Of a stretch of DNA of 64,000 nt, positions 1 to 64,000 are shown piece by piece. Position 1 is the stretch's first letter. Each line of letters begins with the position of its first letter. The position numbers were made by a program, and so were the translations under genes. The stretch covers positions 128,001 through 192,000 of the IMG/VR virus record IMGVR_UViG_3300028591_000078. One strand, 5' to 3'. The notes under the pieces are model-generated. The model had not been told where the DNA came from. It did not search any database and saw nothing but the letters and a program-made list of their open reading frames with translations. Source of the DNA: a virus. Lineage: Duplodnaviria > Caudoviricetes.

Positions 1-1334
1 CAACCCTTGATATTCTAACAGAATCGATTCGTTATATAAATTTGATATATATCATGTTTTAACTCTTTAACCTAATATGATAAATTCGCTCATTCTAATT
101 CATTATTAGGACTTGATACTTAGCTTGAATTAATTCATTAAGGTGGTCTGATACCTTTGACGAAATAAATCAATAAGTCTCGTTGATATTTAATTTTTCA
201 TGGTTCATTAAGACTATATGATATTTATATTAATTTAATTCAATAGATCTGGATGATACTTGCTTCTGTATAATTCATTAGCTTGCTTTGATATTTATAT
301 TATTTTGATTTAATAATCCTTGATGATATTTAGATGTCGATGGTTCATTATCCCTTTATGATATTTATTCGGTACTGGTTCATTGCGCCGATTTGATATT
401 TACATCTAACTAATTCATTATGATGATGTGATATTTAATAATATGCAATTCAATATTCGCGTTTGATATTTATTATGTCCTGGTTCAGTAAAATAGTATG
501 ATGCTTATTACTAGATAATTCTTTAAATTCCATTGATATATAATTTGACATGATTCATTAAATTTCAATGATACTTAGACGAAGCTAATTCATTACACTG
601 CGGTGATATATAGTTTGTTTTGATTCATTAAACTTCAATGATATTTAGTAAGTCTTAATTCATTACGATTAAGTGATACATTGAGAGACCTAATTCAATA
701 TGGTTTGATGATACTTTCAGATTTATAATTCCTTAAATCCACATGATATTTATTTACTGCAGATTCTTTAAGTTCTATTGATACGTAGTTTGCTGTGATT
801 CATTAATGGTCAATGATACTTAGTTAAATTTAATTCTTTATATTCCACTGATACTTATTTTAAGATGATTCTTTAAAGTATCTTGATACTTATTGAGGTT
901 TAATTCGTTAAGACTCATTGATACTTATTAAGCAATAATTTAATACTCCTGGATGATGCTTAGGATTTGATTGGTTCATTAACTTTTAATGATATTTAAT
1001 TCGATTTGATTCTTTAAATTCTCTTGATACATAGTTTGATATGATTCATTATAATTATTTGATACTTATCGGAGTATAATTCAATAGCTATATCTGATAC
1101 TTAGTACGATTTGATTCTATAGTGCACAAATGATACTTAGCCATGTTTAATTCATTAAAGCTCGATGATAATTACATATTCATGATTCATTATTTAACTT
1201 TGACATTTAAGACCACTTAACTCATTACAACTCGATGATACTTAATAGATAATAATTCATTATATCATTTTGATATTTATTGTCGTTTTGATTCGTTATT
1301 TGACCTTTGATACTTTGAACTTCTTAACTCACTC
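1..1334 (-). repeat. Non-coding dual-repeat/dual-spacer array: 38 units of ~35 bp, TGATAYTTA-N8-TRRTTCATTA-N8 on + strand; candidate TIGR-like guide-RNA array; truncated at left edge
   Basis: The TGATA motif starts at 8, 43, 78, 114, 149 ... 954, 990 ... 1095, 1131 ... 1271, 1308 (period 35, occasionally 36-37). Spacers vary, the period is not a multiple of 3, and there is no ORF. An early-type promoter at 1330-1346 points into it on the - strand. Confidence 0.9.
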
Positions 1335-1346
1335 TAATAATATATG
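1330..1346 (-). promoter_or_regulatory. Early-type phage promoter directed into the 35-bp array
   Basis: Minus strand CATATATTATTAGAGTG matches TATATATTATAATAGTG (29124), TATATATTATAGTAGTG (29974) and TATATATTATAATATTG (5664). Confidence 0.7.
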
Positions 1347-1375
1347 ACCAAAAAAAGCAACTTTTTCACAAGGTC

Positions 1376-1387
1376 AACATATCTATA
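1376..1387 (+). promoter_or_regulatory. Late promoter AACA-N6-TA
   Basis: AACA TATCTA TA upstream of the RBS and CDS at 1414; same motif as AR9 nvRNAP promoters. Confidence 0.7.
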
Positions 1388-1413
1388 ATATAAAACTTGT
1401 GAGGAGGTTTAGT

Positions 1414-2631
1414 ATGGGTAAATTTGTCAATAAAACTTATACTAATACTGTCAATAATTTGGTAGATAGCCAAATTAAGAAGTATGATAATGCTAATTAT
1501 GTCTTTAATGACAAAGCCCCTTATATTGTAGACTTCTATAATCCTAATAATGCTACTACTTTAGCGGAAGGATCTAGACTTAGTTTTGAATCTATAGGAC
1601 CTAATAGCCCTGTTAAATACTCATATATCAAAGACGCAGTAATATACATCTCTGGAGGTAGAATAGAGTTTAACCTTGAAATCGGAGAGTTTGGCACAGA
1701 AGCTTCTGGTGTAGAAGGTGAGGCTTATATACTTCCTAATACGTTTAAACCTATGCCAGGTGCATTCTTTGTATTCAATCATGCTAGTAAAGACTATCTA
1801 TTTATAGTAACTGGTGTTGATATGGATACTATGGAGAATGGAAACAACTGGTATAAGATGCAGTATGCATTATACTATATAGGAAAAGAGACTTATGATA
1901 AACTCAAGAAACAAGTTACAGAGAATTACCATATGATCTCTGACAATATAGGAACAGAGTTTAAGTCTGTAATCAGACAGACTGACTATGATCTTATAAA
2001 CAAAGTAGAACCCTTACTGGATGATATAAGAACATTCTACAACTCGATGTTTTTCAAAGAGTCTCTCCAGACATATGTATTCTATACAGAAGACAATAAA
2101 TATTTCTATGATCCGTATACAATAGAATTTATGTCTAGAACTGGCATAATGAACGATTCTAATCATTATATCTATATAACTCAAGCATTACATCTTCCTA
2201 CTACATTCCCTATCGAATATGATAGAAGCTTCTGGAAGTGTTTTGAAACCAGAAATTGGGAGAAGCTTCCTACTAATAATGCATTCGGTAGATATATAGA
2301 GGATCCGAATTCATTGTTTGTAACCAGACTCGAAGATTACTATTATGCTATCTATACTCCTGATCTGTGGTTCAACTGCTGGCAGCCTCTTGATGAGAAG
2401 GTTATAGGAAATATACAGAATAGACTCTACTATCCTTTTGATGATCCTAAGGCTATATATAATATACTTACAGATTACTTTAGAAATCCCGAGTCTATAA
2501 TCTCTGCAGAGAATCTCAAGGCTATAGATGATCTTGATATGATTCCTACTAGAGACCTCTTTTATCTTATACCATTGATTATATTCTGTATGGAAAGTGC
2601 TATAAAATCAATGCTTCTAACATATAAGTAA
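1414..2631 (+). CDS. Probable virion structural protein
   Basis: Long ORF; GAGGAGG RBS at 1401-1407 favours ATG 1414; late promoter upstream. Confidence 0.55.
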   Translation: MGKFVNKTYTNTVNNLVDSQIKKYDNANYVFNDKAPYIVDFYNPNNATTLAEGSRLSFESIGPNSPVKYSYIKDAVIYISGGRIEFNLEIGEFGTEASGVEGEAYILPNTFKPMPGAFFVFNHASKDYLFIVTGVDMDTMENGNNWYKMQYALYYIGKETYDKLKKQVTENYHMISDNIGTEFKSVIRQTDYDLINKVEPLLDDIRTFYNSMFFKESLQTYVFYTEDNKYFYDPYTIEFMSRTGIMNDSNHYIYITQALHLPTTFPIEYDRSFWKCFETRNWEKLPTNNAFGRYIEDPNSLFVTRLEDYYYAIYTPDLWFNCWQPLDEKVIGNIQNRLYYPFDDPKAIYNILTDYFRNPESIISAENLKAIDDLDMIPTRDLFYLIPLIIFCMESAIKSMLLTYK

Positions 2632-2661
2632 TTTTAACCTTCATAAAAGGGGGAATTTCCA

Positions 2662-2853
2662 ATGCCTAACAGCTTTGAACAGCTTCTTCTTGAAGAGATG
2701 CTTGAAGATGAAGATGATTATCTTTATGACGATTTCTCTTTTATTGATGCTCTGATAGATGACGATGATGAATCATTGTTTGCTACAGATGATGTCGATG
2801 AAGAAGATATATTTGATGAAGATGAAGAAGAGGAGGATGAAGAAAATGTTTGA
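2662..2853 (+). CDS. Small hyper-acidic protein
   Basis: RBS AAGGGGG; about half of the residues are D/E. Confidence 0.7.
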   Translation: MPNSFEQLLLEEMLEDEDDYLYDDFSFIDALIDDDDESLFATDDVDEEDIFDEDEEEEDEENV

Positions 2854-3238
2854 TATCGAAGACATCATGTATGATGATTATATCCCGATACTCGATGATG
2901 ATTGTGATGAATATCTTGATGCAGAGTGTGATGAACTCTCATGCGAGTGTGAATCTACAGTAGGTGCTATGCTTGATGATGAAATCGAAGCTATGCAGGA
3001 GCAGGGAATATTAAATGAGTCATTTGAATACATCGATGCAGATGGTAATACAGTATGTAAGTGCGACGATGAAGATGACGACGATGATGAAGATGATTCA
3101 GATGACGTTCATTATTATATAGATGATGGTACTGAGGACGATGAAGATGATGACGATGATGATTACGAGGATTCTGATCCATCTGAAGATTATGCCGCAG
3201 TTCAAGACTTAGAAGTACAGGTACGGGAGGAAGATTAA
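2846..3238 (+). CDS. Hyper-acidic protein (start MFDIED)
   Basis: GAGGAGG upstream; ATG 2846 overlaps the end of the previous gene; poly-D tracts. Confidence 0.7.
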   Translation: MFDIEDIMYDDYIPILDDDCDEYLDAECDELSCECESTVGAMLDDEIEAMQEQGILNESFEYIDADGNTVCKCDDEDDDDDEDDSDDVHYYIDDGTEDDEDDDDDDYEDSDPSEDYAAVQDLEVQVREED

Positions 3239-3239
3239 T

Positions 3240-3737
3240 ATGGCTATATTAAATTCTAAAGATACTAAGCTTGTAAATGTATATACAAGATCTCCGATTC
3301 GTTCTATGAGTGGTATTCCGATAAGATCATCCATTAGATCGATAAAACTTACTATAAGTGATATCCATGCATGTATTATAGCAAAGGCTAGAGTTGAAGA
3401 GGTTCTTATTGATGGATCTGTAATCTCGCTCAACCTTGCTAATTACAATAAGGATAACAATGCAGAGCTTAAAGCTAAGCTTGAAAACAAGGAAGTTAAA
3501 GCTCCTGAGCTTGTTGAAGTAAAGAAGACTCCTAAGCCTAAAAAATCAACTCCTAAGGTAGAAGAGACAGTTGTTGAAGAACCTGCTCCTGTAGTAGAAG
3601 AAACTCCTATTGTTGAAGAAACAGTAGAAGAGACTCCTGCTGAAGAGGAAGTAGCAGAAGAAACAACTGAAACTGAGGAAGCTTCTGAAGAGCAGCCTGC
3701 TCCTAAGAAGAGAGGCAGAAAAAAGAAGAACTCTTAA
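3240..3737 (+). CDS. Hypothetical protein with E/P/T-rich tail and basic C-terminus
   Basis: RBS GGAGG; 165-aa ORF followed by a terminator. Confidence 0.75.
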   Translation: MAILNSKDTKLVNVYTRSPIRSMSGIPIRSSIRSIKLTISDIHACIIAKARVEEVLIDGSVISLNLANYNKDNNAELKAKLENKEVKAPELVEVKKTPKPKKSTPKVEETVVEEPAPVVEETPIVEETVEETPAEEEVAEETTETEEASEEQPAPKKRGRKKKNS

Positions 3738-3742
3738 AAAAT

Positions 3743-3772
3743 AAACCCGTAGGCACTGTGCCTACGGGTTAA
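3743..3772. terminator. Intrinsic terminator hairpin (probably bidirectional)
   Basis: AACCCGTAGGCA-CTG-TGCCTACGGGTT. Confidence 0.75.
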
Positions 3773-3862
3773 GGTTTGTTTTTGGACCTGATTCCAACTG
3801 ACCCAATGTCCAAATATGATACATATCAGTATATGAAGGAGGTAATTATCTACAATAAGCAA

Positions 3863-3901
3863 TTAGTCATGTGTTGTACCCACAGTCTGATTATCATCCA
3901 T
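3863..3901 (-). CDS. Putative 12-aa micropeptide MDDNQTVGTTHD (or leader within an sRNA)
   Basis: Perfect RBS AGGAGGT and early promoter AATATATTATAATAGTG at 3925-3941 on - strand. Confidence 0.35.
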   Translation of the reverse strand: MDDNQTVGTTHD

Positions 3902-3960
3902 GGCTAACACCTCCTACCTTCTGACACTATTATAATATATTGATCAGAAATTAGAGTTTA

Positions 3961-5601
3961 TCAAAATTCAGGATTAGTAAACTTTACTGTGTCATCGGGA
4001 CACATAGTTAAGCTATACATAGTCTGAATACCTTCTTTATTCTGCTGCAGCATATTAATACCATCAAGGCTAAGTATAGATGCATTAGAGTGTAAGAATT
4101 TATCCAACTCAGCATTAGCTTTCTTTGTATATATAGGTTTTGCAGACATCTGGTCACCATCATAGTCACCAGAAATATTTACAAGTCTAGTATTATGAGT
4201 GATAAGAGTATCTATAAAGTCACTAGATGTATTCTTGTACATATCTTCCTGTCTAATCTTAGGATAGAACTTAAGTACACCTTCACCAGGGAAGTATATA
4301 GTTTCAGTAGCCTTTGTAGAAGATATTATAATCTTAGCAGGATACTGGTTAAAGTATGAGTCTATAGGATATCTTGTAAGAAGAACATGTTTACCCTTAG
4401 TAACAGAGCAGCACGCTATATAGAAGAGATCGCACCAAGTCATATCTCTATCCATAGCTTCGAGCTTATCATAATCTCCTTCTGCATACTCTTTTGCAGT
4501 AATCTGTCTACCTTTAAATCTCATATATACAGGTTTAGAGAACTCTACAGGAACTTCAATAGGGATAAATCTATTAGAATATCCATGTATGAATCTATCT
4601 ATCTGCTTCTTTATATTTGCATCTCCATAATATATTTGCCAGTCTTTAAGAGGAAGCATCTTAACTTCTCCCTTATCTATAACTTCATATGAAGTTCTAC
4701 CAGCAAACTCATTCTCAAAGAATCTTCTTATATAGAATAATACGTAAGGATAGAAGTTTACCAGTGCAGAAGCTAAAGGTAATGCACAATGATAAGGATC
4801 TATCTCAAGATCTTCAAGCTTTTCTACCTTTAACTGAGGTGCAGATATTACCATACGAGTAGAATAGTCTGCAGTCTTAGACATATTAGTTCTTCTGATA
4901 ATACCAAGCTTACCAGGAAGATTACCACCAGTCTCTTCACCATTGATTGTAGTACCAGTACCGAACCAATCATAGATCTGAACTATAATCTCTTGTATTC
5001 TACCTCTAGTAGCATCAGATAAAGTAAGACCATAATCCTGAGATTCTTTCAATGATCTTACTGCTATAATCAGAGACTGATAAAGTTTATTGATTTCACC
5101 TAAACCAAGCTTAGCCTGTTCTGAATTTACATCTCTATAGTAAGGTGGTATAACTATGAACTTGTTGATGAATAGAGTATCCTTATGATCTTTAAGGAAT
5201 TTGATATTATCTACTCTCTTACCATGTCCGAAAGAGAGTTTATCAAGATTCTTCTTGAGGAACCTTACTCCTGTTTCACCGTCATTAGCTTCTTCTATAT
5301 CTCCATTACTATTAATCTTATAGGTAGAAGTGCCATGAACTACTCCACGTACCTTAGATTCTACCTTAGTCCAGATCTTATAATGTAAAGGATGTATAAA
5401 ATCCTCTCCGAGATCTATATATGCATATGTACCAGCTCTATCTTCTTTAGTAATACCAAATATCTGGTAAGATAAGAGCCCTTCAGGGGAAGGTGAGTTA
5501 TTATTATCGAAAGCTACAGGGTCTGTAATCTCTTTACAGTCATTAGCTTTGATGAATTTCTTGGCATCTAGCGGCCATATTTCAAAATGCTGTTCAGCCA
5601 T
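3961..5601 (-). CDS. RNA polymerase beta' N-terminal/catalytic subunit, probably virion RNAP
   Basis: Catalytic GDYDGD motif, VIPPYYRD, RYP, K..DYS.R.VI; late-type promoter variant CACA-N6-TA at 5627-5638. Confidence 0.88.
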   Translation of the reverse strand: MAEQHFEIWPLDAKKFIKANDCKEITDPVAFDNNNSPSPEGLLSYQIFGITKEDRAGTYAYIDLGEDFIHPLHYKIWTKVESKVRGVVHGTSTYKINSNGDIEEANDGETGVRFLKKNLDKLSFGHGKRVDNIKFLKDHKDTLFINKFIVIPPYYRDVNSEQAKLGLGEINKLYQSLIIAVRSLKESQDYGLTLSDATRGRIQEIIVQIYDWFGTGTTINGEETGGNLPGKLGIIRRTNMSKTADYSTRMVISAPQLKVEKLEDLEIDPYHCALPLASALVNFYPYVLFYIRRFFENEFAGRTSYEVIDKGEVKMLPLKDWQIYYGDANIKKQIDRFIHGYSNRFIPIEVPVEFSKPVYMRFKGRQITAKEYAEGDYDKLEAMDRDMTWCDLFYIACCSVTKGKHVLLTRYPIDSYFNQYPAKIIISSTKATETIYFPGEGVLKFYPKIRQEDMYKNTSSDFIDTLITHNTRLVNISGDYDGDQMSAKPIYTKKANAELDKFLHSNASILSLDGINMLQQNKEGIQTMYSLTMCPDDTVKFTNPEF

Positions 5602-5663
5602 ATTAGCCTCCTTGGATAATTAGTATTACTTATATGTGGAAATTTGGCAAATTTGATTTCAAT

Positions 5664-5680
5664 TATATATTATAATATTG
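5664..5680 (+). promoter_or_regulatory. Early-type promoter
   Basis: TATATATTATAATATTG followed by hairpin ATCCACATGATC/GATCATGTGGAT. Confidence 0.65.
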
Positions 5681-5756
5681 AAAAGCAAAAAATATCCACA
5701 TGATCCTGCATGATCATGTGGATACTTCAATCAGCTTCGGAAGGAAGTGATTTAAG

Positions 5757-5936
5757 ATGGAATGGTTTATCCATTACGATGGTACATCTAAAGACCTAGA
5801 TGTGTATGTAAAAAAGGTTGAGCAGAGCCCGAAGAAGCCCTGCTCGGCTACAGATGTGATAAACGATCTTGCTGTTAAGTACAACTGTAATAGCGGTTTA
5901 CTTGATCGCAAGATTAGTTTGCCACTCACTTCGTAG
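5757..5936 (+). CDS. Small early hypothetical protein (59 aa, MEWFIHYDG...), not in ORF track
   Basis: RBS AAGGAAGTG; own early promoter and downstream terminator. Confidence 0.6.
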   Translation: MEWFIHYDGTSKDLDVYVKKVEQSPKKPCSATDVINDLAVKYNCNSGLLDRKISLPLTS

Positions 5937-5960
5937 TACTATATTGTTAGTATTACGATA

Positions 5961-5998
5961 AAAAATAACGAGGGGTTAAATACCCCTCGTTATTTTTT
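5961..5998. terminator. Bidirectional terminator
   Basis: AAAAATAACGAGGGG...CCCCTCGTTATTTTT between convergent genes. Confidence 0.8.
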
Positions 5999-6306
5999 TA
6001 GTATTTACTGAAAGACATCAATAGTGCATCGCCATTGCGAGTTATATTGATAGAGTAAGTTGTTCCATAGACAGTAATAAGATTACCGTCTAACTCATTT
6101 ATGAAACGGTCCAATTCCTTTTTCTCTGCATTCTCTACTTTGTAGTAGATAGCGCCAGAATCATCTACACTAGATGATATATCATAACCCTTATACTTAG
6201 ACATAATAGAATATGCTGCAAAGTTCTCGTCAAAGTACAAACGCATATATTCTACTGTATCTGAGGTTATAGTCTTAGTAAAATTTATGAGATTGCTATC
6301 GGACAA
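5998..6306 (-). CDS. Hypothetical protein
   Basis: 102-aa ORF at the end of the baseplate operon, TTG start. Confidence 0.65.
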   Translation of the reverse strand: MSDSNLINFTKTITSDTVEYMRLYFDENFAAYSIMSKYKGYDISSSVDDSGAIYYKVENAEKKELDRFINELDGNLITVYGTTYSINITRNGDALLMSFSKY

Positions 6307-6307
6307 C

Positions 6308-6481
6308 TTACATCACCGCCTCTTCCAATGTGTCCTCTAAAGCTTCAGCTTCTAATTGCTTTTTGCCTTCTTCAGAAGAATTCCTTTCATTTGCAATATT
6401 ATATAATACAAGGAACTCACCAGCTGGCATATCATAGAGTTCTCGATATGATATCCTTCCTTTATAAAAGGAGGATAACAT
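6308..6481 (-). CDS. Small ORF (57 aa MLSSFYKG...), likely the -1 frameshift extension of the upstream chaperone
   Basis: Fills the gap; reading frame stays open back to the CTT TTT slippery site at 6529-6534; no clear RBS. Confidence 0.6.
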   Translation of the reverse strand: MLSSFYKGRISYRELYDMPAGEFLVLYNIANERNSSEEGKKQLEAEALEDTLEEAVM

Positions 6482-6492
6482 CTCGCATCTTT

Positions 6493-8205
6493 CTACATAT
6501 TGTTTAAGGCTGCCAGCTGACGCCGTGTAAAAAGCATTGTCATAGGATCTCTTTCTTCCTTTGCAATCTTAGCGCCACACTTAGGACAAATGGTTTCGGG
6601 AGCAATGTATTTAAGAGTATTCTCCTTCTCGTCTATATCTGTAATAGCCTTGTTAAGGAGATACGTCTGATCTACATTAAACTTGCTGATTATCTTTGTA
6701 TAGGCTACAATCTTTCTCTTAACAGTCTTTACAAAGTCTGTTCTATCAGGCTTGTAGTCTATCGGAATAAGAGTCTTGTTTACAGCATCAATAAGGAAGA
6801 TCTGATCAACATAAGTAATTACACCAAGGAGATCACTATACTTATTGACAAACTCTGTATCAAGAGCAGCAGGCTCCATCTCTGCAGTATAAATACTAGG
6901 AGTCTTAATAGCGAATACATAATCATCTGTAATCTGTACAAGCTTAGCCTTATAAGATCCTGCAGATGTAGTATCACCACTTCTTATCTTTTCTACCATA
7001 TTCTTTACTTCATCATTAGGATATTCAACCATATCATCTACAGGAACTTCCTGCATGAATGTATGCTTGCATGCATCACAAGAATACGGTACAAGGTTTG
7101 TATCTTCAAATGTTGCCTTATATGCACAGAAGAATAATTCAGGGATATCTACCTCGGCAACAAGCTTAAGCCATGCTTCAAGAGAACCAGGCTTATTATC
7201 ATCAAGAAGATGATTATAGAAGACAGAAAATCTTTCTTTGGTAAGATTAAGCATATTTCTATCTCTTCTATTAGGATTGAGCTTCTCTATCTCAATACCA
7301 GAAAGTGCTGTCATAGCAACAGGCCTCTTAGCATTAAGCAGAGCCCAGTCAGCACTCTTAACTTCTGTTCTAGAAGGTGCATTAAGAATCTTAGCAGCAG
7401 AGATAGGCTTTCTAGAGATAGTGAATTCACTAAGATCAAAGCTCTTCTTTATAGGATGAATCTTAGATCTAATATCTTCCTTGAACTCGTCAAGTCTCTT
7501 CTGCTGTTCCTCTTCAGATTCTTCATTTTCAGGAGCATCTTCATCATCGTCTTCATCACTAAGACCGATAGCCTTTTCAAATTCTTCATCTGTAAGGCTA
7601 TCAGAAGTAAAGTCTATAGTAGGTTCAGGTTTCTTTTCTTCAACCTTTTCCTTAGGCTTTTCTTCTTCGCTAGGAGTATAGTCATAGTCTGAAACATCAG
7701 AAGTTTCTGTAGTAGTATTAGCTACATCATCTTCTTCCTCACCGAAAAGATCATCAACGTCATCATTTACTGTTGTCTTAGAGTTAAGTTTGATATTAGA
7801 CTTTTCAGTAGTCTTCCCATCTGCCTCTTCGAGAAGCTCTTCCATAGCCTTTTCATCCTTAATTTCCTCTACAGCTTCATTATACTCTTTGATCTTTTCC
7901 ATCTGAGGCTTAATAAGATTCTCTGTAAGATCCTTCTTATAGCGATCTGCAGCCTCATCGATCTTGAATATAGCGTTACCAAATACATCCTCTTCTGCCG
8001 GAGGTGCATCATCTACAGGTAAAGTCTTTGCTATATCAGTTATTCCTACAATATTACCAGGATTAAGCTGGCGATCCTTCCAATTAGGACGCTGTTTTCC
8101 AGGAACTTTCTCTTCTACATCTGCCTGAGTCTTGGGCTCAGTGGCTACTTCTTCTGCCTTGGTCTCAGGTGTCTTGAGATCATTAAGGGAAATATTCTCT
8201 GCCAT
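6493..8205 (-). CDS. Baseplate hub/tail assembly chaperone-like protein (T4 gp26/gp51-like) with acidic N-terminal half
   Basis: CDAC and CPKC zinc-knuckle pairs, KTPS motif, adjacent to a gp25-like gene. Confidence 0.6.
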   Translation of the reverse strand: MAENISLNDLKTPETKAEEVATEPKTQADVEEKVPGKQRPNWKDRQLNPGNIVGITDIAKTLPVDDAPPAEEDVFGNAIFKIDEAADRYKKDLTENLIKPQMEKIKEYNEAVEEIKDEKAMEELLEEADGKTTEKSNIKLNSKTTVNDDVDDLFGEEEDDVANTTTETSDVSDYDYTPSEEEKPKEKVEEKKPEPTIDFTSDSLTDEEFEKAIGLSDEDDDEDAPENEESEEEQQKRLDEFKEDIRSKIHPIKKSFDLSEFTISRKPISAAKILNAPSRTEVKSADWALLNAKRPVAMTALSGIEIEKLNPNRRDRNMLNLTKERFSVFYNHLLDDNKPGSLEAWLKLVAEVDIPELFFCAYKATFEDTNLVPYSCDACKHTFMQEVPVDDMVEYPNDEVKNMVEKIRSGDTTSAGSYKAKLVQITDDYVFAIKTPSIYTAEMEPAALDTEFVNKYSDLLGVITYVDQIFLIDAVNKTLIPIDYKPDRTDFVKTVKRKIVAYTKIISKFNVDQTYLLNKAITDIDEKENTLKYIAPETICPKCGAKIAKEERDPMTMLFTRRQLAALNNM

Positions 8206-8230
8206 AATATTGATTCCTCCATTTTATATA

Positions 8231-8602
8231 TTATAATTCAGATAAGGTTAGAGTTTCCTTATCGAAATCTGCTACGTACTTTATATCATTAGATAAAAGC
8301 ATGATTCTTACTGTATGACTATCATATAACTCTACCTCTACAGTACAGTCATATAATTCTGGTAAATATGTATGGCACTGATCTTCTATATCATGCCTTA
8401 ATGCCGGGAGATCATCAGTGTTAGAATACCTATATCTAGATACTATACCAACTCCCATATCAGGATGATGCTGTATAGTACCAGGATCCATAAGTATAAG
8501 TCTTGTTATAAGCGTTTGCGTGGCTGCAGGTTTGCCTTCGCTATCTACATATTTCTTAGGTCTATCGAACTTATTGATAGACAGCAAGTACTCAGTAGCC
8601 AT
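8231..8602 (-). CDS. Baseplate wedge/sheath initiator, gp25-like
   Basis: LILMDPGT...PDMGVGI pattern of the GPW/gp25 family; late promoter AACAGCTTATTA at 8622-8633. Confidence 0.7.
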   Translation of the reverse strand: MATEYLLSINKFDRPKKYVDSEGKPAATQTLITRLILMDPGTIQHHPDMGVGIVSRYRYSNTDDLPALRHDIEDQCHTYLPELYDCTVEVELYDSHTVRIMLLSNDIKYVADFDKETLTLSEL

Positions 8603-8663
8603 ATAACCACCTCTTTTGATTTAATAAGCTGTTTATCAAATCATTTTTTACTGAAGCATAAAA

Positions 8664-8812
8664 TGACCTCCCCGCAGGGAGGTCTTAGCCGGCATGAACT
8701 ACACCTTCATATCAGATGCAGATTTAAATCTATGACAGACTACTTCAGAGAATATGAAGGTTTCTATCTTCGAATAAATCAACTAGTCTGGTATGGGTTC
8801 ACTCACACTAAT
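8664..8812 (-). ncRNA. Candidate structured small RNA
   Basis: AACT-N6-TA promoter variant at ~8809-8820; terminal hairpin GACCTCCC/GGGAGGTC; interleaved complementary pairs. Confidence 0.35.
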
Positions 8813-8829
8813 TAATAGTTATATATAAA

Positions 8830-8860
8830 ATAGAGTCAGGGTTTAATCCCTGACTCTATA
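8830..8860. terminator. Terminator hairpin
   Basis: TAGAGTCAGGG-TTTAAT-CCCTGACTCTA. Confidence 0.7.
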
Positions 8861-9043
8861 AATAGTAATTAGAGGACGATGTATGCACACATCTATTATA
8901 CTATCTCCGCAGAGAAGTACCTTATATGAATAGCTTATACCCCTTAAGCTGCTACTCATTTATATTTTTGTTATCTCTATCATAAAGTATAATATCGAAA
9001 GCCCGAAACATATTAGTAATTTGATCTAATAGGAGGAATTATC

Positions 9044-10771
9044 ATGGGTATATTTAGCTTGAGAGAATCTAACCTCTCTTCTAAAGAGAGAAATGAGTTA
9101 AAAGATTCTCAGTTTGGCTTACCTGAGGATAGAAAGTATCCTCTTAATGATGCAGACCATGTAAGATCTGCTATAAAGTTATTCGGACACTGTGAAGAGT
9201 CTAAGAAGACTCAACTTGCAAAGAGAATAAATGCCGCTGCAAAGAAGTATGGAGTAGAAATTAAGAAGGATAGTGCTGTTGCAGAGTATCTTAATGAGGC
9301 TGTACTTCTTGAAGCTAGTCATAGAAAGTATAAATGTCCTTATTGTAATGCTACTAAGGATAGGGATGATCTTATATCTCATATAGAAAGAAATCATGAT
9401 GATATGATTCCTAAGGGATATACTCCTACAAGAATAGTATTCGATATAGTAAATAATAAGAAGCCTGGAGAAGGCTTTGGAATATGTAGAGTATGCAAAG
9501 GTCATACATCTTGGAATGAAAAGACTTGTAAATATAATGTGCTCTGCGACAATCCTAACTGTCGGAAGGCTCTTAGAGAGAAAGCTAAGAAGAATATGAT
9601 TAAAGTATATGGTAAAACTACTCTCTTAGATGATCCTGAGCACCAGCAGAAGATGCTTGCTAACAGATCTATCTCTGGTACTTATACATTTAGAGATGGT
9701 GGTAAGATTACATATACTGGATCTTATGAAAAGAAAGCTCTTGAGTTCTTTGATCAAGTATTAGAAGTTCCTAGTAGTGATATAATGGCTCCTGGACCTA
9801 CATTAGAATATGAGTTTGAAGGTGAGAAGCGTTATTGGATTACTGATATCTACTATATACCTTATAATCTGATCATAGAGGTTAAGGATGGTGGAGATAA
9901 TCCTAATACTAGAGATATGCCTATATATAGAGGGAAGCAGTATGCCAAAGAAGAAATGATTACAAATCTTGGAAAGTTTAACTATCTTAGACTTACTAAT
10001 AATGATTTCTCTCAACTCTTATATATAATGGCTGATATGAAGTCTAATCTTCTTGATAATACTCAGGATCATACAAAAACTAATATCAGAATCAATGAGA
10101 CTTCTGGAACTGCTGCTATAATGGGAGCTATTCCTAATGCTACAGACTTTAATTGCTATATCATAAATTATCCTGAGCATAATCAGATCTCAGGTGAAGA
10201 TATAGAAAGGTCTGTTATAGCTAAAGATATAAACTCTAAAACAGTATTAGCTCTTGATGAGAAGAATAAGGTAGTTAAGAAGAAAGCTAAGGATTTACTT
10301 GAAAAAGGTATATTTGATATCTATAGAATCAATGTACCTGATAGAAGCGAAGCAATCCTTAGAATAAAAGAAGCTACTAAGACTCCTGTATATGGAGATA
10401 ATGATTTTGCAATATTCTATGAGATGATTACTGGTAAACCTCTTCTTGATAAAGACCAGCTTGCTATAGATGAGTGTACTACTCATGTAGATCTGGTAGC
10501 TATAAAGAAGAGATTCCTTAATGAGCAGAAGAGTATTAAAGGATATATGGCTAATAACTCTTTTGATAATCTTAGACTTCCTGTATTCGATCCTAAGAAG
10601 ATGGAATACAATGATTATATAGAGCGTAGAACTGACAAGGTATACTCTATCAAGGAAGATATGGATGGATACTTCTTATATAATAATGATACTGGAGCTA
10701 GATCCGAATCACATAAGAATATCTATGAAGTAACCTTAGAATTAATTTCTAATATGGAGGTAACAATATAG
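9044..10771 (+). CDS. Multidomain protein: N-terminal FGLP..RKYPL..HVRSA domain, C2H2 and CxxC zinc motifs, TnsA/gp4-like PD-(D/E)xK nuclease domain
   Basis: CPYC..H....H; CRVC...C....C; GSYE...TD.......IEVK nuclease motif; late promoter at 9007. Confidence 0.65.
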   Translation: MGIFSLRESNLSSKERNELKDSQFGLPEDRKYPLNDADHVRSAIKLFGHCEESKKTQLAKRINAAAKKYGVEIKKDSAVAEYLNEAVLLEASHRKYKCPYCNATKDRDDLISHIERNHDDMIPKGYTPTRIVFDIVNNKKPGEGFGICRVCKGHTSWNEKTCKYNVLCDNPNCRKALREKAKKNMIKVYGKTTLLDDPEHQQKMLANRSISGTYTFRDGGKITYTGSYEKKALEFFDQVLEVPSSDIMAPGPTLEYEFEGEKRYWITDIYYIPYNLIIEVKDGGDNPNTRDMPIYRGKQYAKEEMITNLGKFNYLRLTNNDFSQLLYIMADMKSNLLDNTQDHTKTNIRINETSGTAAIMGAIPNATDFNCYIINYPEHNQISGEDIERSVIAKDINSKTVLALDEKNKVVKKKAKDLLEKGIFDIYRINVPDRSEAILRIKEATKTPVYGDNDFAIFYEMITGKPLLDKDQLAIDECTTHVDLVAIKKRFLNEQKSIKGYMANNSFDNLRLPVFDPKKMEYNDYIERRTDKVYSIKEDMDGYFLYNNDTGARSESHKNIYEVTLELISNMEVTI

Positions 10772-10772
10772 T

Positions 10773-10891
10773 GACGGAGAAGTAGGTGCGCGCATAGTCC
10801 GTCTCGTTCGCCGCGCGTGGCATGATCTGGCCAATACTTCGCGGCTTGTGGCTCATTTGGCAGGGTTGGAGCTTCTAACTAATCCTCCAAC
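10773..10891. ncRNA. GC-rich three-hairpin intergenic element, candidate ncRNA
   Basis: Stems GACGGA/TCCGTC, GCCGCG/CGCGGC, GTTGGAG/CTCCAAC; GC content far above the flanks. Confidence 0.4.
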
Positions 10892-10900
10892 AGGAATAAA

Positions 10901-10929
10901 GAACCCAGAGGTATAGTACCTCTGGGTTC
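10901..10929. terminator. Bidirectional terminator
   Basis: GAACCCAGAGGTA-TAG-TACCTCTGGGTTC. Confidence 0.75.
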
Positions 10930-10940
10930 GTTTTGTGTTT

Positions 10941-11789
10941 TTAAGATAATGCATTTATTTTAGCATCACATAACCGTATTAAAGACTCATATCTTTTTAT
11001 AGCCAAGGATCTATCTTTACCACTAATAGAATCAGGAGCTGCTCTTACCATATCCAATATGATCCACCATATATTTTTAAAACCAATATCTATAAGCCAA
11101 TCAAAAAAGTCCTGATTATCTATAGCTTTTGCTTGCTTTAAGCAATCTTCAAATATTGATTTTGCTTCTTTATATAATTTTATTGCTACTTTTGAATCTT
11201 TTTCTTTTTTAGCACTCTTAAATAATCTTGAAGCTTCTTTGTGCTGACTAGAGAAATAAACTGTCCACTTCTGTATTTTAGCGGATTCATTAACAGGCTT
11301 TCTACCTTTCTTAGCAACCTTAATACCCTTAGTCTTAAGCTGTCTAAGAACTGTAGCAGTATTATATATTCCACCGAGCTTCTTCTTGGAGCCGGTGGCC
11401 TTCTTAAGCTTCTTAGACTCTTCAAGATATTCAAGAGCATCTTCCTCAGACTCAATAAGAACATACAGATCATCGACTTCAATATTATTAGCTTCGGCTA
11501 TATCAGCAACAGCCTGATCTATATCAACGAGGCTATTAGTATCCATATACTTAGCGAGCATTTCAAGCTCTACACAGAAAGGACTATCATCGCAGTCATC
11601 TATCTGAAGTACAGGAATACTTTCTTTTGGATAAACCACATAATCTTTATCTATCTCTCTCTTTATATCAGCATAAAGCCCATCGAGTTCAAGCTTTACG
11701 TCAGAGTCAAAAATAGAATCAGTATTGTAGCTATCAGATTCTGCACATTCGCTTATAAGATCGAATGCCTTCTTATTTACTATAGACAT
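10941..11789 (-). CDS. Probable internal head/virion protein
   Basis: RBS AAGGAGG before ATG 11789; late promoter 11819-11830; acidic N-half, basic C-half; LxE(S) motifs. Confidence 0.55.
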   Translation of the reverse strand: MSIVNKKAFDLISECAESDSYNTDSIFDSDVKLELDGLYADIKREIDKDYVVYPKESIPVLQIDDCDDSPFCVELEMLAKYMDTNSLVDIDQAVADIAEANNIEVDDLYVLIESEEDALEYLEESKKLKKATGSKKKLGGIYNTATVLRQLKTKGIKVAKKGRKPVNESAKIQKWTVYFSSQHKEASRLFKSAKKEKDSKVAIKLYKEAKSIFEDCLKQAKAIDNQDFFDWLIDIGFKNIWWIILDMVRAAPDSISGKDRSLAIKRYESLIRLCDAKINALS

Positions 11790-11901
11790 TAGTAATTCCT
11801 CCTTAGTGTCTAGATTTTTATTAGTATGTTGCCAATATACCGAATTCAAAGGATTTTAAGATTGTATACTATAATAATGGTATTAGAAAGGAGGTGTTAT
11901 A

Positions 11902-12603
11902 ATGGCACTGACAATGTTGCCTGACATTACAGGCGAAGAATATTATAATATCTTTTGTGATGCATCTATAAAGACTTTTGAAGATGGAGTCACAATAGGT
12001 TGTGCTGGTGCAATAGGAATGCACGGCAATAAAAAAGATATGTGGCGGTATCAAATAGTACCAGCCACTACTAATAATAACAGCGAGATAACTGCAATGT
12101 TTCTAGCTGTTGAACTTGCTCTTGTAGCAAGACAGTTCTATAAGAATATTAATGTCTTTTCTGATAGTAAGATATGCGTATTTGGAATAAGACATTGGTA
12201 TGAAGGATGGTTGAGAAACATGGACGAAAATGGAGTCTTATATGGCTCCAATGGAGCTCCAGTAGCCAACCAAGAGATCTTTAAAGATGTAATGAGATTT
12301 GTACTACAGAATGAACTCAAGTTCAATCTCTATCATCAGAAAGGTCATGTGACAAATACTAAAGAGTCTATGGCTAATGCACTTTCTGTATTCAGAGTAA
12401 GCAATAAGATGGATATTTCTGAACAGAATCTTCGATATATTACTAAAGGTAATATAGAGGTAGACAAAACAACAAAAGCACATTTGAAGCTTATCAATAG
12501 CTCCAATGGTTATAAGACTCCGATCAATAGGGTATTCAACTCTATTGTCACTTATGACGATGTGCCAAAATATTCCAGACTAGTAGGTGGTGGAAAGATA
12601 TGA
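11902..12603 (+). CDS. rnhA: Ribonuclease HI
   Basis: IFCDAS, TNNNSE, FSDS, HQKGH, GN..VD catalytic pattern; early promoter 11863-11879. Confidence 0.88.
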   Translation: MALTMLPDITGEEYYNIFCDASIKTFEDGVTIGCAGAIGMHGNKKDMWRYQIVPATTNNNSEITAMFLAVELALVARQFYKNINVFSDSKICVFGIRHWYEGWLRNMDENGVLYGSNGAPVANQEIFKDVMRFVLQNELKFNLYHQKGHVTNTKESMANALSVFRVSNKMDISEQNLRYITKGNIEVDKTTKAHLKLINSSNGYKTPINRVFNSIVTYDDVPKYSRLVGGGKI

Positions 12604-13004
12604 AAGTAGCAATATCTAATAATAATGGTAGTATGACTAAAGATGTAGAGGCCATGGTATGGCAAATGGATACGTTTGGTAGTGGTTATAGTACAGCTTT
12701 AAAAGCAGATGTACTATTAAACTTAACTAATGCATGTCATATAGTAGGTAGTGTAGACAAGACTAGTTCTAGAACATATTTAGAATTAGACAATGCAGCA
12801 GATTTCATAGTAGATATATTTATAGAGTTCGAGAATCTACTCAGACATTCTAATAATAAACCTGAAATAGATTCTTTGGCATTACTAGCAGGTAATACAT
12901 TCCTCAATGCATTTAGATCTATTGTTGATACGCCTCTTAAGGCAGAAGTTTTATCTGGCAGGTATATTCAAATGCTATTCAAACTCACCAAAATAGCAAA
13001 CTAA
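12600..13004 (+). CDS. Hypothetical protein
   Basis: ATGA overlap with the RNase H gene. Confidence 0.7.
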   Translation: MKVAISNNNGSMTKDVEAMVWQMDTFGSGYSTALKADVLLNLTNACHIVGSVDKTSSRTYLELDNAADFIVDIFIEFENLLRHSNNKPEIDSLALLAGNTFLNAFRSIVDTPLKAEVLSGRYIQMLFKLTKIAN

Positions 13005-13051
13005 AGCTACAAGAACTATTAGTAATCAATAATATTAGGAGGATTACTTAA

Positions 13052-14002
13052 ATGAAACGTTTAGACCCCGCAACTCAGATTGAGATCGATTCGATGATCG
13101 AATCTGATCCTAGATTTCAGAATGCACCTGAAGATACAATTGAAGTAACTGAAGGTAAAATTGATGAAGAACTTGCAGAGTATGGAACATCAATGCTTGA
13201 AAAAGAGTGTAAAGAAGACATGAAGAAAAGAGGTCTTCTTGATCTTGTATATGATGAAAAGAAAGGTCAGGTTATACCTGATCAGATATCTTTCTATACT
13301 AAGGTAGGAGCTTTCCTGCAGGATACAGGTACAGTATTTGCTACCAAGATTGCAAATACTTATGAACAAGCCGCTAATATTGAAGATGTCAATGATAAAA
13401 TAAAAGAGCTCAGGAATTTAAGTTCAAATTTCAGTGCTTATACAAATAGCGTAAATGCTATTATAAATTATCGTGTATCCTATCATTTTGCTACATTCCA
13501 GATGAGCTTAGCCGCTAATAGCTGGAAATTTGCAGCAGTATTCAAAGCTATAGGTAATCTTGAAGCTATTTCTAGATATAGACTCGGCCCTATAGCATAT
13601 CCTGGTGAATATAATATGTCTAAAGATGTGATATTTGTCACAGCTTTAAATATAGCTACTGTATTCTATCAGGAAGCTATAAATAAAAAGCTCGAACCTA
13701 CAGATTATCCTGACTTTGCAGCGCTTACTATGGAAGATATATATAGCCTTGCAAACTTTATGGTACCCGGACTCTGTGCAATGCTTGAGTTTATACAGAC
13801 AGATATAAGATATTACAAATCTACTATGCTACCTGGATATAATCCGAAGACTATGAATGGTTTTCCTAATCTTATATCTAAAGAGCTTTCTAAAAGTATT
13901 GATGCAGCTTATAACGAAAAGTTCAAAGCAAAGAAAGCCGGTCTTATAGCAAAAGATGATGACGATGACAATTATGGTGACGATGGATATGACCCATTCT
14001 AA
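13052..14002 (+). CDS. Hypothetical protein
   Basis: RBS AGGAGG, 316 aa. Confidence 0.75.
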   Translation: MKRLDPATQIEIDSMIESDPRFQNAPEDTIEVTEGKIDEELAEYGTSMLEKECKEDMKKRGLLDLVYDEKKGQVIPDQISFYTKVGAFLQDTGTVFATKIANTYEQAANIEDVNDKIKELRNLSSNFSAYTNSVNAIINYRVSYHFATFQMSLAANSWKFAAVFKAIGNLEAISRYRLGPIAYPGEYNMSKDVIFVTALNIATVFYQEAINKKLEPTDYPDFAALTMEDIYSLANFMVPGLCAMLEFIQTDIRYYKSTMLPGYNPKTMNGFPNLISKELSKSIDAAYNEKFKAKKAGLIAKDDDDDNYGDDGYDPF

Positions 14003-14093
14003 AAATAATACAGGAGTTGTCTCAAAGACAACTCCGATATTATCCCTTTCTACAGTTATATACTATAGATGTAGATAGAAAGGAGGAAATATA

Positions 14094-15350
14094 TTGGCCT
14101 TCAATGACTATAACCCTATAACAGATACTAGTCTTCCAAAAGAAGTAAGACTTAAGTATGTTAAAGAGGGTGTAAAGCATAGCCCACCAAAGGAAGAAAC
14201 TCCTGAGGAAAGAGCTAAAAGAAATCGAGAGCGTATGGCTAGAGAAGCCGATGCTCTACAGATGGCTAGGAATGGCATGACTCTTGAGCAACAAGAACAA
14301 AAGCTCATGAGAGAGTATTCCAGGTATATGGCTAGACCTACAGCAGAAGATGTTGCAGGTTTTAAACCAGAAATACCAGAAGTAAGGCCTGATCCGCCTG
14401 ATGCTCCACAGTATACACCATATACTCAAGAGCAGATAAATCAGATGAATCAGAGCTTCAGCAACCAAGTCTTATATGGAGGAAGCTATTATTATAATAA
14501 TGGCTATAATCCATATTGGAATGCTGGTTATAATGGGTATGCCTATGCGTATAACGGAGCGTATAGTCCTACCATGTATTCCCAGTTTATGAATGAAGAG
14601 CAGCAGAGAATTGCTGCACTGCGAGAAGAGCAGTTAAACATAATGAGTATCTTGATCTCTGGGGCCAGAACTGGCGCTACTGGCGTTATGACGACTCCTG
14701 AAGAGGTTAAGAAAGAGTTACTGACTCCTCCGCAGAAGAGAATAGAGGATGAGTATGCTAAGAGAAAGCTTGTAATACATGTCCCTGGAATTAGATTAAC
14801 CGTAGGTGACAAGGTAATTAAAGAAGTTGAAGCCCACGATGTCGAATATTCTGGACGTGACCTTATGTTGTATGAACAAGAAGAGCAGCAATTCAGAGCT
14901 ACGATTGCTACTGCAGTAGAAGGTAATGTTGTTAAAGCTCAGCAGCTTGCTTGGGTTAATCAACAGAGAGAAGCTTATCGAAAGAAATATCCTCTGAGTA
15001 TGAAGATAGACGAGTTCTGGGATCATTATGGTACAGAAATGTATCATGATTATATCGATGATCTCGTTCAGAAACAGCAGAAGAAACTCATGGGTCTTTA
15101 TGATAGTAATGAGTTCTCTAAGGTATTACGGCAGTTCATGAAGAAGACTAATCCTTATGGATATTCTATCTATCAGAATGCTATGATGAATACCAACAAT
15201 GGATATATAAATATGTCTGGCCCTATAAATGTAAATGATCTTGAAGTATCTCTTCCTAATCATTTGCGTAACGAGGCAGATAAGCGTAGATCCGAATTCT
15301 TTGCCAGGATTATGACTGGAAGAACCCAGGGTCCTGGTCAATCTCCCTAA
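14094..15350 (+). CDS. Hypothetical protein with Y/N-rich low-complexity segment
   Basis: RBS AGGAGG, TTG start, early promoter at 14057. Confidence 0.75.
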   Translation: MAFNDYNPITDTSLPKEVRLKYVKEGVKHSPPKEETPEERAKRNRERMAREADALQMARNGMTLEQQEQKLMREYSRYMARPTAEDVAGFKPEIPEVRPDPPDAPQYTPYTQEQINQMNQSFSNQVLYGGSYYYNNGYNPYWNAGYNGYAYAYNGAYSPTMYSQFMNEEQQRIAALREEQLNIMSILISGARTGATGVMTTPEEVKKELLTPPQKRIEDEYAKRKLVIHVPGIRLTVGDKVIKEVEAHDVEYSGRDLMLYEQEEQQFRATIATAVEGNVVKAQQLAWVNQQREAYRKKYPLSMKIDEFWDHYGTEMYHDYIDDLVQKQQKKLMGLYDSNEFSKVLRQFMKKTNPYGYSIYQNAMMNTNNGYINMSGPINVNDLEVSLPNHLRNEADKRRSEFFARIMTGRTQGPGQSP

Positions 15351-15366
15351 AAGGAGGTATAAATAG

Positions 15367-17808
15367 TTGGCTAGAGCAGATATACTGAAAGTATTATACT
15401 CGAAAACACTCAGTCCGTTAGAGTTTAGGTTTGAGAGTTTAGTAATACCAAGTATGTACAACTATTTAACGCCATATGATATACAAGCACTCAATGATGT
15501 AGCAACCTCTGTTATGTATAATGCTAACAGAAAGTTTAAAGAAAAAGAGATTGATCGAATAATGGTCAATCGAAGTTTCAGAAGGTTTCATTGTGGAACC
15601 AATAGAGTAGTATATAGACACCTAGAAGATCCTAGGTTTGTGGCAAAAATAGCGTTAGATAGAACTGGTTTAAGAGATAATCCTAGTGAATTTAAAAACC
15701 AGGCTTATCTTAAACCATTCATAACTAAAGTATTTGAAGTTTCACCTTGCGGTACAGTAGGTTTTGTTGAAAAGGTAGAACCTATTACTAGTAGAGAAGA
15801 GTTCCTTAATATAGCTAATGATGTGTTCGATGTGCTGGTCTATGGTTTAATTGGACTCTATGCATTAGACGATGTTGGGACAGACTTCTTTATGAATTGG
15901 GGAGTAAGATTAGGCTTTGGACCAGTCTTGCTAGACTTCCCATATGTATTCAGACTAGATGGAAACAAGCTTCATTGTGCTTTACCTGAAATAGATCCTT
16001 ATGGCAATAGAACTGGAAGGATTTGCGATGGTGAAATAGACTATGATGATGGTTTCAATTATCTAGTATGTCCCAAGTGTGGAAAGAAATACTGTGCAAG
16101 AGATCTTGCTGAAGCACAGCAAGATAATCTGATAATATTAAAAGGAGGACAAGAAGATATGCCTTTAAAAGTATGTGTATTCTTCGGAGATAAGCCCCTT
16201 GGAGGCTCTGAACCGCAGAAGGAGACTGATAAGATAGTGTACACAAGTGCACCTAAGAAACCTACAATCAGCAATAGTATAGGAGGCCTTAAGGTAGCTC
16301 TTGCTAAGATGCCTAATCCTGCAGAGAAACCTAAGCCTGTAGACTTCTCATCTCATATTCCTGAGAAATTTGGCGAAGTAGATAGAGAAGCTCTTCCGCC
16401 TGTTATTCAGGAACTGTTAGAGCAGAAAGCTGCTCTGGAAGAAGCATATGAAAAGAAGTCTGCTCCTGAGCTGATAGTTGGATTCCCGCCTAAACAGGAG
16501 AGCAATACTCCAATTACAGCTGATCAGGTAATGATCACTGAAAATAAGAAGAACTATACCAGTCCTGTGAAAATTCCTGAAGCTGATGTAGCTAAACCTA
16601 AAGGAGGAATAACACTCTCATTCAATGGTAAGGAAACTACAATAGGTAATCCTACTGTTAAAGAGAAGAAGACAGAGAAAAGAGAGGGCACACCTATGAG
16701 GAAGGGACCTAAGTTCAATCATAACTACAAAGCCAAGTTCAATGTAATAGAGGATCAGCCTGAACAGCCGCAGGTTAAGGAAGAAGTTGTCAAGGAACCT
16801 GTTGTAGAAGAGCCTGCTCCTAAAGTTACAGTTGAACTGAATGGTGTACCTGGAACGAGTCAGACTAATGACTATTCTCGTTTTCAGCAGATAATCGATA
16901 GTATATCTGAGAGACAGATGGACGAAGAATCTACTTATCCTCAGATGACTATCGATACAGTTTTCAAGAAGTTACCGTCTTCTGATATGGTAAACAGTAT
17001 GAGAACTGTTATCGAGGATCTCAGATCTGACATAGAAGATGGTATGATCGACATTGATGAAAATGCTGATGACACATTTATCGATCACGTTGTTCATAAG
17101 TATTACGGTTGTACTGTTGATACTTATATAAAGAGAAACAATGGAGATATCTTCGTCAATATAGTAGAAGATGAATATCCTGATCAGCCTTTTAAGTTCA
17201 GAAATAATATCAAAGAGATGTATCCTGATATAATCTTTGATACACCTGACGATGAGGAAGATGATGAAGAGGATGTAGATGAAGAAGATATTGCTGCTGA
17301 GTCTACAGATGAATCAGAAGAGTCTACTGAAGAGCCTTCTGACGAGACTCCTGCTGAAGAGGAACAGGTTCAGAAGATAGATACTTCTAACTATGAACCC
17401 TTGTTCCCTAAGCTGACAGAGGATTTCAAGAGAATGTGTAAGGAATCTCTGCCTGAGAATAGTAATAGAGTAGATGCAAAGGTATTCAAGATAAGTGGAG
17501 ACCCTCATGTCTTTGTAATGCCGATGTATGAAAATGAGATCTATGATTCTCCTATTCAGTATGGAACCTTTGATGAGCTGTTCGAAAGAATCAGTAAGAT
17601 CAGAGGTACAACTTTCCCTGAGAATGTAAAGGCTAAACTCATGGAAGAGATAACAGATGATGACTCATTCAATGTCGTAGTTGCTGGAAATGCAAGAATT
17701 ATCTCGCCTAATACTGAATCCGGTTCAGATGGGTTATCAAACAATGCTGAACATACTGTAAAGCGTGAACAGCACCATACAGATCCTAGCAACCTTGCTA
17801 GTTTCTAA
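15367..17808 (+). CDS. Atypical protein kinase-like protein with zinc ribbon and long acidic C-terminal region
   Basis: GTNRVVY, VAKIA, alphaC Glu, D......NWG catalytic loop, VLLDF; CDG...CPKC. Confidence 0.65.
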   Translation: MARADILKVLYSKTLSPLEFRFESLVIPSMYNYLTPYDIQALNDVATSVMYNANRKFKEKEIDRIMVNRSFRRFHCGTNRVVYRHLEDPRFVAKIALDRTGLRDNPSEFKNQAYLKPFITKVFEVSPCGTVGFVEKVEPITSREEFLNIANDVFDVLVYGLIGLYALDDVGTDFFMNWGVRLGFGPVLLDFPYVFRLDGNKLHCALPEIDPYGNRTGRICDGEIDYDDGFNYLVCPKCGKKYCARDLAEAQQDNLIILKGGQEDMPLKVCVFFGDKPLGGSEPQKETDKIVYTSAPKKPTISNSIGGLKVALAKMPNPAEKPKPVDFSSHIPEKFGEVDREALPPVIQELLEQKAALEEAYEKKSAPELIVGFPPKQESNTPITADQVMITENKKNYTSPVKIPEADVAKPKGGITLSFNGKETTIGNPTVKEKKTEKREGTPMRKGPKFNHNYKAKFNVIEDQPEQPQVKEEVVKEPVVEEPAPKVTVELNGVPGTSQTNDYSRFQQIIDSISERQMDEESTYPQMTIDTVFKKLPSSDMVNSMRTVIEDLRSDIEDGMIDIDENADDTFIDHVVHKYYGCTVDTYIKRNNGDIFVNIVEDEYPDQPFKFRNNIKEMYPDIIFDTPDDEEDDEEDVDEEDIAAESTDESEESTEEPSDETPAEEEQVQKIDTSNYEPLFPKLTEDFKRMCKESLPENSNRVDAKVFKISGDPHVFVMPMYENEIYDSPIQYGTFDELFERISKIRGTTFPENVKAKLMEEITDDDSFNVVVAGNARIISPNTESGSDGLSNNAEHTVKREQHHTDPSNLASF

Positions 17809-17816
17809 GTAAAAGA

Positions 17817-17850
17817 ATAAACGGTGGTTCAATCCACCGTTTATTTTTTA
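17817..17850 (+). terminator. Intrinsic terminator
   Basis: ATAAACGGTGG/CCACCGTTTAT followed by a T-tract. Confidence 0.75.
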
Positions 17851-17863
17851 TAGGAGGAGAACA

Positions 17864-19726
17864 ATGCTATTTCAGTTACAGTTAATAGAAGAGTATGAAA
17901 ATGGATATCCAATGTATATGTGTCGTCGTAAAGATATGCTTACTGATGAAGAAAAAGATAAAATAAGAGAGAAGCATAAAGATGATCCTGATCCAGAGCA
18001 AGCAACTCAAGATGAAATAGACGCATATAATAAAGAGAGATATGATGTAGATATAGAATATGATGTAACAGTTCCACCTTATAATGAGCAGATTACTGAA
18101 GATAAAGTTCCTGACGAGTATATGAATGAATACCAAGAAATGAGAAGAAGCATTGAAGAGACTGATAAAGTTAAAGTAAATGGTCAAAAGACTGGTAAAT
18201 TCTTTAAGTCTCAAAGATCTCCTTTTGGTTGTGCATATATAGAAAATACTAGACCTAAGGATTGCTATTTATATAAGGTAACTGCTTATAAATTTATAGA
18301 AAATCAAGAAAATATTAGTGATCATCCTGAAGCTCTTGCTATGAGAATATATTCTAGTAGGGTTAGAATAGAAAAAGAGTATACAGAAGATAGTGAACTA
18401 AATTATCCTAATTTTATAATGAGTTATATTAAAAAGCTAGTTCCTATAGAAGATGGAAAGCCTGCTACTAAATCAGCTGTAGACTTTAGTAGAGTATGTA
18501 GAACTGAAGACTTTGATGAAGATTTTATGAAAGAGTACCAAGATTATCTCGATTGGGAGATGACTTCAATATATCAGGTACTATCTGAATCATTCTTATT
18601 AGAGTTTAAAGATAAAGTAAATTGGAAAAAAGTATCTGAGTTCCAAACTTTATCTGAAGACTTCATCAAAGATAATATAAATCTGGTCAATATACCTATA
18701 ATAATTGATAATCAAGATAGTATAACTCCAAAAACAGTACAGGAGTTTATAACTACTGGAGTTACTAGTTGGGAAAGCATATTTGATACTCTAGATCCTA
18801 AGCTTAGTACAGTTAATAAGTTTAAAGATATTATAGATTGGAAGCTTGTATGTGAAAATTGTAAGCTGACAGAAGAGTTTATAGATGCTCATCTTGACTA
18901 TATAGCACCTTATTGGGATTCTATAACTAAATTCCAGGATCATTTATCTGAAGAATTTCTCAAGGAACACGAGAAAGACATAAACTGGACTATAGCATCT
19001 GAGACTCAAACTCTATCCAAAGAGTTAATAGATGATCATTATACAGAACTTGACTGGAGAGCTGTATGTAAGAATCAGAGTTTAGATGAAGATATTATAG
19101 ATAAGTATCCATCTAGGCTGAACTGGCACAATCTATTATCTAATATCAAATTCACCGAAGATCAATTAGATAAGTACTTTGATAATCTTAAGGGTGAATG
19201 GAGAACTGTATCCATATTCCAAAAGATATCTACTAAATGGCTAGAGAAACATATCAATGATATTGATAAGGAGGATTGGAATATGCTTGCATCTAATATG
19301 GAATTTGATATAGACTTTATCAGAAAGTATAAGTCTAGAGTAGATTGGACTATAATATCTGGTCCTAAGTATATACTTACTGAAGCATTTATAGATGAGT
19401 TTAAAGACTATGTAGATTGGCAGACCATATGTGGATTTCAGAATATATCTAATAACTTCATTATGGATCACTATCAGTATATAGACTGGGATGCTATATC
19501 TAAGAATAAAGAGATCTTAACAGAAGAGTTTATAGATAGACATAAGAAGAAGTTATCTTGGGATATAGTAGAAGTAGTTTTCCAAATGTCTGAAGAGTTT
19601 ATCAATGATCATATTGATTATGTAACTTGGTATAATCTATTTAGATTCCAGAATCTATCTAAAGATTTTATAGAGAAGTATAGATGGAAGCTTACAGAGA
19701 AAGAAAGACAGGAGTTGGGTATATAA
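17864..19726 (+). CDS. Tryptophan-repeat protein (~23-aa DW..IS..Q.LSE.FI repeats)
   Basis: More than a dozen tandem repeats in the C-terminal two thirds. Confidence 0.8.
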   Translation: MLFQLQLIEEYENGYPMYMCRRKDMLTDEEKDKIREKHKDDPDPEQATQDEIDAYNKERYDVDIEYDVTVPPYNEQITEDKVPDEYMNEYQEMRRSIEETDKVKVNGQKTGKFFKSQRSPFGCAYIENTRPKDCYLYKVTAYKFIENQENISDHPEALAMRIYSSRVRIEKEYTEDSELNYPNFIMSYIKKLVPIEDGKPATKSAVDFSRVCRTEDFDEDFMKEYQDYLDWEMTSIYQVLSESFLLEFKDKVNWKKVSEFQTLSEDFIKDNINLVNIPIIIDNQDSITPKTVQEFITTGVTSWESIFDTLDPKLSTVNKFKDIIDWKLVCENCKLTEEFIDAHLDYIAPYWDSITKFQDHLSEEFLKEHEKDINWTIASETQTLSKELIDDHYTELDWRAVCKNQSLDEDIIDKYPSRLNWHNLLSNIKFTEDQLDKYFDNLKGEWRTVSIFQKISTKWLEKHINDIDKEDWNMLASNMEFDIDFIRKYKSRVDWTIISGPKYILTEAFIDEFKDYVDWQTICGFQNISNNFIMDHYQYIDWDAISKNKEILTEEFIDRHKKKLSWDIVEVVFQMSEEFINDHIDYVTWYNLFRFQNLSKDFIEKYRWKLTEKERQELGI

Positions 19727-19811
19727 ACCCAACTCCACTTATATATTATAAGAATGTAAGATTGTACCAATTCTGAAACAATCAATTAAACTTATTCAAG
19801 GAGGTCGAATT

Positions 19812-20453
19812 ATGCTCGGCTCTATTAATGTAACATCAGACATTAAACTTGTTGAAGACGTCCTCTATAGTGGAGGAGTTAAAGTTGTAATTGTTGATGA
19901 AGAAAACCCATTCCAAGGCGCTAATAATATAGTGGTAATGGGAAGTGTGTTACTTCCTCCATATGAAGCTCTTGCAGCTATGATAGATGGAGAAACAAGA
20001 ATATTCGCTCAGATATATCATGAGTATCTGTGTAGAAGAGAACCTGAATCTTTCATAGTTCTCTTGATAACTTGTTTATATAGAGGTATGAATATCTTAT
20101 TATTTATACCAGATCAAGAGGCAGACTTCTTACAGCCTCTCTTATATCAGTTTGCCTTATTTGGTATTATAGTAGGATCTGTGTCTAATGTATTTATGAT
20201 CAATCCCCAGCAGGAACCTCAGAGAGTAATACTGATGTATTTATATGATTATATTACTGCAGATGAATATCTTAAGATGCTTCCGATAAATGTCCCAATT
20301 GATGAAAGAGTTTTACCACTCTTAATCAGAGATATTAATCCACATCTTCCTGTATATTCTAAGGATGATTACCTTAGATACTTCGAGAACTATAGACATA
20401 GAGTTATTAATAGTAATAAACCTATAATAGTTCCATTTACGAGGTGTGACTAA
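19812..20453 (+). CDS. Hypothetical protein
   Basis: RBS AGGAGG; early promoter 19740-19756. Confidence 0.75.
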   Translation: MLGSINVTSDIKLVEDVLYSGGVKVVIVDEENPFQGANNIVVMGSVLLPPYEALAAMIDGETRIFAQIYHEYLCRREPESFIVLLITCLYRGMNILLFIPDQEADFLQPLLYQFALFGIIVGSVSNVFMINPQQEPQRVILMYLYDYITADEYLKMLPINVPIDERVLPLLIRDINPHLPVYSKDDYLRYFENYRHRVINSNKPIIVPFTRCD

Positions 20454-20965
20454 TGCTTGCATTTTCAAGAAACATCATATTCAATAGAGATCTAACCCAT
20501 CCTGAAAATACTGTGATATTTAATGTATCATCTTTATTAGAAGGATATAGAAGGTTAGATGCTCTGACTCCACCAAAGTATGTTGGTGGTATGTATATGG
20601 ATCCTAATGATCCTGATAAGTTCTATGAGCTTTATAAAATATATCTATCTCAGAGTACTGATGCTATGCTTGAGATTATGGATATAGCATATGCTTTATA
20701 TGAAGGAATGGATGTAATCCTTCTTATAGGAGCTAGTGATCTATATAGAGATAACCTTAGAGAAGCTATAGCTAAACTATTCATAGAGAGATATGGATAT
20801 CTTAGTAATATCGTTATGGATGTAAATGATATAGAAACTATCAAGGATAATTCATTCGCCATATGGGGATTGATGAACTTTGATAAAGATAAAGAATGGT
20901 ATACTACTATACAAACTGCATATCTAGGTCTAAACTGTGGAAGGAGCTTAGACGATTATGACTGA
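20453..20965 (+). CDS. Hypothetical protein, possibly a distant paralogue of the upstream gene
   Basis: TAATG coupling; LYEGMDVILLI resembles LYRGMNILLFI. Confidence 0.7.
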   Translation: MLAFSRNIIFNRDLTHPENTVIFNVSSLLEGYRRLDALTPPKYVGGMYMDPNDPDKFYELYKIYLSQSTDAMLEIMDIAYALYEGMDVILLIGASDLYRDNLREAIAKLFIERYGYLSNIVMDVNDIETIKDNSFAIWGLMNFDKDKEWYTTIQTAYLGLNCGRSLDDYD

Positions 20966-21779
20966 TTTGTATAAGAAGACTCTATATCTAAAAGATATAG
21001 ACTTCTTGATCAATACTACAATCTATGAATATGATCTAAGCAAGGCAAACATATCAATCTTAAGGCAAGCTAATCTTATAACAGATGATCTATATAATAT
21101 TTTATATAATGCAGATAGAATGGACCGGCAAGTATTCATTGGAAAACTTCAGAAGAAAGATCCTAATATTGCTAAAGCCTTAGAGGTAGGTTTTATAGAA
21201 GCAAGAAGATTATTCTTTGAAGCTAATGGTTTGGAAGAACGAGATGTATTATCTATAAAGAAAGATGCTATTTTTACTTTTAAGAGATGTCTTAATCTCC
21301 AAGTAGCAGAATGGCTAATCTTTAAAGAGAAGAACCTCTATACTTCATATTATCATATTCCTTCTCAGAAGAAAGAACTATATTACTTAAAGCATCCATT
21401 TACAGGGGCTGAGGTTCTTGATATCAAAGGAATGAATGATGAATCATTTCACTATCATACTCATTATATGATAGAATTCTTGCTAGTATTATTTGAAACT
21501 GCTCAAACTGATATAGTTGAAGCATTAGACATGATATCTAGATTTGTTTCCCTCTACAGGTCTAGAAGATTAGAAGTTGGATTTTATCGTAATCTTAATT
21601 CTGAGTCCAAATTCTACTATATCTCTAATCCAAATGCTTTTTCTAGTTTTTCGGCAGAATATCTGCTCGATAATCAGGTTGGGTATTTAGATATATCCTA
21701 CAATGATTTATTGCTTAGGGATCTATATAAATGTATCTCTAAGCAATATTTCTTGACGCACAAGAAGCCGAGGTGCTGA
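20958..21779 (+). CDS. Small DNA polymerase palm-like protein (family B-like motifs)
   Basis: EYDLSKAN (motif A-like), SIKKDAIF (motif C-like), LDIKG. Confidence 0.5.
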   Translation: MTDLYKKTLYLKDIDFLINTTIYEYDLSKANISILRQANLITDDLYNILYNADRMDRQVFIGKLQKKDPNIAKALEVGFIEARRLFFEANGLEERDVLSIKKDAIFTFKRCLNLQVAEWLIFKEKNLYTSYYHIPSQKKELYYLKHPFTGAEVLDIKGMNDESFHYHTHYMIEFLLVLFETAQTDIVEALDMISRFVSLYRSRRLEVGFYRNLNSESKFYYISNPNAFSSFSAEYLLDNQVGYLDISYNDLLLRDLYKCISKQYFLTHKKPRC

Positions 21780-21800
21780 TGCACCTCGGTACTTTCTTTT

Positions 21801-22361
21801 TTATAAGATAACAAGCTGAAGATGGATCGGAATACTAGGAAGTGTCTGACAAGTAAATACTACACCTTCACTAGTAATATCAGCAGTAATACAAGAACCT
21901 ACAATGATATCCTGTTCAGTTGTAGATATATTAGGTTCGAAGCCAAGTACTACAACCATATCTGTAGACATATCAGAAATTCTTTCAAGATACTGCTTAT
22001 TAACCCAGTCATTTACTCCTATAGCTACATGAACTACTTCTCCAGAACCAGTGCCAGCACCAGAAGGAGAATAGTAAGCGATTCTCTTTTCATCGAGATC
22101 TATAGCTATCGGAACATACTGATCTGCAACGAATGCGTTAGTTCTTGCAGCAAGATTCTTAAGATCTGTAAATGCATATACTTCACCATTAAGAGTAACT
22201 TTATCTCCAACAGTGAATGCATGATAAGGTCTGAATACCTTGGTGAAGAGTCCTGTAATATTCATAGGATAATCTTCATCCCAAGTAAGCATATGTATTT
22301 TATTAGTCTCGTCCCACTCATAGTCGAGTTCGAGGAGACGCATCTTCGGATTTAATGCCAT
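21801..22361 (-). CDS. Hypothetical protein, possibly tail-associated
   Basis: RBS AAAGGAG before MALNPK; AACT-N6-TA promoter variant. Confidence 0.6.
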   Translation of the reverse strand: MALNPKMRLLELDYEWDETNKIHMLTWDEDYPMNITGLFTKVFRPYHAFTVGDKVTLNGEVYAFTDLKNLAARTNAFVADQYVPIAIDLDEKRIAYYSPSGAGTGSGEVVHVAIGVNDWVNKQYLERISDMSTDMVVVLGFEPNISTTEQDIIVGSCITADITSEGVVFTCQTLPSIPIHLQLVIL

Positions 22362-22452
22362 TTTAATAGCTCCTTTCATAAGTAGATACTTATTATAAAG
22401 TTAAAACTATTCGAACTTTTATATAATCAATATATAAAAGAGGTGTTTCCAA

Positions 22453-22773
22453 ATGAACCAGTTAGATTCTATTGTTATAAAGAATGGTGTCAGAGGAGTA
22501 GACATTTCTGACAAAGAAATTCAGGCCTATGTAGATATGGGTCGTGAAAAGAGACCTCACGTAAAGCTTACAGGAATTACATTGACTCTCGATAATGACT
22601 ATGTTGATGTAGAATGGGACTATGATACTCCTAAGTTCGAGAGAATAAGACGTATCACAGGTTATCTTGTAGGTACTTTGGATCGCTTCAATAATGCTAA
22701 GAGAGCAGAGGTTGAAGACAGAGTAAAACATGAAATTGTAGATGACTGTGAAGATGTATATGTTGATAGCTAA
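22453..22773 (+). CDS. Stand-alone class III ribonucleotide reductase (NrdD) C-terminal glycyl-radical domain protein
   Basis: RIRRITGYL...RFNNAKRAEVEDRVKH is the NrdD C-terminal signature; only 106 aa. Confidence 0.8.
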   Translation: MNQLDSIVIKNGVRGVDISDKEIQAYVDMGREKRPHVKLTGITLTLDNDYVDVEWDYDTPKFERIRRITGYLVGTLDRFNNAKRAEVEDRVKHEIVDDCEDVYVDS

Positions 22774-22800
22774 TATATCTTTCAGATATATACTATAAAT

Positions 22801-23005
22801 GTGTATAAGAGGTTTTTGACGGTTCCTTCTTATACACTCGCTTTTTGTACAGCTCCTTTGTCATACATACTTTACTGTCCCACGTTAAGTATGTATGGTA
22901 GGATTGGTATAGTGTTTGCAGACTAAAGCTATACTATAAGATCCAAATATCTGAACAAGATAAAGTCTGTATAAAGGTGGCACCCCTCGCCACCTTTATT
23001 TTTTA
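22801..23005 (+). ncRNA. Candidate multi-hairpin small RNA
   Basis: Early promoter 22787-22803; stems 22801-22837 and 22862-22897; terminator 22971-22999; no RBS-led ORF. Confidence 0.5.
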
Positions 23006-23072
23006 TTAAATCTACCTAATTTGGTCGAATTAGAGAACATCTATATAATAACCATATTAGGAGGATTTAGAG

Positions 23073-23750
23073 ATGTATCAAGAAACATTCAATGAATTCC
23101 CTGATATAAGTATGTATGACAATAATAATAACCCTACTATATACAGTCCAAACTCACCTATACATTTACCATTCTATCAGGATAAAGAAACTTTATCTGA
23201 TATAGATAGCTATAAACGGTTCTTGGACAATACAGTAGCTAGGTTCAGAAAGTCGCGTACTTATACCAACTATAAAGCATATTTGATGGGAGATCTTGGA
23301 CTAGATCATTGCCAGTTCTTTGGTAATATCGATTCCGATGTAGCTTCCATTGAAATGAACCATGTAATCTTAACAGTCTTTGATGATGCTATGATTATGT
23401 GTGAGCATACTATAAATACTATCGGTAGAATAAGCTCTTTCGATCTTGAGTATATGCTCAAAGATGCACACAAGAGGAACCTTATTCCTATCGTAATGAT
23501 GTGCACCACTGTACATCAGGAATACCATGATGATCCTAACTTCTATGTAGCTCCAAACCAGATCTTTGGTAAATGGTGGGAGTTCTTAGATTGTTATAAG
23601 TATGGTATAACTCAGGAGATCGCTATAAAACTCATCTATTATATCAGAAAAGCTCTTGAAGAACCTGATTCAGATGATAATGGTCTCCTTAAACTAAGAG
23701 ATTCAATAATGGATTGGAGTAGATTTAATTATGATAACTTCGGTATATGA
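23073..23750 (+). CDS. Hypothetical protein with possible degenerate HNH-like motif
   Basis: CQF...EMNH...MMCTTVHQEYH; late promoter at 23036. Confidence 0.55.
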   Translation: MYQETFNEFPDISMYDNNNNPTIYSPNSPIHLPFYQDKETLSDIDSYKRFLDNTVARFRKSRTYTNYKAYLMGDLGLDHCQFFGNIDSDVASIEMNHVILTVFDDAMIMCEHTINTIGRISSFDLEYMLKDAHKRNLIPIVMMCTTVHQEYHDDPNFYVAPNQIFGKWWEFLDCYKYGITQEIAIKLIYYIRKALEEPDSDDNGLLKLRDSIMDWSRFNYDNFGI

Positions 23751-24183
23751 TATACTAGCAATAGTATGGACAGTGATAGGAACTTTACTCATAACGTATA
23801 TGTCTATAGGTATCATTAGATATCTTAATAGAAAAAATGCACTTAATGAATATGAGATCAATCTAGCTTATGACACATCTAATATAGAGAATGAGCTAGA
23901 TACTATAATTCAAAATGCTATAACTGTATATGCTGCTCTGAATATATCTTATCAGGATGATGTATATATCAATGATAAGATGGAAGAGGATATAAGAAAT
24001 AGCGTAGTAGGAGATGTGAATGATAAGCTTACTCTTACTATGATTAATAAGCTTTCTCTTATCTACAAATCTGATAGGATAGAAGATATAATTGCAATGA
24101 AGATCTATCTTGCAGTTATGCTTTATAGAGTACAGCATAATAGTGGTAAAACTGCTACTCCAAATGATGTAAAAAGCGAATAA
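23731..24183 (+). CDS. Membrane-anchored hypothetical protein
   Basis: N-terminal hydrophobic helix. Confidence 0.65.
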   Translation: MITSVYDILAIVWTVIGTLLITYMSIGIIRYLNRKNALNEYEINLAYDTSNIENELDTIIQNAITVYAALNISYQDDVYINDKMEEDIRNSVVGDVNDKLTLTMINKLSLIYKSDRIEDIIAMKIYLAVMLYRVQHNSGKTATPNDVKSE

Positions 24184-24208
24184 AAGTTTATGATAAGAAC
24201 ATATAAGT

Positions 24209-24293
24209 AGTGCTTAAAAGGCATTGTGTTCAACTCATTTATACGTATTCCTTTTCGTCAATAGCCCATGGTTTTTATACCATGGGCTCCTTT
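24209..24293 (+). ncRNA. Candidate late small RNA with anti-SD/anti-start segment
   Basis: Promoter AACATATAAGTA at 24198; hairpin AGCCCATGG/CCATGGGCT; internal ACTCATTTATACGTATTCCTT. Confidence 0.4.
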
Positions 24294-24355
24294 CCTGTGT
24301 TTCGTGATATGCTCAACATAAATGTAATCAAATCCTTGAATAAGGAGGTATATAG

Positions 24356-26863
24356 ATGAGTGATGAAATACAGATGATTTATTCTGACAATCCTTATATA
24401 GACGTCTTAGTATATAATACTAAGATATTAGCTAAGGGTTGTGTGGTAAAGAATCAGAACACTGCTGACTCATATGAAACAGCAGAAACAATGAAAAGAG
24501 CTGATATCTATTGCTCGTGCATAGAGCAGCATACATTTTTCGAAATGTTCTTCCCATATCCTAGATGGGCTATAAATATGATAGATCCTGATGTAGATCA
24601 TCAGGTATCATATATGCAAGATAATTACAATATTCCAGAAGAGTTACGTCCTCGGATTCAGAAGTATATGATGGATTATACTATTCAGAATTATGAGGAA
24701 GGTAATGAGTATTATAGAGAGCTGAATGGTCAGCCTCCTATATTGGGTGACTTTATATATCCTGGTCCATATATACCTGATGATATATATGTAACAGACA
24801 AGACTCTTCCTATACATGAATTCTCAGACTTTGATATAGACGTATTGGAAGTATTTGGTATCCTGGATAAGATCAAAGCCGATTATCCTGATGCTAAATA
24901 TCTGAATCATCTTGGATATAAGAGAATAGATATTTATAAGGCTAGAAAAGCCTTAGAGTTTGAACTCTTATATATTCCTGGATGTGAAGTTGAAGAGATC
25001 AGATCTCAATATATAGAAACCTATGCTAGAAATAGAGACTTTACTTTAAAGACTATCTATTCAGATGCATTTAGGTTCCAGTCTGACTACTATGATAACT
25101 TCATAAGTCTGTTTATTACTATTCAGACTATGATAGATATCATTACTAATGTGCAGATTAATATCCTTAAGAAGGATGTATTTGATTCTCGTACTCTTAG
25201 ATGGCTATTTGAATCATATGGTATACCATACTATTCTGAGATACCATTAAAGTATCAGGTGGCTATGATAAAGAATATACATACATTACTGAAGTATAAG
25301 TCTACTAATAGAAATATTGTAGATATATGCTCGCTGTTTGGATATGATAATATCGTAATCTTTAAGTATTATCTCCTGAAAGATAGAACTGTATCTGAAG
25401 ATGATATTACTGGTTATGATAAAGAAGCTTCTGAACTGAAGTTTATAAAACTCCCTCTCCAGGATAAGATAGACTACTATATCAAAGATAGGACTAACTA
25501 CCTTACTTATGATCAGATAGTATATCAAGATGAATTCTGGGATGGAGATCTCCCTCATGATGAGATTAAGAAGAGAGTTATGGATAAGGAGTTTGCACTA
25601 GTAAGAACTAAATACTTATCAGTAGACTCTATGTGCGATCTCTCTGATATAGCATTCAATATATGCTACTTCTTCAACTTCATTTTTGATAAGCATAAGT
25701 TAGAAGAGTATCTTGTATGCTATGTACCTTATATAAAACAGAATAAAGCCTTTAGAATGGTAGACTTATTCATATTCTTGACTTGTATAAACTTCTACTA
25801 TATGGATGTAGAAGATACTATCATGGATACTATGGGTAAAGTCTTATATATAAAAGGATTTAACTTTGAAGCCGATCTTGCAGGGCTAGCTCAATACTTA
25901 GCAGATAATCATGTATCTGATATCTTTGCTAATATTGCTGGATTCCATGTAGAAGCTTCTAGTATACTTACTTATAAGCAGATGCTTAAGATCTTTGTAG
26001 ATAATAAAGATGTTTATAAGTACCTTGTAAATGAAATGGTTAACTGTAAGGATATGAGAATGTATAGAATCTTTAAGAAGATATATGATTCTCTTATGAT
26101 TATAGAGTATACCAACAAGTACTTTGAAATACCTACAGGAGGTATAGCAAAGACTTATACAGAGTTTCTTAAATATAGAGATCCAACTCTATATGCAGAA
26201 CTCAAAAAACTGGCTGCAATTACAGATCTTGAGAAGAGAAGAAATCTGATCGTTAATCTTATAGATCATGTAATCTATGCTCTTGATGAGTGTTTCAATA
26301 ATGATGAGATACTCAGATATATATATAGATACTTCCCAGGACATGGCGAAGAGTTGATTCAGCAGTATATAATGAAGATGATCATGTTCTTCAAGTCTTA
26401 TAAGACACAGCTGTTGAATCTTACTATAATCTATCTATTAGATGATAGATTAGAGAATAATATGAGACCTATAGATCATCTACAGGATCTTATATCTCAT
26501 TTTGATCTTGATGAAGGAAAGCCTATTACAGAGAAAGTATTCATAGATATATGGTTCTTCTTGAATGAAAAAGATATGGCTGGATTCTTGGATAAGATGA
26601 GGATTGAAGTGTCTAGATTAGTAGATAAGAGTTACATTGATAAGATGAAATACTATGACACTATTGATGAATTCTATCTACACTTCATATTCGATGACTG
26701 GAATAAATATAAGGATATGTTTATGGATCTCATAGCAACCCACTTCTTCAGTCATAAATATACAATAGATTCTAGGTTACATGAAATGAATTCTACTTTA
26801 ACCTATGAAGATCGGCTATATAGACCTCTTGACAAGGTCTCCATTGAGCCATATTTTGAATAA
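24356..26863 (+). CDS. Large virion structural protein (baseplate-like)
   Basis: 835 aa; late promoter at 24315; LLKYKST...I..LFG segment reminiscent of baseplate wedge proteins. Confidence 0.55.
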   Translation: MSDEIQMIYSDNPYIDVLVYNTKILAKGCVVKNQNTADSYETAETMKRADIYCSCIEQHTFFEMFFPYPRWAINMIDPDVDHQVSYMQDNYNIPEELRPRIQKYMMDYTIQNYEEGNEYYRELNGQPPILGDFIYPGPYIPDDIYVTDKTLPIHEFSDFDIDVLEVFGILDKIKADYPDAKYLNHLGYKRIDIYKARKALEFELLYIPGCEVEEIRSQYIETYARNRDFTLKTIYSDAFRFQSDYYDNFISLFITIQTMIDIITNVQINILKKDVFDSRTLRWLFESYGIPYYSEIPLKYQVAMIKNIHTLLKYKSTNRNIVDICSLFGYDNIVIFKYYLLKDRTVSEDDITGYDKEASELKFIKLPLQDKIDYYIKDRTNYLTYDQIVYQDEFWDGDLPHDEIKKRVMDKEFALVRTKYLSVDSMCDLSDIAFNICYFFNFIFDKHKLEEYLVCYVPYIKQNKAFRMVDLFIFLTCINFYYMDVEDTIMDTMGKVLYIKGFNFEADLAGLAQYLADNHVSDIFANIAGFHVEASSILTYKQMLKIFVDNKDVYKYLVNEMVNCKDMRMYRIFKKIYDSLMIIEYTNKYFEIPTGGIAKTYTEFLKYRDPTLYAELKKLAAITDLEKRRNLIVNLIDHVIYALDECFNNDEILRYIYRYFPGHGEELIQQYIMKMIMFFKSYKTQLLNLTIIYLLDDRLENNMRPIDHLQDLISHFDLDEGKPITEKVFIDIWFFLNEKDMAGFLDKMRIEVSRLVDKSYIDKMKYYDTIDEFYLHFIFDDWNKYKDMFMDLIATHFFSHKYTIDSRLHEMNSTLTYEDRLYRPLDKVSIEPYFE

Positions 26864-26910
26864 GACAACATATGAGTAATATTAGACCGTGTAAGGAGGA
26901 ATAATCTATC

Positions 26911-27738
26911 ATGGACAACAAGCAGCTTTTGATGTTCGATAGTAACAAAAATAGAGACCATGCGTCACTTAAGGCTACTAGTGTAATTATAAAATGCCTG
27001 GAAACAGGAGAAGAAATATATAGGGGAATGAATAAGGTTATAGTCTCTGGATCTGAGTTTACAGCTAGAAGACACTTTGATCTTCCTGGAGTAGAGATTA
27101 CTCAGACTTATAATGCAGCTCTTCAGCTGGAGAACTCTGTATGGAGTGGACCGCCTTCTCAGGATGCTGTAAAGACATTCCTCTTCGCTGTAGGAACAGA
27201 TGGATGTGGAAATCTTCCTAGCCAGGTATATGATGTAGATACTACTAAGTGGATCAAGCCTAGTGCTCTTGTTCCTTTCAGACTTGTAGATCCTGAAGAG
27301 GATCTTACTATAGTAGAAAGAGCTAAGTACTTTGGTAGAAAGCCTACCGCATATGTTATAGATGGTGAAGAGATTCCGAAGATCGCATATTACTTTAAGG
27401 CTTTTGAGCATGATCCTATACTTAAGCTTGTATATGCAGACTCTTCTGACATTACTCCTGATGTATGGAACGATCCTAGAACCACAGAAGCAGAGATATA
27501 TGTAGAGCTTAAGCTTCAGGTTACTAAGGAAGACTGCAGAGACTTCTTCTACAATACATCTGGTATTAATGATTCTCGTCTTAATACTCTTTCGCTTCTC
27601 TACTGCTGGTCTACAACAGATGAGAATGGATATAAGTGGTATCAGGATATCAGACCTCTTACAAAGTATAACTTCCCGAATGAATCATTAATAGATCCTA
27701 GCAAGGGATTAGATATTACATATCACCTCTACTATTAA
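26911..27738 (+). CDS. Virion structural protein (baseplate/tail)
   Basis: Late promoter at 26867; NKVIVSG...FAVGTDG pattern. Confidence 0.5.
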   Translation: MDNKQLLMFDSNKNRDHASLKATSVIIKCLETGEEIYRGMNKVIVSGSEFTARRHFDLPGVEITQTYNAALQLENSVWSGPPSQDAVKTFLFAVGTDGCGNLPSQVYDVDTTKWIKPSALVPFRLVDPEEDLTIVERAKYFGRKPTAYVIDGEEIPKIAYYFKAFEHDPILKLVYADSSDITPDVWNDPRTTEAEIYVELKLQVTKEDCRDFFYNTSGINDSRLNTLSLLYCWSTTDENGYKWYQDIRPLTKYNFPNESLIDPSKGLDITYHLYY

Positions 27739-27748
27739 AAAACACGAA

Positions 27749-27777
27749 TTGACCTAGGGCGGTAACCCTAGGTCAAC
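27749..27777. terminator. Bidirectional terminator
   Basis: TTGACCTAGGG-CGGTAA-CCCTAGGTCAA. Confidence 0.75.
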
Positions 27778-27833
27778 TCTTGTATTTTACGGAGGAATCG
27801 AGATTCCCATGAAGAAGTTTCATTATATAAATG

Positions 27834-29057
27834 TTATACTCCAAAAGCCTTCTTCAAATCTATCTTACCATACTTTACTGTAGAGTCATGGAATCCTTTC
27901 ATGGTTATATTCTTAACCTTAGATGCAAGCTGAGGTGTAGCAGCACCTACATTACGAATTCCAAGTCTATAGAATAGATTTCCAGCACACTTGTTGCATA
28001 TCTGCTTACCTTCACATAATGAAGAGAATCTAAACTTTACAGTTTTACCCATATAATGATCTCTCTTATCAGAAGTAAGTTCTACAAGATGATTTCCTTC
28101 TACTATATAAGAATACATCATCATATCCATCATCTTAGGAGTTAAGGTTACTGTAATAGTACGCTTAGTTCCACAATCAGAATCAGGTTTATCAAGTATA
28201 ATATGCTGGAATGCATTCAAGAAGAGTTTCTCATAATATCCAAATGTAGAGGTTTTCTTAGATCTAGCATAAGGGCCAGCAGGTAATGCATTGGCAAATT
28301 TAGTATACTCTTCTTTTGTTATACCATCTATCTGGTTAGAGAGTATAATATTATAGCCCTTCAAAGGATCTGGGTCCTTAACAGCACCCTTCATGATATA
28401 CATATTCTTGAAGTTATTATCGAAAGATCCTACTGCACCTGAGTTATATAGATCCATTGCAGGATCGTCCTTAAGAATCTTTCTAGCCTCTGATAAAAGT
28501 TCTTTCTCTATCTCTCCAAGAACATATGCATCTCCATTAGCTATTTCTTTCTCATACTTCTTAAGTAACTCCTTCTTCTTAGGAGCTATAGTTTTAGATA
28601 TAAGAAGCATAGATTCAGATATACTAGGACAGAGCATTGTAGTATAACCCTGGAATTTCTGAACCTTCTGAGAAAAGTCAAAGATATCATCTATAGTAAT
28701 TTTGTTCTCCAGTAAAGCATAAGACTGCTCCTGGTTTAACTTAAGCATCTTCTTCTTAGTAAGAGGCTCATTTACATATCCATGTACCTCAAAGAGATGA
28801 GGTTCAATAAATGCTTTATTGAATATCCATCTACCAAGTGTAGTAGTAAATGTATTCTTATTCTTTTTACCAGCAGGACCATATGATCCAGGTGGAATAT
28901 CTATTATATCATATACATGATACTTAGCTTTACCATTGAAGATGCCAAAGTTATCCATCATAAAGCTCATATCACAACATCTATCTTCAGTTAATTCTAA
29001 GAAGAACTTTATTTCCTCAGGATCTGTAATCTTCTTAGGAACACGTTTTTCAGCCAT
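27834..29057 (-). CDS. RNA polymerase beta' C-terminal subunit, probably virion RNAP
   Basis: Bridge-helix-like T...GY..K, DCGT, C...IC.KC.G zinc site, trigger-loop-like MKGFH; AACT-N6-TA late-type promoter. Confidence 0.85.
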   Translation of the reverse strand: MAEKRVPKKITDPEEIKFFLELTEDRCCDMSFMMDNFGIFNGKAKYHVYDIIDIPPGSYGPAGKKNKNTFTTTLGRWIFNKAFIEPHLFEVHGYVNEPLTKKKMLKLNQEQSYALLENKITIDDIFDFSQKVQKFQGYTTMLCPSISESMLLISKTIAPKKKELLKKYEKEIANGDAYVLGEIEKELLSEARKILKDDPAMDLYNSGAVGSFDNNFKNMYIMKGAVKDPDPLKGYNIILSNQIDGITKEEYTKFANALPAGPYARSKKTSTFGYYEKLFLNAFQHIILDKPDSDCGTKRTITVTLTPKMMDMMMYSYIVEGNHLVELTSDKRDHYMGKTVKFRFSSLCEGKQICNKCAGNLFYRLGIRNVGAATPQLASKVKNITMKGFHDSTVKYGKIDLKKAFGV

Positions 29058-29123
29058 TTATATCATCTCCTTAATACTAAGTTGACCTGATTATAAGGTA
29101 TCGTAAAAGTAAAAAGTTTCAAT

Positions 29124-29140
29124 TATATATTATAATAGTG
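29124..29140 (+). promoter_or_regulatory. Early-type promoter for the AcrIII-1 operon
   Basis: TATATATTATAATAGTG. Confidence 0.7.
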
Positions 29141-29208
29141 AATAGAGATATTACTGTGCATATTCTCTATGATACTCATCAGCAAAATCTTCATCAAAAG
29201 GAGGTGAT

Positions 29209-29394
29209 ATGATGAATATACGGAAGTTTATTACCCCTATCGACACGGAGAGATACAACTCTACCAACTGCCATGCTTTCAAAATGCCAAGACAAAATTC
29301 TGTGATGGCCGGTGGGAAGATCAAGCAGCTCCGCGAGGGTAAAATAGTTGGTAATAAGATATACTGGTCTGACGGCACAGTAGAAGACTTGTAA
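29209..29394 (+). CDS. Small early hypothetical protein
   Basis: RBS AAAGGAGGTG; 61 aa. Confidence 0.7.
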   Translation: MMNIRKFITPIDTERYNSTNCHAFKMPRQNSVMAGGKIKQLREGKIVGNKIYWSDGTVEDL

Positions 29395-29452
29395 TTTTAC
29401 ATACCAACTATTTTACTCTCATCGAAATAAGCCATGAAAGGAGGTGAAAAAC

Positions 29453-29773
29453 ATGGTAAGTTATCTCGGTAACGCTTTCTCACTCCAGATGGTTACACAT
29501 CTTTCCGGAGATGTAATAATCACCAGGAGCGAGATATCCCCTGAACAGGTTGCTGAAGATGCTACATCTTGCATCGGTCACCCCGATACAGCAAATGTTG
29601 TATCTAGCATCCTTGGAAGAAAGGTGGAAACAGCCAGAATAAGTGTTAGTCTCAATCCTGGAGACATTTTATATGTCGCCCAGTACATTGGGCCTAGACT
29701 TCCTGAAGGCTGCACCGAACTTCCTGAGGGAGCTGAGATGAAGTTCTATAAGATTACGGTCTCCGTATCTTAA
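29453..29773 (+). CDS. acrIII-1: DUF1874 (STIV B116-like) protein, AcrIII-1 family ring nuclease
   Basis: YLGNAFSLQM...SCIGHPDTA...R.SV.L..GD...GPRLPEG..ELP signature including the catalytic GH; RBS AAAGGAGGTG. Confidence 0.8.
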   Translation: MVSYLGNAFSLQMVTHLSGDVIITRSEISPEQVAEDATSCIGHPDTANVVSSILGRKVETARISVSLNPGDILYVAQYIGPRLPEGCTELPEGAEMKFYKITVSVS

Positions 29774-29871
29774 TGAACAGAATCTCAGTCCGACCATATC
29801 AGCATGTATGTGTATACTGCATGGGGAGCACATATGCGTTATGGTTGATGACCATGCATCATAGAAGTATT

Positions 29872-29899
29872 GACCTGAGTAGCATTTGCTACTCAGGTT
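29872..29899 (+). terminator. Terminator hairpin
   Basis: ACCTGAGTAGC-ATTT-GCTACTCAGGT. Confidence 0.65.
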
Positions 29900-30017
29900 T
29901 GTGCTTCATATCTATTTTTATTTTTTGTAAGAATTCATATTCTGGCCAACTTTAATTTAATAATGATCACGAGTATATATTATAGTAGTGATTATAATTA
30001 TATGGAGGTAAATCTCA

Positions 30018-31517
30018 ATGGCAAAAATGAAAGTTACTACTCATTACTTAGAGAATCCTGAGTATGAGTATGAAACATATTTGGAGAGATTAAATCTCGA
30101 TGATGAAAGAAGAAGAGATCTTTCTAGAGATAAGGGCTTTGTAGTAACAGAACCCCAGTCTATTAAGAAGGATCTGAAGAGTCCTTATTCTCCATTCTCA
30201 TCTAAGTTTGGTCAGACTCTTAATGATGTAAACCCTTATGCAAATAGATATAAATGTGAATGTGGAAATATCACATCTAGACTCTATCTTGGTATAACTT
30301 GTCCGAACTGTGGTACTAAGGTAAGATATGTAGGTGATGATTTCGAATACTTTGGATGGATATGTATTAAAGATCCTTATTATATAATCCATCCTAATCT
30401 GTTTAAGTCTCTTCAGTTCCTTATTGGAACCACTAGACTTGAAGCTATTATCAGACCCATCGATGAAAAAGATGAAGATGGCAATGATATTACTCCTCCT
30501 GAGCCTCCTAAGGATAATCCTTATCAAGGTTTAGGAATGATGGGATTCGTAGAGAAGTTTGATGAGATATTAGACTTCTTCTATTCTAAGAATCCTGCAA
30601 AGAAAGACTACTATGATGATATAGTAAAGAATAGGGATAAGATATTTACTCAGTCTATTCCTGTATATACTACTCATCTTAGACCCTTTAAAGTAGATGG
30701 TTCATCATTATTCTTTGAGGGTGTAAATGCTAATTATAATATGCTTGCTAAACTGGCTGCACTGGTAAATAAAGACCAGCTTAATATCTTCAGAAAGAAG
30801 AAGTCTAAGAACCAAGCATTATATGATATGCAGACTCAGTATAATGAGATCTATGCAGAATGTGAAAGAATCTTAGCACAGAAGAAGGGTTCTGTTAGAA
30901 TGCTCTTCGGTGGTAGATATAACTTCTCTGCAAGATCTGTAATCGTTCCTGACCAGAAACTTAGAATAGATCAGGTTAGATTACCTTATCATGCTTTATG
31001 TGAGTTACTTCAGCAGAGTATTATAAATATACTTCAGAAGACTCATAGTATATTATATTCTGATGCTTATAAGATCTGGTATAAAGCACAGATTACACAT
31101 AGTCAGATAGTAGAGGATATCATTAAAGGTATTATAGCTAGTTATCCTAATGGTATTCCGATATTACTGAATCGAAATCCGACTATAGCATATGGTGGTA
31201 TTATGCTGATGCATGTAATAGGAATCAATATGAACTATACTACATCAGTACCGCTTAGAATTCTTAAACCTTTGGCTGCAGACTTTGATGGAGATACTCT
31301 GAATATAATGTATCTTATCAATAAAGACTTCATTGATGCAGCTGAGCGTGTAATGAATCCGAGAAATGCTATGCAGATATCTCGAAATGATGGCATGTTT
31401 AATAGTGATGTAAACCATGCTAAAGATATTCTGATCAACTGTAATTCTATGATACAGCTGAGTAGAGATAAGTATTCTACTAAACAGTTAGAGATGATAA
31501 AACAGTTGCAGAGGTGA
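30018..31517 (+). CDS. RNA polymerase beta' N-terminal/catalytic subunit, probably non-virion RNAP
   Basis: CECG...CPNC zinc finger, GGR.NFSARSVI, LLNRNPT, catalytic ADFDGD; early promoter at 29974. Confidence 0.92.
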   Translation: MAKMKVTTHYLENPEYEYETYLERLNLDDERRRDLSRDKGFVVTEPQSIKKDLKSPYSPFSSKFGQTLNDVNPYANRYKCECGNITSRLYLGITCPNCGTKVRYVGDDFEYFGWICIKDPYYIIHPNLFKSLQFLIGTTRLEAIIRPIDEKDEDGNDITPPEPPKDNPYQGLGMMGFVEKFDEILDFFYSKNPAKKDYYDDIVKNRDKIFTQSIPVYTTHLRPFKVDGSSLFFEGVNANYNMLAKLAALVNKDQLNIFRKKKSKNQALYDMQTQYNEIYAECERILAQKKGSVRMLFGGRYNFSARSVIVPDQKLRIDQVRLPYHALCELLQQSIINILQKTHSILYSDAYKIWYKAQITHSQIVEDIIKGIIASYPNGIPILLNRNPTIAYGGIMLMHVIGINMNYTTSVPLRILKPLAADFDGDTLNIMYLINKDFIDAAERVMNPRNAMQISRNDGMFNSDVNHAKDILINCNSMIQLSRDKYSTKQLEMIKQLQR

Positions 31518-31523
31518 CATAAT

Positions 31524-31787
31524 ATGTATTATGAGATGCACACATTCTATGGTGATGTTCCGGATGTCACTATGACACAAAAGATTTCATGCTATGAAAG
31601 CGATGATCCTGATAAGATACACAATTTAACAGAAGAGGAAGCTAAATGGATATTTAACCATTTGGTAGAAGCTAACAAGAAATCTGATCAGGAGCACAGT
31701 GAAAGAATGCAAACCTGTATTATAAGGCAGCTTGTAAGATTCGAAGAAGATGGAAATGCTACAGTGATAGCACAGGTAATAATATAA
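31524..31787 (+). CDS. Hypothetical protein
   Basis: RBS GAGGTG. Confidence 0.6.
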   Translation: MYYEMHTFYGDVPDVTMTQKISCYESDDPDKIHNLTEEEAKWIFNHLVEANKKSDQEHSERMQTCIIRQLVRFEEDGNATVIAQVII

Positions 31788-31847
31788 GAATATACTGGTA
31801 GAGCTTTGTGCTCTACCAGTACTTTAATTATTTTATTGGAGGAATAT

Positions 31848-32156
31848 ATGGCTATTAGATACAGAGTAATTATAAAAACAGGTGATAATTTCTATGAGGT
31901 TACACCTTCTGGTCAGCATAATTATGTGTACTTAGCAAGTGCTAATATAGCCTATGCTTGGGCTTGTGATTATTTTTGTAAAGCAGATTATATAAAAATC
32001 GTTAAATATGTTGGAGAATTATTCAAAACAATAAAGGAGACTAATTCTCCGTTAACCGAAGATCTTGGTGCTTATAAATTTGCTTTACCAAATGACGTTA
32101 TGTTTCATGATCACTTAAAGAAATTAGACAAAGACCCTTTTAAAGATGAAGAATAA
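31848..32156 (+). CDS. Hypothetical protein
   Basis: RBS GGAGG before MAIRY. Confidence 0.6.
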   Translation: MAIRYRVIIKTGDNFYEVTPSGQHNYVYLASANIAYAWACDYFCKADYIKIVKYVGELFKTIKETNSPLTEDLGAYKFALPNDVMFHDHLKKLDKDPFKDEE

Positions 32157-32279
32157 TCGTGGATAGATATTCTATTTATATTTATAAATCTGGAGAGATA
32201 ATTAAAGTATTTGAAATAACTCCGATGTCTTGTGTTTATCATTGGACATTAGTAACATTTCTTATTAGGAGGTATTAAT

Positions 32280-32603
32280 ATGGTTATAAATTTTGATGGT
32301 CCTATTGCAAAAATGGCGGCAGCATATACTATAGAACCTTTGGCTAAACCTGTACAAGTGAAATTATGTTTTGAACCAGATATAATATTATTATTCGATG
32401 ATTATGTTAGATATGGGTCACAGCTAGGACTAGATATCAAAGAGCTTGAACAAGGCGAATCTATGATATATGGGCCAATGACTATTAAGCTTGATAAAGA
32501 TAGTGTCTTTATAGAGTATAGTGAAGATATTGTCAAGCGCTATGCATTTATTGCAATAAAGTTTACAGAAGGAATTGTTATATCTAAGGATCTTGGAGAA
32601 TAA
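32280..32603 (+). CDS. Hypothetical protein
   Basis: RBS AGGAGG. Confidence 0.65.
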   Translation: MVINFDGPIAKMAAAYTIEPLAKPVQVKLCFEPDIILLFDDYVRYGSQLGLDIKELEQGESMIYGPMTIKLDKDSVFIEYSEDIVKRYAFIAIKFTEGIVISKDLGE

Positions 32604-32604
32604 T

Positions 32605-33309
32605 ATGAATCCATTTGAACACATTGAAATTGTACAACACTCTAAAACAAATAGAGTATATAATCCATGCTTGAAGCTTACCATAGATATCAAGAATATC
32701 CCTACATTCAATGATGAGGTCGCTAAGATAGCATGGTTAAAGTATATATTAGATAATAATAAGATTACTAAAGTATCTAGATTATGTAATAGATGCAGAA
32801 GAACCCTATTAGATAATGAACAATATTGCTCTAACTGTGATTCTAAAAATATAAGGATATCTAAAGCCCAATGTATAGATATATTAATCACTAACACTAG
32901 ACAGATATTAGAGATTCCTGTATCTATACAGAATATGGGTAAGAATTATTATACCTTAATAAATAGATTTGTTTTATTATTCCCAGGAGAATATTTAAAT
33001 ATCTTCGCAGCAAATGGAAAGAATATTGTAACTTATCCGAGCTTCACAGACTTCCCAGATGTGGAGGATGTAGAAACTATAGATTTGCTGGGAACGATTT
33101 TTTACGATGAATCGACTGGAGATACTTATATATTAGATTTTGAAGATATATACGAGTCTCTAGAAGATTTTTATCCAGTATCAGCAATGTATAATACTAT
33201 GGGATATAGATATGGGTTAAATTATATAAAGACAAAACCAGAAAACTTTCGATATATACTTGAACGATTTATATATTGGAATGATGAGAAATGGCAAAAT
33301 AAAGAGTAG
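32605..33309 (+). CDS. Hypothetical zinc-ribbon protein
   Basis: CNRC...CSNC; RBS GGAG before MNPF. Confidence 0.65.
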   Translation: MNPFEHIEIVQHSKTNRVYNPCLKLTIDIKNIPTFNDEVAKIAWLKYILDNNKITKVSRLCNRCRRTLLDNEQYCSNCDSKNIRISKAQCIDILITNTRQILEIPVSIQNMGKNYYTLINRFVLLFPGEYLNIFAANGKNIVTYPSFTDFPDVEDVETIDLLGTIFYDESTGDTYILDFEDIYESLEDFYPVSAMYNTMGYRYGLNYIKTKPENFRYILERFIYWNDEKWQNKE

Positions 33310-33333
33310 GGTCTAACCCTACTCTTTTTATTT

Positions 33334-33438
33334 TTATTCTTCTTCGAGAGCCTTTCTTACAGCTTCACGCCATCTCAGCGGAACCTCTTCAAGAGTCATC
33401 TTACCCTCACGGATTCTTCTTACATAAATAGCAACCAT
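33334..33438 (-). CDS. CD1375/XkdX-like small tail-associated protein (34 aa), not in ORF track
   Basis: MVAIYVRRIREGKMTLEEVPLRWREAV; RBS AGGAGG. Confidence 0.7.
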   Translation of the reverse strand: MVAIYVRRIREGKMTLEEVPLRWREAVRKALEEE

Positions 33439-33451
33439 GGTTTCTTCCTCC

Positions 33452-33958
33452 TTAACCTATTAATCCAGCAAGCTCTACGATAGCATCCATATTTTCTTCT
33501 ACCATAGCTGTCTGCCTACGCTGATTCTTTTCAAGTTCAGAAAGTCTTGCAATCTCTACAGTATACAGAGGAATATACTGAGGATTAGGCATAGTAACTT
33601 CCTGAGTGTTTTCAGGATCTGTCTCTTCGGGCTGAGGAGGAATAAGTGTATACTTAGACTCGTCAAATACGAGCTTGCTAAGAAGTACAAACTCCTCAAG
33701 CAGTACCTTAGAATCCTCTATAACCTCACCCTGAGCTTCTTCAGAATCATCTGTTACAACAGTATGAACTTCGATCTCTGCAGTGTAATCTTCAGATTTG
33801 AAAATATTCTTAAGCTGATCAAAGTTTTCTACCTGATAACGATTGAAAGTAAATGTAGCAACTTCACGATCAGCCTTCTGGAACGATCTCTGGCTCTTAT
33901 TGAATGAAAGAGCTTCAAGAGTAGTTCCATTCTTAAATGTAATTGTAATCGTCTTCAT
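33452..33958 (-). CDS. XkdW-like tail fibre-associated protein
   Basis: C-terminal coiled coil ending DAIVELAGLIG, paired with the CD1375-like gene. Confidence 0.5.
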   Translation of the reverse strand: MKTITITFKNGTTLEALSFNKSQRSFQKADREVATFTFNRYQVENFDQLKNIFKSEDYTAEIEVHTVVTDDSEEAQGEVIEDSKVLLEEFVLLSKLVFDESKYTLIPPQPEETDPENTQEVTMPNPQYIPLYTVEIARLSELEKNQRRQTAMVEENMDAIVELAGLIG

Positions 33959-34061
33959 TACAACAATTCCTCCTTATAGAATTATTTATTATAAAGTTAG
34001 CTAAGTAGTGTTAAACTTGAATATTTTGATTACATACTATAAAGATGAAAGGAGTAGTAAT

Positions 34062-34490
34062 ATGGAAACTGCAAAAGAATTTTTTGATGAGTTCTTAGAT
34101 ATGAGAGAAGACCTTCCTGAGTTAGTATTTGACAAGTCTAGTTCTAAAGTATATAAAGTAGATAGTGACACATTACATCAGATGAATTTGCGTCTTTATG
34201 ATTCAAATGACAGCAATTATTTTGAGATAAAGATAAATGTATCTCTTTTAAAAGAAGATGATTCTGGTGAAGAAATAGAACGTATGTGGATACATATATC
34301 AAAAGATGGTAAAGATAAAGGTGGTATATACCTTCGTATGTATAATTGGTCTAACTACTATTCTATATATAAGGATAAGATCAAAGATATTATATGTGAT
34401 ATATGGAAAAAATATGGAACAGATTCTGATTTCATAGATTTTGCATGCGATCTAATAAAGATTATCCATAATCATTGTCTAGGTATATAA
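34062..34490 (+). CDS. Accessory paralogue family A, copy 1
   Basis: METAKEFFD... highly similar to the next gene's N-terminus; early promoter at ~34031. Confidence 0.75.
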   Translation: METAKEFFDEFLDMREDLPELVFDKSSSKVYKVDSDTLHQMNLRLYDSNDSNYFEIKINVSLLKEDDSGEEIERMWIHISKDGKDKGGIYLRMYNWSNYYSIYKDKIKDIICDIWKKYGTDSDFIDFACDLIKIIHNHCLGI

Positions 34491-34519
34491 TATACGTAAT
34501 AACAAAAAGGAGTAGTAAT

Positions 34520-35800
34520 ATGGAAACTGCAAAAGAATTTTTTGATAAATTTTTAAACATGAGAAAAGCTCATCGTGAGCTAGTATTTGACAAGTCTAGT
34601 TCTAGAGTATACACACCAAATAGTAATATATCGCATCAAATGTTTTTACGTCTTTGTGATTTAGATGATAGCAACTATTTTGATATAGAGATAAATATAT
34701 ATGCTTTAAAAGAGGACAATTCTTGTGAAGAAATAGAACGTATGGTGATACATATAATGAAAGATGATGAAGAGGAAGGAAATATATATCTCCGTATGTA
34801 CCACTGGATCAATTATTATTTTATAGATGTAGATAAGATCAAAGAGACTATATATGGTATATGCAGAAAATATGGAGTAGATTCCAATTTCTTAGATTTT
34901 ACATGCAATCTAATAAAAATCATCGATAACTATTGCTTAGGTATGTATCCATATACAATAACAGAAAGGAATGATAATATGGAGCATTTAAATTTAGATA
35001 AGGCATTTAATATTATCTTTGATAAGAAAATGTCAATGGCCAAAATAACCTATGAGGTATCATTTTATGAAAACTCTGTATGTAATTCAGTTAGTGCAGA
35101 TGTCTATATAACTAACCCTAAAGTATTTTCTATTCACTTTACTCATTATATTAAAGAGAAAGATAAAATTCGGGTTATAAATTACAATGTCAAGGATTCT
35201 CTATTTACCCCTCCTGATATAATGGTTGATAATAAAACTGGTGATATAGATATATTTACCAATTCTAAAAATGGAGATGAAGGATTCAAAAGAATATCTG
35301 TAGAAGAACTGAGCGTTATACTCAATAAGCATGCTTTAAATAAGGAAGTGTCAGATCTTTTTAGTGAGATTACCTTATTAATAGGAGATATGCAAGAGTT
35401 TGCTAAGACTCGAATAAAACCATCCGGCCCTGATATTATAGAGTGTATAAGCAAATATGGATATAAAGTCTATAATATAAAAGCCACTGATGATAGTCAG
35501 GCATCTATTATAATTAAACGTCATGAGCCTGATGCTGAGTGCGAGGATGGGTATGATATATTAGTAAATACTATAGAAAAAGAAGGAGATATTCTGATTA
35601 GTAAAACTAATACAGAGAAATTCTTGATAGATATTGATGATCTAATATCTAATCTCTATATCTTTGATAAAGAAAATAACCTGTATAAGCGTATTAGTGG
35701 AAGTGATTTATTTGATACTTATTATATAGAAGGTCATTTTCCAAAACTCTTAGATGCAGAACTTCGTTATGCTATCTATGATATATGCTTTGAATTATAA
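34520..35800 (+). CDS. Fusion of family A copy 2 and family B copy 1
   Basis: N-terminus repeats the 34062 gene; internal RBS+ATG at 34979; C-terminus LDAELRYAIY shared with the next gene. Confidence 0.75.
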   Translation: METAKEFFDKFLNMRKAHRELVFDKSSSRVYTPNSNISHQMFLRLCDLDDSNYFDIEINIYALKEDNSCEEIERMVIHIMKDDEEEGNIYLRMYHWINYYFIDVDKIKETIYGICRKYGVDSNFLDFTCNLIKIIDNYCLGMYPYTITERNDNMEHLNLDKAFNIIFDKKMSMAKITYEVSFYENSVCNSVSADVYITNPKVFSIHFTHYIKEKDKIRVINYNVKDSLFTPPDIMVDNKTGDIDIFTNSKNGDEGFKRISVEELSVILNKHALNKEVSDLFSEITLLIGDMQEFAKTRIKPSGPDIIECISKYGYKVYNIKATDDSQASIIIKRHEPDAECEDGYDILVNTIEKEGDILISKTNTEKFLIDIDDLISNLYIFDKENNLYKRISGSDLFDTYYIEGHFPKLLDAELRYAIYDICFEL

Positions 35801-35814
35801 GGAGGTATAATACT

Positions 35815-36648
35815 ATGACAGAATTAAACAAATTATTTCAGATGGCATTTCTTAGAGGTGCAGAGAAGAAAGCTTATGCGCCTGTAACTCTTGAAACCAG
35901 TTTCTATGATGCAGAGGGCACAACTAACAATATCAGCGTAGATATCTATATACAAAACTCTGGAAGCTTTCTGTTTCACTTCGATAATGAAGTAGTTGGT
36001 AATGATGTATTTGATATTAAATCTAATGCATTATTACCTGATATAAAAATAGATGACCATACCGGTCTTATATACGTAGAAACAGAAAGTACAGAGACTG
36101 CTCACACCTATACACAAACCAACTTTAGTGAGATAAATACAAGAATCTCTAATCTTGATATTATTAAAAGATTACCTCCCAAATCAGAATCAAGAGAAGA
36201 AGTAGATAAATTCTTCGATAGGATAATTACACTGATGCATCAGATGCAAGAATTTGCGACTAATCGCTTAAAAGTATCTGGTGATGATATCAGAAATGGT
36301 ATTGCAATGGATAGGTATAAAGTTTATAATATACAACATGCATATCCTAACTGCATGGCTACTATTATAATTAAAGAAGTTCCGTTAACAGAAACAAAAA
36401 AGCATTGGATTATAGAAGTAAGATCTATTGAATCTAGTAGATTTTATAAGAATGCTTATATAAACAGCTTTAATTCCGAGAGTTTTATGATTAAGGATGA
36501 TCAGTTGTATATCTTCGATAAAGAAGAAAGTGTATATAGACCTATCAATAGAGGTATACTCTGGGACGATGTAATAACGACAGATTTCCCTAAGTATTTA
36601 GATGCAGAGCTTCGTTATGCTATCTATGAGATATGGTTTAACTTATAA
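35815..36648 (+). CDS. Accessory paralogue family B, copy 2
   Basis: YKVYNI, LYIFDKE, FPK.LDAELRYAIY shared. Confidence 0.75.
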   Translation: MTELNKLFQMAFLRGAEKKAYAPVTLETSFYDAEGTTNNISVDIYIQNSGSFLFHFDNEVVGNDVFDIKSNALLPDIKIDDHTGLIYVETESTETAHTYTQTNFSEINTRISNLDIIKRLPPKSESREEVDKFFDRIITLMHQMQEFATNRLKVSGDDIRNGIAMDRYKVYNIQHAYPNCMATIIIKEVPLTETKKHWIIEVRSIESSRFYKNAYINSFNSESFMIKDDQLYIFDKEESVYRPINRGILWDDVITTDFPKYLDAELRYAIYEIWFNL

Positions 36649-36658
36649 GGAGGATAAT

Positions 36659-37057
36659 ATGGAACTTGATAAAAAATTATTCGAAAAGGTAATAGATTTA
36701 AAGGGATCATTTGATATTATAACTGATGAAAGAATGGTCTGTGTAGGACCATTATATTATAAGAAGGCTAAATTAGCTATCAATATAATTTCTTTTAAGA
36801 ATGCTGATAATGATCATTTAATCATGGCTGATATCACAATACACGAATCAGACTATGGTAAAGATGAAGAGAAAACGAATCTTACGCTCAGGTTATATGT
36901 AAACACTGGAGTGTTCTTGTTTAACTTACCATATAGATCACTTGGGCTAGAGAAAGATAAAGATGCAGTTTTATATAAAATGAACCGTCTTACTTACCAA
37001 GAGTTCGAGGATGTAAACAAAGCGGTTATAGATCTAATGTATAGCTATATCAAATAA
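36659..37057 (+). CDS. Accessory paralogue family C, copy 1
   Basis: FDIITD...EFEDVNKA..DLM.SY. Confidence 0.75.
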   Translation: MELDKKLFEKVIDLKGSFDIITDERMVCVGPLYYKKAKLAINIISFKNADNDHLIMADITIHESDYGKDEEKTNLTLRLYVNTGVFLFNLPYRSLGLEKDKDAVLYKMNRLTYQEFEDVNKAVIDLMYSYIK

Positions 37058-37068
37058 GGGGGTATAAT

Positions 37069-37476
37069 ATGCAGTTTGATAGAAAAGTAGTAGATAAGGT
37101 GCTGAGTCGAAAACGGACATTTGATATAATAACAGATAAAAGACTCTGCACTGATTCTGACTCAGTATGCCATACTGTTAAATTGGAGATCAATATAATA
37201 GCATATAAGAACAAAAAAGGTATTCTTGAAGATGTCATTGCTCATATATTGATATATCATGATAACTCTAAAAATGAAGTATGGCGTAAAGTTGAATTTG
37301 ACTCCCAAAAGGGGTCATTTTTGATCTATTTTACTAGACCGGATAGTTGGTCTGCCTTGACAAGCATCTATTATGATAAGGATGTAGTTATCGATAAGAT
37401 AAATAGCATTACCGGTAAAGAGTTCGAGGATGTAAACAAGGCTATTGTCGAGCTAATGCTAAGCTACAAAGATTAA
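37069..37476 (+). CDS. Accessory paralogue family C, copy 2
   Basis: Same conserved termini. Confidence 0.75.
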   Translation: MQFDRKVVDKVLSRKRTFDIITDKRLCTDSDSVCHTVKLEINIIAYKNKKGILEDVIAHILIYHDNSKNEVWRKVEFDSQKGSFLIYFTRPDSWSALTSIYYDKDVVIDKINSITGKEFEDVNKAIVELMLSYKD

Positions 37477-37488
37477 AAAGGAGGTATT

Positions 37489-37884
37489 ATGGAACTTGAC
37501 AGAAAAGAAGTAGACAAGGTATTAAGGCTTAAAAGAACGTTTGACATCATAACAGATAGAAGACTCTGTATTGATTCTGATTTAATATCTCATGATGTCA
37601 AATTAAAAGTCAATATAAGATCCTATAAGAATAGCTATCACGATCTTATAATTGTTTCTAATGTTACAATACAATATGATTCTAAAAATCACGGTTTTAG
37701 TATTAAGCTTAATGCAGACAGAGGATCATTCTTGATCAATCTTACTTCGGCTACTTTGTCTACACCAGTAGGAATATTTTATGATGAGGATGTAGTTCTC
37801 GATAAGATGAATAGTTTTACTTATAAAAGATTTAATGATATAAATAAAGCTGTTGTTGATTTGATGATGAGCTATATCGAATAA
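37489..37884 (+). CDS. Accessory paralogue family C, copy 3
   Basis: Same conserved termini. Confidence 0.75.
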   Translation: MELDRKEVDKVLRLKRTFDIITDRRLCIDSDLISHDVKLKVNIRSYKNSYHDLIIVSNVTIQYDSKNHGFSIKLNADRGSFLINLTSATLSTPVGIFYDEDVVLDKMNSFTYKRFNDINKAVVDLMMSYIE

Positions 37885-37898
37885 AATGGAGGTACAAT

Positions 37899-38315
37899 AT
37901 GGAACTTAGTAGAAAAACGGTAGATAAGGTATTGGGATTAAAAAAGACCTTTGATATCATAACAGATAAAAAACCAATTCGCCTAAAGTATGACGCCGAT
38001 TTGGTAAGTGATATCGAAGCTAAACTAAAGATCAGTATAGCATCTTATAAGAATACTGATGGTGATCTTATAATTATTACTATCGTCAAAATGTATTATG
38101 TAGATCATAGACTACTCTTTTTTAATATTAAGCTAAATGCAAATAATGGAGCATTTTTAATTGATCTTATTAGGCCCCGAAGGTATTGGTCTGGCCAGGA
38201 AGTAGTATTTTATGATAAAGATGATGTTCTTGATAAGATGAACTTTCTTACATCTCGGGAATTTGAAGATGTAAATAAAGCCATATTAGATCTGATGTCG
38301 AGCTACAAAGAATAA
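37899..38315 (+). CDS. Accessory paralogue family C, copy 4
   Basis: Same conserved termini. Confidence 0.75.
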   Translation: MELSRKTVDKVLGLKKTFDIITDKKPIRLKYDADLVSDIEAKLKISIASYKNTDGDLIIITIVKMYYVDHRLLFFNIKLNANNGAFLIDLIRPRRYWSGQEVVFYDKDDVLDKMNFLTSREFEDVNKAILDLMSSYKE

Positions 38316-38316
38316 A

Positions 38317-38352
38317 ATAATAAGGTAGGCGTAATGCCTACCTTATTTTTTG
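38317..38352. terminator. Bidirectional terminator
   Basis: AATAAGGTAGGC-GTAAT-GCCTACCTTATT between convergent genes. Confidence 0.8.
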
Positions 38353-38357
38353 TATAA

Positions 38358-41300
38358 TTATGAATGATAACCATACCAAGCGCCAGAAGGACAGTTAGTA
38401 GTCGTTGCCGCTGCAGTACCAGAAGCAAGATGTCTAAGAGCCTGAGTTCCGTATGCTGTAGAATGGTGATCATGTGATGCAGCCGCATATGCTGTAGAAG
38501 CAGTATATGCTGCAGATCCAAGTCCCTTAACAGCAACATTAGCACTAGTACCATTGGTATTTACACTAATTGTACCATTTGAAGAACCTGTAGCTATAGA
38601 TCTTACACCAGAGTTAGAGAAAGTTGTACCACTAAGAGATATACCAGTACCTGCAGAATAAGTGGTATTTGTATCAGTAAACTTCGGCGAAGATCCTACT
38701 GTAACGCCATTGATCTGTGTAACATTAAGGTTACCAGTAGAAGGATTAAAAGTCAAATTACTATTCTTTCTAGCTCCTTCTGTTCTAGTGGTGTTATCTG
38801 CTGTTACAGAAAACAGAACTTCATAGTTTGCATTTGTAGAAGTAGCTGTCTGAGTAACCGCATTATTAGTATTTGTATCAGCAGGAGTTGTAAATATAAT
38901 AGATTTACCACCAGCTGTAAGCTGATACTTAGTATTAGCGGCGAGGGATATAGAACTTGTACCACTAGAAGCGGCAAGAGCTATAGTATGGTCATGTCCA
39001 GTTGGAGCTGCACCTACTTCACTTGCAGTATATGTAGGCTTGGTAGATGCTTGCGCCCATGCATATACTGTAGGAATGTCTGATGTATAAGCAATTTTCT
39101 TCCAAGCTTCCCATGATGTTGTAGCACCTATACGATGGTAAAGGCCAGTATCATTGAAAGCTAATTCATGAGACTTACCACCAGAATTATCAGACCAACC
39201 TCTAAGGCCAATAAGATAAGAGTAAGTATCATCAGAAGGAGATCCTATTGTAGCCTTTGATTTAAGGCCCATAAATGTAAATGTATTGGAATAGCTATTA
39301 GGTGTTGTTGCAACATTTCTTTGATCTCCAATAGTTGCAAGACTATAATGTGTATGACTAGCGGCCGCGGCACCTATACTTGCTGGTGTATGACTATGAG
39401 ATGAAGCGGCATATGCTGTAGAGTCGGTATATGCTGCAGATCCAAGACCAAGTATAGTCTTTATATTTGCAAGAGAACTCTTTCTAAGATATCCATCAGA
39501 GTTAGCATATATAATATAGCTAGATGTAGTCGGAGTTTCTGCACCAGATGACTGGTTTAGATAAGTGGCAAATATATAACCACTAGAGGTACGCTTAACA
39601 AGTGTAGAATTTGTAGCACTATCTGAAATTGTAGGAAGATCAGTAATCTGAGATACTGTATGAGTATGACTTGCAGGTGCGGCATAACTAGACCAGTTAT
39701 TAGTGTCTAATAATGTAGCCCAACCAGACCAAGTTTTTTGATTCATATACCTATGACCAATGGTAAGACTATTATCATCAATATATATCTGATGACCATA
39801 AGAATCAGACCATGGTATATCTATTATCATACCATCTGTATAAGATCCACATACCGAATTAGATACTTTACAAGCAGTTACATATCCAGGATAATGGAAT
39901 GCATTTGCTGCATCAGCAGTTGTACATTGAGCTCTCATAGCCATTTCAGTATGATCATGTCTAGTAGGCGCAGCTCCAACTTCAGATGCAGTATAAGTAG
40001 GCTTTGTACTTGCTTTGGCCCACGCATATACATCACTTGCAGGCATAGATGACGGGAAATCTGTAATCTGAGACTTAGTATGAGTATGCCCTTTAAGTGA
40101 CGGAGGCTGAGCAGTTACAGTAGTCTGAAGAGTTGTAAGACTGGATACATTGCTTATTGTAAAGAGTCCTGCAAAATTATCTATCTGAGTATAGCCGTTA
40201 GTCACATTACTAATGGAAACACCAGTATAATCACCACCATCGAATCCTACCCAAAGATTATTAGCAGAATCGTATCCAAAGTATACATTAATAGCAGCAT
40301 TAGTAGAATCTCCTAATACAACTGCTGTTGGAGAATACCAATGACTGTTACCATACTGATATCCAGATATAAGTACAGATGTAGCTCTATAGCTCTGATA
40401 CAGGTTTACTACAAATGAAAGCATCCAAGAAGTAGTACTATTAATCTTTATCTTAATCTTAGTAGTATTGCCTGTTCCACCATAATGGAATTTATGAGTA
40501 TATACTGTATCATGGTTGTGACCAGATGTTGCAGCTCCTATATTTGCAGGAGTAACTCTCTGCCATGTATTATCGTTTCTAAGGAATATCGAATTATTAG
40601 CAGTCTGTGTATCAGGTACATGGTTACCATGTGAAGTAAGTGCATAATCACCAGCATTCTTAGTAACAATAGTACCAAAGGCACCTTTCTTACAATATTC
40701 AAGATTAGAACTCGTATCCGCATATGCACCATTCCAATATGCTAATGTATTAGAAGTAATCAGTATATTGTCTGCCGAAGTTGAAGTCCATCCTAATGGA
40801 CCGCCCTTAGTATTATTTCTAGCAGTTACATTAAATGTAGTTCCAGAGAGTGTCAAATGTGTACCAGCAGAATAAGTAGTATTATTATCAGCAGGCATAG
40901 TAAAGATATATGACTTACCGCCAGCTGTAATCTGATACTTGCCACCATGTGCCAGAGTAATCTGATTAGTTCCTGTAGATTCAGCGATACTTATAGCATG
41001 TGTATGGCCACTAGTAGCTGCATAACTACTATAGTTGCTTGTAGTCAGAACCTCATTGATATTCTTCCATGTAGTAGTATTACCTTTAGCACCATTAAAC
41101 AGGAACATTCTAGGAGCAGCATCTTGCTTAATTATACCTAAACCTGTAGACCACGGTACATCATTACCTGAATAAGTATCCATGAGCAAGCAGTCTGCAT
41201 AAGTCGGGAATCCAGAAAGACCCTTAGGATTATTCATCATAACGAATCTTACTGTTGCATTAGATACAGCAGAAGGTGTAAGCTGTCCACCATTACCAGA

Positions 41301-44300
41301 ATAAGTACCAGCTACATTAGTTGCAGGGCCACCAGCAGAAGCTGATCCAGCATAGTTATGCGTATGAGACTTAGGGGCATAAGCAGAATCATGGTTATGA
41401 GATGTTGGAGCAGCTCCAATATTACCAGGAGTAATATTGATAGTGCTAGCACTAGACTGGTTAGCAGTAAATGTGCCAAGACTTGTACCATTGCCCTGAA
41501 TAGTAAGTGTACCATTGTTTACGGTATAAGTATGATCTGTCCATGGTACATTAACAGCAAGATATCCAGACTTGTCTAAAACAACAGGATATATTCTGCC
41601 AGCAGTTTCTGTAGCAGCTGCTGAGTCATTTGTAAGGGCTGTTTCAGATTTGAGTTTTGTCTTAAATGTAGTTCCACTTAAAGTTAAACCAATACCAGCA
41701 GAATAAGTAGTGTTATTATCTGCAGGCATGGTGAATATATATGACTGACCACCAGCTGTAATAGCATACTTACCACCATGAGCAAGTGTAATCTGATTAG
41801 TACCAGTAGATGTAGCTATACTTATAGCATGCGTATGGTTACCCGGAGCTGCATCAGTTGCACCAGTACCAACAGGTCTCCATGTATTCGTATCAGCAGG
41901 AGTTGTAAAGATATACGACTTACCACCAGCAGTGAGCTGATACTTGGTATTAGCTGCAAGAGCTATTGAACTTGTACCACTAGAAGCAGCAATACTTATA
42001 TCATGAGTATGACCACTAGTAGCAGCTCCAATATTACCAGGAGTAATATTGATAGTGCTAGCACTAGACTGGTTAGCAGTAAATGTGCCAAGACTTGTAC
42101 CATTACCATGAATGGTAAGAGTACCATTGTTTACAGTATAAGTATGGTCTGTAGGTGTAGTGAATATAATACTCTGACCACCTGCAGTGAGTTTATACTT
42201 TGTACTCGGAGATAATGTAATAGTGCTTTCACCATTATCTGCAGCAAGTGCAATACTATGAGTATGACCAGTAGGAGCAGCTCCAATATTGCCAGGAGTA
42301 ATATTAATGGTACTATCACCTGCCTGGTTAGCAGTAAACGTTCCAAGACTTGTTCCATTACCCTGAATGGTAAGAGTGCCATTGTTTACAGTATAAGTAC
42401 TATTTACAGGTGTAGTAAAGATTATTGACTGACCACCTGCAGTAAGCTTATACTTTGTGCTAGGACTAAGAGTTATAGCACTGGTTCCAGAATCTGTAGC
42501 AAGTGTTATACCATGAGTATGATTACCATAAGCGGCATTGGAAGCTCCTGTGCCGAGAGCAGGGCTAGTAATAGTAATATTACCATTTGCATCACTAGTT
42601 ACAGTTGTTCCACCAGCACCAGCAATCTTTCTTCTATCTCTAGCAGTACCATTGTCGCAGATAATCAGATAAGTATTGCCATTAGTAGTTGCAGCATTTG
42701 CATTACCATCAGAAGCTCCAGCATAAAGATGTGAAGTCCAATGAGTATCTGCAGGTGTTGTAAATACATAAGAGGTTCCACCAGCAGTAATAGCATACTT
42801 TGTAGAAGCAGCCAGACTAAGCTGATTAGTTGCACTAGAAGCAGCTATAGATGTAGCATGAGTATGATTACCATAAGCTGCAGTAGTAGCAGATGTGCCA
42901 AGAGATGGCATTGTCATCGTAGTGGTACCCTTACCTGTTACATGACCCTGAGCATCATAAGATACTGTAGGAATGGTAAATGTATCGCCAAATGTAAGAG
43001 TCTTAGTAGCAGAACCAGATGCAGTGCCTGCAGTAATAGCATTAGTGTGCTGGAATGTCAAACCATCATCAGCAATTTCAATACCACCACCGGCAGCAAA
43101 TGTAGGAAGTGTAACAGTGGTTGTACCTTTACCAGTTACATGACCCTGTGCATCATAAGATACTGTAGGAATACTAAAACTTCCACCATTACCTATGGTT
43201 GCTGTAGCAGAACCACTAGCAGTACCAGCAGTAACGGCATTAGTATGCTGGAATGTCAAACCATTTAGCTTAATACCAGTATTAGCTGTATAGGTAGGAA
43301 TTGTTATAGTAGTGGTACCCTTACCTGTTACATGACCCTGAGCATCATAAGATACTGTAGGAATACTAAAGCTTCCGCCATTACCTATAGTTGCTGTAGC
43401 AGATCCACTAGCAGTGCCAGCAGTTACACTATTAGTATGGCTTATCTTATTGCTAGCTAAGCTTATACCTGTACCTGCTGTAATAGCTGTCGAAGATCCT
43501 ACATGGCCATGAGCTGTAATACCTATAGCATAGAGTGCTTCAGATTTAGCTGTAGTATTTCTAGCAGAATCTGTAGCATGTGTATATGCAACAGCACCTC
43601 TATCTCCACGATATGCTGTAGAAGATGTTTCACCGAGTGCAAGATGAGAACCAATCGGAATATATGATTCTCCACCCCAACGATACTGAGTATTAGTAGC
43701 CTTAGCTACATATATCTTACCCTCTTCACCAGTATCAGGGAAATCATCTACTGTATCAAAATTCAATACGTCATCATAAGATCCAGGTATCTGAGAACTA
43801 GGAATCTTACCAGAAGAATCCAGAGTAGCGATACCATTATTGGATCCCATCAATGCTGTAACTGTGCCGATAGCCTGTGCAACAGCCTTACCAGATGTAG
43901 GTGTTGTACCAGTACTGGAATAAGTATCGGTTGTATCCATGTATGCAGAAGATCCAAGTCCCTTAACTGCTACATTAGCACTAGTACCATTAGTATTTAC
44001 ACTGATAGTACCATTAGCTGTACCTGTAGCTATAGATCTTACACCAGAGTTTGTAATAGATGTTCCAGAAACTGTAACACCATTAGACCCAGTATAAGTA
44101 GGAAGTGTGATCTTAGTAGTACCCTTATCTGTAATATGACCTTGTGCATCATAAGTAATAGTAGGTATTTCAAAGTTTCCACCATTACCAAGTGTAGATG
44201 TAGCTGTACCAGAAGCAGTACCAGCAGTAATAGCATTAGTGTGCTTAAAATTCAGACCATCAAGCTTGATACCATCACCTGCACCAAACTTAGGTGTAGT

Positions 44301-46916
44301 AATAGTAGTAGTTCCCTTGGTAACTATATGACCATGCTTATCATAAGATATGGTAGGCATGCTAAAGCTTCCGCCATTACCTATAGTAGATGTAGATGTA
44401 CCAGATGCTGTACCAGCAGTTACATTATTTGTATGCATGAAGGTAAGACCATCTTCACCGATCTCGATACCACCATCAGCAGCATATTCAGGAAGGGTAA
44501 TCGTATTAGTTCCCTTTGCTGTAATATGACCCTGAGCATCATATGTAATAGTCGGAGTTGTGAAGCTACCACCATTAACAAGAGTGCTAGTAGCAGTACC
44601 CTGAGCAGTACCAGCAGTTATAGCATTAGTATGCTTAAAGGTAAGACCGTCTGTATCTATCTTAACACCATCACCAGCCTTAAATGTAGGCAGAGTCATG
44701 GTGGTTGTACCCTTAGCTGTAATATGACCTTGAGCATCATAATTTACAGTAGGCATATTGAAGCTAGCACCATTTGTGAGAGTCTTACTAGAAGATCCTG
44801 CAGCGGTACCAGCAGTTATTGCATTAGTATGCTTAAAGGTAAGTCCATCTTCATCGATTTCGATACCATCTGTAGCTGCATATTCAGGAAGAGTGATTGT
44901 ATTAGAACCACTACCTGTAACATGACCTTGTGCATCCCATGTAACAGTCGGAGTCGTGAAGCTACCACCATTTTCAATAGTGCTTGTTTCTGTACCCTGA
45001 GCTGTTCCAGGAGCTATAGCATTAGTATGCTTAAAGGTTAAGCCATCCGTATCTATCTTAACACCATCACCAGCCTTAAATGTAGGAAGTGTGATAGTAT
45101 TGGTTCCCTTTTCTGTTACGTGACCCTGAGCATCATAAGTAACAGTGGGTGTAGTAAAGCTTCCGCCATTAGCAAGTGTAGATGTAGCAGTACCCTGAGC
45201 AGTGCCTGCTGTAACAGCATTAGTATGCTTAAAAGTAAGACCGTCTGTATCTATCTTAATACCATCTCCTGCAGCATATGTAGGATTGGTTATAGTAGTT
45301 TTACCATGTGCAGTTACATGACCCTGATCATCCCAAGTAACAGTAGGAATATCAAAGCTTCCACCATTAGCAAGAGTGCTAGTAGCAGATCCAGATGCTG
45401 TTCCAGTACCTACAGCATTAGTATGCTTAAAGGTCAGGCCATCAGTATCTATTTCAATACCATCTGTAGCTGCATATTCAGGAAGCGTAACAGTAGTGCT
45501 AGCATTGCCAGTTACATGACCATGCTTATCCCAAGTAACAGTAGGAAGATCTATAGTACCACCATTCTCTATGGTAACACCTTCAGAACCCTTAGCTGTA
45601 CCAGGAGTTACATTGTTAGTGTGCTTGAAAGTAAGCCCATCGGTATCTATTTTAATACCATCGTCTGCAGCAAATGTAGGAAGTGTAACAGTTGTTTTAC
45701 CCTTAGCAGTAACATGACCATGCTTATCATAAGATACTGTAGGAATATCAAAACTATCACCATTATCTGCAGTAAATGTAGCAGATCCAGATGCAGTGTC
45801 TGGAGTTACATTATTAGTATGCTTAAATGTAAGTCCATCAGTGTCAATCTTAACACCATCATCAGCTGCAAATGTAGGAAGTGTAATAGTATGTGTACCC
45901 TTACCAGTTACATGTCCCTGAGCATCGTAGCTAACTGTAGGTGTGGTGAAACTTCCACCATTAATAAGCGTACTTGTATCTGTACCTTCAGCAGTACCAG
46001 CAGTAATAGCATTAGTATGCTTAAATGTAAGTCCATCTTCATCAATTTTGATACCATCAGATGCAGCAAACTCAGGAAGAGTTACTGTAGTGGTACCCTT
46101 GCCAGTTACATGACCCTGAGCATCATAGCTAACTGTGGGTATATCAAAGCTATCACCATTCTCTGCAGTAAAGGTATCAGAACCCTTAGCCGTAGAAGGG
46201 CTAATAGCATTAGTATGAGATATCAGAGTTCCACCAGTAACCTGAATACCATTGTTTGCAGAATATGTAGGCAAGGTCATGGTGGTTGTACCCTTATCTA
46301 TAATATGACCCTGAGCATCATATCTTACTGCAGGAATCTGGAAAGATCCACCATTGCCAAGTGTAGTAGTTGCACTACCCTGAGCAACGCCAGGTTCAAT
46401 AGCATTAGTATGCTTGATCTTATTGGTATTATCCATAGTAATGCCATCGCCCAGAGTTACAGCTTCTACTTCATGTACATGACCATGTGAAGATGTAGAC
46501 ATCTTATACAGATTCATAGGCATAGCAGTATGAATCTGATCAGGGTCATCAGTATGACTATCAGAATCTCCAGAAGATGATACTAAGATCTTACCAGTAG
46601 CATCAGAAGTTACAGTTACATTACCAGCACCAACAATAGGTACTTCAGTAATAGGATTATCAAATACAGTTTCTAATCTAAGACCAGCTTCACCATTAGT
46701 AGCGTTAGCTTTCTTAGATACAAGGTTATACAGATCCATTGTAGTGAGACGTTCTGCAACAGAAGTATCTACTCCATAGTCTTCCCCATCAGGATCCGGT
46801 ACTATCTTATAATTGGTAGCATTCAGCGGAGTAATTTCTCCAGCTTCGATTTTTCTCTTCCATTCACTAATGGTTATAGTAACCCTAGTGGACTCAGAGA
46901 GGTTCTCGCCAGCCAT
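38358..46916 (-). CDS. Giant tail fibre protein (2852 aa)
   Basis: T/G/A/S-rich; HTH/HNH metal-binding fibre motifs; NGIATLDSSGKIP motif; 66-aa repeats. Confidence 0.85.
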   Translation of the reverse strand: MAGENLSESTRVTITISEWKRKIEAGEITPLNATNYKIVPDPDGEDYGVDTSVAERLTTMDLYNLVSKKANATNGEAGLRLETVFDNPITEVPIVGAGNVTVTSDATGKILVSSSGDSDSHTDDPDQIHTAMPMNLYKMSTSSHGHVHEVEAVTLGDGITMDNTNKIKHTNAIEPGVAQGSATTTLGNGGSFQIPAVRYDAQGHIIDKGTTTMTLPTYSANNGIQVTGGTLISHTNAISPSTAKGSDTFTAENGDSFDIPTVSYDAQGHVTGKGTTTVTLPEFAASDGIKIDEDGLTFKHTNAITAGTAEGTDTSTLINGGSFTTPTVSYDAQGHVTGKGTHTITLPTFAADDGVKIDTDGLTFKHTNNVTPDTASGSATFTADNGDSFDIPTVSYDKHGHVTAKGKTTVTLPTFAADDGIKIDTDGLTFKHTNNVTPGTAKGSEGVTIENGGTIDLPTVTWDKHGHVTGNASTTVTLPEYAATDGIEIDTDGLTFKHTNAVGTGTASGSATSTLANGGSFDIPTVTWDDQGHVTAHGKTTITNPTYAAGDGIKIDTDGLTFKHTNAVTAGTAQGTATSTLANGGSFTTPTVTYDAQGHVTEKGTNTITLPTFKAGDGVKIDTDGLTFKHTNAIAPGTAQGTETSTIENGGSFTTPTVTWDAQGHVTGSGSNTITLPEYAATDGIEIDEDGLTFKHTNAITAGTAAGSSSKTLTNGASFNMPTVNYDAQGHITAKGTTTMTLPTFKAGDGVKIDTDGLTFKHTNAITAGTAQGTATSTLVNGGSFTTPTITYDAQGHITAKGTNTITLPEYAADGGIEIGEDGLTFMHTNNVTAGTASGTSTSTIGNGGSFSMPTISYDKHGHIVTKGTTTITTPKFGAGDGIKLDGLNFKHTNAITAGTASGTATSTLGNGGNFEIPTITYDAQGHITDKGTTKITLPTYTGSNGVTVSGTSITNSGVRSIATGTANGTISVNTNGTSANVAVKGLGSSAYMDTTDTYSSTGTTPTSGKAVAQAIGTVTALMGSNNGIATLDSSGKIPSSQIPGSYDDVLNFDTVDDFPDTGEEGKIYVAKATNTQYRWGGESYIPIGSHLALGETSSTAYRGDRGAVAYTHATDSARNTTAKSEALYAIGITAHGHVGSSTAITAGTGISLASNKISHTNSVTAGTASGSATATIGNGGSFSIPTVSYDAQGHVTGKGTTTITIPTYTANTGIKLNGLTFQHTNAVTAGTASGSATATIGNGGSFSIPTVSYDAQGHVTGKGTTTVTLPTFAAGGGIEIADDGLTFQHTNAITAGTASGSATKTLTFGDTFTIPTVSYDAQGHVTGKGTTTMTMPSLGTSATTAAYGNHTHATSIAASSATNQLSLAASTKYAITAGGTSYVFTTPADTHWTSHLYAGASDGNANAATTNGNTYLIICDNGTARDRRKIAGAGGTTVTSDANGNITITSPALGTGASNAAYGNHTHGITLATDSGTSAITLSPSTKYKLTAGGQSIIFTTPVNSTYTVNNGTLTIQGNGTSLGTFTANQAGDSTINITPGNIGAAPTGHTHSIALAADNGESTITLSPSTKYKLTAGGQSIIFTTPTDHTYTVNNGTLTIHGNGTSLGTFTANQSSASTINITPGNIGAATSGHTHDISIAASSGTSSIALAANTKYQLTAGGKSYIFTTPADTNTWRPVGTGATDAAPGNHTHAISIATSTGTNQITLAHGGKYAITAGGQSYIFTMPADNNTTYSAGIGLTLSGTTFKTKLKSETALTNDSAAATETAGRIYPVVLDKSGYLAVNVPWTDHTYTVNNGTLTIQGNGTSLGTFTANQSSASTINITPGNIGAAPTSHNHDSAYAPKSHTHNYAGSASAGGPATNVAGTYSGNGGQLTPSAVSNATVRFVMMNNPKGLSGFPTYADCLLMDTYSGNDVPWSTGLGIIKQDAAPRMFLFNGAKGNTTTWKNINEVLTTSNYSSYAATSGHTHAISIAESTGTNQITLAHGGKYQITAGGKSYIFTMPADNNTTYSAGTHLTLSGTTFNVTARNNTKGGPLGWTSTSADNILITSNTLAYWNGAYADTSSNLEYCKKGAFGTIVTKNAGDYALTSHGNHVPDTQTANNSIFLRNDNTWQRVTPANIGAATSGHNHDTVYTHKFHYGGTGNTTKIKIKINSTTSWMLSFVVNLYQSYRATSVLISGYQYGNSHWYSPTAVVLGDSTNAAINVYFGYDSANNLWVGFDGGDYTGVSISNVTNGYTQIDNFAGLFTISNVSSLTTLQTTVTAQPPSLKGHTHTKSQITDFPSSMPASDVYAWAKASTKPTYTASEVGAAPTRHDHTEMAMRAQCTTADAANAFHYPGYVTACKVSNSVCGSYTDGMIIDIPWSDSYGHQIYIDDNSLTIGHRYMNQKTWSGWATLLDTNNWSSYAAPASHTHTVSQITDLPTISDSATNSTLVKRTSSGYIFATYLNQSSGAETPTTSSYIIYANSDGYLRKSSLANIKTILGLGSAAYTDSTAYAASSHSHTPASIGAAAASHTHYSLATIGDQRNVATTPNSYSNTFTFMGLKSKATIGSPSDDTYSYLIGLRGWSDNSGGKSHELAFNDTGLYHRIGATTSWEAWKKIAYTSDIPTVYAWAQASTKPTYTASEVGAAPTGHDHTIALAASSGTSSISLAANTKYQLTAGGKSIIFTTPADTNTNNAVTQTATSTNANYEVLFSVTADNTTRTEGARKNSNLTFNPSTGNLNVTQINGVTVGSSPKFTDTNTTYSAGTGISLSGTTFSNSGVRSIATGSSNGTISVNTNGTSANVAVKGLGSAAYTASTAYAAASHDHHSTAYGTQALRHLASGTAAATTTNCPSGAWYGYHS
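42900..46415 (-). repeat. 15 copies (12+3) of a 66-aa (198-bp) intragenic tail fibre repeat
   Basis: HTNA.TAGTA.G....NGGSF..PTV.YDAQGH.T.KGT; GCATTAGT recurs at 198-bp spacing (44821, 45019, 45217, 45415). Confidence 0.85.
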
Positions 46917-46998
46917 ATAATATTCCTCCTTAAAATTTTTTATTAATTATATGTGGAAAAGCCACGGCATGCATTTTGCACGCCGTGGTTTGTATATA

Positions 46999-47784
46999 TT
47001 AAGCCGATTTAAGGTCTTTAAGTAATACCCAGCTATACAGCTCTTTAATGAGCGCTTTTTCTCCACTAACTTTAGTAATTGTATAAGTAATCTTATCACC
47101 CTTATATGCTGTAGGTATTCTAGTAGATATACCAGCATATGTAGTAGCAGTAGATAAAATCTTAACCCTATCATTAGCTTTGAACTTAGCTTTTGGTGTA
47201 ACACTAGGTACTGTAGGTACAGTTTTAGGTGTGGTGTCTATGAGACCTCTAACTCCCGCTATGATCTTATCATAAGGGAATTGTTTTCCAGGACACGCTG
47301 CTCTGGTTATAGGATCTATTTCACAATGTCCGATGAAATGATCCCTATCATATTTTGGAGTAACTCCATGCATCTTCATATTGGGTATAATGACTTCTTT
47401 GATCAGCTCAACTGCAGCATGAATCTGAGCATCATTAATATTTCCCCACTGACAATGCACGAACTCCATTGAGTAGGTGAAATAGTTAGCATTTGTTTTT
47501 CTTGCTTTGACAAGCCTACTTGTAGCCAAACCATAGTAAAGTTTCTGACCAGGTGTCGTTCGAGTGCCGTTGCAGTAAGCGGCATTGTTTGGATTAACAA
47601 GCTGATATATAGTGCCGTCTACATCTATTACCCAGTTAGGACTGCACTGTGCATTAGGATTAAGGTACCATTTTAATGCACCTTCTAAACTGGTAGTGCC
47701 AGTCTGATGAAAGACAATTACATCAGCCTTCCATCCATTTCGCCCATTATAGTGATTTGGGCTATTGAGATATTTTATTTTCAT
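46999..47784 (-). CDS. Endolysin, N-acetylmuramoyl-L-alanine amidase (Amidase_2) with SH3-like C-terminal domain
   Basis: IVFHQT, SMEF, IGHCEI, ACPG; TVP linker. Confidence 0.88.
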   Translation of the reverse strand: MKIKYLNSPNHYNGRNGWKADVIVFHQTGTTSLEGALKWYLNPNAQCSPNWVIDVDGTIYQLVNPNNAAYCNGTRTTPGQKLYYGLATSRLVKARKTNANYFTYSMEFVHCQWGNINDAQIHAAVELIKEVIIPNMKMHGVTPKYDRDHFIGHCEIDPITRAACPGKQFPYDKIIAGVRGLIDTTPKTVPTVPSVTPKAKFKANDRVKILSTATTYAGISTRIPTAYKGDKITYTITKVSGEKALIKELYSWVLLKDLKSA

Positions 47785-48109
47785 CTTTTTTAGTTCCTCC
47801 TTCTAAGTATGCCGCAACCTTGGAGTTACTATCTTTTATAGCATTCATTTGTTTAAGTGCATGGTTAACCCACATAGAGAATATAAAGAACGGAAAAATA
47901 GAGGCGATGACGGGGAACTTTTTGATAAATAAGTCGTATACCATACGAAGCTTAATTTTACCAGTTCCCCCACCCATCTCTTTTTCCGATACTGTACATG
48001 CATAGATTAACCATTGATGTATTTTGGAGCCATTAGTTATAGATAAGTACCCAAGGAGGACAGCTAATATATATGGCCAGTTCTCCTGAAGAAACTCACC
48101 TATAGTCAT
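47762..48109 (-). CDS. Holin-like protein
   Basis: N-terminal TM helix; EK..G.GTG.IK...VYD motif typical of Firmicutes phage holins. Confidence 0.65.
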   Translation of the reverse strand: MTIGEFLQENWPYILAVLLGYLSITNGSKIHQWLIYACTVSEKEMGGGTGKIKLRMVYDLFIKKFPVIASIFPFFIFSMWVNHALKQMNAIKDSNSKVAAYLEGGTKKDENKISQ

Positions 48110-48482
48110 AGTCGTCTCCTCCATCATTATTATAAAGATTATTCTGATCAAATTCAGAATTCTCATTATTCATTTCATTCTGAAGTTTCTGCTCTTCGAG
48201 TTCTATCCCCAGAATTTTTGTAGAAGTATATGCTCTAACACTATTTTGTACTGCATAGCTAACGAACGATACACCACTTGTACCCCAGAGGGTTTGAATA
48301 ATTGCAACAGCAATCTCTGATACAGGATTCTTATCAAAAAATGCAAGTACATAAGATGCTATTGTAAATATACAAGATATTGCAATCACAGATATGAGCC
48401 ACTTTTTAGAGAACTCCATCTTGTTCTTGTTAGTCCTGAAATCAGTGTTCGAATCTGCTGGTCTTTTACTATAATCAGCCAT
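48096..48482 (-). CDS. Two-TM membrane protein (holin-like)
   Basis: MEFSKKW followed by two hydrophobic helices; in the lysis cassette. Confidence 0.6.
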   Translation of the reverse strand: MADYSKRPADSNTDFRTNKNKMEFSKKWLISVIAISCIFTIASYVLAFFDKNPVSEIAVAIIQTLWGTSGVSFVSYAVQNSVRAYTSTKILGIELEEQKLQNEMNNENSEFDQNNLYNNDGGDDYDYR

Positions 48483-48726
48483 GATCGTGATACCTCTTAT
48501 CCAGGTCCGAAAACTTTTCCTTGAGGGTTCTAAGTTCAAGATCGTAGAGTTTGTTTTCCTCTTCCACCTTGTACATTCTCTCAACAAGATTATTATGCTT
48601 GTCAACTTTCTTTTCTAGCTGCTCAATACGATAATTACTTAACTTAGAGCTCACCATAATTCCTACAAAGGTCGAAACAAGTGAGCAACTTCCAGCAATC
48701 AATGCAGAAATAACTACAGGATCCAT
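48475..48726 (-). CDS. Holin/XhlA-like membrane protein
   Basis: N-terminal TM helix + YRIEQLEKKVDKHNNLVER coiled coil. Confidence 0.7.
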   Translation of the reverse strand: MDPVVISALIAGSCSLVSTFVGIMVSSKLSNYRIEQLEKKVDKHNNLVERMYKVEEENKLYDLELRTLKEKFSDLDKRYHDHG

Positions 48727-48759
48727 TGGATGTCACCACCTTTAATTATTTTATATGAC

Positions 48760-48885
48760 TTAGGCTTCTTCCTTAAAGCCTATAAGTCTCTTGTGTTCTT
48801 TAACGCGCTTGTTTATATGCGCTACTGAGATCAGAGTCCCTAGAACAGCTCCGAATCCAGAGCAAATAGAAATAATAGCCATCAT
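48760..48885 (-). CDS. Small single-TM protein (41 aa MMAIISICSGFG...), not in ORF track
   Basis: RBS-like AAGGGTGGTG; hydrophobic N-terminus and basic tail. Confidence 0.5.
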   Translation of the reverse strand: MMAIISICSGFGAVLGTLISVAHINKRVKEHKRLIGFKEEA

Positions 48886-48920
48886 ATTTTCACCACCCTT
48901 CGTCATATATTTGATGTATA

Positions 48921-50294
48921 TTACAAATAATACTTCTCAACTGTATCTACTTCAAATACGAAGAGGTCTCCGTCATTCGTAGTGTAGTCTAACAGTCTGA
49001 TAGTATTATCATAGACAACGTAATTAATATCATCAAATAGGCGAAGGTTGTTCTGATATACTCTTAAAGTTGTAATACCAGGCAGATACTGAGGAATATA
49101 AAAAGGTATAACTCCTAAGTTAGCATCTACTCTAGTAGCATAAGAATGAGTTGTAATCTTATAATCACAATACAGCTTGACATTATAGGCATTCTGCTCA
49201 GCAGAATATACAAGACAGATATAATCACCCTTCTTATATAATCCTGTTGCTCTTGTGCCGTTTACATATACAATAGTTTCAGCTAATGTATTAAGTCTTA
49301 CTACAGCATTGTTATTAAGATTTCTTGTAAGTTTTACATTAATCTCAGTACCATCCTGAAGATTAATATCTGGTATGGTAAGTACTATAGTATCACCTGT
49401 ACCACTAGAAACAGTCTTATAAACCCCACGATAATTAGTAGCTATATCATCTATCTTATCATTGAGTTTATTATATACACCATTTACTGCAGCTGCTGTA
49501 GCAACTGTACTAGCATCATCTATAAGATAACTAGAAGTTGTTGAAGCAAGTCTGTTAGTAGGTATAGAATATTTGGTAATATATCCACCCTCTATAACTG
49601 TCTGATATCTTTCAGAACCAGATATATTGGTAGAATTGAAAGTAAAATCAAATGTGACTACATCATTTACTCTAATATTGCTGGGATCTAAGAATACCAA
49701 CATTCCATCAGCAGAAATAGTATAGTCAGATTGTCTATTAAGTCTAATACCATTCAGATATACATCCATGATATTTCCACCAGCGAAATATTCATCAAAT
49801 GGGAATGGTATTAATACAGAACTAGTACCATCATAACCAATTTTGGTCAGAGCTACATAGTTTCCTAAACGATATGTATTTGCTATAAGAGCTTCTACAC
49901 TCTCACCAGAAGATGTATATACACAACTAGCAAGAGTTCTAGGAGCAAGCTTCATACCAGTGATCTGATTCTCCATAGTAAAAGGCACCATGGAATAAGA
50001 TCCATATAAAGCATCTGCTTCTTCATTAGTAAAGATTCTTCTGAAGCCAGTAGCTTCATATACATAGAATCTCTGAACTGGTTCAAGATAATAAACCTTT
50101 CCCAATACACGATCAGTTATATAATCGGGTACTAACTGAGCTTCTATTGAAAAGTTTACTTCTATACGTACACCATCAGCAATATCATAGAATGCTCTGG
50201 TGCTATCTGTACATGCTATATACTGACCAGGAACTATATTAGTTTCTGGTACAAGTCGCAAAAGAGTTTTGACAAGCGATAACTCAGACGCCAT
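48921..50294 (-). CDS. Tail/baseplate fibre-associated structural protein
   Basis: RBS GAGGAGG before MASEL; VYLNG.RL...DY repeats; ATAAAV fibre motif; late promoter 50327-50338. Confidence 0.6.
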   Translation of the reverse strand: MASELSLVKTLLRLVPETNIVPGQYIACTDSTRAFYDIADGVRIEVNFSIEAQLVPDYITDRVLGKVYYLEPVQRFYVYEATGFRRIFTNEEADALYGSYSMVPFTMENQITGMKLAPRTLASCVYTSSGESVEALIANTYRLGNYVALTKIGYDGTSSVLIPFPFDEYFAGGNIMDVYLNGIRLNRQSDYTISADGMLVFLDPSNIRVNDVVTFDFTFNSTNISGSERYQTVIEGGYITKYSIPTNRLASTTSSYLIDDASTVATAAAVNGVYNKLNDKIDDIATNYRGVYKTVSSGTGDTIVLTIPDINLQDGTEINVKLTRNLNNNAVVRLNTLAETIVYVNGTRATGLYKKGDYICLVYSAEQNAYNVKLYCDYKITTHSYATRVDANLGVIPFYIPQYLPGITTLRVYQNNLRLFDDINYVVYDNTIRLLDYTTNDGDLFVFEVDTVEKYYL

Positions 50295-50402
50295 TGTTAT
50301 TCCTCCTCTACATAATTCAAAGATATTAATATAATGTTTTCCCAAATCAAGCCAGTTGACGTTAGATAAGAAATCTGGATGGCATTATAGCCATCCAGAC
50401 TT

Positions 50403-51233
50403 TTATTCTGTACCGCTTTCAGAGTCATTAGACTCTTCAGTAGAATCAGATTTTGTAAGATCAACAACGTTCTGAGCAATACTCTTATGAGTAGAAACTT
50501 CATCCATAAGAACCATTACTGCCTGCTGAATTGTCATACCGTTCGCTAAGTAAACATTCGATGCAGGTAATGTAACAGAGTCAGGATTATATGCTGATCC
50601 AGAGTAATCATTATACCAGAATATAAAACGAACTACTTCATTTGTATTCAGAGCTAAACTCTGATCTACAGTAAGTGTGTCACCGCTTATACTATAAAGA
50701 GTCTCATCAATTAACTTGGAATCAATAAGAACTTCTACATAGTTTCCAGCAGCAAGGTAGTTCTGAAAAGGGAAAGGAATTGTAAACTGGGTCTGACCAT
50801 CACTAGTAGCAACAGTTCTACCAGTTCTTCTTCCAATCTTTGAGATACCTGCTAATTTATCTTCTACTGTATGTCCATCAGCTGTATATACACTAGAAGC
50901 TTTAGTGTGCAGAGGAACCCACTCGTCGTCTAAATACAACCAGCCAGTACCAGTATCTCTAGTTATATATAGCTTATCATTCAGTGGTGATATAAGATCT
51001 GTGCGATCCTCCTCACTGTCTACAAAAATAACGTCCGAAACTTTGTTTCGGACGCCATTCTTTGTATCGACATAGTAATCTTTGGTATCCGCACAGAAAA
51101 TCCATTGTCCTGGAGTTATATCCACATCATTGAGAGCACTCTTGTTACACTGAACAAAGTGCGTAACTACGGGAGCATTAGCTTTGGCAGTCTTTATACT
51201 CCGCATAAATTCTTCCAATGGACTCATATGCAA
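50403..51233 (-). CDS. Tail-associated structural protein (paralogous to the downstream gene)
   Basis: PGQ...C.D, ASSVYT.DG, IPFPF..Y.A.GN shared with the 48921 gene. Confidence 0.6.
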   Translation of the reverse strand: MHMSPLEEFMRSIKTAKANAPVVTHFVQCNKSALNDVDITPGQWIFCADTKDYYVDTKNGVRNKVSDVIFVDSEEDRTDLISPLNDKLYITRDTGTGWLYLDDEWVPLHTKASSVYTADGHTVEDKLAGISKIGRRTGRTVATSDGQTQFTIPFPFQNYLAAGNYVEVLIDSKLIDETLYSISGDTLTVDQSLALNTNEVVRFIFWYNDYSGSAYNPDSVTLPASNVYLANGMTIQQAVMVLMDEVSTHKSIAQNVVDLTKSDSTEESNDSESGTE

Positions 51234-51257
51234 GAACCTCCAGATTTAAAGATTAGG

Positions 51258-52547
51258 TCAATCTTCTACGATCTCCCATGACAGGAGGTCTACAACAGCT
51301 GCTGCAGAAGCAACCTGCGTATCTGTAGGTGTGCCTGTTGTGAGATCTGTATTGATAGAAGTCTTGGCTACATACTTGTCATCAGCAGCTGTAGCAACAC
51401 CATCAGCATATGCCTTAACAGCAGCCTCTGTAGCAAGGGTATTAGCAGTAGGTGTAGCAGCGATTGTAGCTCCGCCTATTGTCTTACCAGAATCAGCAAG
51501 ACCACCATCAGCACCTACAGTAGCGATATCGCCAGCTGTGAATGTTGTAAGTCTTGCAGCCTTGGTATCAGCATAAGCCTGAACAGCAGCCTCTGTAGCA
51601 AGAGTATTAGCATCAGTTGTAGCAGCAAGTGTAGCGCCACCAACAGCCTTGCCAGAATCCTGGATGTTGCCACCAGCAACGAAAGTAGCAATGTTACCAG
51701 CAACAGCAGCTGTAACCTTGTCTACCTTACCAGAAATGTCTACATAGAGACCTTCCTCACCCTCATTTGAGAGAGTCTGGATAGCATTACCAGTCTTAGC
51801 GGAGATACGTACATTAACCTGAATCTGAGTCTGACCGCTAACGTCTGTAACTGTTGTAACAGCTGTAGCAGTTGTCGAACCATAGTAGATATCGATAAGA
51901 GCAGATACAGGAATAGATACTGTAGTACCATTCTGCATTTCAAGTACGAGGTTCTGAGTAGCAGAATCATAGTGACCATCCTTAACGAAGTTGTCAAGCG
52001 GAATGTTAACTGTCTTCAGTACATTACCCTTAACGTCCTTAAGAGAGATCACACCTGTAGAACCATCATAAGCGATGTCTGTAGCGATCTTGTCAAGCTC
52101 AACCTGGAATGCTACCGTCTGGGCATCATCCTTGTATACCTTGAGCTTTCTAGCCTCGTTATCCCACTCTACGTTTGTTACATAGTCAGAGAAGTCGATG
52201 CCACCAACAGCATTATCGATAGCAGTATATACTGCACCAGATGTTACGAGGTTTGTAGAATTCTCTGTAACAGTAGTATCGATAGCAGGGATTACAACTC
52301 TCCATGCGGAGCCTGTCCAGGTCTTAGCTTCAGAAGTAGAAGCCTTGATGTAGATAACACCCTGAGCCTGGTTAGTTGCAGGGAAGTCTTCAACTACACG
52401 AACTGCTTCAGTGTAGTCCTGTGCACCACGATAGATCTTACCTGTGTTCTTGATGAAGTAAAGCGTCATCGGGTCCTTAGTCTCAAGACCAGCATACTTA
52501 GCCGCCGAGATATAGACCATCTTTAAAAGCTTAGATACATCAGCCAT
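51258..52547 (-). CDS. Tail fibre-like structural protein
   Basis: NLVTSGAVY; duplicated GNIAT...DSGK...TLATEAAV units. Confidence 0.6.
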   Translation of the reverse strand: MADVSKLLKMVYISAAKYAGLETKDPMTLYFIKNTGKIYRGAQDYTEAVRVVEDFPATNQAQGVIYIKASTSEAKTWTGSAWRVVIPAIDTTVTENSTNLVTSGAVYTAIDNAVGGIDFSDYVTNVEWDNEARKLKVYKDDAQTVAFQVELDKIATDIAYDGSTGVISLKDVKGNVLKTVNIPLDNFVKDGHYDSATQNLVLEMQNGTTVSIPVSALIDIYYGSTTATAVTTVTDVSGQTQIQVNVRISAKTGNAIQTLSNEGEEGLYVDISGKVDKVTAAVAGNIATFVAGGNIQDSGKAVGGATLAATTDANTLATEAAVQAYADTKAARLTTFTAGDIATVGADGGLADSGKTIGGATIAATPTANTLATEAAVKAYADGVATAADDKYVAKTSINTDLTTGTPTDTQVASAAAVVDLLSWEIVED

Positions 52548-52592
52548 AATATTTTTCATCCTTTCTGTAAAATTGGTTTAAAATTTATTATC

Positions 52593-53516
52593 TCAAGACT
52601 CACTGGAATCAAGGGAATCCTCAGGGGTGAGCCAAGAAATCAAAGTATTAACCTCGTCTTTAGTATATACCTTAGGAGATATAGCATCAACGAGGGCATT
52701 GGTATAAGAATCCTGATTATACTTAGTTTTCTTAACCAACCAGGACTGACCATAATTATATGTTTCGAATTCAAATACATAAGTGCTACCAGAATCAACA
52801 CTAGCATCACTCTTGTATTCAAATACTACGTTAGGCTGGAACTCTAATACTAAAGGATATGCACTAGTATCAAGTCTCCATTTAAAAGCAAAATACTGGC
52901 TACCACATACAGGGGGATATACCTGAACAGTCATGCTACTAGCAAGACCAGAGGTTCTCTGTATCTGTTTTCCAAGTAACTGTAATATTCCCATATCTGG
53001 AGAAACATCATAAACAACTAGATCTTCTCCACCACCGCCTCCTCCACCAGAAGAGTAGGTTTTCCATGTAATAGTATCTCCAAGCTTTACAGGAACTGTA
53101 TTGTCTGCAGCATTAGAGAATCCTACTAACTGAATCTTCTTATCCTTGTTAGTTATAGACATAAAGTCTACATTATAACCAGTAACAAGTTCACCAGGTT
53201 CAGTTCCTAAATCTGTTATATTTATAAGGCTATGCATTATATGCTCTAATGCATCACCAATAAGAATAGTACCAAGATCTTGAACAAATACAGTACATTT
53301 GTCTATTGACATTCCTTCTTTTGTAATTGCTTCTTTGATCTTGGAAGTAATATCATAAACATTTTCGCCGTTCTTTATATAGATACGACCATTGTTATAA
53401 TCGCACAATAATTCTCGTTCTTTTGCCAGCTGAATTCGCTCATAAGGTAATGGCGAGACCGCTATTCTGACATTAGAATTCGTAACATCATTGTTCACGA
53501 AACATCCTCCTTCCAA
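52593..53516 (-). CDS. Virion structural protein
   Basis: Poly-Gly linker; late promoter 53531-53542. Confidence 0.55.
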   Translation of the reverse strand: MEGGCFVNNDVTNSNVRIAVSPLPYERIQLAKERELLCDYNNGRIYIKNGENVYDITSKIKEAITKEGMSIDKCTVFVQDLGTILIGDALEHIMHSLINITDLGTEPGELVTGYNVDFMSITNKDKKIQLVGFSNAADNTVPVKLGDTITWKTYSSGGGGGGGEDLVVYDVSPDMGILQLLGKQIQRTSGLASSMTVQVYPPVCGSQYFAFKWRLDTSAYPLVLEFQPNVVFEYKSDASVDSGSTYVFEFETYNYGQSWLVKKTKYNQDSYTNALVDAISPKVYTKDEVNTLISWLTPEDSLDSSES

Positions 53517-53584
53517 TAGAGTAAGTTCATTATATTAATGTTGCAAGACTGAACCGATGGGTTTTACACCCATCGGTAAGCCTT

Positions 53585-56500
53585 TTAGTTATTCATCAAA
53601 CCATTATCATCAGGAATATTAGCTCTTCTATCATTGTCAAGAACTGTAGAGATATATACTCCATCCTTATCAAAGTAATCCTTATCTTCATACTTATACA
53701 AGAACGGATCTGCATCTACAGACTCCTGATCCATATAGAAGTCAAGAATAACTCCATTATAGATCATTTCAGGTTCAATGTCATAGATCATCTCTTCTTC
53801 TGTATCACTAATACCATTATAAGTACCATGCATAGCATTGATATGATCTAAGTCTGCTCCTAAAGTACTGATCATGAAGAGATCATGCTCAGATTTATAC
53901 TGACTAACATCAATCGGCCAGTCTTCAGGATTAGCAATTCTTACTACATTAAGATTCTGGAGAGACTGTACATCTTTGGTTACTTTCATAAGAGAAGAAG
54001 ATATTCTCATCAGATCACTCTGAAGAACCTTCTTACCATTAATCCATACCAATACAGTCTGAGGAGATATTCCTATAGGAGCTTCATGTCTTCTGATACG
54101 AATATATCCATTACCGAATACTCCTAAATCATTTCCTCTATATCTGAAATAGAATACTATTACATAGGGGAGTATGTTAAACATACTACTCAGCTTAAAT
54201 CTAAGCGAGAGTCTAAGGTTAGAAGGCTTTCTAAAGGACTCTTCTACCATTCTATGGAATAGATCTATAATATACTTAGGTTCTTCACCGAACCATTCAT
54301 CTACAGAATCATGAAGCTGCTTCTTTATAAGAGGAGATCTCTCATAAAGTACAACGTCATCAAGTTCAGCATTATATCTAGATCTAGTAATCTGATAAAT
54401 ATGCTCGATCCAGTCATCAATTCTGTTATTGACAGCTATATATATAAACATCTCTGGCAGATGTTCTCTAAGAGACCACTCTGTAAGATTAGGTTCCATA
54501 TAAGCATCATCTACCATCTTATGAAGTATATCAAGTATTCTTGTAGGTTGGCCTTCAAAGTCCTCTTCTACCCACTGATGAGCCTTTTCTATAAGACCAG
54601 GATCAGTTGTATAGTAGATCTTATCAATACCACGCTCAGAATCATCCCAACGCTCAAATACTTGCTCTTCATATACAAAGTATCTATCAACCCTACCGAT
54701 AAACATATTAAGTTTATCTATAAGATCTCTATATACTACTTGGTCTTCCATAGGATCCAGGAACATTTCAGGCAATCCTTTTCTCAAAGACCATTCGATC
54801 TGAGAAGGAGTCTCAAATGCATTATCTACCATCTTATGGAAGAGTGTTAATATAGAATCAGATTCGTATTCAAAGCACTCATTTACTAAAGCATGAGCTC
54901 TAGCCAGTACTTCAGGATCTGTTGTATAGTAAATATCATCTACTCCAAGCTCTGTATCATCCCAAGACTTATATGCACAGTGCTCGAAGTCCATGATTTC
55001 ATCGATAGCTTCCATAAATATAGGAAGTTTATCTGATACTCTTATATAATCAAACTGGTCTGCAAGATTCTTTCTAAGAGCCCACTCTATTAAAGCAGGA
55101 CCATTGTAAGCATCATCAACCATTCTATGGAATAGTCTAAGTATACCAGCTCTTTCATTACCGAAGAACTCATTTACGAGATTATGAGCACTCTCTATTA
55201 CATCTATATCATCAGTATAATAGAACTCATCTGCTGCTACAATCTCATTAGAGTCTATATTTCTGAATGCATCTGTTGTAGCACTCATCATATTCTTTAT
55301 TCTAGACATAAACTCATCAAACTTGAACTGGAATGCAAGCTCGATTCTAGAATATCCAAGGAAAGTAACGGTTTTATTTGTGTAGTCTACTTCCATATTC
55401 TTGATCGGAGCACCATATTCATTAGTTATATCAACAGAGTTCTTGTCTTTAAAAAAGTCATCATAGGGCACAGGTATCTTATACTGCATTACATTAGGAT
55501 ATGTATATACTCTTCTTACAAGGTTGTATGTAGGTTTGAGCATATCCATCTTAATGCCTTCAGGCAGATAGAATACATCTACATAATCCCCAGCTTCATA
55601 TTCAAGCTCAAGATATATAGTAGTACCATGTACAGGAGAATCAGGTGTAGGTCTTACTATGCCAAAGCCAGGATTCATTTTCCTACCATTTACAAATACC
55701 ATATAATTAGCATGCTCATAGTAATACTTAAAAGTACCACCAAGATAGATTCTATTACTGGTATTGCTCATGGTATATCTAGCATATTCGAAGTGATTCT
55801 TAGTTACAATGGTTACAGTCTTACCATGGTAATATTCATCCTCAACTTTAAGCTTATCACCTTCTACTGTAAAGGGTATTGAATAGTATGCATATCCAGA
55901 ATCCTTAACAGTATATCTATTATTATCATGATCATCTGAGAGTATGGTGATATTAGCAGCAGGTAAAGTAGACTCTACATAAGGTATATATCCATTCTCA
56001 TCAATCGGAATATTCTCAAGAACTGTATTCAAGATATTCTTATAGAATATAAACTCGAATACATCATCATCTTCAATGAATTGAGGATATGCCTTAAAGT
56101 AGAACTGATGAAGTTTATATCTTACTGTATCAGATCTATTATAAAGAAGACCATTCTTGAAGATCATTACACTATTATCCATAGGTCTAGCAGTATATCT
56201 AACCATATGTACATAGTGCTGATCATCAATCATATCTTTAATCTCTTTACCAGACTTTACTACTATATCAGCAATAGTCTCAGGATCCTGCTCTAAGAGC
56301 TGGGAATTATATCTAGAGATATAATCAGTAGACTCTACCATATTAGTATAGTCAGACTTCTCAGGATCTCTATCAAAGTCAAACTCTTTGTTGAATACTT
56401 CAGGAAGTCTTCTAGCCTTATTGAGCTCTTTAGTAGCATAGTCCTGAAGATATTCTGTATTATCTCCAAGATGATATACATTATCATGCTTCCATTCTAC

Positions 56501-57259
56501 ACAATTAGCATAGAATATCTTGTAAGTAGCTACATACTGTATAACTCCAAAGCCCATAGTAATGATATTCAGAGGATTTACATGGAGAGTATAATCATGA
56601 TAGAGTAATCCATCTTTGAATATGAGGAAGTTTTCAGGCTTAAGCTTATGCTCAATCGGAACAGGCATAGTCTGATTAATAAGATCTTCATTAGTATCTA
56701 CAGAGAGAAACTGTATATCGCTATACGGATTCATATATACTACGATATCACCAGAGATATCAAGGTTTCCAAGCTCATTGAATCTAAATATCTCTACATA
56801 CTTAGAGTCAACTGTCTCATTAGTCTCTGTATACTTTACATTGAAAGGTAACTGGAGTATATCAGGATAATATACTACATCTCTGATGTAATCTCTACCA
56901 GTTATACACATAAAAGTAGCTCTTCCATCAAACTTGATCTTGATGTCAGACCACTTTACCATTCTACCATTCAGCCATAAGATAAAAGGCTGAATAACTT
57001 TAAGCCTGACGAGGGTAGGAACACTACCCTCGACAGGTCTATTCATATACTTAGGAGTGAGTAAGAATCTGATTCTATCAGTCTCGAAGACAAGTTCATG
57101 GAACTTATTCTTCATTCTCTTACCATTGAAATGATAATCGAATACTCTAGTTATATTCTCAGTAGAGAAATAGGGGATAGAACCATCCTGAACATCTCTA
57201 TTTCTAGAGGCAGTCTCTGATTCCAACCATCCTATTCTCTGACTAGGATTTAAACTCAT
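53585..57259 (-). CDS. Large virion structural protein with four internal ~90-aa helical repeats
   Basis: F.NG.. beta repeats typical of jumbo-phage structural proteins; insert repeats DD.YYT.D...H.MV..A...EW.LR..L. Confidence 0.65.
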   Translation of the reverse strand: MSLNPSQRIGWLESETASRNRDVQDGSIPYFSTENITRVFDYHFNGKRMKNKFHELVFETDRIRFLLTPKYMNRPVEGSVPTLVRLKVIQPFILWLNGRMVKWSDIKIKFDGRATFMCITGRDYIRDVVYYPDILQLPFNVKYTETNETVDSKYVEIFRFNELGNLDISGDIVVYMNPYSDIQFLSVDTNEDLINQTMPVPIEHKLKPENFLIFKDGLLYHDYTLHVNPLNIITMGFGVIQYVATYKIFYANCVEWKHDNVYHLGDNTEYLQDYATKELNKARRLPEVFNKEFDFDRDPEKSDYTNMVESTDYISRYNSQLLEQDPETIADIVVKSGKEIKDMIDDQHYVHMVRYTARPMDNSVMIFKNGLLYNRSDTVRYKLHQFYFKAYPQFIEDDDVFEFIFYKNILNTVLENIPIDENGYIPYVESTLPAANITILSDDHDNNRYTVKDSGYAYYSIPFTVEGDKLKVEDEYYHGKTVTIVTKNHFEYARYTMSNTSNRIYLGGTFKYYYEHANYMVFVNGRKMNPGFGIVRPTPDSPVHGTTIYLELEYEAGDYVDVFYLPEGIKMDMLKPTYNLVRRVYTYPNVMQYKIPVPYDDFFKDKNSVDITNEYGAPIKNMEVDYTNKTVTFLGYSRIELAFQFKFDEFMSRIKNMMSATTDAFRNIDSNEIVAADEFYYTDDIDVIESAHNLVNEFFGNERAGILRLFHRMVDDAYNGPALIEWALRKNLADQFDYIRVSDKLPIFMEAIDEIMDFEHCAYKSWDDTELGVDDIYYTTDPEVLARAHALVNECFEYESDSILTLFHKMVDNAFETPSQIEWSLRKGLPEMFLDPMEDQVVYRDLIDKLNMFIGRVDRYFVYEEQVFERWDDSERGIDKIYYTTDPGLIEKAHQWVEEDFEGQPTRILDILHKMVDDAYMEPNLTEWSLREHLPEMFIYIAVNNRIDDWIEHIYQITRSRYNAELDDVVLYERSPLIKKQLHDSVDEWFGEEPKYIIDLFHRMVEESFRKPSNLRLSLRFKLSSMFNILPYVIVFYFRYRGNDLGVFGNGYIRIRRHEAPIGISPQTVLVWINGKKVLQSDLMRISSSLMKVTKDVQSLQNLNVVRIANPEDWPIDVSQYKSEHDLFMISTLGADLDHINAMHGTYNGISDTEEEMIYDIEPEMIYNGVILDFYMDQESVDADPFLYKYEDKDYFDKDGVYISTVLDNDRRANIPDDNGLMNN

Positions 57260-58185
57260 ACTGAGCGACCCCCTATTTCGAGAATTGCCTTGGTAAATGC
57301 AACCATTTCACCTCCGCAAACCTTCTCGATAGTCTTCTGATTGTTGAGATAAGATCCTACATATGCATCAGTAAGCATCTGAGCAAATGAGGGGAAGAGT
57401 TCAAGAGCAAATACTGTAGAAACTCCGAAGAGATACATCCACTTTTCAAGTATCATATCTATAGTAAGAGTTCCTACCTTAAGTACATCTGAAAGGCTCT
57501 CTACGAAGAACTTGATATTTGTGTAAGTATTTTCATTACACATCATATTTATAATCTCTTCTTCTCTTTCAGATATACCAGCTATCTTTCTAGCAACCTG
57601 ACAAGTTCTTTCAGACTTAGCATCCTTTTCGAGTATGCATACCATATAATACATAGCACACATATACATAGCTCTAGCCTTAAGTCCAGGTATCGTAGAT
57701 ATCTTATGGATATATTCTAATACATGGCAGAAGAGCTTTCCGAAAGCCATAGCACCGGTATCACTGATAGTATAATTATTAGTGATTCTAGTAGGATCAA
57801 GATAGTATATAGTAGAAGTCATAGCAGAAACAATATATGATATCAGTACATCAGGATGATCACATACCCATACACCATTAGAATCATATACTACTCCTGA
57901 TACATCTATAAAAGTTCTGATCTTCTTATCAGTTTTTATATCCTTACAAGTTACTACTTTGAACTGCTGGGATATAGACTGACCTGTACAGAGTACTACA
58001 TTCTTAGACTTCAGAACCTGTACAAGAGAAGATGAAATCTGTCTCTTCTTTACGTCTATAAAGACGTCTTCAAACTCCTTAGAGTTTACATCTATTCTTT
58101 CAGACCTCATAATGAAGTCCATAAGCTGCTTTTCATACTTAGGATATTTATTGTATAAAAAGGTATTGGCAAATGATTTAGCCAC
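57256..58185 (-). CDS. Probable virion protein
   Basis: RBS AAGGAGG, GTG start, late promoter 58213-58224, ATGA-coupled to the structural gene. Confidence 0.6.
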   Translation of the reverse strand: MAKSFANTFLYNKYPKYEKQLMDFIMRSERIDVNSKEFEDVFIDVKKRQISSSLVQVLKSKNVVLCTGQSISQQFKVVTCKDIKTDKKIRTFIDVSGVVYDSNGVWVCDHPDVLISYIVSAMTSTIYYLDPTRITNNYTISDTGAMAFGKLFCHVLEYIHKISTIPGLKARAMYMCAMYYMVCILEKDAKSERTCQVARKIAGISEREEEIINMMCNENTYTNIKFFVESLSDVLKVGTLTIDMILEKWMYLFGVSTVFALELFPSFAQMLTDAYVGSYLNNQKTIEKVCGGEMVAFTKAILEIGGRSV

Positions 58186-58314
58186 GATATTTCCCTCCTT
58201 TAGGAATTAGATTACTTATATGTTTCGAGATGTAAAAGTAACCATTTTGACTGATATATTATAGTATTGAATAGAGGTCAAACGGATCTCTAAAGTGTAA
58301 AGGAGGATCATATT

Positions 58315-59388
58315 ATGATTTACATGTGCAAAAAATGTGGGAACCTCATATTCGATAATGAGATTCCTGAACAGAAAGGTTTTCATGAGGTGAAAGAGGT
58401 ATCATCCTGCTGCTCTGTCTATTCATGTAACTCTAATGAAATGATAGAGTTTGATGGCATCGAAAATGTCCCGCAGGCTCTTCCTATGTTGCTCGCGATA
58501 GGGAAATCTAAACAGTTTCATCAGATGGCAATCTATGCGATGAAGACAATCCTCAAAACAAAGTGCATCTCATTACATGTTGAGATGAACTATAATGAGG
58601 ATAAGGCTTCATATATTTATAAATATATGAAGTTAGCCATCGAAAAATTAAAAGCTATGCCTCATATATCTATCAAAGATTTCGGCTTTGAGAAAGATAC
58701 AACGTATGATAGCAAGGGTAATGTACGTTGTATAACATCGTTTGATGCTTGTGTAAATGAGTCATATCAGAGCACAGCTGAAACATGGGCCGTGATAAAC
58801 TCTCTTGTAGAAAAGAGTTTGGAATTTCTTACCATTGTTATCCTTAGCTGCATAGAGATAGATAATAGCGATGACGTAGAAAAGGAATATGAAAAGCAGG
58901 AGAAAGACCTGCTTATATTGTTCCATGAGGAAACTCCTGAGAAGGAAAAGGCCAAGGAAGAAGTCGAAGAAAAGGTAGAAGAACCTGAACCTGAGTCTAC
59001 TGTAGAGTCATGGAATCCTTTCGATGATCCTACTCCTAAGAAGGAAGAAGCTAAGGAAGAAGAGGCTGAACCTGAATCTGCTGAAGAGGAATGGAATCCT
59101 TTCATCGATAAAGAAGTCAAAGAACCGGAGCCTGCTCCTAAAAAGAAAAGAGCTAGCAGAGATGAGATATATGCTGCTCTTGATAAAGGATATACGAAGG
59201 AGCAGATAATGGAGGAGTTCAAGGTCAGCACAAAAACCTATAACAGGAGGAAAGAGGAATGGCTGGCCAAGAAGAAGGACAATATAAATGATGTGCCTGA
59301 AGCCAAAACATCTAAGGTTATACCTGAAATGGTTAAACCTAAAACTTCAGGCTACGAATGGAAGAAATTCAAACGGGAGGAAGACTAA
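58315..59388 (+). CDS. Early protein with N-terminal Cys cluster and C-terminal HTH
   Basis: CKKC...CC; IYAALDKG...IMEEFKVS..T..RR; early promoter 58253-58269. Confidence 0.65.
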   Translation: MIYMCKKCGNLIFDNEIPEQKGFHEVKEVSSCCSVYSCNSNEMIEFDGIENVPQALPMLLAIGKSKQFHQMAIYAMKTILKTKCISLHVEMNYNEDKASYIYKYMKLAIEKLKAMPHISIKDFGFEKDTTYDSKGNVRCITSFDACVNESYQSTAETWAVINSLVEKSLEFLTIVILSCIEIDNSDDVEKEYEKQEKDLLILFHEETPEKEKAKEEVEEKVEEPEPESTVESWNPFDDPTPKKEEAKEEEAEPESAEEEWNPFIDKEVKEPEPAPKKKRASRDEIYAALDKGYTKEQIMEEFKVSTKTYNRRKEEWLAKKKDNINDVPEAKTSKVIPEMVKPKTSGYEWKKFKREED

Positions 59389-59390
59389 GG

Positions 59391-60116
59391 ATGATTAAAA
59401 TCAATATCGATGTATCAGAAGATATGGTCTTGAGAAAGATAATAGGAGAATCGATTCACAAATCCCTGGTAGGGTCTCCGGCTTACATTAATAATGAAAT
59501 ACTTCTTAATGTAGATGCCAGCCCAAATAATATCATTCTCATCGTTGGTAAAGATAATGAGAATGATACTGAACTTAACGTTAAGTTCAGATCAATATCT
59601 AAGATAACTGAGGTAAACGAGGATACGTCAAAAGACTACAAGTTCAGCAATTTTAGTAATAAAAATGAGGTTTTGCTGAATTCTATCTTTTCATCTATCA
59701 CTGATGGCTTGCTCTCAGCACAAAATAAACGTGTGTTATCGACTTCTGATAAACCTCTGTGTTCTGGATGCTTTGAAGACAAGAATTCAGTGTGGGTTCA
59801 GAAATTCGTAATAGTATTCGATAAAGATCTTGAAGCAGCTATAGATAGACTGCTGATTGAATTCGGTACCAAAAATATATTATCTGAAAAATCTACAAGT
59901 GCATTTGAGTATGCACAGATGTCTGTAGATACGGGATATGCAAAGATAAAAGATGATGGTAACACTATCTATATCTTCGTTGTTTCTAAACCTAAGAAGA
60001 TGATTGGTGGGGATTTAGAGTTTTTGCAGAAAATACTCTACTCAACGATACATCGAATAATATCATCGTTACCTGATAAGTTCTTCAATGATCATTACTC
60101 AGACTATTATGAGTAA
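59391..60116 (+). CDS. Hypothetical protein
   Basis: RBS GGGAGG before MIKIN. Confidence 0.65.
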   Translation: MIKINIDVSEDMVLRKIIGESIHKSLVGSPAYINNEILLNVDASPNNIILIVGKDNENDTELNVKFRSISKITEVNEDTSKDYKFSNFSNKNEVLLNSIFSSITDGLLSAQNKRVLSTSDKPLCSGCFEDKNSVWVQKFVIVFDKDLEAAIDRLLIEFGTKNILSEKSTSAFEYAQMSVDTGYAKIKDDGNTIYIFVVSKPKKMIGGDLEFLQKILYSTIHRIISSLPDKFFNDHYSDYYE

Positions 60117-60158
60117 TAAAAAATTAAAGGGTGGCTTAGCGCCGCCCTTATTTTTTTA

Positions 60159-60860
60159 TTAGAATAGCTTGTTGAATCCTCTCTTGACTGTGTATATATT
60201 ATAGTATAAGTATACAAGAGAGAAGAATGCCCTAGTACAAGCTTCAATGAATTGATATTCTTCCTGATTCTCAAAGTCAAGAAGATATTCATTGTATTCA
60301 GGTTTAACTTTACTGAGCTGTAATACTAAGCATCCATTTATAGATATACCTTTATTTACATAAAGCATATATCTATATGCTGCTAACTGTAAGAAGTACT
60401 TATATCCTACATGGTTAGAAGTCTTAAAGTCAATAAGATATACTTTATCATCTATAGATACAAGCATATCATAAGTACCACCGAAATATGGACATACAAG
60501 TTTCTCTTCTTGTCCTAATATACTCACTTTATGATTCATATTGAGTTTATTCCACCATACCATGAATGCTTGGAATGATATATTATCCTTGTCAACTTTA
60601 TCTTTCTGATCTTCAGAGAAGAATTTCTCTATGTTACTATGAGCTGCTGTGCCTATATTAGAAGCTTCGGTCATTATATCTGCATATCTTTTATGCTTGA
60701 CCAAACCCATATAGTTAGCCCATCCAAGAAGATCAGCCATATCTATAAAACTTAATATTTCTGTAACTCTCGGTACTGGAATTCCATCAAAAGTATAATG
60801 TGGGTCTCTAATCTCCATAGGATTAGAGTCTATCATCTTAAGTATATCCTCATTTTTCAT
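60159..60860 (-). CDS. PD-(D/E)xK exonuclease (RecB/Cas4-superfamily phage exonuclease)
   Basis: PRVTEIL, GT..H..IE, E..L...GGTYD...LIDFKTS, QLAAY. Confidence 0.85.
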   Translation of the reverse strand: MKNEDILKMIDSNPMEIRDPHYTFDGIPVPRVTEILSFIDMADLLGWANYMGLVKHKRYADIMTEASNIGTAAHSNIEKFFSEDQKDKVDKDNISFQAFMVWWNKLNMNHKVSILGQEEKLVCPYFGGTYDMLVSIDDKVYLIDFKTSNHVGYKYFLQLAAYRYMLYVNKGISINGCLVLQLSKVKPEYNEYLLDFENQEEYQFIEACTRAFFSLVYLYYNIYTVKRGFNKLF

Positions 60861-60952
60861 CCATATTACCTCCGAATTTATTACTAAAAGTTGATGGACA
60901 TGCAAAAAATAAACATGGCATGAAAGCCATGTTTATTTATATTCCTCCTCTC

Positions 60953-61972
60953 TTACGGCATCTGAATACCATATGTATTGAGAAGCTCTACAGCTGCATC
61001 ATAACGTTTCTTGGCTTTTTCGGCAGACTGATATTTCTTGCAGAAATCTGAATCATAGTTCCACTGGTATACAAATAAGTATTCTGCTTTTGCTTCTCTC
61101 TGAAGTTTCTTTGGCAGCTTAAGCAGATTTGGATATCTAAGCGGAGGCTTATTAATATGATAGCCACCTCTATAGTCAGCGTTTATCTGCATAAAGTCAG
61201 TACCCGCAAATTCACCTGTTTTCCAGGACATATATGTCACCTTATCTTCCTCTTTTTTAGGAGTCGACTCTGTATGTGAAGATGAAGTCTGAGCAGCCCT
61301 AAATTCAGACTCCCTACGCATAAGTGTGGTATTAGAAATACCATACTTAGTACATATCTCCTTACGAGGAGTACCCTTGCGAAGTTCTTCATAGATTAGC
61401 CCTTTGTCTACAAGAGTGTGCTTCTTCTTAGGAGGGGTAGATACTTCTGTAGGAGTTACATCTATAACAGGTGCTATAGATGTAGTCTCTATAGTGACAG
61501 GAGCAATCTCTTCTACTACTTCAGGTTTAGTAATATCTTTGAGGATATTACGCTTGTTGGAAATTACAGGATCTCCATTAAGCTCTGATAGAGCCTGATC
61601 GAGCTGATCTTTAAGCAACTTTATAGCTTTCATTGTCGGAGCTTTGAGAGCTTCCTGATGAGGTGATACAGTTACATCTCCCACTTCTACTGTAATCATC
61701 TGCATTACCAGGAGTTCTCTGAGTGTATCACTCTCATCAGCATACCACACTCTATTCTTCACGTTAAATGATGAGAGTGACTTCTGTGGGACAATCCAAA
61801 TTACTCCAAGGAATTTGGACACCCAACTGGGAGACAGAACCACATAAGGTCTACCAGCTTTCTTTGCCAGGATTGTGGTGTTATCCTGGCTGCGAATATC
61901 GAGCTCTTTCTTAAACAGAGAGCCTTCTTTAGGGAACACTAAAGTTCCCGGGTAAATAGTTGTATTTGTCAT
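60953..61972 (-). CDS. PemK/MazF-like N-terminal domain fused to HTH
   Basis: PG.LV...K..RPYVVLS...IWIVP...QM.TV; IYEELRKG...ICTKYGIS.TTL.RR. Confidence 0.55.
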   Translation of the reverse strand: MTNTTIYPGTLVFPKEGSLFKKELDIRSQDNTTILAKKAGRPYVVLSPSWVSKFLGVIWIVPQKSLSSFNVKNRVWYADESDTLRELLVMQMITVEVGDVTVSPHQEALKAPTMKAIKLLKDQLDQALSELNGDPVISNKRNILKDITKPEVVEEIAPVTIETTSIAPVIDVTPTEVSTPPKKKHTLVDKGLIYEELRKGTPRKEICTKYGISNTTLMRRESEFRAAQTSSSHTESTPKKEEDKVTYMSWKTGEFAGTDFMQINADYRGGYHINKPPLRYPNLLKLPKKLQREAKAEYLFVYQWNYDSDFCKKYQSAEKAKKRYDAAVELLNTYGIQMP

Positions 61973-61986
61973 TTTGAAATCCTCCC

Positions 61987-63072
61987 TTATCCTTGAGATT
62001 TATATTTGTCATCTATATACTCTTTTGCCGAATTGTATATATCTGTAAAAGAGTACTGGTGCATATAATAACTATAGCTTACTCCATCATTCATTATGGA
62101 TTCTCTCGAACAGCCTCTAAGTGATGTCATTCGATGTTTTGATTGTTGTTTAGACAACCTCTTGATTTCATCCCTGATGCTCTCAGCTTCGCACCTATGA
62201 AGCCATAAATATTGATCAAGAGCTTCTTGCTTTGCTTTCTGGGCTTTGTACTTTTCTTCCTGCTCTTTTTCAAAGAGCTCTCTTTCAGCCTTCTCAGAAA
62301 GCTTCTTGGTCGCTAAAGCATCTTTTAAAGATGCAAAGTTTTCTTCAGTAATACAATTACCAAAGAATTTATATATCTCTTCACATTCCTTTCTTTTAGC
62401 TTTCCAACCATCAGGGATTGGAAATGCAAAGTCCCAGAAACTTAAAGAGTAGACATACTTTTGTTTCATCTTCTTATACTCTTCACCATTATTAGCAAAG
62501 AGATATTCTAGATGTATTATGTCATTCCTACTCAGCATGCTGGTATCTTGTGGCATCTCTCCACGATCTAAACAATCACGGATTGCATTATTTTCCCGAA
62601 CTACTTTATCTTCGATGTAATTTAAATAATCTTTGTTAGAGTATTTCAGGGTAAATTTGAAATTATATGGAACTGTTATTGCTCCGATTCCGATAAGAGC
62701 AGTAATATACTCCAGAGTATTCAACTCCTCATCGATCGAGTTGAAATTATACGGAGTTTTATTATTATTGAAGTGATCAAGAACCTTCAATGTTTTTGGG
62801 AGTTCTTCGTTGCAGAATTCCTTTAGAGTGCCGCTATATCTAGCGGCCAACGGGAGTAGAAATGTGGCCTGGAGTATTTTCTTCTTAATACTATTTACAT
62901 CATTAGTATTAGACATATCTTGATCGCCTGTACGATATCTTCTCCACATTATATCGTAAAACTTATTGATCATGTATGTCAAATTTACATTTAGATCCAT
63001 GCAAGCTTCTATTAGTGTTATATCTCCCAATTTGGCTATGCATTTTTTTAGGTCTATACTTACAGTTTCCAT
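61987..63072 (-). CDS. Hypothetical protein
   Basis: RBS AAGGAG; 361 aa. Confidence 0.7.
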   Translation of the reverse strand: METVSIDLKKCIAKLGDITLIEACMDLNVNLTYMINKFYDIMWRRYRTGDQDMSNTNDVNSIKKKILQATFLLPLAARYSGTLKEFCNEELPKTLKVLDHFNNNKTPYNFNSIDEELNTLEYITALIGIGAITVPYNFKFTLKYSNKDYLNYIEDKVVRENNAIRDCLDRGEMPQDTSMLSRNDIIHLEYLFANNGEEYKKMKQKYVYSLSFWDFAFPIPDGWKAKRKECEEIYKFFGNCITEENFASLKDALATKKLSEKAERELFEKEQEEKYKAQKAKQEALDQYLWLHRCEAESIRDEIKRLSKQQSKHRMTSLRGCSRESIMNDGVSYSYYMHQYSFTDIYNSAKEYIDDKYKSQG

Positions 63073-63208
63073 AGTATGACTTTACTCCTTTCGGTTTTGT
63101 AATATGAGTTGACAATCTCATATCCACCTATATATTATATAAATGAAAATATCGAGTTTAACTAATCTTAAAACTTACCAGTAATAATGGAAAGGGAGTC
63201 TTATACTT

Positions 63209-64000
63209 ATGAATTTTGGTATGAATCCGTTCATTCATATTGATGCAGAACCAGTAAAGAGAGGAACCTTAACAGAGGTTCATATTTCAGATATTCACTT
63301 TGGTGTATTTGATCCCAAGGTTCAATTTGATATATTATCAGAGCAATTCTTAGCAAAGATTGCTCCATTACATTTCGATGTAGTATCTGTAGATGGAGAT
63401 CTATTTGACCACAAGTTTTTATCAAATTCAGATGCAGTAATGTATGCAACTAAGTTTGTTGAAGCATTGGTGTGGTTATGTAGAGGCAATGGTGCTACTT
63501 TAGTATTACTCCATGGGACAGAGTCTCATGATGCTAGACAGTTAAAATTATTCTATCACTATCTTGGAACTCCAGGATTAGATATAAGAATAGTAGAAAC
63601 TGCAAGGTTTGAAGATATAAAAGGTATGAGAGTATTATGCTTACCCGAAGAATATGGAAAAGGTAAAGCATATTATCAGAGATTCTTATATGGGTCAGGA
63701 CTCTATGATACTGTGTTTATGCATGGTAATCTTAAAGGTGGATTATTTGGAGCAAATGAAGAAGATCTTGATGCAGTTAAGAATCCTACATTTGATATTA
63801 ATAGCTTTGGATTATGTACAGGTCCTATAATTGCAGGGCATGTACACATAGCAGGATGTTTTGATAAGTATATGTATTATAATGGATCTCCATATAGATG
63901 GAACTTTGGTGAAGAACAGCCTAAGGGATTCATGATAATACTTCATAATCTAGATACTGGTGAGCATTATGCTCACTTTGAAGAGATTACATCATTTAGA
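63209..64000 (+). CDS. SbcD/Mre11-like metallophosphoesterase nuclease, truncated by window edge, not in ORF track
   Basis: HISDIHFG, GDLFD, HGT.SHD, MHG, GHVH, YNGSP...FGEE..KGF motifs. Confidence 0.88.
   Translation, partial: MNFGMNPFIHIDAEPVKRGTLTEVHISDIHFGVFDPKVQFDILSEQFLAKIAPLHFDVVSVDGDLFDHKFLSNSDAVMYATKFVEALVWLCRGNGATLVLLHGTESHDARQLKLFYHYLGTPGLDIRIVETARFEDIKGMRVLCLPEEYGKGKAYYQRFLYGSGLYDTVFMHGNLKGGLFGANEEDLDAVKNPTFDINSFGLCTGPIIAGHVHIAGCFDKYMYYNGSPYRWNFGEEQPKGFMIILHNLDTGEHYAHFEEITSFR

Follow-up and report, generated by a model that had tools for sequence, protein, structure and literature searches.

Two large TIGR-type arrays and a distant TasA-like gene in a probable AR9/PBS1-like jumbo phage of the ruminant gut

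The locus and its genomic setting

The stretch of DNA analysed here, referred to as the window, is 64,000 nucleotides long and corresponds to positions 128001-192000 of a 238,365-bp IMG/VR phage contig that is estimated to be 97% complete. The phage is a distant relative of AR9 and PBS1, with 37% identity in the terminase. At its left edge the window opens inside a lattice of two short alternating repeats that are separated by short variable segments, and the same genome holds a second lattice of this kind; the two are called array 1 and array 2 in the order in which they lie on the contig. Each of them lies where replication genes (DNA polymerase B, primase) adjoin virion genes. Array 1 has the DNA polymerase B gene and a 217-aa open reading frame (ORF) on one side and a virion structural gene on the other. 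The gene to the right of array 2 keeps the same flank in the relatives L089-L092 and marks the syntenic site. The arrays and this neighbouring gene are as follows.

Genome 81,704-83,493 (L001:9704-11493), same orientation as array 2: array 1, about 49 units with the same repeats
Genome 126,882-129,316, RNA predicted from the minus strand: array 2, whole, 2.45 kb, about 69 units
Window 1..1316, minus strand: right-hand, promoter-proximal part of array 2, about 37 of the about 69 units, 35 nt each
Window 1414..2631, plus strand: gene for a putative head-tail joining protein (PF24214, E 1.5e-9), outside the TIGR system

Architecture of the arrays

A first-pass annotation, made from the letters of the window, had described a phased 35-bp dual-repeat lattice, and this lattice is real. 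The pattern TGATAYTTA-N8-TRATTCATTA, with two mismatches or fewer, has 30 matches in the window, all on the plus strand between 114 and 1262, as against a mean of 0.06 in shuffles of the window, with none of 100 shuffles reaching 30. Successive anchors between window positions 8 and 1308 are separated by 35 bp, and TRF run on the window reports periods of 35 and 70. With the anchor columns fixed by the regular expression that was used, the two 8-nt segments carry 0.00-0.14 bit per column, compared with 0.6-2.45 bit in the repeat columns. The reading of the lattice as non-coding also stood, as no ORF of at least 60 aa crosses array 1 or array 2. That the array runs off the window was correct too, and its extent had been understated: array 2 continues 1,119 bp leftward beyond the window edge, to genome position 126,882, and array 1 lies 45 kb upstream of it in the same 238-kb genome.

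Array 2 is made up of 139 repeats, the two kinds numbering 69 and 70, and of 138 spacers; the length is exactly 8 nt in 128 of these spacers, and 136 are distinct, in agreement with the near-fixed length and variable sequence that had been noticed at the start. Array 1 holds 99 repeats and 95 spacers, 94 of them distinct. When both arrays are pooled, 214 of the 233 spacers are 8 nt long and 230 differ from all others, and the arrays together comprise around 118 units and occupy 4.2 kb of the phage genome. Read on the minus strand, a unit consists of an edge repeat (UAAUGAAUYA, 10 nt), an 8-nt spacer A, a loop repeat (UAARUAUCA, 9 nt) and an 8-nt spacer B, with the two repeats alternating throughout. 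Both repeats start with UAA and end with UCA on this strand, the edge repeat ending in UCA or UUA about equally often, and the UA and UCA elements may be equated with boxes D and C. Complementarity between spacer A and spacer B within a unit does not go beyond chance.

In CRISPR-Cas arrays one repeat of 25-36 nt recurs between spacers of about its own length, and a CRISPR-Cas identity was ruled out by the two alternating repeats of 9-10 nt and the 8-nt spacers. Archaeal and eukaryotic box C/D sRNAs carry RUGAUGA and CUGA boxes that form K-turns, and their Nop5-type protein is detectable with the Pfam Nop model. This machinery (Nop5-fibrillarin-L7Ae) was likewise ruled out, with PF01798 found nowhere in the genome, no Rfam family in the window and no tandem GA boxes. 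The features do correspond to those of the arrays of TIGR-Tas, which was described in 2025 as an RNA-guided system that targets DNA; in TIGR arrays, two repeats of 8-12 nt alternate with short spacers of fixed length (PMC12045711), and the unit of 35 nt fits the TIGR value of about 36 nt, the period being 36 in the SpTIGR array and 34-39 in the viral relatives considered below.

The Tas protein P0003

The first-pass annotation had recognised no Nop-domain protein in the window, which is true, and had proposed a search of the sequence to the left. The genome does encode a Tas homologue, P0003, 20.6 kb to the left of array 2. The gene and its neighbour are listed here.

Genome 104,733-106,298, left of array 2: tas gene encoding P0003, 521 aa
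Genome 106,391-107,959 (L004:6391-7959), directly 3' of tas: ResIII/DEAD helicase gene, assigned by Pfam

Searched as a single sequence, P0003 matches the TasR structure 9MTY (the complex published by Faure et al.) at E 5e-4, the match being made up of two collinear stretches. With a family profile built from P0003 and 13 homologues, the E values are 1.1e-20 for TasR, 5e-7 for TasH and 3e-3 for the IS621 recombinase; at E <=0.001 the family comprises 3,984 representative clusters. When the contig is searched with this profile, P0003 is the single tas gene returned. Searches of the genome with Pfam Nop (PF01798), with Transposase_20 (PF02371) and with the SpTasH protein gave no match, P0003 itself going undetected by both Pfam models, and none of the GenBank phages was matched when P0003 was run against them with tblastn. 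Another candidate was P0001, the 217-aa ORF whose end lies immediately ahead of array 1; it belongs to neither a Pfam nor a PHROG family, lacks a GxGP-type motif, and was dropped once P0003 had been found.

Structural modelling places P0003 among the Tas proteins. The AF2 model from a 77-row alignment has a pLDDT of 88 (a single-sequence fold with a pLDDT of 35 was discarded), and the top 11 Foldseek matches of this model are all TasH or TasR. In VIA-align the model reaches Z scores of 17.8 with TasH and 15.5 with TasR (rmsd 2.4, 23% identity across 192 aligned residues), compared with around 10.7 for IS110-family proteins and at most 7.7 for all other chains. The structural alignment is limited to the Nop parts, residues 64-309 of TasH and 112-322 of TasR, and begins after the nuclease domains of these proteins; no HNH or RuvC domain is found in P0003, and Pfam detects no nuclease family in it. 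Residues 1-110 form a charged, low-complexity N-terminal tail, and about 190 residues of the protein are insertions. Given a structural match confined to the Nop part and a tail of this composition, P0003 is a TasA-like protein that lacks a nuclease. Its Tyr465 and His472 align with Y289 and H296 of SpTasH, the processing residues of that protein (PMC13421893), and are nearly invariant in the family alignment. According to a preprint, a Tyr/His processing pair on the C-terminal Nop loop is present in dual-repeat Tas proteins and not in stem-loop Tas proteins.

The helicase gene also directly follows tas in relatives with 42-44% Tas identity, and the C-terminus of the helicase carries three NPF.H motifs.

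Separation of tas from the arrays

The distance from tas is 20,584 bp to array 2 and 21,240 bp to array 1. In the relatives with 42-44% Tas identity (L005-L007), no array lies within 10 kb of tas, and in the relative with 44% Tas identity the gene and the syntenic array are around 25 kb apart on the same strand of one 60.9-kb contig; the separation of tas from its arrays is therefore a conserved trait of this lineage. A tas gene beside the array is the typical locus, a layout of which TIGRFinder makes use, and there is no mechanistic requirement for it. As tas is adjacent to neither array, the proposed pairing of P0003 with the arrays is drawn from the homology of both parts and not from adjacency.

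That homology can be followed through 279 viral contigs that encode relatives of P0003. Of the 80 loci of such relatives that were kept, the majority carry arrays with a period of 34-39, in most cases adjacent to tas. Among the viral relatives, the one encoded by L009 (IMGVR_UViG_3300028833_000193) comes closest to P0003 (27% identity, E 6e-39), and in L009 an array of the form AAAUGAAUCA-N8-AAAAUAUCA-N8 lies just downstream of tas in the sense direction and ends in AAAUGAA and a terminator. Because the repeats of this sense array are the reverse complement of the plus-strand lattice in the window, the RNA of arrays 1 and 2 would, by homology, be the minus strand, and the positions of promoters and terminators also point to minus-strand transcription of both arrays. 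The transcript repeats UAARUAUCA and UAAUGAAUYA that had been proposed from the window are thus backed by relatives, promoter and terminator alike.

A sister array of about 15 units, TGATATTTA-N8-TGATTTATT-N8 with a period of 35, is present at L008:6296-6810 (IMGVR_UViG_3300032030_000481). No tas is found on this 17-kb fragment of a more AT-rich phage, the fragment being 7% of the genome.

Promoters and array ends

The sequence elements at the right-hand edge of array 2 and at its far end, together with the other sites of the same promoter class in the window, are as follows.

Window 1319..1373, minus strand: early-type promoter aimed into array 2, with the core TATATTAT at 1344-1337, followed by 6 nt and G
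Window 1325..1334, minus strand: degenerate first edge repeat of array 2, GAGUGAGUUA as against UAAUGAAUYA
Window 1376..1387, plus strand: AACA-N6-TA motif, the AR9 late-promoter consensus (PMC5312081), facing the structural gene and divergent from the array promoter
Genome 126,833-126,872 (L002:14833-14872), between the primase stop codon and the array end: hairpin at the end of array 2
Window 3968(-), 5637(+), 29097(+), 34004(+), 58226(+) and 63168(-): promoter-class sites

The genome has a conserved class of promoters with the core TATATATTAT-N6-G, and this class matches the early promoter consensus of AR9, AAATATATATTAT-N6-G(+1), which belongs to the virion RNA polymerase (PMC5312081). The sites of the class are around 45 nt long (GTAAAA..AAAGATTTCAATTATATATTAT-N6-G), highly conserved and about 20-25 in number genome-wide. 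A weight matrix was built from 19 other sites, with the array flanks left out, and all positions on both strands were ranked with it. The minus-strand promoter at the right edge of array 2 scores 25.9 and ranks 21 genome-wide, its counterpart at the right edge of array 1, also on the minus strand, ranks 25, and another weight-matrix site stands before tas. In the intergenic stretch to the right of array 2, 64 aligned columns are identical in the strain L090. When the AR9 rule, TATATTAT-N6-G(+1) (PMC5312081), is used to predict the start at array 2, and in array 1 likewise, the predicted start is a G inside the first UAAUGAAUCA-like (UAAUGAAUYA-like) repeat, and the RNA would therefore begin with an edge repeat cut at its 5' side.

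The far ends of the arrays are built in a comparable manner. In array 2 a 15-bp hairpin with A and U runs (-17.7 kcal/mol, z -4.0) comes after a final UAAUGAA, and in array 1 the last edge repeat is nearly complete (UAAAGAAUUA) and is followed by a G+C-rich hairpin of 9 bp. The hairpin of array 2, whose A and T runs lie on opposite sides, is conserved in L090 and L091 and could terminate both of the convergent transcripts, from the primase side and from the array. A simple terminator scan did not flag this hairpin, a sigma-70 promoter scan showed no enrichment, and no public RNA runs holding the array sequence were listed. The TATATTAT/TATACTAT-N6-G motif and the cut first repeat occur at the same site in L090, L091 and L089 (98%, 64% and 51% primase identity, respectively), and the 3'-cut edge repeat with its hairpin recurs in L090 and L091 only. 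Cut terminal edge repeats and a hairpin end are the published anatomy of TIGR arrays (PMC12045711). An AACA-N6-TA-like motif is also found to the right of array 1, again facing the structural gene, and by their resemblance to the AR9 consensus the motifs on the right of both arrays may be late-type promoters.

These array ends bear on the idea that the lattice acts at the level of DNA, as a set of protein-binding sites in a replication origin, a partition system or a packaging signal, with an incidental likeness to TIGR arrays. The placement of both arrays at borders between replication genes and virion genes would suit such a role, and a filament could still be phased by the 35-bp period even though this does not divide evenly into helical turns. 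Yet a promoter and a terminator frame each array on one strand, other viruses carry repeats of this family next to tas genes, oriented in the sense direction and closed by a terminator, and a cognate Tas is encoded in the genome, and iterons give no reason for two alternating repeats with exact 8-nt gaps of free sequence, all of which makes a DNA-level lattice scarcely credible. The origin or segregation lattice and the RNA decoy, both of which had been named as alternatives in the first-pass annotation, gained no support.

Turnover of units and the search for targets

The gap between the primase and PF24214 genes that holds array 2 is 2,546 bp long in this phage and 744, 1,934 and 2,697 bp long in relatives. 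The array was compared with that of L090, whose primase is 98% identical, by a unit-level alignment; an alignment with MAFFT gave a spacer divergence of 20%, which is overstated, and was set aside in favour of the unit-level one. Among the aligned spacers, 53 are identical, 24 have one change and 14 have two or three, and a further 36 half-units are specific to this phage and 39 to L090, so that around a quarter are strain-specific. The repeats differ between the two strains by 3.6%, the flanks by 4.0% and the spacers by 8.0% (p 1e-4). In contigs from other ruminant-gut runs there are joints that add or remove 35, 70 or 210 nt (1, 2 or 6 units), as well as one of 107 nt (about 3 units). The comparison of related phages for gain and loss of units, proposed with the first description of the lattice, thus had a clear outcome, as strains differ by whole units, and from the joints and the divergence rates against L090 it follows that the repeats are constrained and that spacers and units turn over. 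The rate of single substitutions in aligned spacers, twice that of the repeats, would fit a weak constraint on many of the spacers.

The split targets that had been envisaged for the spacer pairs were not found. No exact 16-mer target of a spacer pair, in four geometries, occurs in the phage's own genome, where near matches are at the level of shuffled spacers, and no spacer-pair target was found in 1.4 Mb of related viral loci. Both this outcome and the higher divergence of spacers between strains (8.0%, as against 3.6-4.0% for repeats and flanks) could be expected if the arrays were relics, that is, former TIGR arrays that are perhaps transcribed, with spacers that guide nothing and drift neutrally. 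This is a very improbable reading for arrays whose repeats keep their consensus over about 118 units and are conserved between strains like the flanking coding genes, whose promoter motif and truncated first repeat persist in L090, L091 and L089 and whose terminator end persists in L090 and L091. The tas gene is moreover intact, with its Tyr/His pair, and the arrays take up 4.2 kb of the phage genome.

Comparison with known TIGR-Tas systems

The closest published parallel to the array design comes from the Salicola phage CGphi29, whose SpTIGR system has 16 variable nucleotides per unit. When its array is read directly (NC_020844), two 10-nt repeats, spacers of 8+8 nt, a period of 36 and a terminator at the end can be seen. 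In SpTIGR-TasH (PDB 9W03, 9W04, 21KL) as in the present system, a phage carries a dual-repeat array whose units each hold two 8-nt spacers and which ends in a rho-independent terminator, and the protein has the same Nop fold (Z 17.8) and the conserved Tyr/His pair. The differences are that the Sp repeats are AAGACAACCA and AAGCGAGCCA with a period of 36, in around 11 units directly after tasH, whereas here the period is 35 and about 118 units are divided between two arrays 20 kb from tas, and that SpTasH has an N-terminal HNH nuclease, whereas P0003 is without a nuclease domain and has large insertions. Since a Tas is encoded in the genome and spacers of 8+8 nt were already known from SpTIGR, the system is not new but a large and oddly arranged example of the known TIGR-Tas kind. 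Of the original proposal of a TIGR-like or new system, the TIGR-type dual-spacer array therefore stands and the novelty falls, and the 8-nt spacers can no longer be regarded as a departure from TIGR.

The FpTIGR-TasA system of Flavonifractor plautii (Faure et al. 2025, PMC12045711) resembles the present one, FpTasA being likened by description only, in its solo Nop effector without a nuclease and its alternating edge and loop repeats. Published dual-repeat TIGR-TasA arrays differ in that they mostly have 5-15 units, lie beside tas and have 9-nt spacers (PMC12045711). TaTIGR-TasR, from a Thermoproteota archaeon (9MTY), provides the best sequence relative of P0003 with a solved structure, and the two have in common a coiled-coil plus Nop architecture and a C-terminal HGGH..YI.P motif. 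TasR differs in its active RuvC (residues 1-111) and its 9+9-nt spacers, and in array repeats that run UG...CCA, where the arrays here run UAA...UCA; the repeat motif is said to diverge yet to covary between both repeats. L009 has nearly the same repeats as arrays 1 and 2, a period of 35, 8-nt spacers and the same ending of AAUGAA plus terminator. It differs in that its array, of around 8 units, follows tas by about 300 nt on the same strand, with a second short array 6.5 kb off, and in that its contig is 53 kb long and not a jumbo phage. Orphan CRISPR arrays that are served in trans by distant cas genes are comparable, by analogy only, as remote guide arrays with their own promoter, their repeats, protein family and target reading being unrelated.

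Set against the published arrays of mostly 5-15 units, the guide set of about 118 units is very large. What is unusual here is this number of guides and the distance of 20-25 kb between arrays and tas; the arrays also carry probable early promoters. Within the paper library that was searched, none of the papers deals with TIGR-Tas and jumbo phages together.

Proposed mode of action

Taken together, the findings make it very probable that an AR9/PBS1-like jumbo phage of the ruminant gut carries two dual-repeat TIGR arrays, the lattice being part of one of them, and that the TasA-like P0003, the only Tas homologue found in the contig, would serve both of them in trans. Early in infection, the virion RNA polymerase would initiate at the TATATTAT-N6-G promoter that borders each array on the right and would transcribe the minus strand leftwards as far as the hairpin at the left edge. 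A Tas dimer would then bind each 35-nt unit through the matching UAA starts and UCA/UYA ends of the edge and loop repeats, and the Tyr465/His472 pair would cut within the edge repeats, yielding about 118 tigRNAs with two 8-nt spacers each. Each tigRNA would guide a Tas dimer to a 16-bp DNA site at which one spacer pairs with each strand. With no RuvC or HNH domain, the expected outcome is binding, by way of repression or occlusion, and not cutting, and the host or rival mobile elements are more likely to harbour the targets than is the phage itself. Nuclease-free TasA has been described as a reversible RNA-guided repressor that acts by itself (bioRxiv 10.64898/2026.09.09.750476), and by analogy the preferred reading is that P0003 is such a repressor as well.

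Cascade recruits Cas3, and the same arrays and Tas could by a similar route bring about DNA damage if the complex recruited a separate enzyme, for example the ResIII/DEAD helicase or an unlinked nuclease. The helicase gene follows tas here and in the relatives with 42-44% Tas identity, and the roughly 190 inserted residues of P0003 and its 110-aa charged N-terminal tail could be considered in the same light. However, the whole region is syntenic in these relatives, so the adjacency may only reflect a conserved gene order, the helicase is without a nuclease domain in Pfam, and the published TasA represses alone (bioRxiv 10.64898/2026.09.09.750476), and the recruitment of a damaging enzyme is accordingly judged unlikely. 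The early promoters of the virion-RNA-polymerase type would be a plausible timing signal for the arrays. It is a tentative and rather doubtful extension that remote arrays with early promoters of their own might make about 118 guides for a nuclease-free Tas within the first minutes, and that this amounts to multiplexed RNA-guided silencing, run by the phage, of the host chromosome or of rival elements.

The locus touches on several questions about TIGR-Tas systems, namely their natural targets, the growth of their arrays and the role of a nuclease-free TasA for a phage, and natural strains that differ by whole units are useful for the study of array turnover. A lineage with remote arrays would be missed by array finders that scan only around tas and, if such arrays are common, they could explain the roughly two thirds of catalogued tas loci that have no nearby array.

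Other features of the window and occurrence of the phage

Window positions 41998-46160 and 34048-34983 contain long coding tandem repeats with units of 198 bp (10.4 copies), 255 bp (2 copies) and 192 bp (2.7 copies), together with a duplication of 458 bp. These sequences probably encode domains that recur within large virion or adhesin proteins. The sequencing runs that hold the array come from sheep, bovine and goat gut metagenomes in 13 studies. The primase of the related phage contig L089 (ENA ERZ28653423 scaffold_939) is filed in NCBI under a Pseudobutyrivibrio MAG, which gives a weak hint of a host among the Lachnospiraceae.
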